Shown here: positions 1-64,000 of the stretch, piece after piece
Layout: each line of letters begins with the position of its first letter
Position numbering within the stretch: the first letter of the stretch is position 1
NCBI GenBank assembly: GCA_003614675.1
Contig: ML002214.1
Coordinates: forward strand, 1-64,000
Source of the DNA: Dimargaris cristalligena
Lineage: Eukaryota
DNA length: 64,000 nt
Direction of reading: 5' to 3'
Notes under the pieces: generated by a model
What the model was told of the DNA's origin: nothing
What the model saw: the letters and a program-made list of their open reading frames with translations, nothing else
Databases searched by the model: none
Made by a program: the position numbers and the translations under genes

Positions 1-296
1 TTAATTTTACAAGGCCGTCGAAGAGCGAAGGAAAAGTAGCCACGGTCCTTGAGTTCGATTTACATATATATATAAATATTATTTCATTTAAAATATGTTC
101 CGCTCGAAGCGTCAGTTCACTGAGAGCCCAGAGGCGTCTCCTCCGCCCTCTCCATCCCGTCCCCGCTCTCCACTTGAACGGTTGTTTCCGGCCTCCTCCT
201 CACGGTCCGGTGCCCTACAACTCGATAGGGCCACGCTGAACCCTCCCGGATCCCCGGGCCGTGTTACTACAGGTGTACCAGGGAATAACTTTTTTT

Positions 297-2777
297 TTAC
301 GCACGCCGTTTCTTAGACTTCGGTCCTTTCAAGGCCGTAATATCACCAGACGAGAATTCGTCGGTATTAATCACGCCCCGCTTAAACGGATTCGTCATCT
401 TCTTCTGGGCCGGCTTGTTAACAGGTCTGCCCGTCTCGTGCCCTTCCCCACCTTGCTGATCCCGTTGGCGGGCGTGGGCCTTCTTCGACTGCGAAAGCTG
501 TGGGGGGGCCTTACCCTGGGCATGGGCCTTCGAACCTTGGGATCCGACAGCCGTGGGCCGGCCTTGCAGCGCAAAGGCCTTGGCCATATGACCGAGGTGC
601 AGTTGTTTGACGTGGAAAATATGCTTTTCCTTGCTGGGGTGAGTAGCGTAGGCCCGGACGGAGGATAAATAGGCGGCCTGGGCTAGCGATAGGTAGGAGG
701 CCGTAGGGGCGGATGGGTCGTCCATTGCAGACGACGACGACGATGATGATGATAATGACGCAGTAGCCGAACCAGGCCCGGCCACCCAGCGTTCACAAGC
801 CATCTGCAGGTCAGTAGCGGCCACTTCGATTTCCCGGCCCCGTCGACGCCGTTGCGCCAGAATCCGGAGCTGCTGGTCCAAAGTCGTCGCAATGGGCGAA
901 AGGCCCTGTTGTTTCAGAATCTTCAAATACTCCATTTCACTGGGGAGCAGGAAGAGGAGGGCCTCCCCCTGCCGACCGATACGGGCCGTACGGCCGATTC
1001 GGTGGACGTAGTCGGCGACTTCGGTCGGAGGGTCGAACTGGATGATCCGTTGTACGTTGGGCAGATCCAGACCGCGGGCCGCCACATCGGTACAGACGAG
1101 AACGGCGGGGGCTTTGGATTGACTGAAGCGGAAGAAGGTGTCCGTACGGATGGCCTGGGGCAGATTGCCGTGGAGGCGGTAGATGTGGACACCGGGGAGA
1201 AGTAGACTAGATTCGGCCAGGTTATAACGGGCCGAATTCTTTTTGACTAGCGCCACAGGCTCAACTGGAGTAGTATTTTCATTATCATCAGCATCATCGT
1301 CTGCTTCTTCTTCATCGCCATCCTCCTCATGTTCACCCTGGTTGGTGGTGCTGGCTTGTGCCTCGGTTGTTTTGCGAACGGCTCTACTATTACTATTGGT
1401 TGAATAGGGGGAGGCTACCCGCCCGGTTTGTAGTTCCTCAACCACGGAGGCGCGCAGGGTGACACTGGGCAGATCCACGGGCAAGTACCGACTGGTCACC
1501 GGAGGCCAGAATTTAGGACAGGGCGCCCGGCTAAGCAGAGCGTGGTGGAAATCGACGGAATCGCACGAGGATACGAAAATGATCACTTTGTTGCAAGGGG
1601 GAGGCTTGCGGTCGTCAATTAGGGGCACCGTGGCGTCGCCGTCGGGGGCGGTCTCAGTGGACCCCGCGGCGGGTTTAGGCAGAATGCGCGCGGGGAACAT
1701 GTCCATCAGAGAGGCCACCAAAGCGACCAGGCGTTGTTTGGCCGGAACTTCAATGTAGGATTGCTTCAATTGACTGGGAGCGGTATACCGGGGCTCATCG
1801 TCGCTGTCGTCATCATCATTGTCATTATTCGAATCCGAGTCGCTACCGCCAGGAGTGGTCTTCTTGCCACGCTTTCCCTCTTGCAATTCACGCAGGGCCT
1901 TGGGGGCCTTTTCGGAACCAAAGCAAATGACCGGGTTGCTCAGGGTAGCTCCGGCCAGTCGACGGACCTGGGTGGGCAGCGTCGCCGAACACAAGACGGT
2001 AATACGGGAACGGGGTAGGGCCGGCGATCGCAGGAAATAATCGCACCCGACCGTGGAGAGATCCCAGGCACCGGCGTTTTTATCGTTCCGCCGACCGCCT
2101 TTCCGTTCGTCCAAGATGGCCAGGGTTTTCTTGAGGGTCTCTTCAAAACCCAGTTCCAGTAGCCGATCGGCCTCGTCCAGCACCAACCACTTGAGGTGTT
2201 CTACTTTGAACGACTGGGTGTTTTGTAGGTGATCGAGTAAACGGCCGGGCGTCGACACGAGAACCGTGGCCCCTTTACGTAACCGGTTCTTTTCGGAACT
2301 TTTGTTCTCACCCCCGTTGACGATACCGGGCACGATCCAGTGGAACCGTTGACCCCGGGTCAGTTTCATGTTGAGGAGCGCTTCAAGTGTGCTAAAAATT
2401 TGCTTAGCCAATTCGCGGGTCGGGGCCATAATTATGGCGAAGGTCCCTAACGCACGGGAGGGACCGCCGCTACCTTTGGTATGGTTACCGGAGTTGGTGG
2501 ACTCCGGTCGGGTACTGGCCACGATGAGCCGGTGGATAATGGGTAGCAGGTAGGTCAGCGTTTTACCCGACCCCGTCTCGGCCTGCAGGAAAACGTCTCG
2601 GGGTATTTTGGGACCGGAACCCGGTTGGTAACTATCCTGAAGAAGGGCGGGGATTCCCTTGCGTTGGATACGGGTGGGTTCGCGAATGTCCATTTTGGTA
2701 TCCAAATGGATCCTAATGTCACTATCGAGACCTAAGTCACCAAAGCTGGCGATAGTGGTCGATTTGGAGTCGGGCAT
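297..2777 (-). CDS. DBP7: DEAD-box RNA helicase Dbp7/DDX31 (60S biogenesis); 5' end uncertain
   Basis: Motifs AETGSGKT, PTRELA, TPGRLLDHL, DEAD, SAT and HRIGRTAR; Dbp7-type C-terminus (VRAYATH...FHVKQLHLGHMAKAFAL) and GGENKSSEKNRLRKG. First in-frame ATG at 2777; the frame stays open to a possible acceptor AG at 2855-2856. Confidence 0.92.
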   Translation of the reverse strand: MPDSKSTTIASFGDLGLDSDIRIHLDTKMDIREPTRIQRKGIPALLQDSYQPGSGPKIPRDVFLQAETGSGKTLTYLLPIIHRLIVASTRPESTNSGNHTKGSGGPSRALGTFAIIMAPTRELAKQIFSTLEALLNMKLTRGQRFHWIVPGIVNGGENKSSEKNRLRKGATVLVSTPGRLLDHLQNTQSFKVEHLKWLVLDEADRLLELGFEETLKKTLAILDERKGGRRNDKNAGAWDLSTVGCDYFLRSPALPRSRITVLCSATLPTQVRRLAGATLSNPVICFGSEKAPKALRELQEGKRGKKTTPGGSDSDSNNDNDDDDSDDEPRYTAPSQLKQSYIEVPAKQRLVALVASLMDMFPARILPKPAAGSTETAPDGDATVPLIDDRKPPPCNKVIIFVSSCDSVDFHHALLSRAPCPKFWPPVTSRYLPVDLPSVTLRASVVEELQTGRVASPYSTNSNSRAVRKTTEAQASTTNQGEHEEDGDEEEADDDADDNENTTPVEPVALVKKNSARYNLAESSLLLPGVHIYRLHGNLPQAIRTDTFFRFSQSKAPAVLVCTDVAARGLDLPNVQRIIQFDPPTEVADYVHRIGRTARIGRQGEALLFLLPSEMEYLKILKQQGLSPIATTLDQQLRILAQRRRRGREIEVAATDLQMACERWVAGPGSATASLSSSSSSSSAMDDPSAPTASYLSLAQAAYLSSVRAYATHPSKEKHIFHVKQLHLGHMAKAFALQGRPTAVGSQGSKAHAQGKAPPQLSQSKKAHARQRDQQGGEGHETGRPVNKPAQKKMTNPFKRGVINTDEFSSGDITALKGPKSKKRRA

Positions 2778-2865
2778 GGTGGAGGACAAAGGGCGCGAAG
2801 CGTGAGTCGAGGTTATGGGGGAATGGGTCTCTCGAGTAGCGAAGGCCGAAGGATCTAGTTCGGAA

Positions 2866-2888
2866 TATATATATATATATATATATAA
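2866..2888. repeat. (TA)n microsatellite
   Basis: Direct reading of the tatatata run. Confidence 0.9.
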
Positions 2889-3332
2889 TAGGGGACGAGG
2901 ACAAAACTGTAAAGAACTAGAACAAGCCCTATTCTAACCAAAAGGGAACAGAAATTAAAATGATATATACATCATATACCTGTGCTCTGTATTATCAAAT
3001 CCAGGGCTGGCACTATTTTTTCTACTAAATAGAAGAAAAAAAAAGAAATAGGGACACTCAACTCAATCCAATTAACAGTGCGTAACTACAACGAGAGAGT
3101 AGGCGCGGCCTTTTATAGCCAAGCTTAAGGTTTCCCAGGTGTGATGCAGCCCAAAGAGTACCATGCATTTCAATTGGACCCAAGTCAATGCAGAGTCCCC
3201 TTAAATCCCTACTTCACGCCAGCCCTACCATTTTACCCATTCCCTCTTCCTTTTACCCTTAGCCTTACTCTTTATTCCAGGCGTTTAGTCCTTGTAAATT
3301 ACACCTTACGTTCCAGTGCACCTCTGTCCAAG

Positions 3333-4762
3333 ATGGATACCCACAGCGGCCGGGACTACTATACTCCCGAAAAGTCTGACGCCCTATTCCGCGCGTCGCA
3401 TAAGAAGCGCAAGCGTTCTAAGCAAATACGGATAAAACAGACTGACGGCCCACCACCGACCGATTCCGCGGCAAGCATGCAAGTCGACGGCGAACCGAAT
3501 GAAGAAGCCAACCCAGCCGAATGGGGGGACGATTCAAATATTGTGGACGACGACGACTTGCAACATGCCTTGGCTCGCACTCGGCGAGTCAAGGCCGCGC
3601 AGCGGTTCAAACCGACACTGTCCACTCCTGAACAACTGGCTGAAAGTAAGTCCCTCCTTCCCCCCCATTCTATCATTACTAGCAATTTAATATCCCTCTC
3701 ACGATGTTTCTACCCGTCCAACTCGCTTCGTATCTAACGCCCTTATTATGTGTATGATCTCCACCACCGCTACTTGCTATAGACTACCGGCAAAAGGCCG
3801 CCGCGGCGATGGACCAGGACGACACTGAGCCCGAACATGTACTTTCCGAAACGATTGACTTCGTAAATAATTTAGGTGACGTATCCCTCGTAGCCCGGAC
3901 CACCGCTCGGACTGAACCTTCGACCCCATCCATATTAGCTATGAATCCCGTGGATACCACTGAACCGTCTGGGGCTTCAACCACACCGACTGCTGTCTCC
4001 GCTCAACCCGCATCCCCACATGATGTAGCAGCGACCCCAGTCCCCCCACCTTCTATCACCCACTCCAGCACTAGCGCTGGTACCACCACGAGTGTGGCCG
4101 ATATACCAACGGAAGAACAAGCGGGAGTTTCCGTAACCGAACAGGAGCCCCTCGTCAGCGACGGCCTGGCCGCGACGCTAGCCCTTCTAAACCAAAAGGG
4201 CATTATCAAATCCAAAACGGAGGCCGAACTCCGCCAGGAACGCGACTACCAAAGCCGCCAGGCCTGGATAGCCGAACAGCGTCGCAAGGACCGGCAACGT
4301 GAAATGGATGAGCTCCACGAACGGGAAGAACGCCGCCGAACCCGGGGCAAGGAACCCCAGCGCCGTGGCCACGAGGCCGAACAACGCCGTGAGGCTGAAG
4401 CGAGCCAGCGCGATCGGGAGCGGGCCCGCGAGATTCAGGAACGTATGCGGGACTATAAACCCGACGTGCGTTTAGAATACGCCGACGAATACGGGCAGTC
4501 CCTCACCCCCAAGGAAGCCTTCAAGCAACTGTCGCATAAATTCCACGGCAAATACTCCGGGAAAACGAAAACCGAGAAACGGCTGCGGAAAATGGAACAG
4601 GAACGGAAACGGCTGGCTACCAACAGTACCGATACACCCCTGCAGTTGGCCTCGATCTTCCAGCAGCAGCAGGAGGCTTCCGGAAGTGCCTATGTGGTGC
4701 TGTCGACGGGTAATAAATTGGGCGTGAATAACCTGGATTTCGCCCCAAATCAGAAAGACTAA
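3333..4762 (+). CDS. SNU66: SART1/Snu66 U4/U6.U5 tri-snRNP protein, C-terminal half; exons 3333-3645 and 3783-4762
   Basis: DYYTPE..F...KKRK, DDDDLQHALARTRR, EPLVSDGLAATLALLNQKG and YKPDVRLEYADEYGQSLTPKEAFKQLSHKFHGKYSGKTKTEKRLRK. GTAAGT..TAG intron 3646-3782 joins the frames (A|AC). Confidence 0.85.
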
Positions 4763-5400
4763 GCAGGGCGACACGACACAATCCACATCCACGCGTGCCT
4801 TCCCATTATCCGAACACTTGAATGTCAGTTGCTTTACACCAAATATAAAACCCGAGTTTGTTAAAAAGAACAATCTGAAATTTAACCTGAATTAATCAAT
4901 AGTATATTTTTTGCTAACGTTTGGATAAATAATGACACCATTTTAGAAAGCACATCTACTCAGGCATTACACAGGCCTCCCCTATCCTAGTTCAATTTTA
5001 CAACCGAGTTTCCTTCTAACACCGCACTTGACTGTGGCATGAAACGATGTTTCCATATATGCACCGAACTAAGATTAGCCGATATTTTAGACGGCATTCG
5101 AATGAAATAGGTGTAAAATCATTATTGGGTAAAGGCGGGGTGCTGTGGCCCACTGTGGATAAGCCAACGTTAGGCCGACCTGATTTAAGATGGTCAAATA
5201 TATCTATAGTGAAAGGGGGGGTAAAAAAGGTGGCAGTAAGGCAGGAAAGCTTCCCTCTGCCGGTATTTTTGAAAGTAGCCTGATTACGAGGAGATCTATT
5301 TTGGTTTTGGGAAATTCGGGAGACTCCATCTGTGGATCGGGTCGTTAATTTATGGTTTTGGTTTCTTGGGAAAATTAGGGGACCCTTCTCTTCAATGAAT

Positions 5401-7138
5401 TTACAAAAAATCGATACCCAGGCCGAACTGCCAGCCCTGGCGGGCCTGGTCCCAGGTACTCTTGGTCAGGGGTAGACAGAGATTGAGTTCGAGGCGGAAC
5501 AAGCCGTGGTGGAACAGGAGACCAGCACCAACGGAAGAAGTGGGGCGGGCCAACGAGCCAACGAGGGCCTCGCGAATGGATTCGTCTGTAGAGGTACGTG
5601 GGGGTAAATTATCAGATGAAGGGTAGAGTTGATCACAGAGCCAGGGCAGTGGTTAGTCGAGTTACATTATCTATATTGTTGGTCCAAATTACTTACCAAT
5701 ATGGGGTGAAGCAGTTCTAGATGGGACGCCAAGGAAGAAACAATATCCCTGCCTACCGAGACTAAAGGGTATGCTATCATCAAAATCAGGACTTACTCTT
5801 TGACAAGGCGCTTAGACCACCGGCATTGGCCCACAAGTGGCCTTTAAGTTTATCGGAATCAATGACAGGTAGCGGGGTGAAAAGGCTCACACCGGTCGAC
5901 CAGAAGACATCCCCACCGAGGGCATCACATCCGTCCCGGGGGCCGACACCAAACGGCCGGAAGCCGCGCAGAGAGGTAGGCCCCCCGAGCAGGAACCGAT
6001 CGGGGATCCGCGAGGAAGCCCCGTTCACCGGTTTGAGGGCGCCAATTCGGCCCGTGGTGGATACCGAGAAGCCCGAGCCTAGCCGTTCGTTGACCTGACC
6101 GTGCGCTTCACCCTTGAGGAACTCCACATTACCCCCGATACCCGCCAGTTCGGTATGTAGCTTCCACATGTAGCCCGTCGTGGGCAAGGCGGCATTGTCC
6201 CGGCGATCCGCGAAGATGGTGCCGAAAATGGCGGATTTAAGGTCCTGGTCGGCGTCCTGGCGGATACTGGGGGAGGCCCGTTCGCCGAGCTGGGTGATTT
6301 GCCGCCACACGGCGGTATAGCCCAGCTCGGTGGTAAACCGGGGGAGGTTGGATTTGAGCGCCACCGTTAAACCGCGGAGGAGCTGATCGTGCGAGCCGGT
6401 GGCCTGGAAGTTTTGGTTTTGCTGGTAGAGGGCCAGGTCGAACATCCGGTAGGGGTTAGCGCCGAGGGGGATGGTGAGGTTAGCTTGTTGGGATAGCCGG
6501 GTACGTGTGCCCACCGATCCGGACAGAGCCAACCGTTCTCCCCCGCCGAACAGATTACGGAAGGTGGCGGAGGTATGGGCACTTCCTTCACTATTGCCCA
6601 GCTCGGTACCGGTCCGGGCCCAGAACCGGCCCTTTTCCTTGGCCTTGATGATCACGTCCACGCTATGGTCCGCGGCTAACGGGCCGCTGGCTAAGTCCAT
6701 GGTGACTTGGAAATCCTGCATAATCTCGAGCTGTTCCAAACGGCAGCAGGCCTGGTGGACGGCCTGGGTGACGGACTCGAAGGTTTGGGCGGCCAAAGCC
6801 GGGGCGAGTACCTGGCGGACCACGCTCTCCCGGGTACGCAGGGCCCCTTCGACCTGGATACTATTGATACGGAGAGGTATCCCTTCCGACGCCGGGGTCT
6901 GGGTAGGTAGTCCGTTGGGGAGGATATACAGAAAGTGAATGGGGACAATTCATAAGGTACATTGAGGTTAGTTGAGCGCCCGATTGAAGCTGATTCTCAG
7001 TGGCTGGGTGGGGGAGTACAATGGGTAGTGCCCAAAAGGGGGAAAGGATGGGTTACTCGATGGACGGGACATCCCCTCCTATACAGATCCCCCTGGGTTG
7101 GCCGGACTTACTTTTGCCTGGGATCCCATAGTGGCCAT
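5401..7138 (-). CDS. SAM50: Sam50/Tob55 mitochondrial outer-membrane Omp85 beta-barrel; exons 7138-7112, 6898-5797, 5585-5401
   Basis: POTRA start (RINSIQVEGALRTRE), FRNLFGGGERL, DRFLLGGPTSLRGF..GVGPR and terminal beta-signal QFGLGIDFL*. Both introns are GTAAGT..CAG and in frame. Confidence 0.93.
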
Positions 7139-8281
7139 GGTGAATAAATAAACGAATGGTTAAATTAAGGGGAGGATTGGGTAGAGATAAGCCCATGTGC
7201 TGAGTCTGTTGCGAGTTGGGGCTATCCGCGCTCTAATGTGGTAGAATGGGCATACTTGGGTGGAGTAGAGTTGAGGAGGGGCGGGAATGGTTGTCTTGAA
7301 GGGAAGGCTTTGGTTGGCTGGCTGGGCCAATGGCAGGCCCGGAGTCCTATCCCGCAGAATTGTGCTATTTAAACCTTATGGGGGCTTTTCTAAATGGGAA
7401 CTGTGGAAGCAAGCCTAGCCAGGTTCAAATATCCAAAAGCCCACATGCTTAACAGTTTAATAATGGCAGAAGCCGGCCCCAGATAATTATATTTAAACCG
7501 CTCCAAGCGCCGCCCTGCCCGAAGCAGAATTACGGTTAAACCAACATGATCTATTTAGAACCTTTATTGTACCTCACAACTTTCTTTCAGAAGCAAAGTC
7601 AAGTTAAAACCCCCTAAAGTCATTCCAATAATACATGGCCAGGAAATGACTATATTTGGCCATACTGGAATGCAACAGTATAGGTGATGATAGGCTGGAG
7701 TCTAGAGAAGTCGGTATAACCCATTACTGACAATTTAGATACGGAAACCACCACCTACTTTAGCTGTACCTTAAGGTCCTGAAATGGTAGGATATAGATT
7801 GGTGTAAGTTACTTCCACCATACGTATGGCCTTAGCCATTAACCACATGTCAGATTGCATGTCCCTCCTTCTTCGCCAGCCAGACACAATGCAGTTAGTT
7901 GTATTGTGCACCATAGAGTTTGTATTAGATGCTGCTGCGCCATGGCTGTTTTCCTGATGCCAGTGGATAGCTAGCCAGCTGGCTTTTTCAGCCATGAAGA
8001 AGATGTTTGTCATTGAATCAACCGTAGCTAGTAAGTAGTACACTACTGGCTGTATCACCACCCCCTACTAGAGAGAGCTTCGTGTCGGTCTGAATGAAGG
8101 CTGATTTGTAGCTATCACTAGTAAAGAAGGGCAAAGAACAATCAACCATTGCAGAGAGGGGTGTAAATCCAACACGTGACCTCAATTGAGCGAGGCAGCC
8201 CAATCCTATTTTTTTCATTACAGAGAGGATCCACGGTTGGGGCAGTGATTGGATGGGCTGCCTCCATATACACCCAGCGAA

Positions 8282-8292
8282 TGAAAAATTTT
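8282..8292 (+). promoter_or_regulatory. RRPE-like element (TGAAAAATTTT) upstream of eEF1-gamma
   Basis: Exact match to the fungal RRPE consensus ~200 bp before the ATG of a translation-factor gene. Confidence 0.4.
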
Positions 8293-8496
8293 AGAATGCT
8301 GTTTGGGTGTGGAAAAGCGACGCCACTGCCCACGCACCATTGGCTATTTCGCATACCGCGGCAATCCCCCGTTAACGCATATAACCGGCGCTGGCGCTGC
8401 TTCCGTCGAAACTACTTTACCTATCTTTTCTTCCTTTTGGTCTATTCTTTACTTTACTTTTACATTTGTTGGATAACTCCTTCTATCTACTTCACC

Positions 8497-10008
8497 ATGT
8501 CTTCCGTCGGTACCCTCTACTCTCCCCTGGTCAACTTCCGCGCCTACAAGGCCCGCGTTGCCGCCGAATACAACGACCTTAAAATCGACCTCACCCCCGA
8601 GTACACCAGTGAAACCCGGGCTAGCGCCGAGTACTTGGCCAAGTTCCCCCTGGGCAAGTCCCCCGGCTTCACCACTGCTGACGGCCAGAACATCTTCGAC
8701 AGCAATGCCATCGCCTACTACCGTAAGTCTTTTATTCCTTTATTATGGTTAAGTGGTTCATGTTCCCGAAGTCGGATATGATGATGATTTATCAAGTTAT
8801 CCCTGTCTGAGTATTGGTAATATTTAAAATATAAAAAACCCTGCTGATAATACTTGTTCTGATCCTACTTTCACCCAACCGGTGATTCCGGGTGCAGTAC
8901 CTGGGTGAATGTTGTAACTAATCTTGGCCTGTTTTGGTATTCTTAAACTATACCCCATCCAACTCACTTCTCCTTAGTCGCCGGTCTGAAGAAGGATACC
9001 CAGCTTCTGGGCAAGGACCACCTCGAGACCACCCAAATCGTGCAGTTCATGATGTTCGCCGAATCCGAGCTGGTCTCCCCTCTGATGACCTGGTTCCTCC
9101 CCATCCTCGGCTTCGTTCCCTACAACCGACCCGTGGTCACCAAGGCCAAGGAGGAGGCCGTCCGCGCCCTCACCTTCCTGAACAACGTCCTCCTCGACCG
9201 CACCTTCCTGGTCGGCGAGCGCGTCACCCTGGCTGATATCGTCGTCGTCTGCAACATGATCGTCGCCTACAAGCGCGCTTTCGACCCCAAGTTCCGTGCT
9301 CCCTTCAAGAACTTGAACCGCTACTTCCTGACTGTCGTCAACCAGCCCCAGTTCGCCAAGATCATTGGCGCCGTTGAGCTGTGCAGCGAAGAGCCCGTCA
9401 TGGCCGCCCCCAAGAAGGAGCCCAAGGCCAAGAAGGAAGCCGCTAAGCCCAAGGCCGAAGCTGCCCCCAAGAAGGAGGCCGCCCCTGCCCCCGCTCAAGA
9501 CGACGAGGAGGAGAAGCCCGCCGCCCCCAAGGGCAAGAACCCCTTGGACTTGCTCCCCCCCTCCCCCTTCAACCTGGAGGACTGGAAGCGCTTCTACTCC
9601 AACAACGACACCAAGCCCGCCGCCATGAACTACTTCTGGGAGCACTTCGATCCCGAGGGTTTCTCCCTGTGGAAGGTCAACTTCAAGTACAACGACGAGC
9701 TGACCCGCACTTACATGTCTAACAACCAGATTGGTGGTTTCTTCGCCCGTCTGGAGCGTGCCCGCAAGTATGCTTTCGGTTCCCTGCTGGTGCTCGGTAC
9801 CGACAACGACAACGAGATCAGCGGCTACTTCGTCGTCCGCGGTCAGGAGGTCCCTTACGAAATCTACGATGCCGCTGATTACGAGTCGTACGATTTCGCC
9901 AAGGTCGACCCCACTGACGCCAAGATCAAGGAGGAAGTCGGTGACTACTTCGCCTGGGAAGGCCCTACCCTGCCCAAGCCTTGCGCCGACGGTAAGGTGT
10001 TCAAGTAA
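8497..10008 (+). CDS. TEF4: Translation elongation factor 1-gamma (eEF1Bgamma); exons 8497-8722 and 8978-10008
   Basis: GST-N (YLAKFPLGKSP, FDSNAIAYY), GST-C (TFLVGERVTLADI), K/A/P-rich linker and EF1G domain (FNLEDWKRFYSN, DGKVFK*). Strong C-ending codon bias; intron 8723-8977. Confidence 0.97.
8774..8865 (+). ncRNA. snR38: Box C/D snoRNA, snR38/SNORD1 family, intronic in eEF1-gamma
   Basis: C box TGATGA 8779-8784; guide AGTTATCCCTGT 8795-8806 (complementary to LSU rRNA ACAGGGATAACT) directly before D' CTGA; C'-like TGATAA; D box CTGA 8859-8862; terminal GGA/TCC stem. Confidence 0.88.
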
Positions 10009-11340
10009 ACACTCTCTTTACCCAACCCGGTTAATCACCTGCACATAATGTGGGGGATGGTGTCACATACTTCCTCTGGCAATATCCCGGTGAGCTGAAT
10101 TTTACGTTGGTTGGTTTCCACCGGAATCTGTCAATCCCGTCGTATAATTCAGTAATTGTAAAATGTTAAACTTAATAAAGTCTCCCCTACGAGCTTTTGT
10201 ATCTTAAACGAGGCCATATGATTATGGTAGTTGATAACGAGCAGTGTCCTCGCTGAAGGGGGGGGATATATTCTTAATTTGAAGTAGTGATAAATTGAGG
10301 CTGCCATTGTCTCCAGCTATTATACCCGTTTGTTCTGCTTGATTACATTTCCCCCTTTTTAAATACTGACGCGGAGAGGCACAGTTGTCGTTAACGTCAA
10401 TGTATTTGCTTAGTTGCAAGATAATGATAGTCCTTGTATTTTATTGCATGCTGTGTTTTATTAAATCATCTAGTTTCACTAAAACGCGGGGCGTATGGTT
10501 AAACCGGGCCACCGTTTATAGAAAAAATATACTATACCTCGCGGTCAGTGAGTGGGTCAAAGATCCCGGAAGCGTGATCGGCTGCCATTAGTTCAAAAGA
10601 GGCGTGTTACCTGATTAAGGAGGGGCACGCTTAGGGCAGGTGAAACTGGTTTACATGAGATGTCTTGGGGATGTGATGCCTTTGTTAAATGGTGATGTAT
10701 AAAAGCTCACCTAGAGCAAATTCATAATTTGGCTGCGTAAATATAAGTACTGTACATTCCAAGGAATGAAGGCAACCAACTCCTGCGCAATAGTGGTAAA
10801 TGAATAATAAATCCCCTTTCGCAATCAATATGATCAGTGGTAATAATTAAATATGTATGCATTCTACTCCACAATACGACGCTTTGGAGGGTGGGTAGGT
10901 ATCCTTGAATACAGAACAATTGATTTATCTCAAAAAAATTAATAAGAAAAAATAGAAACTGGCGTTTAATGAAAATAGCTACGAATTATTCGAAGGTTTA
11001 ATGAAAAGTCATATAAAACTATATGAGATGGATATGGTTAAAGACATGCTAAATGAGGGGGGCGATCCGATTTAAAAACAGGACGGGATAAACTAAACTA
11101 ATGAGCGTGGTGGTAGATGGGTGTGTGTATGTTTACGTCGCAAGAGTAATTGTGGCTCGATGCTTCCGGGCCGGATAGGCTATTGTGAGGATACCCAGTT
11201 GCCTGTCCCAACCTTGGCCATTACAATTGAATCAGCAGTGGTGCCTTGTTGCCCTGCTTATCAGATAAAGTAAGTTTTATTTGAAGTGAATCTAAGGCAG
11301 GCGACCTTTTAGTCATAATTTGCCATCTACAGGGAACATC

Positions 11341-11478
11341 TGGGTGAAGTTCAGCTTGGTTATATAAGGGTTTAACTATTATGTGTATGGGAAAATCGGT
11401 GGGATGTTTATTTTCAACCAGTAGTATTTGCCTTATCAAATGGATTTTTCGTTATACAGCCTGGTTGAACTACTCCCA
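11341..11478 (-). mobile_element. 138-bp MITE, copy 1
   Basis: TGGG...CCCA termini with ~27-bp imperfect TIRs; near reverse complement of 54784-54921; TA on the right flank, left TA mutated to TC. Confidence 0.85.
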
Positions 11479-11712
11479 TATTAAAGGATAGATGGCTCAA
11501 AAACCCTCAAAGGCTATAAATAAAGAGGGAAAGGATAGGAGGTAGAATAATGAACAGACCCTGGAAAGAAACCAGGCCCTTATGACAACTAACCCATTAA
11601 GCTGGACAGGGGTTATTGTTTTTGTCAGTGCCCCACTTATCAAATAGATGTTGGCTAGGCACTATAAGACTGATGGGGCTGGCTTTTGGCAGCAAATAGG
11701 GACTTCAGTAAC

Positions 11713-11994
11713 CTATTGCTGCACGGTGGTTGTGGATTTACCTCTTAAGTTCTGTACAGCGGCTGAAGCTTTATGGCCCAAGTCCTTCGCAGTGGCGGCG
11801 GCTTGACTGCCGAAGCTCTTCGCAGCGACTTTTAGTTTATCACCCAATTTCGTCGTACCAGCTAAGGCAGTCTTTTTCAGGAGTTTCATAGAATCCCTGT
11901 TGATAGCAGGATTGGGCTGTGGCAGGGGCGAGGCCGTAACCAGGATGGCACCGATCAGAGTGACGGAGATGAAAAGTTGGGTGAGCTTAACCAT
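11713..11994 (-). CDS. Small secreted cationic peptide precursor A (93 aa; four 11-mer amphipathic repeats)
   Basis: Signal peptide MVKLTQLFISVTLIGAILVTA, then SP-LP-QP-NP and a Lys/Ala-rich mature part. Minus-strand TATATAAA near 12130. Frame conserved in the paralog at 61694-61963. Confidence 0.85.
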   Translation of the reverse strand: MVKLTQLFISVTLIGAILVTASPLPQPNPAINRDSMKLLKKTALAGTTKLGDKLKVAAKSFGSQAAATAKDLGHKASAAVQNLRGKSTTTVQQ

Positions 11995-13092
11995 AGTGAA
12001 GGGAGTAGGGGAGACGAAATTGAGATGTAGGATAAAAGGGCAATGTATGACAGGGATGGTGCGGATGCAGTGGTATGGATAGAATGGGGATTGATATTGA
12101 TTAGAAAGGAAGCGCGCTGCCTGGGGTATTTATATAGTTGCCCAGCAGTCGGTCACCCGGCCAACCTAAGTAGAGTCACCCAGCTTCTTTATTACCTTGT
12201 TAAACACATACTACCACAGGCCATCCTCCAAACGATCCATGCGGACTCCTCCCAAAGTACTGTAGGTTAACAATCGCCTATAAACCACCGGTATCTCTAC
12301 TACCCCAGCCCTAGGAATGTAACAAAGAGCTGGTCGATAGTACGATGATCTCTGGCCAGTCCCCCCTAGTCTACGGTCGGAAGGATCGTCGAATGCACCG
12401 TTCCTCACCTACCCCGTCTTTCCAATCCAGCTACTTTGTAGACGGTCAGCATAGTTTGACTCCCCACAAGCAGTCGCGATACAATTCCCCCAAATGATCA
12501 ACCGCTGCATATGGCTCAATCTCCGTAGTATAATGGGGTGTAGGATTCAAAGTTACAGACAAACCGCTGGTGTATTCTTTGCATCATTGTTCGTCAAGGA
12601 GATCCTTAGATATTGTGCCGATTATGTTACCTTGCCCACTACCTTGCCTTACGGGCTGGTTACTCCCTTCCCTTCTCCACTCTCCCCTCTTCCCATTTTT
12701 TTGGCCGTTGGATCTCCCGCCCGTATCTCATCTGCTCTGCGTAAAAGCTGAGCCGCCAGGATCATCCGTTCACTTTATTTTCGTTGTAATCGGTCAACCA
12801 ACACTCTGATCGACAGATGATATAAATTCAAAGCAAGTTGGTCCATTGTGTCTCTCTGCATTTTGCATTGCCCGTCCTGCTCGTCTAATCCAACTTCGCC
12901 TAACTACAACGCAATGCCGGTGGGTGTTCTCGTCAGTTTATTACCCCTCCCCCGCCCGTTGCCATATGACCAATGTAACATAGCCGCATGCCTGTTGAGA
13001 CATGGGCAGTTCTGGTCAGAGTGTCGCCGCAAATTGATATATAAAATATATCGCTTCTGATTAAGCCAGCTTGAACCCAATACCGTTACATA

Positions 13093-13230
13093 TGGGGGAG
13101 GTTCAACTAGGCTGTATAACGAAAAGTCCGTTGGATGAGACCATTACTACAGGTTAAAATTAAATCGTCTGACCATTTTCCCATGCACAAAGTATTTTAA
13201 ATTTTATCCGGCTAGGTCGAATTTCCCCCA
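13093..13230 (+). mobile_element. 138-bp MITE, copy 2 (more diverged)
   Basis: TA-TGGGGGAGGTTCAACTAGGCTG...CGGCTAGGTCGAATTTCCCCCA-TA; absent from the paralogous site near 63090. Confidence 0.85.
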
Positions 13231-14302
13231 TATAATATAAAAATAGTATATATTGGCTTAGTGCAATGGTAAGTGCCCCGTAGAATTGACTAAAGTATGA
13301 CCGTCATACCTGAAGCCTTCAAACCTAGAGCTGTATGGCCGTGCTGGGGGTCTAACCGGCTGATACCTGTCAGCTGTTACAGTTTACTGGTTGTACCACT
13401 CCAGAGGACGAATGGAGGTGACTCTCTAAGCCAGCATTTGCCAATGCGCTCCCAAGTCATTCCGGTGCTGCTATTTCTTAATTCCATTGCTCATGCTTAG
13501 ACAGCCCCGGTGTTTTTCTAGGTCGAGTTTACTATACCCCCGCTGATATTCACCGAACTGTGAAGTTGCCCAGACTCTAGGACCGGGGAATTGAAAATGC
13601 CTCGACTCAAATTCAATGACCTATTCCATCGCCCAATACTCGTATTACCAGTTTGGGCAATATCCGAATAATAGGGCTAATATGGGGGTACCTCTCTATC
13701 CACATGTGGTGAAAATTAAAGCTTTGGAAAGATAGTAATGGTCTGTTTTTATAGTCAGTTCGACTATAATCCCGTTAAAGCTATACCACCTTACCCCCAA
13801 GTCCCGCCGGCTGCACATTCGCTGCACAAGGCCAGGCTAATAGTCACAAATGTTGGGCATGTTAGCAATCCCATATATGTATGTATTTTGGTGGATCAGT
13901 TCCAGATTCCCGTAAATATAAATTTTAATGACATACGCGATTGTCCATTTAATTATGCGACAATTCAAGCGATGTGGCAGTCATAGCAGTAGCCCAATTA
14001 AAGAAGGGTTATAGGCAATCGATTGCCGACTCGCGTCTGACACATCCCCTCCGTTATCGGAATAGGAACAATAAACAAAAGTCCAATAAACTTTTATCCC
14101 TACTAATTTTTGAAAACAATATCCTTTTTCTTAAAAAAAACTAAAACAAATGATAAAAAGTAGTAAAACTACTCAATGAAGTACATGATTGTGGAATTGG
14201 ATGAGCAAAGAGTGATGCAACAACAACAATAAGGCCAAACATAAAATTCAAATTAGACGGGCCGTAAGTCTCTCTCTCTCTCTTTCTCTTTCTCCTCATT
14301 TA

Positions 14303-17300
14303 TCAAAGGGCACCACTACTACTCGCACCGAACCATTTGTTCCGGCACACCACGGCCTCCTGGCGCACGGCCCGTTTACGGTCGTCTAAGGGACCGGCCA
14401 GGGCTTTGATCACCTCCTTCCGGTAGGGGTGAATGATGGAGTATTCGAGGCATTCGGGTAGAATGGCCAGACACTTAAGGGCCGCCGTACGCACCTGCAT
14501 CGGATTGAGGGGCGGTTCACTACTACTCTCGGCGGACACCGTCGTCGCCGTCGATGATGATTTCCGGGCGGACGTTAACCGAAGCAGGGCTTTGACCACG
14601 GATCCGATGTACTCAGCCATTAAATCGGACGCATCCAGGGCCACCGTGTAGAGGGTATTAATAGTACTCACACAGGACTCAACGTGCGGCAACTCGAGCG
14701 ACGACAGCAGCAGGGGCATCAGGGACGAGAGTTCGGCCATCAACACCGGCTTGGGAATGTACTGCACCATGTGGGACAGGGCCAGCAGGTAGTAGCGGTG
14801 CTGTTGGTGGTTCTGGGTCGACGCCAGGCCGGTCGAATTCGATGAGGAGGCAGCGGCCGTCCGATAGCCCTGGACCAGGCCCGGGAGGCACTGCACAAAG
14901 AATTTCTGGCGATACAGCAGTTTAACCCGGGCGTGGGCCGCTCTAGTCAGGGCAAAGGGGTGATCCCGCACGATATGCCCTAGTCCAACGGCTACGCGGG
15001 GGGCTAACACGGGGTCGCGGAGCCAGCCGAGAAGTTGGTCGACCAGCTGGCTCTGAAGTCCTCCGCCGGCCAGTAGAACCACCGCCTTGGTGAGCGCCAG
15101 GTAGATAGTTAGAGCCACCAGGCGTCCCACTTGGGATCGGGTGGAGTCCGTACAGGCATGGGTAATGACCGGCAATAAGTCCTGTTCGACAAGGGTCAGG
15201 GAGGCCGGTGCCGCTTTATTAACCCACGAGGCAATCAGCAGAGCCAGACTATCGCCGTAGGACCCGGACTCATCGGCCAGGGCAGTGGTCAATAGTAGCT
15301 TCATGATCGCGGCGGGATCTGATTCGGGCCAAGGTACAGCAGCGTGGAGGGTAGCCCCTAGGGCCGCCCAGAAGCGGCAGGTTTGGCGCTGGTAGGGCTG
15401 CAGCCGGTCAAAAATCAAACGATGATCGGCAGACAAGGCTTCAAGGGCGGTGGCACTGGCTTGGTTAATGGGGTTGAAAGGGAGCTCAAGGGTTGTGGCA
15501 GGGTCTTGCGCCGGTAGCAGGCTCTGGTAGGGGGTGGTATCACCATACATGAATAATCGGAACGCCGACGCAAACAACGGGGTCTGCTGCTCGGGTGTCA
15601 GACCCGCCAAGGCGGAGGCCAGACTATGGGCAATTTGATCCGCCTGGGCATCCTGACCAAAGGCGGAAATAGGCACCAGGGTATCCAAGGTGGAGAGTTC
15701 AGCTAGCCTAATGGCATCGCCGCGGAAAGTGGGGGCCACGGCAATGATAAGTAGGGTAGGGATGACCGTTTCGGCGACCCAAGCGCGGTCTTCGGGGCCG
15801 GTCAGAGCATCGAGTAGTTCTCCGACCGTCTGCAGCACTGCGTCCGTGTACCGGAAACACGCCTCGGGTGGGGGTAGGGGGGTGGTCTGACCCGGGGTCG
15901 CCTGGATGACCGGGAGTAGGATTTCCAAGTACGGCCGAGCGAGCTGGGGCACAGCGCCCAGTTTAGCGACGAGGGCCAGCTCCAGATGCAGTTGGGGGTG
16001 AATGCGACCCGCATCGTACACGTCAGGCAGGTGCTGGCGCAGGGGCTCCACGGTGGCGTCCAGAATCACCTCCGGGAACCGCTGGGCCAGTTGGTGGAGG
16101 AGATTCAGGAGATAGTCCCGCGTAGCTTTGCCGTCCGCCGCGAGGTAAACTTCACGCAGAGTTAGGTAGGCCCCCCGTTTATCGGTCGCATCAAAGGCGG
16201 TGGGAACACTGACGGCGGCTAGGAGGGTGCTGCAGGTGAGTAGCACGTCCTGACTCTGGGGCGACCGTTGGAAGAACGGCACGCTGGCGGACAGACGGTG
16301 GTAGAGGTCAACCTCGTAGGTCTTCCAGAATGACTGGAGATCAGGGTATTGTGACACCTCAGGGGAACTAAATGCGACCCGGCTAGCGTCCAAAATGTCT
16401 CCTAGTATTTCAATATGGGCCCGCTCCGTGTCCATCGAAATCGGATCGCTGTCGGAGTTCCCGTTCGACGTTAGGAATAACGGCAGTACGGGCCGGACGA
16501 TCATGATACAGTTATAGAGCGACGTGGCGGCGATGCAGCTCAGAATTTTGCCGGTGGCGATCGCCTTTACCCATTGAGCATCAGCAACCTGGGCAACGAG
16601 GTCGTCAATTAAAGGCTTCACAAATTCGTGGGGATCTTCGGTTAGCGCCGCGGTGGGGGCTTTGTCTTGGGTCACCCGGGCGAAAAGCGTAGCCAAAGTG
16701 GATAGGCACTGGGCCCGTAGTGCGTCATCCGTGGTTTGGTAGATTTCCTCGCGGATTAGACTGGCCAGTTCCGCCATGTGGGGCTGCCAGTCGGCCGGGG
16801 TAAATACGGAGGCGCACTCCGCTAGGGTTTGGAGGGCATCGATCTTGGCCGATCCGGAGGAGGAGGTGAGTTTGGAGAGGAGGGGTTCGATGGCATAGGG
16901 ACCGAACGCGGGCGTGGCGGCGATACAATGGCGTAGGGCCGCTTTTAAATCCTCGGCGGTGACGCCCAGGGCATCTCCGGGTGGGGGCTTAAAGGTAATG
17001 GGGAAATAGCAGAACACCACCTCAAATAGATCGTCCGCATGACCCGTCACATCAAAGTGACGCACAATGCGGGGGAATAGATCGAAACACACCATCAGAT
17101 TACGGGGGTCCTTTTCCGAGTCCATGGCCTGGATAAAGAGGGCGGGCAGGGAAGGCAGCTGCCTCTGTAGGGTCGGCAAGTACTCCGTGAGCAGGTACTG
17201 CAGTAAGTGAAGAATGGCCAGGCGGGTGGGTTGTTGGAAACTCTGGATATGAATTTCCTCGAGGAGACTCTCGACCACCGACCCCGCGAAGTCGCCCTGG

Positions 17301-17650
17301 CGGAACCCGGCCGTGTGGGACAGGTTCGTCAAGCCCTCGACCAGCCAAGGGACGCACGGGGTATCGGCCAGCCGCTCCCGGAAGAAATTGGTCAGGAACT
17401 TCACTGCGGGGGGCGCAATGTGGGCGTCGTCGAGTCGACGGATCACCGTGGCCAGGAGCTTAATGCCCTTGGCGCGCCATTCGTTGCGTTCACTGGTGAG
17501 GGGCTTTTCCAAGCCCTGGACGAGAGTGAGTAAACTATTGTCACCCTGGTGGATCGAGTCCAGGATGGCCTGCAAGGCTTGTTCCTGGCCGCTACGGTCA
17601 CTGGAATTCTCGAGGGCGGCGAGGTACGTGTCGATAAGCCCAGAGTCCAT
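14303..17650 (-). CDS. MMS19: MMS19/Met18 HEAT-repeat cytosolic Fe-S assembly targeting factor
   Basis: Signature MDSEKDPRNLM..F, VVFCYFPITFKPPPGD and C-terminal LDDRKRAVRQEAVVCRNKW; 1115-aa intronless ORF. Confidence 0.95.
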   Translation of the reverse strand: MDSGLIDTYLAALENSSDRSGQEQALQAILDSIHQGDNSLLTLVQGLEKPLTSERNEWRAKGIKLLATVIRRLDDAHIAPPAVKFLTNFFRERLADTPCVPWLVEGLTNLSHTAGFRQGDFAGSVVESLLEEIHIQSFQQPTRLAILHLLQYLLTEYLPTLQRQLPSLPALFIQAMDSEKDPRNLMVCFDLFPRIVRHFDVTGHADDLFEVVFCYFPITFKPPPGDALGVTAEDLKAALRHCIAATPAFGPYAIEPLLSKLTSSSGSAKIDALQTLAECASVFTPADWQPHMAELASLIREEIYQTTDDALRAQCLSTLATLFARVTQDKAPTAALTEDPHEFVKPLIDDLVAQVADAQWVKAIATGKILSCIAATSLYNCIMIVRPVLPLFLTSNGNSDSDPISMDTERAHIEILGDILDASRVAFSSPEVSQYPDLQSFWKTYEVDLYHRLSASVPFFQRSPQSQDVLLTCSTLLAAVSVPTAFDATDKRGAYLTLREVYLAADGKATRDYLLNLLHQLAQRFPEVILDATVEPLRQHLPDVYDAGRIHPQLHLELALVAKLGAVPQLARPYLEILLPVIQATPGQTTPLPPPEACFRYTDAVLQTVGELLDALTGPEDRAWVAETVIPTLLIIAVAPTFRGDAIRLAELSTLDTLVPISAFGQDAQADQIAHSLASALAGLTPEQQTPLFASAFRLFMYGDTTPYQSLLPAQDPATTLELPFNPINQASATALEALSADHRLIFDRLQPYQRQTCRFWAALGATLHAAVPWPESDPAAIMKLLLTTALADESGSYGDSLALLIASWVNKAAPASLTLVEQDLLPVITHACTDSTRSQVGRLVALTIYLALTKAVVLLAGGGLQSQLVDQLLGWLRDPVLAPRVAVGLGHIVRDHPFALTRAAHARVKLLYRQKFFVQCLPGLVQGYRTAAASSSNSTGLASTQNHQQHRYYLLALSHMVQYIPKPVLMAELSSLMPLLLSSLELPHVESCVSTINTLYTVALDASDLMAEYIGSVVKALLRLTSARKSSSTATTVSAESSSEPPLNPMQVRTAALKCLAILPECLEYSIIHPYRKEVIKALAGPLDDRKRAVRQEAVVCRNKWFGASSSGAL

Positions 17651-18177
17651 TAGTAAAGGTTGGAGGGGGCGGGGCCAAGTGGGAGGGGAGGGGAAGAGGG
17701 TAGAGGAGGGGAGTGAATTCTAAACCGGGCTCAATGAACGGGGGTACGGCGGATAAGTAAGGACGGTAGGAAACTGGTCGAAGGGGTGGAACAACCGATT
17801 AAGTGAATGGGGGCGGGTGGGTCGTCGTCAATTAGAAGAGTGTGTGGGTGGGGGGATATAGAAGGGGCTGGGTAAGCTGGTTTAGCAACTAAGAGAGCTT
17901 CGAAAGATACGCCAATGGGTTATAGCGATTGAGAAACGAGCTCCCGGGCCTAGGCGACAATGCCGGGTAGTATGCGCAACAGTCAACCAAACTAAAGGCG
18001 AGAGAAGTTATCAACACGGCGCCGACCTAAAATAAAAAGAGGTTCAAAGAAGCACCAAAGGGTCGAGATGCAATGAAACTGGGGAGCGGGAATGGGAGAG
18101 AGGAAGAAGAGAGGGGAAGGGCTCTTCGCATATATACCGAAACCCGAGTGGATTAATATAGCCTCTCTCCCTCTTTC

Positions 18178-18750
18178 TCTCCGTCGTGGTACGCTCGCAT
18201 CGATGGTCTTTTAATTCGGCCCAAGCACGTTATCAATGATATCCTAGGATACCGCGTAGGGACTAAAACCACATTCTACACCCTACTTAGCACGTCTAAC
18301 CAAGGCTTGTCGTACAACTTCATCGAGGATGGATTGTGGTGGGTAGGTCAAGGGAGAAGGCGTTCCACCCACACTGACCGCCTGCCCATTCCACTGTGCG
18401 GCTCCCCTTATCGCACATTGGTCAGCCACGCATCCAATTGATGATCTTAAGATAAAATGCGAGCGATACGCCCTGGTGATAAGGAAAATGGCTGTAAGGA
18501 GGGCAAGGGTCAATCCACCCGCCCTCCCTCCCATTTTAGACCTGGAAGCAAGACCCATTGCACCCAGAATCGAACTATACACTACGCCAAACACTTGAAC
18601 GGTTACAGGATCCTAGGTTTATTAAACGGGTGGTTTTATATGGTTCAGTGGTCCCTGTGCAAGGATACACGACGGAAGATAAACTGATTGGAGCTTCAGC
18701 GGAGGCAAATCCCATCTCTATCCAGTATGAGTCAACTAGCTTCTATACCA
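18178..18750 (+). ncRNA. Candidate structured non-coding RNA, family unassigned
   Basis: Nested helices: 18181-88/18668-75, 18192-200/18457-65, 18320-31/18431-44, 18374-79/18420-25, 18485-510/18517-37, 18558-63/18657-62 and 18572-79/18639-46. G-U pairs favour the + strand. No credible ORF; TATA-like and CT-rich tract just upstream. Confidence 0.55.
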
Positions 18751-18790
18751 TGGCAAATATATTCAAAAAAAAGAAAAGTGGGTGGGCTCA

Positions 18791-21121
18791 TCACTCCGAA
18801 TCTGACGAATACCGGGACGGACGAGCGCGCCGAGGGGAGCGCGACACTGACTTTGACGAGCGCGATGAACGACGACTGTCGTCGGAATCTGATGAACGCC
18901 GGGACGAGCGTTTGCGCCGAGGAGACCGCGACACCGACCGTGACGAGGAGGCCGAGCGCGAAGAACGGCGACTGCCGTCCGAATCCGACCCGGACCCCGA
19001 GGAACTATCATCGTCGTCACTGCTCGAGTCGTCCGAGTCCGATGATGTATCGCCCAGGTGACCCAGGAGGGTCTTGGGGGCGTTGGCCAAATGTTCGCGC
19101 AGATCCACGGTCAGCGCCCCCAGGCCAATACTGACGAAGTAGTTGATGGCAAACCGAGTGTGCTTGGGATTGTCCATGGGGAACAGGCCCTGGAACGCTT
19201 CGGCGGTGGCCGGGTCCTTCAACCGGTCATGCAGCCGTTGGAGGCCAAGCGCCTCGGCTAAACCAAGCATGAGAATCTTGATGAAGATGCGGGAGCTCGA
19301 CGAGGTGGTCTCTTCGCTGAGGGTGATAATAGACAGCGCCGGCCAGGGTAAGGCGTCGGTGGCGAAGAGGTGGCTAAAGTACTGGGCGATGTTGCGCAGT
19401 CGGTTGGTTTCGTATTGATGAATAGTCTCGTAGGTTTCGACGAAACACTGCTCAAACGCGTGGGCCCAGCGCCGGTTAATCTTGCAGAACCGTTCACCGA
19501 TGAGTCCGTAAAATTTGAGGTAGGTTCGTTCCTGAGCGCAGCATTCGATAATCATGTTGCACAGCTCAATCTCCAGACCTGGCTCGATTCGGAGCTGCAT
19601 CAGCTTATGGACGCCTTCTTCAAAATTGGCGCTCGACATAATGGTCAGATAGATGGTCCGGCGTAGATTAATGATGTTGGTCCCTGTACGATCTTGAATC
19701 GTGATCTTCTCTAGCGCTCCCGAGGGAGCCTGCCCGGAGCCTCCGGCGGCACTGTCATCGCTGACATTGCCATCGTCGTTATCCGAGTCGGAGTCTGACC
19801 CTGACCCGCTACTACCTTCGTCACCATCGCTGTCGTCTTCGTCGGCATCGCCGAGTACTTCCGAACGGAACTGGCTGTATTTGGCCTCGTGGGCCTCGTA
19901 TTCGGGATCGAATTTGAAAACGTTCAATTCGTTCTGATCCCGGACGGAGTCATCTTCCAGTGAAATTTGGTGAGTGATTTGGTCGTCCTCTTCGACAATA
20001 TCGAGTTCAGCGGGAATCGCCGGATATTTTTCAAAGCGCGATTTGCGGATGTGAAATAGCACCTCAATCATGTATTGAATTCGCTCATCAATGTCGGCCT
20101 CGTGGAGAATGGACCGGAAAATCTCAAAAATGGAATTGATCACCTGGGGGGCGGTGTCGGACAAGTGGGCACCGCATTCCTTCATGAAACCAACAGCCAC
20201 TTCGACGGCATCATCCGTGGGGTTATCCAGGAGCAGTTGCAGAATCTCGAAGGCCAGCAGCTCGTGGATAATACGCTGGTTGGTAAGTTGGGCGATGAAT
20301 TGGGTAGTGGTCAAGCAGTTGGCCTTGTGGTTCTGACGGAAGGCACGGCGGAATTGGATGACCAAACGCTGGACCAGCAGCTCACCCACCATGGGCAGTT
20401 TAGAGTTAACCACGGCCACCAGAGCGGCATAAACCGGGGTGAAGGAGCCGGACAGGCTTTGGGCTTTCATGAGCGACCGGGCAAAAAGCCCCCGCCCGCG
20501 TACCAAATTCTCCCGAAGCAGTTCCGGGATGATTTCCTTGATATTGGCGGTGTTGGCCTTATTGATAAACCCGTTAATGCTCTTCTTCAGGGCATCCCAC
20601 GTCAAGCGTTGATACTCGGCACTCGATTTGTCGGTGATTTCGGCCTGCATCTGCCGCAACCGAGCGGGAGGAATGTACGCCCCACTGGTGGTCACCAATG
20701 GTTTGACCGGCGGAGAGGAAGGAGGGGCAGTCCGATGAGACTGGGGGGGTGGGGACCGACTAAGGGAACGGGAAGGCTGTCGCAACCGCCGTTGGCGTTC
20801 CTGCCTCTGCCGTTCCCGTTCGTCCCGCCGCCGGGGATTCGTGTCTAGAATGGGGGACGGAGACCGACGGCGTCGATCTGGGGATCGTGAATCGGAAGGT
20901 GAGCGACGTCGCCGGTAGCTTCGCCAACGGCTGGGAGATCGGGAATACCGGCGGCGGCGGTTCCGGTCAGGGGAACGCGAGCGGGAAGGACTGTCAGAGC
21001 GAGATGCACTAACTGAGGGAGAGCGTTGTCGTCGACGTCGCCGCCGATGGGAAGACGGCGCGGGCGAGCGCGAACGAGAGGGGGTACGTGATCGCGAGGG
21101 AGACGCGCTGTGCTTGGCCAT
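18791..21121 (-). CDS. CWC22: Pre-mRNA splicing factor Cwc22 (MIF4G + MA3, RS-rich tails)
   Basis: GAYIPPARLR, YQRLTWDALKKSING, ENLVRGRGLF, LRRTIYLTIMSS and RFAINYF.SIGLG.LT; likely start MAKHSASP at 21121. Confidence 0.96.
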   Translation of the reverse strand: MAKHSASPSRSRTPSRSRSPAPSSHRRRRRRQRSPSVSASRSDSPSRSRSPDRNRRRRYSRSPSRWRSYRRRRSPSDSRSPDRRRRSPSPILDTNPRRRDERERQRQERQRRLRQPSRSLSRSPPPQSHRTAPPSSPPVKPLVTTSGAYIPPARLRQMQAEITDKSSAEYQRLTWDALKKSINGFINKANTANIKEIIPELLRENLVRGRGLFARSLMKAQSLSGSFTPVYAALVAVVNSKLPMVGELLVQRLVIQFRRAFRQNHKANCLTTTQFIAQLTNQRIIHELLAFEILQLLLDNPTDDAVEVAVGFMKECGAHLSDTAPQVINSIFEIFRSILHEADIDERIQYMIEVLFHIRKSRFEKYPAIPAELDIVEEDDQITHQISLEDDSVRDQNELNVFKFDPEYEAHEAKYSQFRSEVLGDADEDDSDGDEGSSGSGSDSDSDNDDGNVSDDSAAGGSGQAPSGALEKITIQDRTGTNIINLRRTIYLTIMSSANFEEGVHKLMQLRIEPGLEIELCNMIIECCAQERTYLKFYGLIGERFCKINRRWAHAFEQCFVETYETIHQYETNRLRNIAQYFSHLFATDALPWPALSIITLSEETTSSSSRIFIKILMLGLAEALGLQRLHDRLKDPATAEAFQGLFPMDNPKHTRFAINYFVSIGLGALTVDLREHLANAPKTLLGHLGDTSSDSDDSSSDDDDSSSGSGSDSDGSRRSSRSASSSRSVSRSPRRKRSSRRSSDSDDSRRSSRSSKSVSRSPRRARPSRYSSDSE

Positions 21122-24100
21122 GCTGACTAGTTTAATTGCAAGAAAGAAGGAGGGTGATGATGGGCTAAGTGAAAGCCTCCAAATGGACAATGCACGCGAA
21201 TTAGCCGGATGGGCTGTATAATGGCAGCAGGTGAAGTGGTACAAAAAAAATAGAAACTAGGAAGTGCAATGGACACGTAGGTAAATGTGAATATTGGGTT
21301 CGGTATTGTAGTAATAATATATATAATAATAAAAAATAATGAAAAACGGCCAAAAGGGGGGGGGATCGTCTAAAATAGCATAATAGGGAAGACGAATAAA
21401 CCAATAGAATAGAAACTGCTTTATGCCTGCAATCCACAAAGATGGTTTGGTTTGATGGTGCTCTTTGCCCATCAGTGTTCGTTTTCATCATTATGATTTT
21501 AGTTCGTGTACAGTGCAATGATAGATATAAAGGATACCGTTATATTTGAAAGAACCCTGAGCAGCGTGCCAGGGCTAGTTGGCGCAGCTCACACTGCACA
21601 GCAAGGATCATTTAGTATCTTTAGCACAAACAGTACGCCCGACTGGCTGAATGTCCAAACATCTATTAATGATTATGTATAAGAAATATGGATAAAGCCC
21701 TGCTAGTATTGTAAACATAGTAAACCCCTAGCATTCAATAAATGGTTAAAAAAGACCCAAAATCTAGGTTAAACATCGTTTTGTAACACTCCTTAATTAC
21801 AATTTGACGGTCAGGCAATGAATGGGACGGGTTGAATAGCGGTGGACAACCAAATGCATCTTCCGCCATCCCTTTATGGCTGTTGTAAACGGGTGGGTCA
21901 AATTATTATCAGTCACTTGAGTTTGGTATCTGTAAAAATTATATCCACCCACCCCTCATATATTACAGTCGGATTCTTGTCCTGTATTATACAGTCCACC
22001 TTATTCATTTTAGCCACCCTTGAAGAACACCATATCGGGCTGGCCTAGGTCTGGGTGTATTTGCAACCCGAGGTCTAATTATTGTCGCTGGTGGAGTTTG
22101 ATTATTGCTAATGGACTCCCAATTCGCCATAAACAATGTTTCCCAGAACCGGTGATAGGCGGTTCAACATACACAAAGGGACATGGGGGTTAAATCAAAA
22201 TAATACTTCAAGCGGAGATCAAGCAAAGATTAAAAGTAGGTAGCACCGGACTAGCTGTACAAGTATTCCCTGATGGCAGCTTTTTTTCCGGCTGGACAAG
22301 TGGTGGTGGTTCCACCGTCCTTCCCTAATCGATAAACGGCCAGCGCGCCAACTCAATGTATGTTTATCATGGAATCATCGGGCGATGTTGGATATTACCT
22401 ACTGCTTCACCCTTCCATATACCTATCAACATGGGTTGGATGACTCCCTACTTCTCTGGCATGTTTACCCTAGCTCAGGTCAACCCCGACCGCCGACATA
22501 TCGCCCAAACTGCTTACTAGTAGCAACGGAAGCAGTCGATACAAAAATATGGCACCCCATCCATCAAACGAGTGGCCAGCTGGCACCCTGTCAGGTACGA
22601 ATGAATTGACCACATCTACATAGACGAATGTGTCCTTGCAAAAACAGCTATGGTGAGGTACGCTATAAGGATAGTTTCCTTACCATACACAGCTATTGTT
22701 TTTTCATTTCGATCAAACAATCTGTAATCGATTTTAGATTAAAGGGTTTGCTTTGTTTTCAAATAATGCAATGGTCATGTGACAAGTTGCCGGGTCGGCG
22801 GGTCTTTTGCCTATATCTGATTCCCGTCTGTAAATAAATCGAGACCGATCAAGGCCGGTGTTGAATAGTTGTCCTTGAAGACAGGGTCCAGAATCTATTT
22901 AATTCGTCTATTACTGCCGATCATGGGTGGTTTAATACACCACTAATTAATATAGCCAAGATTGCCTTCATCGCAATTGATACAGCATAATATTATGTAT
23001 TAATGGTGAATGCCAGCTAATACATTGGGCGAAGATGTGGTGTATTTACCCAACAGTGTAGAATCCATTGATGCTGTCTGATACCAGAAACATATGCAAA
23101 GTGCCGATATTAAACCTAATGACGAATGGCTATGGGGGATATATATATTAATAGATAGTGACCCTACTAGAAGTTAGGATTGCTTTTATTCAAAGATTCT
23201 AATGACAATTGTATGAAGAAATTGCGACCAAAAATAAAGCAAGTTCCATTAAGCTCCAACTACACCAAGCGGAATACAGCAACGAGTGGTTGTTTTTAAT
23301 CCTCACTCGGCCGTCCATTTTAGTTATATCGGTATTTCCCGTATCTATTTACTTTACATGACTTTACTATATGCGCATATTTATTCATTTTACTTTACTT
23401 TACTTTATTATATGCGCATGTAAATATATATGCGCATATACCCAATACGTTATTGATATTCAATAACTGCCCATCTGGTTAATAAATTCCACGGCCATCC
23501 ATCATTGCTGGTCTTTCCCGCTTCTACTTTATTTTGTCTCGTATTTATCGACGACCCACTCTTCTCCCTTTTCTTAGTTGAAGGAGCGCCCAGCGCAATC
23601 CTGATTGGTAATGATATTTAGCCCCAGCAAATTAGAATTAAGCAATACGTGTGAAGGTCGACGGGCTCATCATTTACCCGCTCGTTTACTAGCTGAACTG
23701 TGGATAGAGTGAGATCCAGGGGTGAATATTTAAGGCGGTCCTTATCTTTATCTATTGTCCTATCGCTTATGGCATCTACTGGTGGTGGGGCCTTCTTCTC
23801 GCAACTCTGCCCCCATAAGGTCCCTTATAAGGCTCGGCTATTAATAACCCATTAATTGGCTGATGTAATTACAATTCGTTTGAAATGAGTCCAACAGTAA
23901 ACTTCCTCCATCTCAAATACATTATCAATTGAAGAACTTCCTTTCCTCCTATTTTTCCCATACATAAAGCTAGCCTTTGCCATCCCCACTAATTTCCATC
24001 TTAATTTTTCACTGCTTAATTAATCCTTTTATTTAGTATGTATGACCAACGGAGTTGATTTGTTGAACCACATTATTATTATTATATAGTATCCCCCCTA

Positions 24101-24241
24101 ACTACTACTACTTCAAAGCCGTACTCAGCTACTTGCCTATACTGTCTGCCTCGCTGGTACTCCATAGGCCCTGGGTATCCAACACTCTCCGAACCCACAT
24201 ACAACAACCCGCGAGGGTTAGTTTAATCCATTATTCCCCCC

Positions 24242-27200
24242 ATGGTCTCGCCTGCCCTACCTTCCGGTCCAAGTCACACCAACGTGCTAGCCCTATGCCC
24301 TGACCCTCTTTTAACTCCCGGGCCTGGCCAGGAGATTCCCAACGACCTTTCTGGGGCGAGTCCAGTTCACCTCTCCCATTCCACTCGACCGTATGCCCTC
24401 CCCAAATTCCGGAGCTCGCTTCGGTACCCCCGGAAGTCTCAGCCCAATCCTGGACACGAGCCGTTAGGCTCATTGGCCCAATCTGGCTCTGGGCCTGAAC
24501 TACCCCTTGACAAGACTTATGCGTCGTTCCCAGCCCAGGCCTCAACTTATCCCCCAGGCCCTCCTCTTGTTGCCCAAGAGTCCGGCTTGCGGGTATCCTC
24601 TACGTCACCATGGCCGCCTGCACCTAAAAGTCACTGTAAAGTAGTGAATTTCGAGTCGCCCCTCACAACTTCGCGGCCTGTCCAGCACCCAGGGCACCAC
24701 CACCATACTTCACACTCGGCCGGTGACTCGGAATCCCTCATGGGCAACCACGGTGAGCCTTGTACCCTCAATGTATCTCATTACCAGACGGCACCCTCCA
24801 GTATAATAGGGCGAATGGTCGACCCGAAGCCAACACCTGTACTCTCCCCAATGGAACCAAGTCAACCCACATTTTGCAATACTAATTATCCCCCACTTCA
24901 CACGCACCACTCGAGCACGTCCCCTATTTCACCTGGAAGACAATCGACCGAGCTTGACAGTCCCGAAAGAAGATCCCGCGCCTCTTCCTCACCTTCCTTA
25001 CCGCCACCGCTACCACCACCACCACCCGGTTGCTGGTCGCGACTGCGGATGGGTCTATCTGCACATGTCGATGCTATGTTAACCCAACTTCGTGCCCCCG
25101 GGGCTATGATCATCCTTACCCGAGCCATGGTAACCTCGGCAATTGCAACTCTGTTTGTATTTACAGACAGTGTCAACAATTGGATTGGAATCAATGCATT
25201 TCTTCTACCTCTAACGGCCGCTATTCTCTGCACCTCCTCAACCCTCGGGGCCCATATAGAATGTATGGCACTGGCGTACATTGGCGCCGCCGCTACATTC
25301 GGCTACTCACTCTTGGGGAGGTTTGCTGCCGAGGAGTTTAATCGGCGTTATCTGCCTGATGGTAATCACGGCGGACGGGCTATTATGGCCATATGGCTCT
25401 TTGTTGGAGTAATATTGGTGAGCCTGGTCCGGGTACATGATAAGCGCTATTTCATCACCACCATCCTGTCTTGTCTTCCCATGACCACGGTATTGACCAA
25501 TAACGTTGACAGTACATCGGGTGCGCTTTCTTCAATGTGGTCCATCACTAAACCCATGGTGTTTGGTGCTAATATTGCACTAGTCACTGGGATTATCTTC
25601 TTCCCCGTCTCGGCTATTTTTAACGTGGAGAAGCACATCTTGGCCGTCATGTGCCGGACTCTTGCGGTATTGGATGTTACCACTAAGGCCTTTCTGTTGC
25701 GGGATTCATCCGCCCTTCTAACCCCCCAACAGTTTAACTCGCACATGGCCAAGGTTCGTCAGGCAATGTCCGCTCTGAAGGAGGCTGCACTCATGGCCAA
25801 ATACGAGGTCTCTTATTCGAACCACAAGCCCGAAGACTTCAATGCAATCCAAAAGACCCTGTCGGCCATATCACAGCATCTAGGAAGTATGTCACTCTCC
25901 GCCCAGAACAAACATTTTCTGGCCCACGCCCAGGATTTCATCAACCACCACGGGGATATCGATAGCCCCGACCTAGGTGTACCGATATCCAGGACCTCCA
26001 AGGCTAGCTTACCCGAGAACTCGACTAGGGCCAACCGGCAAGTATTTATGGAACTTTTGCAAACTTTCGCGCCTTCGATTCAGGACCTGTCCTATCTGTG
26101 TGAATTGACCCTCGACCGCTGTGCTCACCAGTTCATTAAAAATTGCCGCGCCCTAGGGCGTTCATCGGCGCTTCCACGTATCGTCAATGCTATTCCTGAC
26201 GATCTACTTATTCACGACTACTCTATTCTTGAGTCTCGGTACCAAAATCAAGCCAGTGGCGATACTGTCGGCATTTTAAGGCGCCTCCATCGTCGCTTTG
26301 CAGGGTGGTGCTCGAGTTTACCCAAATCGGATGCAGTCGAGACGGAGGCATCACAAACCCAAAAGGCCACTCGCTCCGCTATGAAAATGGACCCCTATCA
26401 AACTAATTCTGAACCGGCTTTGGCCCTTGGCCAGTTCAGCACCAGTAGCGACACTATTGGGATTGATGACCAGGGTAATTTTAGTCGATCTACCCCACCC
26501 CGTCTTTTGTCTCAACTCTTTTCAGGGGCCTCGCTAAGTAGCCTGGGAAATTCTCCCGATCAGCCCCGTAGGACCCAGCAAGAAACCGCTCATAGTCACT
26601 TCCGACTGAATTCGAACCCCCTCAGAGATTCTGCCGACCTGGGACTGCCAGGCGAGTCGAGTCCGTACACTGTAAGGTCTATTTACCCGCTATCCGACTC
26701 TGATATGAAGGACTATGTCGATAGGATTCTTCGGGCCATTGCCCAGCTGGATAAGTTGGAAGTAACCGTCATTGGTAAAGTATGCCACCAGCCCTCAGCC
26801 AGCGAAATTGGTCGCAATGGCGTCTCTGGTTCACACGGCGAATCCGAATCCAGCCCCCACCGACCGGAGGATTTTGGCAGTGATACCGAGGGTATACCAG
26901 TGGCCGAACTGCCCTTGGATGAACTCAGTGAGGAAGCCTTTTTGATTTTCTTTTTCCTATTCAGTCTTCGTGAAGTGGCTATCCTCCTGTCGACATTGAT
27001 GACCCAGATTCATACTTTACAACTCACTCGGTCCAAAACCAAGCAGCTGTGGATGCGCTGTAACAGTGACGCATGGAAAATATTCCGCTACTTCCGTACC
27101 CGGGCTCTCAATGGCTTATTCCCCCGACGCCGGCCAGTAAAGTCGACTTCCCCATCGCGTAAGTCGTCAACTAAACCCATCGATCCCCGGGGCCAGGGAG

Positions 27201-29713
27201 GTCTACACCGGCGTTTGTCTAGCTGGAGGCTCTATTCCCAGCGAAACAAGAATCGCGATAAAGAATTTGGGAAACTTCCGCATGACTCTGTGAACCCTTG
27301 CTCCACTGGTTTGCAGACACGCTCAAACCAAAGCCGTGAAACCGATGACCTTCTCAGCAGCGACCTGTCCACCCATCAGCCCCATCGCCTCCGGCAGGTT
27401 AGTTCAACTGCGACCCAATGTGGTGAGCTCTACCAAGACTACCAGGAAGTGGTGCGGCAAGTGTTTGAGGAAACTATTGAAGATAGCGATTCGGAAACTG
27501 AGTCTGACTCCGAGTCGGTTGTTGCGAACGAGTCGAAAAATGTTGGCCAAGGCCACCCCTCCGCCCCCCAGTCGAAGTGGTGGGACCGGTTGGGTCATTT
27601 CTGGGCCCCACGGTACTTTAAAGGTGAAAAAAGTAACAAATTAAGGTCCGGTGGGGAGGACTCACACCCTGCGACCCTCGAGATGGGATATTCTTTCCCC
27701 AATTCCGTGGCGGTAGAGCAGCCGGAACTACCCTCTGCCGGGCCTGATTCGGGGGTATCCTCGGCGTATTCGGCCGTAGCTCTTCAACCTGTCGACTCAT
27801 CCCTGCCTGAGCATCCGCTAAGGCCATCGTTGAGCGATCCACCGACCCATACCCAGTGTAATTCATCAACCCCTCCTTTGAAAAGCAACTCGGCTCGTAG
27901 TAATGGAAGGCGCCCGCCGGATAACAATGCCTCTGTCCCCTTACGCGACTCTGCCCTAAATTACCAAGGTCGCGCGGCCACCACCATGAATCAGGCAGAT
28001 ATTGCGGCGGATCCCGCAGACTCTTGCACAGCTGCACCACGGCGATCCCTCAATCACGGCCGTCTGTCCGACCGGGATAGGGCAGAATCCCCTGCTTCAT
28101 TCGTCAATCGACAAAGTATCTGGGCTCGATTCCGGGCGGCCTGCCTATACCAAATATGGGTTATTTCCCGATATATCAAAAACGACCACCTCCAATATGC
28201 AGTTAAGGTGGCCCTCTCCCTGACGGCAGTCTGTCTCCCGGCTTGGTTCGACAGCTCCATGCATTTCTTTCAAGCCCAGCGTATGCAGTGGATTACCGTG
28301 GTTACCTTCATAGTACTAAGTCCCACCATTGGCCGCACGCTCCTCATGTCCATCTACCGCGTTTTGGGAACGCTCTACACGGTCCTCATATCATTGGTGG
28401 CTTGGTACATAACCGGGGGCAATAAATACGGCCTCTTTTTTGTTTCCATCGTGCTGTCTGTCCCCGCTTTCTACGTGATCATTTTCACGCCCCACAAGAG
28501 TGTTGGGTATCTGGCGGCCGCCGTTTACATTATCATTGTCTTTACACTATATACTAATGTCCAATCGTCCGACACGATATTGACCCTGGCGTATAAGCGC
28601 CTGTGGACCAGTTTAACGGGTCTTTTACTTGCCTTGGTCGTTAATACCTGGCTATGGCCCCGTATTGCCCGGGTGGAGTTGCGGCACTTTACCGCGCTGG
28701 GCTTGGATACGCTGGGCATTGTGTTTTCGCGACTGACGGCTAAACTGGTGATCCACCCGTATCTCAATCCGCAGAACCATTTCTTCAAGCTCCATCTGGA
28801 GCAAGAGCGTTTACGGAAGGAGTCCTCGGCAATGACTGTTGCTAGTTGCGACAATTATCAATCCCAACCTCCCTTGACCACGCCGCTTGATGCCGACTAT
28901 CCCTACACCACATTTCCCCCGCCCCAGGCGGTTCTCCAACCCTACGAGGACCTCAATACGAGTACCGCGAAAGCCATCCAAAAGATGCAGGACTTATTGG
29001 GTCGCAGCCAGTTGATGCTGCAGGAAGCCGTACTGGAACCCCGCCTACAGGGACCCTTTCCCGCCGCGGTGTACACTGAAATTCTGAGCCGGATGCAAAA
29101 TATTCTCGATCGCTTCATTTCCATGTCCACCACCACGGATTACATATCGCCCCAGGTGCACTGCACCTTCATTGTACCGTTTAATCAGTATGGTCGCCGC
29201 GACTTGACCTCCGCTATCCTGATCAATCTATGTGCACTCGCCGGAGCCCTCCGTTGTAAGACCCCACTCCCACCCTATTTGCCCAGTGGTCGGGCGGCTC
29301 GGATCCGTTTGATTGAGCAAATCCGGAACCAGTTGAATCACCGTCAGGCCGATGAAGTTGTTGACAATGATGATTACTCGTCGTCTGTGGTCTCCGATAG
29401 TAGTTCCACCGAAGATGACGACATGGGTATCACTTTTGATATACCCAAACCCCAAGGGAAAGTGCGACCGAAGCAATACCACCGCCATGGCCATCAACCC
29501 CAAGCCCGCAGCTGCCCTTCGGGGATAGGCCGTCCACTGGTGGCATCTAACCGACCCACCCGGAAATACACCTTAAGTACGTTCTACTGGTACGCCTACT
29601 CTGCCGCACTAGAAGAGGTCATTGATGAACTGGAAAGCATTGTCATTTTGGTTAAATCGTTAGTCGGAGAGAACGATGAGTTATATGAACTATTGGACTC
29701 GCCGATGCAGTAG
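24242..29713 (+). CDS. Fungal aromatic-acid-exporter/FUSC-like polytopic membrane protein (YGL140C/Bre4-type architecture)
   Basis: Two TM clusters; the second has YAVKVAL, WITVVTFIVLSPTIG..YRVLGT and NTWLWPRIARVELR. C-terminal EPRLQGPFP and LRCKTPLPPYLPSGRAAR; long disordered inserts. Confidence 0.8.
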   Translation: MVSPALPSGPSHTNVLALCPDPLLTPGPGQEIPNDLSGASPVHLSHSTRPYALPKFRSSLRYPRKSQPNPGHEPLGSLAQSGSGPELPLDKTYASFPAQASTYPPGPPLVAQESGLRVSSTSPWPPAPKSHCKVVNFESPLTTSRPVQHPGHHHHTSHSAGDSESLMGNHGEPCTLNVSHYQTAPSSIIGRMVDPKPTPVLSPMEPSQPTFCNTNYPPLHTHHSSTSPISPGRQSTELDSPERRSRASSSPSLPPPLPPPPPGCWSRLRMGLSAHVDAMLTQLRAPGAMIILTRAMVTSAIATLFVFTDSVNNWIGINAFLLPLTAAILCTSSTLGAHIECMALAYIGAAATFGYSLLGRFAAEEFNRRYLPDGNHGGRAIMAIWLFVGVILVSLVRVHDKRYFITTILSCLPMTTVLTNNVDSTSGALSSMWSITKPMVFGANIALVTGIIFFPVSAIFNVEKHILAVMCRTLAVLDVTTKAFLLRDSSALLTPQQFNSHMAKVRQAMSALKEAALMAKYEVSYSNHKPEDFNAIQKTLSAISQHLGSMSLSAQNKHFLAHAQDFINHHGDIDSPDLGVPISRTSKASLPENSTRANRQVFMELLQTFAPSIQDLSYLCELTLDRCAHQFIKNCRALGRSSALPRIVNAIPDDLLIHDYSILESRYQNQASGDTVGILRRLHRRFAGWCSSLPKSDAVETEASQTQKATRSAMKMDPYQTNSEPALALGQFSTSSDTIGIDDQGNFSRSTPPRLLSQLFSGASLSSLGNSPDQPRRTQQETAHSHFRLNSNPLRDSADLGLPGESSPYTVRSIYPLSDSDMKDYVDRILRAIAQLDKLEVTVIGKVCHQPSASEIGRNGVSGSHGESESSPHRPEDFGSDTEGIPVAELPLDELSEEAFLIFFFLFSLREVAILLSTLMTQIHTLQLTRSKTKQLWMRCNSDAWKIFRYFRTRALNGLFPRRRPVKSTSPSRKSSTKPIDPRGQGGLHRRLSSWRLYSQRNKNRDKEFGKLPHDSVNPCSTGLQTRSNQSRETDDLLSSDLSTHQPHRLRQVSSTATQCGELYQDYQEVVRQVFEETIEDSDSETESDSESVVANESKNVGQGHPSAPQSKWWDRLGHFWAPRYFKGEKSNKLRSGGEDSHPATLEMGYSFPNSVAVEQPELPSAGPDSGVSSAYSAVALQPVDSSLPEHPLRPSLSDPPTHTQCNSSTPPLKSNSARSNGRRPPDNNASVPLRDSALNYQGRAATTMNQADIAADPADSCTAAPRRSLNHGRLSDRDRAESPASFVNRQSIWARFRAACLYQIWVISRYIKNDHLQYAVKVALSLTAVCLPAWFDSSMHFFQAQRMQWITVVTFIVLSPTIGRTLLMSIYRVLGTLYTVLISLVAWYITGGNKYGLFFVSIVLSVPAFYVIIFTPHKSVGYLAAAVYIIIVFTLYTNVQSSDTILTLAYKRLWTSLTGLLLALVVNTWLWPRIARVELRHFTALGLDTLGIVFSRLTAKLVIHPYLNPQNHFFKLHLEQERLRKESSAMTVASCDNYQSQPPLTTPLDADYPYTTFPPPQAVLQPYEDLNTSTAKAIQKMQDLLGRSQLMLQEAVLEPRLQGPFPAAVYTEILSRMQNILDRFISMSTTTDYISPQVHCTFIVPFNQYGRRDLTSAILINLCALAGALRCKTPLPPYLPSGRAARIRLIEQIRNQLNHRQADEVVDNDDYSSSVVSDSSSTEDDDMGITFDIPKPQGKVRPKQYHRHGHQPQARSCPSGIGRPLVASNRPTRKYTLSTFYWYAYSAALEEVIDELESIVILVKSLVGENDELYELLDSPMQ

Positions 29714-31143
29714 GATATTTCTTCAGGTGTTTATTGAATAAAATTGTAACAATTTCATGGCCCGTTAACCATCAAAAAAAGGGAATGCTTTAGTAAGGGG
29801 GGGGGTATATATATTCTGGGAATGCTTTAGGTGGGACTAGCTATATATAGCATGCGGTTAGACCCAGGGATACGGCGCTTTTGTACCCCTGCAAGCTATT
29901 TAGTATCCAAACGGGAAGGACAAGGGCGGTATAGGTTAGATGGTGCCCAATGTTTCCGTTGGGCCCAGACAGAAGGTTTCAGTGTGGGATATTACTGCCC
30001 AAGCTACCTTTACTTTCCCTTTGCATATTTTATTATTTAGCCTAGCCAGTAGTTTTACTGGGCGGCTTCCTACCGCTCATGTCTAACACTTCCCCCCGTA
30101 TGCCGCCTTGATCTCTGGCCAGGGTAGAGCCATGCCGACCAGCAGCGCTTGGTTTCGTTTCTAAGTCGGCTGTTACTGACTATATGCTGGAATGGCCTAC
30201 TGTTACTTTTGTCCCTTGAAGCTCGACTGCCACGCTTTGGGCGCTTGTATGTCGCTAACCTTGTCGAGTACGCAAACTGCTGGCCAAGTAAACAAACAAA
30301 CAGCCAGCTTAACCGCGCTACGGGCTGACGCAATCTGGTGAGGAGATGACGAGTGGGTTGCTATGGCTGGAGAGTGCTATCTATACCCCTCCTCCTCCAC
30401 TCTCTTGGCAGCCTCTATAGATCTAGAGCCAAATAATATTATTGGACATACGCATGGGACTTTCTATGGGAGAAATGGGGCAGGGGAAATCCCACGACCC
30501 GCGGACCAATCACACGGGGTTGTGAAAGAGAGGGTGGGCCACTTGTCGCTTTCATTCTTTGCCCTTCTCCGTTCTCCTTCCCTCTCTGTCTTGTTTCGCC
30601 AAGTTCGTTTTCCCTTTCTTATTTTACATACCGCGCGCTCTCCTGTCTTTTGGCCGTGTTCCTCACACCTATACCTTACCTACACACTCCCTTCTCGTAA
30701 GTACTTTGGCCACGCGTGTCGCCCCGCTGCCTCCGCCCACACGCGTCTCCTGTCCCTTCGGAATCAGCTCTCTTTCTCCCTTGCTGTATGCGCTCCTAAA
30801 ACAACAGCGACTTACTTACTTGTAGGCTCCTTCGTCCCACTCCCCTCTTTTTATAGTTAACGCGTGGGTAAGCCTGGCTCTAGAGGCCTTTTATCCCCCC
30901 AGAGCGGTACTGTCACTTGTGGTATTATCGCTCCTGCGCGTTGCTTTTTTTTTAAAAAATTACCTAGTGGAGAGCATTCCTGCACCAGCTGGCTCCCTTG
31001 TTCTAACCCTAACTAACCCAATTCCTTCCATCTGCTTACCCTTACCTTTTCCCATCGTATACCCGTATATTTGTCTTCCTCCATCTCCTTCTATAGAAAC
31101 ACATACCCACCCTCCCCCCTATTACATTCCCTCCCGATCCGCC

Positions 31144-34100
31144 ATGGACGGCTCCTCCACCGAAACAGCGGCCGCCAGCGCGGGCCCCCAACAACCCGCA
31201 TTCAATGAAAAGCTCTTCCAGCTCCTCAAGACCATCCAGCATCTCAAAGGTCGCGGTGAGACTGAGGCCACCAACCCCACTCTGGCCCTCATGGTCGATT
31301 GGGTGCATAAATACAGCGTCCAGCGTAACCAGGCCCAACAGACGGCCGCCGCCGGCCCCAATGCCGGTCCCCCCCCACCCGATGTGCAAGCCAAGCCCCC
31401 TCCGACTCCCCAGGCGGCCCCTACTCCCGCCCGGGTGGAGTCGGTTCCAACCCCAGCGAAGCCGAATGGCACCTCCCTCCCCGCGGACCTGCCCTTCAAC
31501 GAGGCCCAGCTGAATGCCCTTAAAATGCAGATTGTGGCCTATCGCTTCATCTCCAAGAACCTACCCATCCCCGAAAATGTCCGGGTGGCCCTCTTCTCCG
31601 CCATGGGTAATGTCTCTCCCAAGGATCTAGAGGCCATGGAGGATCCCAACACGCTGACCGGTAAAATCGTGGAAGCCGCCCGCATCCAGGCTCTTGATCC
31701 GGCGTCACTGGCTCTGGAGAAGTCCTACTACGCTCCCTATCATCTGTTGAAGCAGCATTTGCAGCACAACAACCCCGTTGCCATGCTCCAGCGTCTAGTA
31801 ATCCCGGGTATCGTTCCCGCCGGTCTGGACCCCCAGGCCTTGGTTGAGGAGCGTGAGCGTCGTATCGGTGCTCGCATCACCAACCGGATCCAAGAACTCG
31901 AAGTGTTGCCGAGTAACCTGGCCAACGATACTTTGGGCTCGGCCCAGGGCGGGGCCGGTCACAAATTAAGGGCCCTCATCGAACTCAAGTCCCTCAAGTT
32001 ACTCGAGCGACAGAAGCAGATGCGCCGGGACATCCTGGAGGGCATGCAGAAAACCACCACTCTGGTCACCGCCCAGGACCGCCACTCGTTCCGCCGGGTC
32101 AAGAAGCTCTCTAAGCGGGATGCCCGTCTGGCCGAAAAACTGGAGCGCCAGCACCGTCTGGACCGCGAGAAGCGCGAGCGGCAGCGACACGCTGAACGGC
32201 TCCAGAATATTGTTGCTCATGGTCGCGACATGGTACTGTGGCACCGTAACAACCAGACCCGCCAGGCCCGTCTGGGCAAATCCGTGCTTCAGTTCCACGC
32301 CCACGTGGAGAAGGAGGAGCTGAAGCGTATCGAGCGAGTGTCGAAGGAACGTTTGAACGCTTTGAAGGCCAACGACGAAGAGGCCTACCTCAAATTGTTG
32401 GACGAAGCCAAGGACAGTCGCATTTCCCATCTATTGCAACAGACCGACGCGTACCTCGATTCGCTCTCCCAAGCCGTGCGGCGCCAGCAGACCGAGGTTC
32501 TCCATACCGACCCCGCCCTGCGCGGCGGCGAAGAATTGATGGATCATGTCGAACCCGACGAAATCTCCTACGGTGACCACGATAACCAACGTAACAACGA
32601 CTACTACGACAGTTCGCATCGGATCAAGGAAACCATCGACGCCCAGCCCTCCATTCTCGTTGGTGGTACCCTCAAGGAGTATCAGATTAAGGGGCTGCAG
32701 TGGATGGTGTCCCTGTACAATAACCGACTGAACGGTATCCTGGCCGATGAAATGGGGTTGGGTAAAACCATCCAGTCCATTTCCCTAATTACCTTCCTGA
32801 TCGAAAAGAAGCGCCAGAACGGGCCCTTCCTCATCATTGTCCCCTTATCCACCCTACCCAATTGGGTCAGCGAGTTTGATCGGTGGGCTCCCTCGGTGCG
32901 CACCGTGGTTTACAAGGGCTCCCCCCCGGCACGCCGGGCCCTTCAGCAGAACGAGATTCGCCACGGCAACTTCCAGGTTCTCCTGACGACCTTTGAGTAT
33001 ATCATCAAGGACCGTCCCGTGTTAAGCCGCATCAAATGGGTCCACATGATCATCGATGAAGGTCACCGTATGAAGAATACCAAATCCAAACTGACCCAGA
33101 CCATCAACCAGTACTACTCGACCCGGTACCGTCTAATTCTGACCGGTACTCCCCTCCAGAATAACCTACCCGAATTGTGGGCCCTGCTTAACTTTGTCCT
33201 GCCCAAGATTTTCGACTCGGTGACCAGTTTCGACGAATGGTTCAATACCCCCTTTGCCAATACGGGTGGGGGGGACCGCATTGGCCTGACCGAAGAAGAG
33301 TCCCTGCTGGTGATTCGCCGCCTCCATAAGGTACTCCGGCCATTCCTGCTCCGGCGACTCAAGAAGGACGTCGAGTCCGAGCTTCCGGATAAGGTCGAGC
33401 ACGTTATCCGCTGCCGCCAGTCCGCTCTGCAGTCCTCGCTCTACAGCCAGTTCGTTAAGCACGGCATGCTGTTCACGGGGGAGAAGGAGAAGGGCAAGGG
33501 CGTAAAGGGTTTGAGTAATACCGTCATGCAGCTGCGTAAGCTGGTTAACCACCCCTTCGTTTTTGAGGAGGTTGAGAACCAGGTCAATCCCACCCATACC
33601 AACAATACCCTGCTGTACCGAACGTCGGGTAAATTCGAACTCCTGGACCGGGTGCTGCCCAAGCTTTTCGGCACCGGGCATCGGGTACTGATGTTCTTCC
33701 AAATGACCCAGGTCATTACCATCATGGAGGACTATTTGCAACTGCGGGGCTGGCGTTACCTGCGCCTGGACGGGTCCACCAAACACGAGGACCGTTCGCT
33801 TATGTTGCGTCAGTTCAACGCCCCCGACTCGCCCTACGTGATCTTCCTTTTGAGTACGCGTGCGGGTGGTTTGGGTCTGAATCTCCAAACCGCAGACACT
33901 GTCATCATCTTTGACTCGGACTGGAATCCCCATCAAGATCTACAGGCCCAGGACCGAGCCCATCGTATCGGGCAGACCAAGGAAGTGCGCATTCTGCGTC
34001 TGATCACCGAGAAGTCCATCGAAGAAAGTATCCTGGCCCGGGCCCAATACAAGCTCGACATGGATGGCAAGGTTATCCAGGCCGGTAAATTCGACAACAA

Positions 34101-35625
34101 AAGTACCGCTGAAGAGCGCGAGGCCTTCTTACGGTCGCTCCTAGAAGTGGATACAGAGGAGGCAGATGTGGAAGAAGACGGGTACGAGGACGAAGAACTT
34201 AATGAGATTTTGGCACGCGGCCCCGATGAACTCGACGCCTTTAAACGGATCGACGACGAACGCAAGGCCCGCGAATTGGCCGAATGGCGGGCCCTGGGTA
34301 ACACGGGGGATCCACCGGAGCGGCTGATGACGTTGGCCGAAGTACCCCAGCTGTACCTCCAGGAATACGACGTTGATGCCGAAAAGAAGGAGCTGGCCAA
34401 CTTGGAACGCAAGAACCGAGTGCGGAGTGCCGTTCATTATGACGATGTCCTGTCGGAGGAGCAGTGGCTGGATGCCATTGAGGAAGGAAATGACGTCGAC
34501 GAATTGTCTCGTAAAAAGCGGGAGTCCCGGGAACGGCGTCGCCAACGGGTCATTCTGGCCGGTGAAGGCAGTGATACCGAACGGGATTCATCGTCTGTAC
34601 TCGGCATGTCTAGCACACCCGGTGAGCCACGCAAGCGCGGTCGGCCCCGTAAGAACACCATCGGGTATTCGCCCGCGGTGCGGGGTCAAGATGGCTACGA
34701 CGAGGAGGACGATGAGCTAGGTCGAGGTTCCGGAGCGGCCACCCCCACTGGATCCTCCCGCATCAGTAAACACCGTGGTCGTAAACGTATGGATGACGAT
34801 GCGCTCAGTCTCGACGGCAGTCAAACCCCAGTGAACGGCGGGGTCGCCACCCCCAACGTAATCGGTACCGGTAAGCGGGGTGCTACGGGCCGGGGTACCA
34901 AGCGGCGCAAGACCACCGATATCGATCCCCTCCCCGCCCATGTACGAGAGGCTTTGTCGACCGTATTCGAAAAGAGCTACGAAGCCGTGCTCAACTGCGT
35001 GGACCCCGTCGACGGACGCCTGCGCAGCGACCTGTTCGTTGAGCTCCCGAGCAAGCGTGAGTACCCACAGTACTACACGATTATCCGCAAACCCATCGCC
35101 ATGAGTATGATCCGGAAACGCATGCGGTCGAATACCTACACCTCAGTGGCCGATTTCCGGAAAGACTTTGAACAAATGTTCACCAATGCCTGTACCTTTA
35201 ATGAGGAGGGGTCGTGGGTCTATGTCGACGCCCTGGAAATGAAGAAGGCGCTCGAGGCTAAGCTTGAGGAACTGGCCCCTTTGCGGTTAGGCGGAGAACC
35301 CCCCGAATTGTTGGAGTGGCGCCGTAGCCAACACCAGCACGCGAATACACCTGGCGCTGCGTCCGACGGCGGTAGCGGCCTTGGACCAGGTACGCCTTTG
35401 TCCGTCACTGCTTCGCAAGTAACCCCTCTTCACCACCGCACCCAATCGACGGCTAGTCAGGATTCCATGGGCCAGGATATGGCGACGGACTCCCGGACAT
35501 CCAAAGTTTTATTCAAGGATTTCAACCCCTCCCAGGATACTAATGGGTCGGCCGGGCCTGTATCACCGACGACTCAGGAAAATAGCGGGAGTCGTGAGTC
35601 CCAGTCGCCCCATCCCTTCCTCTAA
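31144..35625 (+). CDS. SNF2: SWI/SNF-RSC chromatin-remodelling ATPase (Snf2/Sth1/Snf21 type)
   Basis: QLQ (QLNALKMQIVAYR), HSA, GILADEMGLGKT, DEGH, QAQDRAHRIGQ, AT-hook (RKRGRPRK) and bromodomain. ATG in GCCATGG at 31144; probable 5'-UTR intron from GTAAGC at 30868. Confidence 0.95.
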   Translation: MDGSSTETAAASAGPQQPAFNEKLFQLLKTIQHLKGRGETEATNPTLALMVDWVHKYSVQRNQAQQTAAAGPNAGPPPPDVQAKPPPTPQAAPTPARVESVPTPAKPNGTSLPADLPFNEAQLNALKMQIVAYRFISKNLPIPENVRVALFSAMGNVSPKDLEAMEDPNTLTGKIVEAARIQALDPASLALEKSYYAPYHLLKQHLQHNNPVAMLQRLVIPGIVPAGLDPQALVEERERRIGARITNRIQELEVLPSNLANDTLGSAQGGAGHKLRALIELKSLKLLERQKQMRRDILEGMQKTTTLVTAQDRHSFRRVKKLSKRDARLAEKLERQHRLDREKRERQRHAERLQNIVAHGRDMVLWHRNNQTRQARLGKSVLQFHAHVEKEELKRIERVSKERLNALKANDEEAYLKLLDEAKDSRISHLLQQTDAYLDSLSQAVRRQQTEVLHTDPALRGGEELMDHVEPDEISYGDHDNQRNNDYYDSSHRIKETIDAQPSILVGGTLKEYQIKGLQWMVSLYNNRLNGILADEMGLGKTIQSISLITFLIEKKRQNGPFLIIVPLSTLPNWVSEFDRWAPSVRTVVYKGSPPARRALQQNEIRHGNFQVLLTTFEYIIKDRPVLSRIKWVHMIIDEGHRMKNTKSKLTQTINQYYSTRYRLILTGTPLQNNLPELWALLNFVLPKIFDSVTSFDEWFNTPFANTGGGDRIGLTEEESLLVIRRLHKVLRPFLLRRLKKDVESELPDKVEHVIRCRQSALQSSLYSQFVKHGMLFTGEKEKGKGVKGLSNTVMQLRKLVNHPFVFEEVENQVNPTHTNNTLLYRTSGKFELLDRVLPKLFGTGHRVLMFFQMTQVITIMEDYLQLRGWRYLRLDGSTKHEDRSLMLRQFNAPDSPYVIFLLSTRAGGLGLNLQTADTVIIFDSDWNPHQDLQAQDRAHRIGQTKEVRILRLITEKSIEESILARAQYKLDMDGKVIQAGKFDNKSTAEEREAFLRSLLEVDTEEADVEEDGYEDEELNEILARGPDELDAFKRIDDERKARELAEWRALGNTGDPPERLMTLAEVPQLYLQEYDVDAEKKELANLERKNRVRSAVHYDDVLSEEQWLDAIEEGNDVDELSRKKRESRERRRQRVILAGEGSDTERDSSSVLGMSSTPGEPRKRGRPRKNTIGYSPAVRGQDGYDEEDDELGRGSGAATPTGSSRISKHRGRKRMDDDALSLDGSQTPVNGGVATPNVIGTGKRGATGRGTKRRKTTDIDPLPAHVREALSTVFEKSYEAVLNCVDPVDGRLRSDLFVELPSKREYPQYYTIIRKPIAMSMIRKRMRSNTYTSVADFRKDFEQMFTNACTFNEEGSWVYVDALEMKKALEAKLEELAPLRLGGEPPELLEWRRSQHQHANTPGAASDGGSGLGPGTPLSVTASQVTPLHHRTQSTASQDSMGQDMATDSRTSKVLFKDFNPSQDTNGSAGPVSPTTQENSGSRESQSPHPFL

Positions 35626-37062
35626 CCATCACGAGATTCGTTTCTTATTTTTTTGGACTTGGTCCATCTTTTCCGTAGTTTAAATTCGAAACCTCAGATT
35701 TATAATAGCTCCACTGACTTCACCTGCAAATATGTTTTTATTGGTATATTGTTCTTTCCTTGTTACCTTTCCACCCTCTAACACACCAGTGTTTGTTATG
35801 TTTATGTAGTGCTTAACATGCCCACTCTGTTTATTTATTATTTTATTTTTATAGTTCAAGTATGGCATTTTCGCTAAAATAATAAAACTATTACCCCACC
35901 TTCGTCTCACAGACAATGGTATGTTCCAATAGAACTGTAAAGATACTTTGCTTTTGCTCTATAGGCAACTCCGAGACTTTTCACCTGGTGCCTTCGATGG
36001 GAAAATCGGCATGCGTTTATAGATTAAAGAGCAGTAACATCATTATAGCGATGTTCACCCAAGATTAGCCGGTTAAGTAGTTAGTCGATGGATGTCTTTT
36101 AGTGATGGGGCCTGTACACGTATGTCTTGTAGATTTGCGTAAGGGATTTTGAATCCGAGACAGTTAACACCGCATCCCGATAGGAGGAAGTCACATGTGA
36201 TTAGCGCACGTAGGTCCGAGTATCAATTAGTAAAGGTTATGTATACAGCAGACAGTGTCCTATTGTAACCAGCAATCAGCAATTGTCTGTTATACATTTG
36301 GCTAGGGGCTCCACACCCACCTCAGTGTCAGTGTTACTTTTATAGAAATAATGATATCCCTGAATCGCACTAAAGTAAATCCACGGCCACCCATGCTATT
36401 CACGGCAGATTATTTTTACTAGGCAATCGTGTTCCATCACAAGGCCTCTCGATGCGTACACTGCGAAACCCATTTTACTTTCGGCAGCTTGCTGAAGTGG
36501 GTTATCCCAGTTTAGGATAGGCTATATGATCTATCCCAACTCAAGGGTTAATCATGGAGGATCATCCCGAAGCAGAGAGTATGGAAAGTGAACCGTTTAT
36601 AAGGGATCTATACTGTAAATCTCACTTGGAGTACTCCGGATATCTTTAGTTGGTCAAAATACGCCAAGCCCAATTGATGTTACTGACAGTGGTAACACCC
36701 CACTATTCGGGTTAAAAAATTAACCGGTTAAGCTGAGCTACACTTTGGCCATCTTTCGGCAGTAAATGAGCAGCCGACTAGCAACTGTACTTATCATTTT
36801 AGTGGCAACTGGAGGAGAAACCCCATTATCAATAAACAGTATTTTAGAGCCGGTGCACTTCACAATTTGGGTATTTAAAAGCCAGTCTTTGGCCCCCTCT
36901 TATTTATATTCATCATTATCTAGCCATCTTCTTCCCGATCAACCAGTTATCTACAAGGTTCCCGCCAATTCCCTCGTTGCCATCGATACCAACTGCCATC
37001 CTCGCCTACCTGCAATACCTCATCCAACGTCCGTATTTCCATCCAACATTGTATATCCAATT

Positions 37063-37350
37063 ATGAAGGTTGCCTACTTCCAATTCGCGGTCGCTGTATT
37101 CATCTCCGCTGTTCTAGTCCCCCAAATCTCCGCCAGGGATCACGATGAACGCAAGCCCTCCGATGACCTGACCAACGCCGGCTCATTAGGTACTGGTGAA
37201 ACCGATCAGGGCAAATATATCCGCTACACCCATCTCAATCACCAACAGGCTCCAGACTCGGTCACCCGTAATGATAAAAGGAATCTGCACAATAATGGGG
37301 GTTACCGCGGTGGTATCCAGGGTGGTCGCTGGCCGACGATGTTAATCTAG
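37063..37350 (+). CDS. Small secreted orphan protein (95 aa) with a KR site before a Gly/Arg-rich 22-mer
   Basis: MKVAYFQFAVAVFISAVLVPQISA is signal-peptide-like; TATTTAAAA at ~36872; C-rich 5'-UTR; ends NDKR|NLHNNGGYRGGIQGGRWPTMLI*. Confidence 0.65.
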   Translation: MKVAYFQFAVAVFISAVLVPQISARDHDERKPSDDLTNAGSLGTGETDQGKYIRYTHLNHQQAPDSVTRNDKRNLHNNGGYRGGIQGGRWPTMLI

Positions 37351-38398
37351 TGCATAGCATCTACTCCGCGGTCCTGTCTATGCTGTAAACTCGGCCATGG
37401 TATACCCTATTCAGAGACGGAGTACAGCAGGCCGTTGGAACATTACGGAGGATCGTATTATCGTACCATTCGGCCAGTGGATGGCAAGGCTTAGTTCCTC
37501 GGTCGATTTCCATCACTCTCTAATATTTCCATATTCAGATATATATATTATTTACAATTCTCTTTTAATTAAATGGTTGCTCAAGGCTCTTGAACGAATA
37601 ATGCTCTTTTAAACTAATCGGAGTTTAGAGTATAATCTCTAGAGGTACCATTTTTACTGACGAGAACCTAAATGTAAACCGATTGTGCGTCATCCAGTCT
37701 GGCCCAAAGCCTTGGCTGGGGTGCTTTACTGGTCGTGTCTATTATTTTACGAGGTGTGTGTCATTTCAATCCTATATTCGTACGAATAGTTGATGTGCTA
37801 TGAAGTATTAGCATATGTCATTTAAAGGATATCCACCGATGGTATAACCTAAAAATGCGCACGCACTAATATTTATCGAAATTTTGGTTGCAAGCGGGGC
37901 TCCGGCGTGCCCGTGTCAATGGCATTTACCAGGTCTCTATTTCAACATACACCATTCACCAGAAATAGTAGAGTATTATATGAAGCTCGATTTAGCTGGC
38001 CATGATGTGGCCATTTGTGTCGTGCACACCAATGCTGAATATGAGCTTCTCACTCTGGCAACTGCTCAAAACACCTATTTCCAATCCCCCCTTGGCAGGT
38101 ATATTGTCAACTGCTGGTGTTAGTATCGATATCCTTCAATCTCAGTTTTTCATGTACTCTAATACACCACTTTGACAATAGCTAGATTGGTCACTTATGT
38201 ATAGTTATTCCTTTTTTAATACCACCCCGATTTCAATAGCGTACGATAGTGTAAAAACCATACAACCGAGATCTTTAGGATTACTAATGGCTAAGGCGAA
38301 ATAGGCCGGTTGATTTCACCATATATCTATTTTTTTTAAAAAAAAAAAACTAATTCAACATCATTAACATAATTTTTGATTATCGAAACACAAAGGGG

Positions 38399-40039
38399 TT
38401 AAGATTCTGACTCTTGTTTCTTGGGCCTTTGGGCCTTAGGGCGGGGCTTGGTAAATATCTGGAACGATGCCTCATCCTTAGACTTGTCGGGCCGGCGATA
38501 GGGATGCCGTCCCTCTTGGGAGCGCTGGGGCTTGGCACGGCCTTCCCGCGGACCCTTTGCTGATGAGCCAGTACGCTCGGTTTTCCGTCCCTCCCCCCCT
38601 GAAGGGAACTTTTGGCGTTGCTTACGATGCAGGAATCGCTGATCGAAGCGTTCGGTATCCAAGACCCGAAGGGAAGGAATCCGTTGTTTGACCGTCTGCG
38701 TGTAGTCTTCCATTTGGCAGATTTTGTTTCCCTTGAGGTTTAGGTTGACCAAAGTGTTCAGCTCGGACAGAGTCGCAATGTCCCTAGTAATTAAATATAT
38801 ATATATATTAATGCCGATGCAATACAGGAATTAAGGGTTAGTATCACAGAGAAACGGGATAAAACGATTGCTACTGTTGCCTGGTTTAGGCCCTCGGATC
38901 AGACCAAAAATATATCTAGGAGATAACTCAAAATGTCATTTTTCCTACTTACTTCCAATTACTGATGAGATTAAGCCCCAAGTCCAAAATCTCCAAGACC
39001 CGAAGGGCTCGGAAACTTTCTGGAATGGCGAGGATTTTGTTGTTACTTAGACGTAGTTCCCGGAGACCAGCCAAGTGACTTAGATCGGGGATAGTACGAA
39101 TGCTATTGAACGACGCGGATAGTTTGATCAGATTAACGTTGGCCTTCAGGGCGGGTAGTTCCTCAAACTTGTTATGGGAGAGAACTGTTTGGCGATAGTA
39201 GTGAGGGGATGGCAAAAATAATGGCGCCTCAAATACTAGGTTAGCTAAGCCGTAATGCTGCACATATAGGAAATTATTCGGGTGGTAGGAATACAAGTAC
39301 CGTAGCGTGACATTTCCATAAAAGCAGGTGTATGATTATATATATCCACACTAGGACAGTACACGTTAGATAATAGGCAGCCAGCGGTAATGAGAACCAA
39401 CTTACCAAGGGTGTTAAGATCCTTGGCTTTACCAAGATGTTCAATCTGGTGGAGATCATTGTTATTCAAGACAAGTGCTTTGAGCTGGGTGCAATTTTGC
39501 AGGTACATGGGTAGCTGAATGTAGCTGTTGTTACTCAGATTGAGTACTGTGGATAATATTGATTATGGGAGATGGGGTATACAATTGGTATAGGGGGATT
39601 GATTAGAATAGGGCATACTGATGGTGTTAGTAGCCTAAAGTGCTAAATAAATATCATATCTGGGAAATTAAAGAGATGGGGATGGACTATATTGGGAATT
39701 CGTCCAAATTAAAATAGTTTTTATTATAGGTATACGACGATGACCGGGAGAGGTGGTATCGGGCAACTTACCTACTAGATTGGTAAGGTCTCGTAAAAAC
39801 TGGCCTTGGTTAAGTTGGTTATGGGCCAGGTTCAACCAGGTCAGGGTTTTGATAAGCTTGATGCCATCGGTGCTCTCGGCGTCGGAGAGTTGGTTGTTGG
39901 ACAGGTCCAGGCGGCGCAGTTCGATACAGCAGGAGAGGTCGTCAATGCTGTCAATGTCCTGCTTGGCCAGCCTGAGCTCCGTCACCTCGGTGACGTTCGT
40001 CGTCGACTGCTGGGATAGGTATACCGGCGTGAGTCTCAT
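38399..40039 (-). CDS. SDS22-type leucine-rich-repeat protein with basic C-terminal tail; exons 40039-39772, 39546-39406, 39184-38953, 38783-38399
   Basis: Repeated LxxLxLxxNxL; LRR cap (NLKGNKICQMEDY....IPSLRVLD); canonical GTAAG..AG introns. Confidence 0.85.
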
Positions 40040-40451
40040 GGCGTCCGAATAGTAAGGGAAATGTAATAAATGGGCTAGTAGTCGGGGGGAAGGTCGTAAG
40101 TAACAGGGGAATCCACGATTCGCGGGGCACTAAAACGAAAACGAATTGGTCTAAACAGGCGAGGAGGCTAAGTAGAGCAATGGTAGGAGTAGGTCTCGGC
40201 TATTCTCATTTGCGTGAGGGTTAGGGGCAAATTATGGAGGCTAAACTTTGGCCTTTTTTCACCAATTGCTATTTTTTCAGCACTTTCATTTTTTTCTTCT
40301 TTTTTCACAGCTGATTCACGAAATAAGGACCCAAGTGCGAATCCATTTGCCTAGTCCCTTGTGTCCTTCCCACTGAATTTGCCAAAAAATACCTGCTGCT
40401 ATTCCTTTGTTCTTCACATTATTCACCACTGTCAAACATAAGCCATTCACA

Positions 40452-42536
40452 ATGACCGAAAAAGCCCAGGATAACCCTTCATTTGCGTCCTTGGTAAGTT
40501 CGTCGAGCCAAACCGGCTGATAAGTAGTGTAGGCATTCTCCACTGCCCCGTCAGTTCACTATGCGAAGTCGATTCGCCCGGCGACTTACCTGTTACCTAC
40601 AATTCTTCTGCCCGTCAAGCACCACTATAGCCGCATGGCATTCCCTTATTCAAACCTATTTGCCTAGTATATAGAACTTATTCTAACTGACATTGTCTAA
40701 TTATGTACCACGTCGTATTTTACATAACTTAGGGGGTGATGGACCAGCTTTGCGAAGCCTGCGATAAAGCCGGCTTTAAGAACCCCACCGATATCCAAGC
40801 CCAGGTGCTGCCCTATGCGCTGGAGGGCAAGGACATCATTGGACTGGCCCAGACTGGTTCCGGTAAAACGGCCGCCTTTGCCCTGCCCATCCTCCAGGGC
40901 CTGTGGAAAAAACCCCAGCCCTTCTACGCCTGCATTATGGCCCCCACTCGGTAAGTAGCCGAATACATAAATCTCCCGGCTTTTACCTCATGTTCTGGAG
41001 AAGTTTTTTCTAACCGATTGAATACTTTCCGAGCCTTGGGCAGGGGCATTAGTTGGGCTGGCCGATCCGCTAGATGTCTACTACCATAAGGCAATAGATC
41101 CGATCCGACTATAGCCATTTTGGAATGTGATTGCCTTACCTAGCTCATTTCCCCCCTTTTTTTATCGCTCCTCCTGATATCTATAATTATAGTGAATTGG
41201 CCATTCAGATCTCGGAAACCTTTGAAAAGTTAGGATCTGGTATCGGTGTTCGGGCCATCGTAATTGTCGGTGGTATGGATATGATGTCCCAGTCCATTGC
41301 CCTCAGCAAAAAGCCCCATATTATCGTATGTACCCCTGGTCGTCTTACCGACCATCTGGAACATACCAAAGGCTTCGACTTAAAGAAGCTCAAATGTCTG
41401 GTAAGTGTGCTTTGATTTTATCTTTACTTTACTACTGTGTTTCAGTGGCGACGAGTGGAATTAATCATAGCTGGGTCTATAAGCAAATTCAATAACCACT
41501 TTTTTGTTTTTCCGAGGTTACTCGGTTCAATAGGATTACTTTTGACCTAACTAGCTGGATCTACACATACACGCCCCCCTATTTTTCGCAATTCGGAATA
41601 CTAATTATACGGCTATTGACCATATTGCTGACTGACTGATTTGGCGAACATATCTAATAGGTGATGGACGAGGCCGACCGACTCCTGGACATGGACTTTG
41701 GTCCCAAAATTGACAACATTCTCAAAGCCATCCCCAAAGAGCGTACCACTTACTTGTTTTCGGCCACCATGACCACCAAGGTAGCCAAACTTCAGCGGGC
41801 CTCGCTGCAGGACCCCGTCAAGATTGAGGTTTCCGACAAATACTCGACGGTCGACACCCTGCTCCAGTACTACGCCTTCCTGCCCTTCAAGCGCAAGGAA
41901 TCCTACCTCATTTACGTGCTCAATGAAATTGCGGGCCGTTCGGCCATTGTGTTTGCGCGCACCTGTACCGAGGCGGTTCGCATCTCGTTGATCCTCCGTA
42001 ACCTGGGGTTCCCGGCCATCCCCCTGCACGGTCAACTAAGCATGGACCGCCGTCTGGGTTCCTTGAGTAAATTCAAGGAGGGCAGCCGCAACATTCTGGT
42101 GGCCACGGACGTGGCCAGTCGCGGTTTGGATATCCCCATGGTGGACGTGGTGATCAACTACGACGTGCCGAGCAACTCCAAGGACTATATTCACCGGGTT
42201 GGCCGTACGGCCCGGGCCGGTCGGTCGGGAAAGAGTATCACGTTTGTGACCCAATACGATATCGAACTCTACCAGCGGATCGAGTTTGCCTTGGATAAGA
42301 AACTGGACGAGTTCAAGGTCGATGCCGAGGGCGTGATGATGCTGCAGGAGCGGGTCCATGAGGCTATGCGGATCGCTAATATGGAAATCAAGGAAGACGA
42401 AATTCGGAAATTCGGACGTAAGCGCCCCCATGGTTCGTCATCGTCGGCCGATAAGGACGTGGTGCGCGACAAGGCTATTAAGGATGCTGTCAAATCTGTC
42501 GGTAAGGACCGGATGGGCAAACGCGGCCGCCGCTAG
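40452..42536 (+). CDS. RRP3: DEAD-box helicase Rrp3/DDX47; exons 40452-40493, 40733-40950, 41193-41400, 41661-42536
   Basis: [48 protein letters not shown] and [14 protein letters not shown]. Confidence 0.95.
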
Positions 42537-43090
42537 AGATACGGGTTGCCCTTGGTTGGAATTGGAGCTTGGTATTGTCTTTTATCAGTTTGTCCAAGGC
42601 ATTTGATTCCTTTTAAAAGTAGTTTCTTGAGTTGTTTAAATACACTCGTATCGAGTATGCGATCTATCTTCCTAATGATTATATTATAAAATGACTTCGT
42701 TCCTCGGCTTGGTATTTAGTTGAGCTCGTGTCGGAGTTATTCTGATAAGCCATAGTAAGGGGTTAGTTAGTGCTTCCCATTCGTGGCTTTTGCTGTTCCC
42801 TTGGAGAAAGATAAAGGGCTATTCCCCTCACCCACCCACAATTTGGGAAGGGAGCTTGCTGCCCACTCCGAAAAAATATATAAATAAAAATTATTCCTTG
42901 AACCTGCTCATTGAAATGTACTCCCTCGTAGCTCTTGAATCGGTATTGCCGTCACTGACTAATGGTTTGGTATTTGGGCATCGACAAGTCTACTTTTCCC
43001 GTCAGTTGGCACAACCCGTGATTGTCTTACTGTTCCTCCCTCCCTCCCGAATTTCGGTACTCTTCCGTAACCCCTATCATTAGGGCCACC

Positions 43091-45623
43091 ATGGTCGATT
43101 CCATTTATTTAACGCTTGCGTCACTGCGTTTTGTGGCCGCATTACTGCCAGGTTACATTCACCCCGATGAGTTCTTCCAGACCGTTGAAATTGCCGCCGG
43201 CTCCATAGCCCACTATCGACACTCGGTACCCTGGGAATTCGACGCTGCTGGTTTGCCCAGTCGCTCCATTGTCCCAGTTTATCTGCTCGCCGGTGTGCCC
43301 TTTACCGGCCTGAATGCCGTTTCTACGCTAGCCCAGGCCTTAGGCTACCAGTTTCAACCAGCTCCCTATACCGTTTTGTATGCGGAGCGGTTATGGGCTA
43401 CTGTCCTGTCATTCATTGTCGATTATACCGTCGGAGCGGTATTGGCTTTTTTAGGTGTATCGGCTCGTCGGCCCCTTCGACTGCTGGCTTCGTCGTTCGT
43501 GGTTGGCACGTTCCTAATCCACACATTCACCAACTCCCTGGAAACGATTTTACTATGCCTCGCTACACTGGTACTCCTTTCTTTGCTGAAATCCGGCATT
43601 GGCTCGGTCCAAACCGGCCCGCCACCCTCCCAGCCCCCTAAATGGCCGGTGTTTGCATTTGGTGTTATCATGGCCCTCGGATTATTTACGCGCATCACCT
43701 TTGCCGCATTTGCCATTCCCTTCGCGGTATATTTCTTATACCTACTGTATCACCCGTCAAACGGCCCACATTCAACTTATCGACCCCTTCCTGTACGTGT
43801 CTACCAACTGTTCTTTGTGGCCGCGTGGCCCTGTCTGCTGGGATTTCTGGTAACTGTTCTAAGCTGCCTTGTTAGTGACTCCGCCTACTTCTATCCACCC
43901 AATTGGTCAGAGCTCTTCGTCAGCAAGTCTACAGTCACCCTTTTGGTATCTAATCCCAAACAACTCTGGACTTTGCTGCAGTCTCGGGTTGTGATCACCC
44001 CTCTTAACAATCTATTGTACAACATGGATCCCGATAATTTGGCCCAGCATGGCCTCCACCCCAAGTACCTTCACATTCTCGTGAATTTCCCACTGCTATT
44101 TGGCCCACTTGTTCCGATATTCTACTACCAAATGTCACAAACCATCCGACTCCGAACTACTGCGCCTGCTAATGGCGGGCTTTTAATTGGTAAGGGTTTG
44201 CATTGTTATGATTTCTTAGCTTTTTTTAAAAAAAAATAGCAGTGCCCTTAACACAACCAGCCCCTTATCTTCATACCAACATACATCTTCGAAAAGACCC
44301 GAATTAACCGCATATGTCAAAAGTATATTTCGCTTTTCCGACTTTTTGATTTACCAAGTCTTTTGGACTAGTATCGCCTTAGGTATTTCAATCCTCTCCT
44401 GGTTTCCCCACCAGGAGCCGCGGTTCCTTCTACCTTTACTCCCAAGCCTCGTGGCGATCTGTGCCCCACTCATTAATCAAGCCGGTCCTTGGTTCTGGGT
44501 AAGCTTTTATATTAGGACGTTAAAACCGCCTAATTCAGACTCAATGTACTCACCCAATCCTATCCCAATCCTCCAGGACCCTCCCTATGTACTATGTGTT
44601 TTTTTCTAACTTATCTTATGCGGGAATTGTCTAATCTCTCCTTTGGTTCAGCGGGTGTGGGCGATATTTAATGGTGTGTTGCTGATCACCTTTGGAGGTC
44701 TCCACCAAGCGGGTATCATACCGGCTTTGCAGTTTATCCAAACAACTGCCCGAACCAACCAACAGTGCCACCCTCTGTCGCAATCACACCAACAGTGCCG
44801 GGGTCTGCCAAAGGCCTTCACGCCATTGGAAGGTAATAGCCACAATGATGTGTAGTAAGCCGTATTAAGACCCGTCTACCTACCGACGTATGGCGACTCC
44901 CTGTTTGGAATCCTGAGCACCGTATTTTCTAAAACTATTGTCTACCTGCGGATTATTATTACTAATATTTCTGCTGTGAATACATACCATGACAAATAGG
45001 GTCTCTAGAATCGCCTTCTCGCCGCTTTGAAACAACGGCAGTGTTTTATAAGACCCTTATGCCGATGCCCCATTTGCTAGCGATGGGCCGCCTTGACACC
45101 GAGCCCGCCTGGGTCGTCAATGTTGTTGATTTAGCCGGCAAGCCAAGATCCCGCTTTATGGAATTCCTAGACTCCGGAAGTGGCATTGCACCCGTCCCTG
45201 ATCAAGCAACTGATGGATCGGCGATTTTTAAGTGTAATCACACCGCCCACCTATGCACCCGGTAAGCCACCATCTTCCTTTGACTGTAAACCTCCCTATG
45301 TGAGGTTAGGTTAATACACCCAGTTGCTTAATGGGGTAAGATTTGGTATAGGTGGTTTGATTCAGCATCCTTGGAAACCAGTTTTTTGACCGGTTCTAAT
45401 TGTACCATAGCATCTACTTCGCTCCCATGTTATACTACCATTTAGGACCCTGTTAATTTACCCTAGTTCGGTTGACTGGGCGGTTGAGGAGCTCCGTCAA
45501 CTTAAGCAACGCTCGGCTATCGTGTACGAGGCGTTCCCACACGTTAATTTCGATGATTTGGGTCTTGTTTTGCAGTCCCCCGCGACTCGATCATCCTTGG
45601 TCGTTCGCCAGCTTCATGACTAG
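43091..45623 (+). CDS. SMP3: GPI mannosyltransferase 4 (Smp3/PIG-Z); exons 43091-44189, 44359-44498, 44652-44832, 45000-45261, 45446-45623
   Basis: GYIHPDEFFQ, PWEF, TFTNSLE, NNLLYN..NLAQHGLHP, PHQEPRFLLP, LHQAGIIP and PHVNFDD; splice phases checked. Confidence 0.9.
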
Positions 45624-46274
45624 TTAGTAAGATTGGTCGAACGTTTTAAATGGGGGGCGTGGTAGTCCGACTGGCCAAAGCGCATTGATTACATTGTTCA
45701 AAATATTGGATATGTTCTTTTGATGAATTGAAAATACAGTAAATATTTCGGGTACACTTGTTAATCGTTGAATGCCCCCTGCCTGTGTGTTTGGATAAAC
45801 GCCGGCGATTTCTGATTTAACCGCTTAGTTATTTAACTCTAAGGTCGATTGACCGGTTCTAATAAAGACCAGCCCTAGTCGGCTTATCATGTGAGCTGAT
45901 TTTGCCAATCTGGCCAATAATTGCAGTATAACGGTAGAAAAATAGAAGAGGCTCGATAGGGCTGTACTTGTCCAAAATTGGCAAATGTGCGTAAGTAACG
46001 TACAACTCCCCCCGCCTGTAAATTATGAGTTATCCAACCACCTTACCCGAAGCCCTTGTTGCACTGTGCTAAGACTTATTGTTTAAGCCCTCTTGACCTT
46101 CCCATTTCCCAAAGACCGCATTCGGTTTATTTTCCCTGCATCTTCGTCTGGCCTTCCCGTCTTTTCCAAACGTCATCCCCATCCTTCCGCCATTTTAGTT
46201 CCTTCATTCCTCTCATTAGCACAGCTCTATTTGCCACTTTCTAACCTCAGCAATCCCCACTTTAGGTCGTCACC

Positions 46275-47045
46275 ATGGGTAACAATCAGTCTCAGCTCGA
46301 AGAAATGGTGAATAGCTCGAATTGTAAGTAGGCGTGCCAGGTCAATCCCTTATTCATACCTCTAACCTATAGTCCCAGCTCCAAGGCAGGGGGGAGAGGG
46401 GGAGTCTGCCCGGGTAACCCTTCTCCCAAGCGTCTCGTGTCCGGAAAACTCCCAAGTACATATCCTATATCGGGCATATGAGGCCTGGGCTGTACTCACC
46501 CGTATATTACTACTCTTTCTTTTTCCAATTTCCCCCGCCATACATCCACGTACCGCTTACCTACCCCTCTAGTCACGGCGGAGGAAATCCAGCGACTGTA
46601 TAAGCGGTTTGCCAAGCTCGACAAGGACCGCTCGGGCACTATCGATAAAGAGGAGTTCCTGGCCATCCCCCAGATTTCCAATAACCCCCTGGCCCAGCGG
46701 CTCATTGCCATTTTCGACCAAGACGGTGGCGGCGATGTCGACTTTAAGGAATTCATCAACGGGTTGAGTACGTTTAGCGCGCGGGGCAACAAGCAGGAGA
46801 AATTACGCTTCGCCTTCAAGATCTACGATATGGACCGGGACGGGTTTATTTCCAACGGGGAGCTGTTTTTGGTCATGAAGACCATGGTGGGTAGCAACCT
46901 GAAGGACGAGCAGCTCCAACAGATTGTGGACAAGTCGATTATGGAAGCCGACCAGGACGGGGACGGCCGAATCAGCTTCGAAGAGTTCTGCAAATTTGTG
47001 GAGCGGACCGATGTTGCTAAACAGTTAACTCTGGATACTTTTTAA
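46275..47045 (+). CDS. CNB1: Calcineurin regulatory subunit B; exons 46275-46323 and 46573-47045
   Basis: MGNNQS myristoylation start, four EF hands and [27 protein letters not shown]. Confidence 0.97.
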
Positions 47046-47872
47046 TCGGTACTCTTATAGTTACACTGCCGTCGGACCACTGGTCCTGCTCTGCCGGGAA
47101 TATGGCACAATATGCCCCTTGATGTAGCCTTTGGCAGTGTGTAGCACAACCCTTTGGCCAGGCCGCACTCGGCTTATTATAACAAGTGCCCCGTTAAAAA
47201 CTAGTAGACTATATTTTTTTCTGGACCATTTGCGGTGTTTCCTAGCCCATATTGTTTCGTACCAATAGGCAGAATCGAAATAATTTTTTCGCAACCCCCT
47301 GAACCTCCGTAGCTGTGTATTCACTTTCATCTCCATTTATCGTTAATATAATTCGGTAGTTTTCCTAGGTTTCTTACGGATCAACATGACGTCTATGAAG
47401 GGCTAGCTATTGTCTCAATAGTAGTGCCATGTGCAGCTGATACAGAGTCGATTTGGTGGCTTAAGTAGTCGCTGACAATCCGCAGCAATTGCCGGACAAC
47501 CCAAATGGTACTCGCCAGTCGTTATTCGATTTGTGGCTGCGGAGATGGAAACGAGGGAAAAGGATTGGCGAGTGGGACAAGACGAGCGGCTGTTTTACCA
47601 CCAATAACTTTGGCATGTTTTTTTTAAAGAAATCTAAAAAGGCCTGTTGCATATACCCCACCTATCCCTGATTTTTCATGCATTTAGTCTGGTATATATA
47701 TATATATATATATCAATGCGCTTCGCCACTGTCCCACTCTAAACCCCCATAGCTTCTTCCAGCTGTGTCTTTGCTTACTAATACCTACCCAGTGACCATT
47801 GCCGATTGACTCGACTTTTTACTTGTCCGTTTATTTGAACTACTTCACCCATTTTTCATATTATACTTCACC

Positions 47873-50800
47873 ATGACTTCGCTACAAGCCCAACGTCTGG
47901 GTGCTCTCCAGTCCCACACCGACAACATCCGCAACATTTGCATATTGGCCCATGTGGACCATGGCAAAACCACCTTATCGGATTCACTACTTACTACCAA
48001 CGGCGTGATTTCAGCCAAGTTGGCGGGGAAAATCCGGTACTTGGACAGTCGGGAGGATGAGCAGGAGCGAGGCATTACAATGGAATCGAGCGGAATCAGC
48101 CTGTACTTTAAAGTGCTCCGCCGGTCCGCCTCCAGCGCCGATTCTACCGAAGCTTCCACTACCCCGCCTTCAGCCTCGACCTCGACCCCGCCCGCCGACT
48201 CCACCCCGTCCATGGAAGCCCACGAATACCTCATTAACCTCATCGATTCACCTGGCCATGTGGACTTCTCCAGCGAAGTGTCGACGGCCTCGCGACTCTG
48301 CGACGGTGCCTTGGTGCTGGTTGACGTCATCGAAGGCGTGTGCACCCAAACCATTACAGTTCTCAAACAAGCCTGGACGGAAAATGTTCGGCCCGTTTTG
48401 GTACTCAACAAAATGGACCGGCTTATTACCGAGTGGCAAATGACCCCGACGGAAGCCTACCAGCACATGTGCCAGATTCTGGAACAGGTCAATGCGGTGA
48501 TGGCCACTTTCCTGACCGGCGAGATTCTGGAGGCCGACGCCCGCAAACTGGATGAAGCCAAGTTGAAAATGCTAGAAAATGCCGCCACTGATGGCCCCGA
48601 CACTACCTTGGACTGGGCCCTGAAGGAAATTGACGACTCCCAAATTTACTTTTCGCCCGAACTAGGCAACGTGATATTCGCCAGTGCTATCCATGGCTGG
48701 TCGTTCGGAATCAGCCACTTTGCCCAGCTCTATGCCGCCAAACTCAAAATCCGTGAGTCCGTCCTCCGCACCACTCTGTGGGGAGACTATTACCTTGACC
48801 CCAAGACTAAGCGTATCGTGCCCCACAAGGCCCTCAAAGGACGGGCCCTCAAGCCCCTGTTCGTCCAGTTTGTTCTGGAGAACATCTGGGCTGCCTATGA
48901 TGCGGTCATTATACACCCGGACCAAGCCCGCATTGAGAAAATCGTCCAAGCCCTTAAGCTCAAGTTTCTTCCTCGCGACCTCCGCACCAAGGACAGCCAG
49001 GCCTTAATTATGAATCTGATGAGCCAGTGGCTACCTCTATCCACCGCTGTTTTCCTCGCCGTTATCGAGAAGCTCCCCTCGCCCCGCCAGGCCCAGCAGG
49101 TGCGGATACCCAAATTGCTGTACCCGTTCGACGATGACGTGGCCGAACCCAAGAACGACTTGGAACGGGCCATGTTTGAGTGCGATACCTCCGAATCTGC
49201 CCCCATCACCATCTACGTGTCCAAAATGTTCTCAGTGCCCGTCAGCCAGTTGCCCGAGAACCAGCGTCGGCAGCTTTCGGCCGACGAGCTGCGAGCCCGG
49301 GGCAGGGTGGAACGTATCCGTCGGCAAGCAGACGAAGCAAATACCACCGGTCTAACTGGCGATGGCCAGCCCATTCCCATGGAGCAACTTGCCGAAACCA
49401 CCCGGGAACCCCAGGCAGAAACCAACTCATCCGAGAATGACCAAGCCTTGATTGGGTTTTGCCGAATTTATTCGGGTACAGTTCGGGAGGGTCAAGAGAT
49501 GTACGCCCTGTCCCCCAAGTACGACCATACCCTTCCTGTGGCGGTTCAGAGTCAGTATGTACACCGAGTAACCGTCGGAAAGCTGTACTTACTCATGGGA
49601 CGCGACCTGCTACCTGTGCCTCAAGTGATGGCCGGCAACGTCTTCGCTATGGCCGGCCTGGGTGACCAGGTCTTAAAATCGGCCACAATAAGTACCAGTC
49701 TGGAATGCCCGAGTCTCGGCTCCATATTGACTACCTCCGCGCCTATTGTCCGGGCCGCCCTCGAACCGGCGCGCCTGTCTGAGATGAGCCAACTGGTCCA
49801 CGGACTTAAACTGTTGAACCAATCGGACCCCTGTGTCGAAGTGTACCTTCAGGAAACCGGTGAGCACGTTATTGCCACCGCCGGTGAACTGCATCTCGAG
49901 CGGTGCCTCACTGACCTGCGAGAGCGATTCGCCCGGATTGAGATTCACGTTTCACCTCCGCTTGTGCCCTTCCGGGAAACCGTCGCTCCGCTACTGGCTC
50001 GTGGTGGCCAACAGCCACCTGCCGGTGAATCCAGTAACAGCGGACCCCCCGCCCGGGTGGCGACATCGGTACCGCCCAATTCGCGTGGGTTCCCGGTTGT
50101 ACCTTCCTCTGTAGTGACCGTCACCACAAGCAACGGAGTCTGTGATGTTACCATCTCATGCCGACCCCTCCCCGCCACCGTGGTCGCCTTCTTGGCCGAA
50201 CATCGGGAAACCATCAAACAACTGTGGACCGGGCGCAATTACCCCGACAGTGGCGAAGATGCCGTGGATACACTGGACACTAGTGGAGTAACCGCAGGTC
50301 GACCCGGCCACCAGCGTCTCCTGGGCTGGTACGAGTTTCGGGTCGCGCTTGAGGCCCTCTTCCGCGAAGATGAGGTGGAGCATAAGAGCCAGTGGGGCGC
50401 CGTGGTCGATAACATCTGGCTCTGCGGGCCTAAGCGTATTGGCCCCAACTTGTTTATCAACAATCTGGCCGACTACCAACCCAAACCAGTCACTCAGCAG
50501 CGCAGTAAGCACGCCACTGGCCCCGTGTCCCCGGATGCTTCGGCCTCCCAGTCGGATGCCCCTACACTCTCCACGGAGGCCTTGGCTGACCGGGTCGCCC
50601 AGCTGAATGTGGCTGAAGAACCCAGAACGGCGACTATAACCCTGCGCGACCTCGAGGAATCGGTGGCTACTGGGTTCCAACTTGCCACCCTCAACGGCCC
50701 GCTCTGCGCTGAACCGGTGGTAGGTCTGTGTTTCACTTTGGAAGGTTGCCAAATCCATTCGGACCGTTTGCCTAAGGCCAACGGGGAGAAGGAAGGGAGC

Positions 50801-51525
50801 GATGAGAGCGCCACGGCTGCTTGGTCGGTCCTCAAGAATACTCTACCCGGCCAGGTGATTATGGCCACCCGGGAAGCCTGCCGACAAAGCTTTTTGAGTT
50901 GGTCCCCTCGCCTGATGCTGGCCATGTACAGTGTGGAAATCCAGGCCACCAGTGAGGTACTCGGCAAAGTCTACGCGGTGATTGCCAAACGCCGAGGCCG
51001 TATCATTTCCGAGGAAATGAAAGACGGTACCTCGCTATTCCAAGTCCAGGCCCGTTTGCCTGTGGTGGAAAGCTTCGGGTTCGCCGATGATATTCGGAAA
51101 CGAACCTCCGGGGCGGCTAGTCCCCAGCTGCTGTTCAGCGGGTTCGAAATCTTGGAGGAAGATCCCTTCTGGGTACCCACGACCGAGGAGGAACTGGAAG
51201 ATCTCGGCGAAAAGTCGGATCGGGAGAATCTGGCCAAGAAATACGTGGATTCGGTCCGTAAACGCAAGGTAAGATATTCGACTATATATTTTTTAGAGTG
51301 GGAGGGGGTTTCCAATCAGCTTTTATATATATTAATGTTGAAAATGACCTTCACTTGCTACTGCAAATTAACTTACCATCCCTTCGCCCTCGATTGTAAC
51401 ACTACTACCCCCGCCTTTTGCCCTACTTCCACACCAACTTTCCAAATTGATCAACGCCATAGGGCATGTTTGTCGAAAAGAAAATAGTCGAATCGGCCGA
51501 AAAGCAACGGACTCTCAAGAAGTAG
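47873..51525 (+). CDS. RIA1: EF-2-like GTPase Ria1/EFL1; exons 47873-51268 and 51463-51525
   Basis: AHVDHGKT, DEQERGITM, DSPGH, NKMD, TSGAASPQL, DPFWVPTTEEELEDLG and terminal AEKQRTLKK*. Confidence 0.96.
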
Positions 51526-51909
51526 TACGGCCACTGTTTGCGTTTCTCTTCCCAATTAGTTTCGGTATTAGGGGAATTTATTTTCTGAATCATATAGCAT
51601 CTATCGCAGTGTAGTCCAAGTTTATTTCTACATCTTATATAAACGCCTCTGTTGAACCCCTACCCTGGTATTATTTAAAAGAAAATTGAAGATGACCAAC
51701 TTAACCAGCCAAATTCTAGCCATAGTTATGGGCTGAGCATGCTCTATAGTAGTAATAGTAGTAGTAGTAGTTGGTATAATTTAATATTTGGTGGGTTATA
51801 CAACCCGTTTTGCTAATCACCAAGGTTTATTGCAGTTGTTCACATGTAGATAGATGGCATGAATCCAGTGGTAGGTAGTTTGCGGTGGACCAGTGTCAAT
51901 GCATTATCC

Positions 51910-52463
51910 TTAAAAGGAGCTCGTGTTTCGCCGTTCGAGAGCTAAGGTCGGGCCCAATTTGGGGGAATGGGAGAGGGATCAGAAAAGTAGTGGGTTAGAT
52001 TGGTTCATACAGTGGCAATATGGTGGAAAAGGCGGAACAGTTTCTGGCTAAAGCTAACGAGTGCATCGGAAAGGATATGTGGCAAGAACTTACGGTTATA
52101 GTGGAGCAGCTTTTCAATCAAATCGACGTGGGTGAGCACCATACGGCGACAGCAGAAGCGCTCCAGGCCGAGGATATCCAGAGCCTCTCTGGTTCAGAGA
52201 TAATCACAAAGAGTGTATATATACAAATTCCGTATTGGATAAGGACTAGGTTAGTTACGGCTGAGGGGAATATCAGTGCAGGGAGTGGGGTAGCCGGCGA
52301 CACATAGTACCCGATGCGCCTTGCCAACGGTATGTAGATAAAAAAGTTGGGGTGATAGGAGGACGTACCCTTCGTTGTATTCACTCTGGAGGAGCTGCAG
52401 GTATTTGCCCCATTTGTTGCCAATGACTTTGCCGCAAGAGAAGCAACGAACTGGGATGATCAT
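51910..52463 (-). CDS. RPB10: RNA polymerase I/II/III shared subunit Rpb10; exons 52463-52369, 52188-52094, 51941-51910
   Basis: [18 protein letters not shown]...[33 protein letters not shown]. Confidence 0.96.
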
Positions 52464-53772
52464 GTTGGATTCGGAGGGGAGCTGTGACGGGAAAAGGGAG
52501 TAGTAAAAAAGGGTCGAACGCGGAACGGCAATCGAACAATGTAAGGAAATGGAAAGAGGTTGGAAATAATGGACAAAGCCAAGGCGAGCTATAAAAAAAT
52601 TACAAGGAGCACACACCATACAACGGAGAGAGGGGTTGTTCGTCAATACTCGCCCTCTGGGAATCCAAAGGAACAACCTTCGGCTAATAGGGTATAGAAA
52701 TCGGTTTTTTTTCCAAAATCCGAAAAGCTCGTTTTAGTTGTTAACTTCGCGTCAGTTGACTAAGCAAGCCTTATCCACCTCTACGGATTTAGGGACCACG
52801 GTGGGATCTTAATTTTGGACGAATCCTATCGGATAATACACTCTTCACCACAGCTTCCCCAACGCTTGACCCAGTAATGGTGGTGGCACTCTAGCCCAGC
52901 TAATATAGTAGGGGGAAGTTGGTGGTGATGCCCAGATGCAGACACTGAGAGTTCGTTGTATTTATCCGCTTACTGTGTGGCCAACTACATTGATATTTAG
53001 AGTGGAACGCGCCAGCATGGCCAAGAATAGGCTGATCAAATAGAGCAATTGATCCATAAGTGCAGTATTATAGACGCTGACAACAAGAAAGTTGGTATTA
53101 GGAAGGGGACGCGGATGCAAGGACACCGTTCCTGGCTAAAGAGATGTATTGTGGCATAGATAAGGACAGCAATTCCCCATGTGGGCTAAGCCAGATGTGC
53201 CGCTGCATCAAGCGAAATTGATGTGGAGCTTGTATTAAACTAGATATTTACCATAGCCCCATTTTATGCGTAAAGGGTTAATTAATGGACATGCAATTAT
53301 GTTGCCCAGAGCATAAGGGAGGAGGGGGACGGGTGTTGTTGGTACTACTACTACTACTACTCCTAACTAATACACAGCCAAGACATTCCCGTCAAATTAT
53401 AATGCCAGAGTCCCTTCCCTATGAACCCGCCCCACCCCACCACACAGTGAAAGTGTCGCAGTCTAAACCTTGTCCAGTTTGAGATTCATCCCTAAGATCC
53501 ATCTTTGCTTCTTTTCTTGTTATTTTCGCTCATTACTCACCTTCACGGTAAGTGTTCCCCCGTCGACGTCGTCTTATCCGGCCGAGATCCACCGCCGATC
53601 TCACTCAAACCCCCACCTGGATTCCTTGGTTATTACCAGTCTGAATCCTCTACTAACCTCCCCACTGCCATTGTCTTACATGTTTCCCTGGTTTCCTTCC
53701 CAATCCCCCTCAGAACCCCCCCTCGCCACTATTCCTCCCCTCCCCACACATATACACACTAGCATCACCACC

Positions 53773-54432
53773 ATGTACCGATCCGCCGCTCTCCGTGTTG
53801 CTTCCCGCATGACCGTCCGGGCCCTCCCCGCCCGTTTGGCTGGCTCAGTCGCCCGTACCACTCTGGCCCTTCCCCGTGCCGCCTTCCCCGTCACCGCCCG
53901 CTACACCTCCCCTCTCATGTCTCTGGCTCCCCGCTTCTACTCTTCGGCCGCTGCCCTGACCCCCGAAATCATTCAGGAGCGCATCTTTGAAGTGCTGCGT
54001 GACTTCGCCAAGGTTCCCCAGGACAAGGTAAACCTGGCCCCCTCTACCTCACATTATACATATAAAGACGGTTCCTTGGGATATAATGGAACCCCTGGTC
54101 CGGGTGGTGGGGTAACTGGAATTTGACCGGGACCACCCCTGGATAAATCATAGGTAGACCTTCCACCACCTTATCCACCCAGTCATCCGGAATAGTTATT
54201 AATCTTCCCCCATATACCCACCAACTTCACCATGCCCCTTTCTACATTCCCATAGCTCTCCCCCAATGCCGACTTCTCCAAGGATTTGGGTCTGGATAGT
54301 CTGGACATCGTCGAGGTCGTCATGGCCATCGAGGAGGAATTCACCATCGAAATCCCCGATAAGCAGGCCGATGAGATCCGGACTGTCGACCAGGCCGTGC
54401 AGTACATATCTCATGCTGAAGGTGCCATCTAA
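53773..54432 (+). CDS. ACP1: Mitochondrial acyl carrier protein; exons 53773-54027 and 54256-54432
   Basis: Arg/Ala-rich presequence; [20 protein letters not shown] phosphopantetheine motif. Confidence 0.95.
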
Positions 54433-54783
54433 ATACTGAATTGGCCCAATTCACTTTTTTACTCAGCCGACCCGTTCCTCCTAACCCCACCCCTCCCATT
54501 ACTTTTGTCTCATTCATACACCACCCCCCTATCCCTCCTTTATAGTTCATTTTTACTTCTTTTCCTCACCTGGTTGTTCCAGCGATTCAATCCCACTGGC
54601 AACCGGGTGATTTTATTCTTTTCAGCTATAAAATATTTGACTAGGCTACTTTTCGTCAGTATTTGGGATATCGTCCATGGGTTGCTAGATTCTAATCCAA
54701 CCACGTTACTCGCCGGTTGTTTTTTCAGAGGCTTGTCGATCGTCGATAAAATAATAAACCAAATTACTATTTATTTATTTATA

Positions 54784-54921
54784 TGGGAGTAGTTCAACAA
54801 GGCTGTATAACGAAAAATCCATTTGATAGGGCAAATACTACTGGTTGAAAATTAACATCCCGCCAATTTTCCCATACACATATTAGTTAAACCCTTATAC
54901 AACTAAGCTGCACTTCACCCA
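54784..54921 (+). mobile_element. 138-bp MITE, copy 3
   Basis: TA-TGGGAGTAGTTCAACAAGGCTGTATAA...TTATACAACTAAGCTGCACTTCACCCA-TA, between the convergent ACP1 and HOT 3' ends. Confidence 0.88.
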
Positions 54922-55182
54922 TATATATATAGTTACCATATTGTAGCCAGCAGGACTCAAGTGATGGTCCATTCTCGGACACCTTCACATATGGGACACC
55001 ATCTGCCTTAAAGAGGCATAATTAAGTTGAAATAGTGAAAGTTCTTCGGGATCTAGAGTATATCAGTAAATTGGCATCTTGGCCAAAGTAGAAAATAGCC
55101 CCGATATGCTGAATAGACCCAGCGGATTCGAACGGCCCCAACTAAACTAAATTCAAGGCAATCCATATTCCATCTATTGGGT

Positions 55183-57400
55183 TTAATAAATACTCAAGGA
55201 CTTCTCGAAGATACCCTGGAGGTCTTCCTTGGCCGCCTCGACCGGGGCCAATTTGATGACGCGGTGCTGGGGCAGGGTACCCTCCACCAGCGCGGGAATA
55301 TCCTGTGAACCAAAGCCCAGAGCACCAATCCCATTAGGAACCTTTAGATCGTCGAAGAAGCGGCGAAGGCGGTCGGACAGGATAGAACCCGCATCGGCCA
55401 ATTTGGCATGGGTCGTGTCGGCACCTTTAATCATCAAACAAATCAATTACCATAGTTTGAGCCGATAAACAGAGTAAGTGAGAGAGTGAGTGGTGCGTAT
55501 TCTAAATACTGTCCACCCGGACAGGGTGAAATATGCAAGCCCGGGTGTCTATAGCACTGGGCCCGCAGCCACAACCAAAGGCATTAGTGCTGAAAATTCC
55601 ATCATTAGCATGCCTCTAATACTGTAGGAATTCCTGAAATCATATCACTTACCGAACAGTTTCGCAATTTCCATGTGGCGCTCCGGGTACATTTGGGAGG
55701 TAAACTGGAACACCGCCGGCGCGGTCACGGCCACGGAAATACCGTGGGGGACAATGTTGTGGCCCACCTGGTACTGGGGATGGGAGTAGTCCTTGTTTAA
55801 CCCACTAATGGGGTAGGACATGCCATGGCACAGGTGCACCCCGGCGTTACCGAACCCGATACCCGCGAACGTGGCCGCCAGCAGCATCTGACTCTGGGCC
55901 TCGTGGTCCAGGGGGTCCTTGACGACCCGGGGCAGGTACTTGATGACCATTTCCAGGGACTTGATGGACCACACGTCGCTGATGGGGTTCGACCCCTGGT
56001 AGGCGGGGCGCTCCAACGGATTGGCCGGTGGAGCTGAGCGTAAGTTGTAGGGAATCGCGGTGTAGGACTCCATGGCGTGGCACAGGACATCCAAGCCCGA
56101 GGCCAGGTGGACCTGGGTGGGCATACTGCGGGTGTTCAGTGGGTCGACAATACCGAGCAGGGGCTTCAGGGCGCGGTGGGCAATGCCCGTTTTGACGCGA
56201 AGGGGCTTGTAGTCGAAAATGGCGGTGCCGGTGGTTTCACTACCCGTACCCGCGGTGGTCGGGATGGCAATCAGCGGCATCAGGGTCTTGTCGATGGGGC
56301 GCCCTTTGCCGATGGGTGCGTTGACGAAATCCAGGAAGTCCGCCTCGGGGTAGCTGGAGTAGAGGTTGGCGGCCTTGGCCGTATCCATCACGGAACCTCC
56401 GCCAACGGCTAGGAAAGAGTCGACTTGGTGCTTTTGGGCAAACGAAATGGCATCCCGGAAGCTTCATACAGAGGTAGATAGAACCGAAGAGGAAACCAGA
56501 CCTTTTACTATTAGATCAAGAGGAACGGGGGTAGTTAAGGGATATTAAAAACGTAAATTCAGGATAGTTCTTATATCAGTAGGTGGCAAGGAATACCTAC
56601 CTGGCGTCACTTGGCTCAATGCGCACCCGGTCGTAGAGCACGTAGTTGACATTATGGTCGTTCAGTGAGCGAAGGGCCTCCTGAACTGGATGAAGGTCTT
56701 TGAGCTATTATTGGGTCACAAGTACAAACAAGGTCATCACCGATGTGGATAGACATGGCATAGTGGCCATTCGTATGGTACGTTAATTTAGAATATAGTG
56801 GGCAAGTGCCCTTGACTTTAGCCGGAACTCTACTTAAACAAATGAGTGAGTGACTTAAACAAAGCAACCATGCCTAATGCCAGCTACTTACGTTGGGGTC
56901 GGTCAGAACACACACTTTCTTCGTCTTAAGATTACGGAGGTCCATCCCGACTTCGCTAATTTTTTATGAAAACAAAAAGATTGCCAAGCACAGCCAAGGA
57001 TAAATATCTGGTCAAGTACGTCCGAATATGTGCTCATAAGTCCAACATGCCCGATAACCACCCGGTTACAGAGCCCAGACCAGCTTTGCGCGATACTTGG
57101 AGGGAAGTGGTATCTAATCTAGTTCTAGTATTGCGCCATAGTAGTCCAAAGAAAGGGAGCGGCGACGACTTACCGAGTAGCCCCTTCACCAAAACGAATA
57201 TTGGAGCTGGCCATTTCAAAGGCGTACTCCTGGGCGGGACGCTCGGCGGACTTTCCGGAAGCGAAGCGAGGGGGGACCTTGCCGGAGCAGACGTGGGGGG
57301 TGGTCGGGTGACGGGCGTGGGCCGGACAGAGGCAGCGCTGGCCCACTTGTTGGAGTAGTCGCAATGAGCGGGCGGCGGGAGTGAGAATGGAAGACGCCAT
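55183..57400 (-). CDS. ADHFE1: Hydroxyacid-oxoacid transhydrogenase (HOT, Fe-ADH family), mitochondrial; exons 57400-57174, 56955-56892, 56704-56601, 56461-55653, 55424-55183
   Basis: EYAFEMASSNIRFGEG, VGGGSVMDTAKAANLY, PTTAGTGSETTG, RPAYQGSNPISD and GNAGVHLCHGMSYPISG. Confidence 0.94.
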
Positions 57401-59623
57401 GGCACACCGGAGTTTAGGGTCAATGAGAATAACGGACGAGGCAGGTAGGTGGTTGGGTAGTTAGTGAGTTAGTTAGTTAGTTGGGAAACAAGTTAGGCCG
57501 GAAAAGGGGTTCAGTGCGCTGGCCAAGGCAACCCAGCGCATTTAATGGGGATTTGAATGTGTGACTTTCCTTTACGTGGGCCACTGTGTGTTTAAATGAT
57601 GGGCTGCCTAATATGTATGTGACCTTCCCCCCTTTTCCCATCCCTTTCCCAGGGTCACGCGCAACAAAACCCCCCTTGGGACTGCTCAGTTTGATGAATC
57701 GCAGTGCCCACGCCCTTTCCCCCGCCCAATAATCACCCATCCTCATGACGGCCGTACTCAGGGAAATTACTCCGCCGATTCGTCAACTCTTACCCTTATC
57801 CTTATGAATAGCCGGTACACATCGACCTGTTGAAGGCCCCCCTCCCACTTAAATAAGCCATGCACTGATGCTACTATACGATTCATTTAATCGGAGGCTT
57901 AAACCACAGGATAGCAGGCCAGTAAAATTAAAAGAAAAGGGTAAAGGTTATTCCGGCACGTAGACTCCTGGATATCATAACCGAACCGGGGTCCACCCAA
58001 GAAGCTGCTTTAATAACCATTTGTATTTTAAATGATGGACCACCTCGACCTTCCTCCTGATATAATGTTCCTATTAACTTTACTTGTTGTCATTTCGGTT
58101 GGAGCAGTGCTAGTAAGTATCAGGGTTTAAAGCAATGCCGAGTACCCCATGAATTCAAGCTTCAAAGGCCCGCACAGAAAATTACTGAGCCGTAGAACCA
58201 CCAAACCATTGGAAATTAAAATAGTTCCCCATTAACGCATCATGTTCAATAAATTAGAAATGGCCTGAATGTTGGGTGTTCTTTTTGAGTATCAGTCTGT
58301 GGAAATGAAGTAATCTCTTGGTTTATTCCAGCCGCATATGTTACCCCAGCGATTCCGGCATATTCAGCATCAATGTGGAAGGGATTCGGGACAACTATAT
58401 AGTAAAAGGATCGTAGTATGGGGTGGGTTTTCACTGGTTAATGGTATACTATAATCAACCGTCGCCCCGCTTACGTTTTACCCAAAATCCTATATGATTG
58501 GGTTGGGTGTCACCCATACCAGATTAGGCCGTTGGTGCAGTTGTATTGATACAATGTGAGATTAGGGCCCTGTAATACCGTGGCAGCCATATAGGACTAT
58601 GGTATCCAGTACCGACCGACACCCCCGCCAAAACCGTTCAAATTGAACGGGTGAATTAGATCGTATACATTCTCCGACTAATGGGTATTTAATTTTCCAT
58701 GCCTCGGTTCCCGATTTTCCGACAGCACCCCAATATCCAGTCGTGGCCACAAGACAATACAGCGATAGTTATGGGGCCGTCAGCTTACTGCAAGTTCCCC
58801 ATCCTCACGATCGATGTTATATTGCCCCCCTTGAATCGAGTCGCTACTATTTCCCCGTTTAATTGCTATTCCCTTTACCTTCCGAATCCTCCACCAGGCT
58901 TGGCCGGATTTAGCAACCGCTGTAGAACATTACCTGATGTCCCCCGTCAACCAGTAACTAGTTGTCTGTAAGTACCCCTTGCAAAACTGTCCTCAGCGAC
59001 CAATCTCTGCCATTTCTGAGTATCGCGGTATCGTAATTATGTGTGATTCTAAACCCAGTCCGGAATTTTTCCGGGTATTATATATGCAAGTTTAGCCCCC
59101 TATTAAATCCGACTCTGCCTAACCATTGCCAATTCCAGAAAACTGGGTTATGTTGCCCCATCCGAACCACTATTGCCATTCCTGACAACATTGGTATACT
59201 TCTGGAAACCATGAGACTGCTCGATGCCATCCCTACCATGCGGGTCTTCAGCAGGTGGGCTATACCAGTTAAAATCGGCGGATCTCCCATATGAATCATT
59301 CATCCTAACCACCATTTACCCATGGATGCCCAAATCAACCACCCCACAATACCACAAAGAGCTTGCTCCTAAATCGGCTACTTTAACAAGATAGCGAGGC
59401 CTTCAACTGGCGTTATAATCCAGCTACCCATCGTCAAAGGCTATATTTTACCAATATGGCTTAGTAGAACCTCGCTTTACTGATGGGAATAATTTTAAAG
59501 ATAAATGTACCGCATTGGAAGGGGGCGGTCCGAAAACGCCGCACCAGCCACCGTCAGTGAAACGGACTGGAATTTGGCGAGTTCGCGTGGTTCCACCGGA
59601 GGAACCCCTATCAATGGTTGGAA

Positions 59624-60346
59624 CTATTCATTGTTAGGCGGACAGTTGTTAGCCCGGCTATGGCACTTGGACGTCGTCATATGTCTTTTCAAGACGTCTT
59701 CGCGAGGGTAGCTCTTATTACACTGTTGACAGTTGAAAGACCTTTCACCTGTATGAGTAAGTAGGTGACGATCGCGTCCATACCGGCGGACGAACACTTT
59801 TTTGCAAACCGGGCAGTCTAGGGTGGTTTTCAAATATGCTTTCATGTCTTTGTAGTACGGACTGGTTTCGTAAGCCCACGCTTGCACATCACTGAGGTCC
59901 CAGCTAACCTCCACGCCGGGATTTAGTGGCTTGAAATTCAGGACCGAATAGCTTCCGCTTCCCGAACCGGAACCACTGGCCTCGGCCCCAAGGCTTACGC
60001 CCCCAGACCCGGTCCCGTTGACCAACCCGTCGAAGGTGAACAACTCTTCATTAGAGTAAGCTTGTTTCACTTCATCATCATTTAAGTAGAGCTCGAGAAA
60101 GGTAATGTAGATGGCCAGCTCTTTACCGTTAACTGTAGAAATATAGTCCGACACTTCTTTCCATGATGCTTCCCTGTAGAAGGGTCCTAGGGCCAAATGG
60201 GCTGCTGCATCCTCGTAGCCAATATCGGGGCTTGATAAATTGAGTAGGTCGTTGAGTTTGATGCCCTGATTATCCTGTTCAGAACCGTGGCTGAGAGCGA
60301 CTGCGCCCAGAAGGAGTAATAGACCCGCTGCGCCAAAGAAACGCAT
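59624..60346 (-). CDS. Signal-peptide protein with C-terminal tandem C2H2/C2HC zinc fingers (candidate secreted TF effector)
   Basis: MRFFGAAGLLLLLGAVALSHG signal; acidic helical region; GS linker; CPVC-x12-HLLTH, TGERSF linker, CQQC-x12-H-x5-C. In-frame TGA 10 codons upstream with no intervening AG; minus-strand TATAAA near 60515. Confidence 0.85.
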   Translation of the reverse strand: MRFFGAAGLLLLLGAVALSHGSEQDNQGIKLNDLLNLSSPDIGYEDAAAHLALGPFYREASWKEVSDYISTVNGKELAIYITFLELYLNDDEVKQAYSNEELFTFDGLVNGTGSGGVSLGAEASGSGSGSGSYSVLNFKPLNPGVEVSWDLSDVQAWAYETSPYYKDMKAYLKTTLDCPVCKKVFVRRYGRDRHLLTHTGERSFNCQQCNKSYPREDVLKRHMTTSKCHSRANNCPPNNE

Positions 60347-61394
60347 AGCGGTGATGTTAGATAGCGGAGGAGATCAAGCTCAAACTAATTAAAGCGGCGT
60401 GATTGGGAGGTGTGGTGGCAATGTAATCGGAAAAATAGACTTGAAATAAAAGTAATGGACGATATCTCAGGTGGGGAGGGGATAGTTTGAATACTGAGGT
60501 GGGGTGACGACCATTTATAAAGTTGGAAAAACGATACCCACTCGACTGGGAGGGATAATGATGCGACCTACCAACTGGGATGGAGCATTATGCTGTGGTC
60601 GGTTTGTCTCTCAGTATCTTCAAAAGTATGAGCGAGTTACTCCAAAGTATTACCCTTATGGGCCTACCAATTAACTTGGGAGTACATGTCGCACTGTGGC
60701 TTGCATTATGGCTCCGCATGTTGGATATTTTCTTATTCACTTGTTCAATTGCTTATCTCTCGTTGCTGGAGCTTCCCCTTTCTACAGCGGCAGTTGACCT
60801 TCAAACCATATAAAGGTTATACTGCCCTTGCGAGAGAGTGTTCCATTGTATGGCAGAAATCACAGGGGGGCCTGGTATCACTCACCTCAATATATTTTTG
60901 GCCGAAAGTCCTATTTTCTTAAAAAAATCATCGACCATAAATACCTATTTATATTAATATTGATTGATTGCGTCTCTAATATAAAAGTCGGGAATAAGAC
61001 AAACGGAAAACCGGGAGGCAACGGCTGGGGTTATCTAGGGTTCACAGGGAATAGGGAAATGTCTAGGGGACTGGGGAAGCGGTCTACACAAAATAATGGA
61101 GCCAAGTTGCACGAACTCGAAGAGTGGCCCCCCAAGGGAAAGCAAACTATGCTGGTAATGAGATATCTACTTCATTAAGCCAATTCTCCATTTTACGGCT
61201 TAGTTGAATATTTACCCTATTTTCGAGACTTTAGGGGACAAAGGCAGTTGACTCCTATTAAAAAGGAATAAACGATACTAAAAAAAAAGTACCCTTAAAA
61301 TTTATAGCTCCTATAGCGTTACATTCAAATCTTAATCCAAGGTATACCAATATGTAATGGTTTGGAGGGTTGGTATCCTTTAATACGGAAAAGT

Positions 61395-63357
61395 CGATTT
61401 ATTTATTAATATTTTATAAAAAAACAGTTGCTTAATGAAGACCCCTATGAGTCATTCGCAGGCTTACATAGTAGTTGTACACTTGTGTGATTCACCATGT
61501 GGGATAAAACGACTAATGAACGTGGTTGTAGATATGCGTGTGCTTTCGTCGCAAAATTAATTGCGGTTCGACACCGCTGGGCCAGATAGGCTTTTGTGAT
61601 GATACCCGGTTGCCTGCCCCAACCTTGACCGATGTAATCAAATCGGTAATGGTGGTGGTGGTGCCTTGGGGCCGGTTATCAAATGTATGTTGGCTAGATG
61701 GTGTTAGCTCTTAGGAGCTGGCTCTTTTCAGGAATTGGGTCTGCAGTGGGCTTTCGCTGCACGGAGGATTTGATTTTACCGCCCAAGTTCTTCGCAGCGG
61801 TGACGAATTTGCTGCCAAGATTCTTTGCACCAGTCAAGGCAGTACTTGCCGCGTTTTTCACCGAAGCCCTGGTGGCAGGACTGGGCTGTGGCAGGGGCGA
61901 GGCCGTAACGAAGATGGCACCGATCAGAGCGACGGAGATGAAAAGTTGGGCGAGCTTAACCATAGTGAAAGGAGTAAGGGGGATGAAATTGAGATGTAGG
62001 ATAAAAGGGCAATGTATGACAGGGATGGTGCGGATGAAGTGGTATGGATAGAATGGGAGTTGCTATTGATATTGATTAGAAAGAAGGCGCTCTGCCTGGG
62101 GTATTTATATAATTTCCCAGCAGCCGGTCACCCAGCGTCCTCTTTGCCTCGTTCAACATTTCCTACCACTGGGTATCCTCCAAACGATCCCTGTGGATTC
62201 CTCCCAAAGTACCGTAGGTTAACAATCGCCTATAAACCACCAGCATCTCTACTACCCCTGCTCTAGGAATGTAACAAAGGGCTGGTTGATATTACAATGA
62301 TCTATGGTCGGTTCACAGTTGTCTATAGTCAGAGGGGTTGCCGAATGCACCTTTCCTCGACTGCCTCGTCTTTCTGGCCCCACGACTTTGTGGACGGTCA
62401 GCATAGTTTGACTCCCCACAAGCAGTCGATATTGTTCATCAATATGACCAACCGCTGAATATGGCTTGATCTCCGTAGTATAATGGGGTGTAGGATTCAA
62501 GATTGGAGTCAAACTGCTGGTGTATTCTTCACATCATTGTTCGTCAAGGAGATCCTTAGATATTGTGCCGATTATATTATCTCTCCCACTGCTCTGCCTT
62601 ACGGGCCGATCACTCCCTTTCCCTTCATTTCCCCTCCCTTCATTTCCCCTCCCTTCCTTTCATTTCACCCATCGCCTCTCTTCATATTTGAGTGATGGGA
62701 TCTCCCGTCCATATCTCTGTAATAGTTCAATATCTCATTCCTTTGGCTTAAGAACTGGATTGCCGTGATTACCTGTTCACTATATTTTCATCATAATCGA
62801 CCAGCCAACGCTCTGATCGACACTTTATATAAATTAAATGTAGGCTTATCCACCTTGCCTCTTTAGATATTATACTATCGATATCGCCCGCCTACCCCAA
62901 CTTCACCAAGCTATAACGAAATGCCGATGGGTGTTCTCGTTAGTTTACCCCCCTCCGTTTCCATATCACCAATATGACCTTACCGTGTGTCTGTCATACC
63001 ATATGTGATTTTGGCCAGAATGGCACTGTAGAATTGTAGGCATAGTATATGACTCTAGGTTGAGCGAGCTTAAACCAAATACATTTACTTATAATATAAA
63101 AATATGTTATACTGACAGTGCAATACTAAGTGTCCCATAGAATTGACTAAAGTATGGTCATCATTTCTGAAGCCTTCAAACCTAGTAGGATGGCTGTGCC
63201 GGGGGGTCTAACTGGTTGATACCTGCCAGCTGTTACAATTTACTAACTGTACCACTACAGAGTAGGGGTGGAGGTGTCTCTCTAAGCTAGTAGTAGCCAG
63301 TGCACTTCCAAACCATTACAATGTTGCTATTTTCCTATTATATTGGTTATGACCAAG
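61395..63357 (+). repeat. Segmental duplication copy B (paralog of ~10920-13500)
   Basis: Colinear similarity to copy A; lacks both MITEs and the ~370-bp insert. Confidence 0.9.
61694..61963 (-). CDS. Small secreted cationic peptide precursor B (89 aa; two 11-mer repeats plus C-terminal tail)
   Basis: MVKLAQLFISVALIGAIFVTA, SP-LP-QP-SP, then TGAKNLGSKFV TAAKNLGGKIK; paralog of 11713-11994. Confidence 0.85.
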   Translation of the reverse strand: MVKLAQLFISVALIGAIFVTASPLPQPSPATRASVKNAASTALTGAKNLGSKFVTAAKNLGGKIKSSVQRKPTADPIPEKSQLLRANTI

Positions 63358-64000
63358 TCCTGTTATTCTACAATATACCTACCCCAAATATACAGCTTCA
63401 AATGATTGCACCAAATAACTGAGGAATTGGACATATTCGGGGTCAAGATATCTTCCTCCAATGGTTTAACTGCATAGTATTTGAAATTACTCATGGAACA
63501 GAATATAGAAGAAGTCCAGTATAGCTGTGAGAATACTATTGTTAGGAATTGGCCTTGTCAACTGGACTTGGAGGTATGGATAGAGGACATCCCCCTCTCC
63601 TTCAGTGCAGTCGATAAGATCTGGGTTAAGTCGGGCCTTATAAACAAGAGGGTCATTGAAGAATCCCGACAGGATTTCTAACTTGGGCTATTATCTAGGA
63701 GGTAGTGTAGCAAGTTCCCAATATCCTGGAACTGATATACTTTGCTTATTATTCCATGGCCTAACCAATCATGCATTATTGACAGTAGTTGTCACAATTT
63801 TACATTTGCCAATGTGTGTTTCTCGTTTGCTATCAGGCACCTTTTATTAACCTTTATTTTTGTTTTTTAATGGATGGCTAATAAACTATTGAAAACACCA
63901 GGGGCACGAATAAAAACGATTACTTGTGGGGTCGTATTTGGGGGCTATAGCTAATATTGAATATATCCCCCCTATTATTGGCACTTAATTGAACACCAGT

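Follow-up and report, generated by a model that had tools for sequence, protein, structure and literature searches.

A lineage-specific candidate secreted C2H2 zinc-finger protein of Dimargaris cristalligena

The minus strand of Dimargaris cristalligena contig ML002214.1 carries, within the 64,000-nucleotide stretch analysed here (the window), a 240-aa ORF in which a signal-peptide-like leader is followed by an acidic domain, a Gly/Ser-rich linker and two C2H2 zinc fingers. We propose, tentatively and at a little under an even chance, that its product is a candidate for a secreted nuclear effector, specific to the lineage, that would use its fingers to read host DNA. This reading draws on the precedent of the MoHTR proteins of Magnaporthe oryzae, the biotrophic haustorial lifestyle of the Dimargaritales, the conserved leader and the Cys-free acidic N-terminal domain. 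The ORF runs uninterrupted through 59624..60346 from an ATG at 60346 to a TAG at 59624-59626, and the architecture described in the initial annotation (an intronless 240-aa ORF with leader, acidic domain, GS linker and two fingers) was borne out by translation and Pfam. The features along the gene are as follows, in the order in which they are read.

60514..60519, minus strand: TATAAA motif, a putative core promoter element 168-173 bases upstream of the ATG, read from the sequence
60374..60376, minus strand: in-frame TGA nine codons upstream of the ATG, which bounds any N-terminal extension
60284..60346, minus strand: aa 1-21, signal-peptide-like leader MRFFGAAGLLLLLGAVALSHG with suggested cleavage after G21, from sequence rules and conservation
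60020..60283, minus strand: aa 22-109, acidic Cys-free domain, predicted helical and the core of a lineage-specific family, from composition, AlphaFold2 and relatives
59951..60019, minus strand: aa 110-132, Gly/Ser-rich linker NGTGSGGVSLGAEASGSGSGSGS, from translation; pLDDT 23-27
59822..59950, minus strand: aa 133-175, spacer DVQAWAYETSPYYKDMKAYLKTT with two predicted helices, common to P0018, from AlphaFold2 and alignment
59753..59821, minus strand: aa 176-198, C2H2 finger 1 (C178, C181, H194, H198), from Pfam and PDB matches
59738..59752, minus strand: aa 199-203, inter-finger linker TGERS, TGEKP-like, from translation and PDB matches
59660..59737, minus strand: aa 204-229, finger 2 (C206, C209, H222, C228 or H229), from zf-C2H2_4 at aa 204-225 and PDB matches
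59624..59659, minus strand: aa 230-240, tail SRANNCPPNNE plus the TAG stop, from translation, with no KDEL/HDEL ending

The ORF looks like a real, single-exon gene, a judgement that rests on its in-frame codon score, on identical DNA in the contigs of four runs and on its relatives. By our own arithmetic (six frames, 64 kb, ~50% GC), ~0.04 stop-free runs of 249 codons would be expected by chance. A codon log-odds score was trained on 8 Pfam-confirmed ORFs from the same window, which themselves scored 0.136-0.51 bits per codon. The 240-aa ORF scored 0.187 bits per codon in frame, compared with -0.325 and -0.587 in the other frames of the locus and -0.134 to -0.578 on the antisense strand. The 1.5-kb stretch containing the ORF was recovered, free of any difference or gap, from the contigs of all four DNA runs (2 studies), which may be the source of the window itself; it lay in one piece in 3 runs and in two overlapping pieces in the 4th. 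When aa 1-172 of the window protein, and likewise seven family sequences representing six distinct relatives, were compared with the window by tblastn, only the 59624..60346 locus was found. The window as a whole is ~50% GC, the GC3 of its genes is 0.53-0.81, and it holds fungal housekeeping genes in long exons. These encode a Spb4-type helicase, MMS19, a MIF4G/MA3-domain protein, a Snf2/Brahma-type ATPase, an Alg9-like mannosyltransferase, EFL1 and an Fe-ADH. The ORF sits in a lower-GC, gene-poor part of the window (GC 0.42-0.46 at 58-64 kb).

The position of the N-terminus matters for every reading of this protein. The stop-to-stop frame opens at 60373, directly after the in-frame TGA, and AG is absent from the 27 bases that separate this TGA from the ATG. 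On these grounds the initial annotation had excluded an upstream coding exon. The two observations stand but do not by themselves exclude such an exon, as an acceptor-like ttctttggcgcag is located inside codons 3-6 of the ORF. A start at Met1 is better argued from the relatives, since all of them begin at the same Met. In addition, after Met1 the window protein has no other Met before residue 168 and the frame is closed nine codons upstream, therefore the N-terminal domain should be translatable only together with the leader. The sole exception would be an upstream exon spliced into ttctttggcgcag, in which case most of the apolar run would still remain.

The leader MRFFGAAGLLLLLGAVALSHG, which is followed by SEQDN, consists of R2, a 17-residue apolar run from F3 to S19, and S-H-G at positions -3/-2/-1. 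Its best 10-residue Kyte-Doolittle mean is 3.02. No second hydrophobic segment was seen in the protein, the highest later 11-residue mean being 1.45 (aa 76-86), and the C-terminus PPNNE is polar. Thus the hydrophobicity scan and a reading of the C-terminus gave no transmembrane helix, ER retention signal or GPI anchor, as is required of MoHTR-type proteins. The leader was judged with a home-made, crude signal-peptide filter (hydrophobicity cut 2.4). This filter passed 5 of the 74 window ATG-ORFs of at least 80 aa, and among the 15 of at least 200 aa it passed the 240-aa ORF alone. It also passed 6 of 9 family sequences as against 0 of 9 unrelated proteins, and the failures were marginal: P0006 and P0015 reached 2.29 against the cut of 2.4, and P0017 has Tyr for Arg at position 2. 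Because the filter is not very selective, we do not make it the main argument; conservation of the leader is the stronger one. Homologs lacking the hydrophobic N-terminus, a check proposed in the initial annotation, did not turn up, and the apolar N-terminal run measures 12-19 residues in 9 of 9 family sequences, whereas it does not exceed 8 in any of 9 unrelated proteins. The residue aligned at -1 is A or G in all nine family sequences. The relatives start at the aligned Met with MR(F/L/P)(F/V)G, or MYFIG in one, and the leader is conserved in both position and sequence among all of them, including members that have no fingers.

The charges around the leader bear on topology. R2 precedes the apolar run and E, D and D follow it. 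According to the positive-inside rule, positive charge before and negative charge after an apolar run place the C-terminal part in the lumen. The rest of the protein is therefore predicted to be translocated, with the fingers facing the lumen. A membrane-tethered transcription factor with cytosolic fingers was considered and rejected: the only hydrophobic segment is N-terminal and 17 residues long, and its charges predict luminal fingers. A mitochondrial presequence was likewise rejected, by eye, on the single Arg and the Leu-rich apolar core. The likeliest course is that the protein would enter the ER via a putative cleavable signal peptide (~aa 1-21) and be secreted.

The fingers are of the DNA-reading type by their sequence. 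Pfam zf-C2H2 (PF00096 / IPR007087) matched at 29.9 bits against a cut-off of 25.2 in two stretches, identifying a C2H2 DNA-binding domain. The last 68 aa matched 130 distinct PDB sequences at E <= 0.001, led by the DNA-bound C2H2 proteins ZFP568, Aart, CTCF, ZBTB7A and Zif268 (best E 3.8e-34 to 1e-9). The classical C2H2 pattern is present in the pair. Finger 1 has the exact spacing, C178-x2-C181-x12-H194-x3-H198, but an Arg at the core Leu position. Finger 2 keeps its core Tyr and Leu and reads C206-x2-C209-x12-H222, then x5-C228 or x6-H229, an unusual spacing of the last ligand. By reading, Arg occupies positions -1 and 6 in each of the two recognition helices, and the helix of finger 2 (REDVLKRH) also has Asp at position 2; Arg and Asp at these positions are the classical guanine-contacting residues. 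An N-K-S (N-x-S) sequon lies at N210 inside finger 2 and is absent from the relative P0017. Should N210 be glycosylated in the ER, this could spoil finger 2. No classical NLS was recognised by eye in the window protein.

Fingers of this kind also invite the reading that the protein regulates genes of the fungus itself in the ordinary way. An acidic activation domain would then act at the fungus's own promoters, and the N-terminus would either be unused by secretion or serve as a membrane tether until release. Fungal activators such as Msn2/4 and Adr1 ordinarily have this layout, with an acidic domain and, at the C-terminus, two C2H2 fingers; the fingers here are of the classical DNA-binding type, and there is no Cys outside them. 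This reading leaves unexplained, however, why the leader is kept in 9 of 9 family sequences, the finger-less ones included. The leader charges would put the fingers in the lumen, which misfits release of a tether to the nucleus, and a 17-residue apolar run is short for a membrane anchor. The lack of an internal Met before residue 168 also leaves no leaderless isoform that would retain the N-terminal domain. We consider an own-gene regulator rather unlikely. If the leader proved non-functional, the family would be one of lineage-specific regulators with an odd N-terminus.

Relatives of the window protein were found by their N-terminal module. A word-based search with the whole protein returned, from 2946 candidates, 4 hits: the protein itself and three finger proteins unrelated to it, each of which matched over 21-26% of the query. 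An exhaustive HMMER search with aa 1-170 against 1.84 billion representatives gave 10 hits at E <= 0.001. Four of them are collinear with the query from residue 1, and all four are hypothetical proteins of D. cristalligena, as follows.

P0005: 123 aa, 51% identity, E 1.0e-27, query 1-112 aligned to target 1-111
P0006: 156 aa, 39% identity, E 5.8e-19
P0009: 1491 aa, 37% identity, E 4.2e-10
P0013: 175 aa, 31% identity, E 1.4e-4

The six other hits (P0007, P0008, P0010, P0011, P0012 and P0014; 486-3565 aa) align in 4-13 stretches within query aa 52-162 and were set aside as compositional or repeat matches; P0010 was inspected and is a tandem-repeat protein, and the other five were judged by the hit table. 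Two profile searches added P0017 (3 hits among 8000 scored) and P0018 (5 hits among 4187 candidates), and in the second of them relatives scored E 1.7e-47 to 1.8e-51. The family thus comprises seven distinct sequences, the window protein and six further D. cristalligena proteins that are all annotated as hypothetical (P0005, P0006, P0013, P0017, P0018 and P0009/P0016). The relatives are collinear with the window protein from Met1 and 25-52% identical to it over aa 1-110. Over the same residues, identity among most family members is 25-58%, with one pair at 80%, and two subgroups can be distinguished, one of P0001, P0018, P0005 and P0006 and the other of P0017, P0013 and P0009. Among ~15 billion proteins, the N-terminal module was found only in D. 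cristalligena. A 90%-identity cluster mate of P0006 is also labelled Syncephalis pseudoplumigaleata. Contamination with host DNA was rejected as the source of the family, given the 25-52% identity to D. cristalligena members, the lack of any relative from other fungi and the base composition of the window and its genes given above.

Two of the relatives bear on the fingers. P0017 (238 aa) is collinear with the window protein from Met1 to the tail, at 34% identity over 241 aligned columns (E 5e-27). It has two C2H2 fingers by Pfam, an HTNEKPF linker and a canonical H-x3-H in finger 2, and its GAEGPPGNV aligns with the window tail SRANNCPPNNE. P0018 (190 aa) is the closest relative, with 52% identity over aa 1-110 and, by tblastn, 45% over its aa 18-183 in an alignment that extends to base 59804. 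Its annotated model stops with ...FDCPFALITPVLI, where the first two Cys of finger 1 stand, and this ending inside a finger suggests truncated gene calls. Four of the six relatives have no fingers in their annotated models, so that fingers are a variable feature of the family. The C-termini range from none through a truncated finger and two fingers to a 1300-aa membrane protein. The last case is P0009/P0016, in which the module is followed by a large membrane protein that is multi-pass and matches AI-2E_transport (E 2.3e-11).

Residues 22-110 have a pI of 4.05, 17 D+E as against 5 K+R, and no Cys, so the acidity claimed for this domain in the initial annotation is confirmed, and the helices claimed with it are predicted at low confidence: AlphaFold2 placed them at aa 31-109 with pLDDT 53-63, in a model of mean pLDDT 41.9 and pTM 0.32 built from a 6-row alignment. 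Pfam contained no family for the N-terminal domain of the window protein or its relatives, the best match being ACC_central in P0005 (E 0.0018; 17 bits against a cut-off of 23.2). A search of the Atlas with aa 1-170 yielded no usable match, and the Atlas model of P0005 (pLDDT 0.43) gave a best feature score of 0.78 and TM values of 0.32-0.44, all under the bars. The E-x-S-G-S-G-S-type linker stretch that follows the domain is also present in P0006, P0013, P0009, P0017 and P0018.

Since the N-terminal module is the element common to the family and four of six models are finger-less, one may ask whether the protein acts in the secretory pathway, outside nuclei. The N-terminal domain would then be the working part, at the cell wall, the interface or in adhesion, and the fingers an add-on binding something other than DNA, or nothing. 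The position of the module ahead of an AI-2E_transport-type membrane protein in P0009/P0016 fits this, as it would place the module outside the cytosol if that gene model is right. On the other side, fingers of the DNA-contact type are kept in two members that are only 34% identical, the short models are perhaps truncated gene calls, as suggested by P0018 stopping at the finger 1 Cys pair, and zinc fingers are not known to have an extracellular use. An extranuclear role is in our judgement unlikely. Very unlikely is a chimeric gene that has fallen silent or is decaying and whose intact ORF goes unexpressed or lacks a function. The fast evolution of the family (25-58% identity between most members over aa 1-110), the slight deviations in the finger motifs and the lower-GC, gene-poor surroundings (58-64 kb) would agree with this, but not the intact 240-codon frame with in-frame codon bias, the presence of all zinc ligands or the full-length collinearity with 238-aa P0017 at 34% identity, which would be hard to keep without selection.

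The preferred reading, that of a secreted nuclear effector, takes its host from the lifestyle of the order. Dimargaritales parasitise Mucoromycota and some Ascomycota by means of an appressorium and a biotrophic haustorium, have genomes of ~20-30 Mb and are kept in culture on Mucorales (PMC9866270). The initial annotation had guessed at a mycoparasite from the DNA letters, which fits this description of haustorial parasites and the finding of relatives in D. cristalligena only. The same annotation had started from the premise that no part in the secretory pathway is known for such C2H2 fingers, and here it was wrong. MoHTR1 and MoHTR2 (PMC7672089) and MoHTR3 (PMC10189765) of M. oryzae are signal-peptide C2H2 proteins that are secreted and found in rice nuclei. 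In all, 20 M. oryzae proteins pair a secretion signal with a DNA-binding domain, half of them C2H2 (PMC7672089), and MoHTR3 is laid out with an N-terminal signal peptide, a middle NLS and a C-terminal C2H2 domain (PMC10189765). None of the titles returned by literature searches concerned mycoparasite nuclear effectors or Dimargaris effectors.

For the window protein as an effector, we infer a course of cleavage, secretion, uptake, nuclear entry, DNA binding and an effect on the host. The signal peptide (~aa 1-21) would be cleaved at the ER and the protein secreted. The mature form would be a soluble protein of ~219 aa made of an acidic, Cys-free, predicted-helical domain, a flexible GS linker, a predicted-helical spacer and a basic finger pair. 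The protein would leave the parasite where it meets its host, be taken into the host cell and from there reach the nucleus, where the two fingers might bind a short G-rich site in host DNA and the acidic domain might alter transcription. That the N-terminal domain serves uptake or activation is pure conjecture. Some observations count against an effector. They include the N210 sequon, the Arg at the finger 1 core Leu position, the odd finger 2 spacing and the failure to recognise an NLS, and further the crude filter, which passes 5 of 74 window ORFs and fails 3 of 9 family sequences, and the fingers missing from 4 of 6 models.

The closest known systems agree with this protein in part. Like MoHTR1-3, it has a C2H2 domain behind an N-terminus that, here, is signal-peptide-like, fewer than 300 aa, a lineage-restricted distribution and a biotrophic parasite as its source. 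Its order, leader first and C2H2 at the C-terminus, is that of MoHTR3 (PMC10189765). The host of MoHTRs is a plant, whereas that of the window protein would be another fungus. MoHTR1/2 were modelled on the single-finger GAGA protein (PMC7672089, PMC10189765), in contrast to the two fingers with a TGEKP-like linker seen here. The window protein also differs from the MoHTRs in its ~90-aa acidic predicted-helical domain and GS linker, which are common to finger-less paralogues. Secretion and nuclear delivery have been demonstrated for the MoHTRs and are proposed for the window protein. No Magnaporthe protein was among the source-named hits of the database searches, and the MoHTRs are likened to it by their description. 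With Krueppel-type transcription factors (PF00096; ZFP568, CTCF, Zif268) it shares finger spacing, a TGE(K/R)-type linker and Arg/Asp contact positions. Those factors, however, are nuclear and have no leader, whereas here two C-terminal fingers stand behind a signal-peptide-like N-terminus, and finger 2 ends H-x5-C or H-x6-H, unlike Krueppel-type fingers.

The concept of a secreted C2H2 nuclear effector is already known from the MoHTRs and is not new. What would differ is the fungal host, the early-diverging lineage, the two linked fingers and the lineage-specific module in paralogues with other C-termini. Very little is known of how biotrophic haustorial mycoparasites control their fungal hosts, and the window gene and P0017 offer concrete, conserved candidates for secreted host-nuclear regulators. 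If the effector reading is true, the MoHTR-type strategy would extend from plant pathogens to fungus-on-fungus parasitism and to Zoopagomycota.

A bolder version, which we hold to be quite improbable, is that the leader, the acidic N-terminal domain and the GS linker form a portable delivery module of Dimargaritales that has been shuffled to different cargoes. In the window protein and P0017 its cargo would be a two-finger transcription factor, brought from the haustorium of the parasite to the nucleus of its fungal host. If true, this would be the first case of one fungus delivering a DNA-binding regulator to another, and it would add an uptake module not seen before, from an early-diverging lineage of fungi. 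The oomycete RXLR and Crinkler families have a conserved N-terminal leader region and variable C-termini, and they are marked by an RxLR(-dEER) or LxLFLAK motif shortly after the signal peptide. The D. cristalligena family is like them in combining a signal-peptide-like leader and a conserved N-terminal module in paralogues with different C-termini. Unlike them, the window protein has no such mark, as neither an RxLR nor an LxLFLAK-type motif was found on reading the 240 aa, and the C-terminal variety of the family is that of annotated gene models. Within the family, the leader and the N-terminal domain are common to all D. cristalligena relatives, the GS linker is present in five, and the whole architecture of the window protein recurs in P0017.

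P0009/P0016 (1491 and 1554 aa), counted as one D. cristalligena relative of the two-finger C2H2 protein, carry the family's leader, N-terminal domain and GS linker followed by a large multi-pass membrane protein, and this layout appears in two independent annotations. The membrane-protein part has an AI-2E_transport match at its C-terminus (E 2.3e-11). When P0009 was compared with P0017, the 238-aa relative with the finger gene's layout from end to end, identity was 58% over aa 1-110 and the likeness remained visible through the first ~165 aa, after which the two proteins diverge. The joint between module and membrane protein could be a true fusion or the product of adjacent genes merged in annotation. 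Another D. cristalligena relative, P0006 (156 aa), has a cluster mate at 90% identity or higher, P0015, with the first 30 residues identical and a label of Syncephalis pseudoplumigaleata, a second mycoparasite. This label could reflect cross-contamination between projects or a gene common to both fungi.

The stretch coding for the GS linker (59952-59987) also matched short parts of further contigs, with 2 mismatches over 33-35 bases, in all four DNA sequencing runs whose contigs contain the finger gene, some of them at high depth. These matches are different Gly/Ser-coding loci, and family paralogues could be among them.

Several other signal-like ORFs and the base composition around them were recorded in the window:

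61694-61963 (-), small ORF, 89 aa, signal-peptide-like N-terminus
11713-11994 (-), small ORF, 93 aa, signal-peptide-like N-terminus
36766-37350 (+), 194-aa ORF, strongly hydrophobic signal-like N-terminus MSSRLATVLIILVATGG
10-14, 22-24, 36-42 and 58-64 kb, lower-GC patches, GC 0.41-0.47

The two small ORFs, one of which lies 1.3 kb from the finger gene, are 50 kb apart and encode paralogous products (63% identity across 64 aa, E 5e-23) with the common N-terminus MVKL.QLFISV.LIGAI.VTASPLPQP. Neither was assigned to a Pfam family, and they possibly represent a small secreted-protein family. The 194-aa ORF, likewise without a Pfam family, sits within a lower-GC stretch (0.44). Four of the five window ORFs passing our crude signal-peptide filter are located in the lower-GC patches, outside which GC is 0.51-0.58. 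These patches may be merely intergenic DNA, or else islands of secreted-protein genes.

A single Rfam match at gathering score was found within the window:

8770-8869 (+), snoR38, C/D-box snoRNA, 45.4 bits (gathering score 45)
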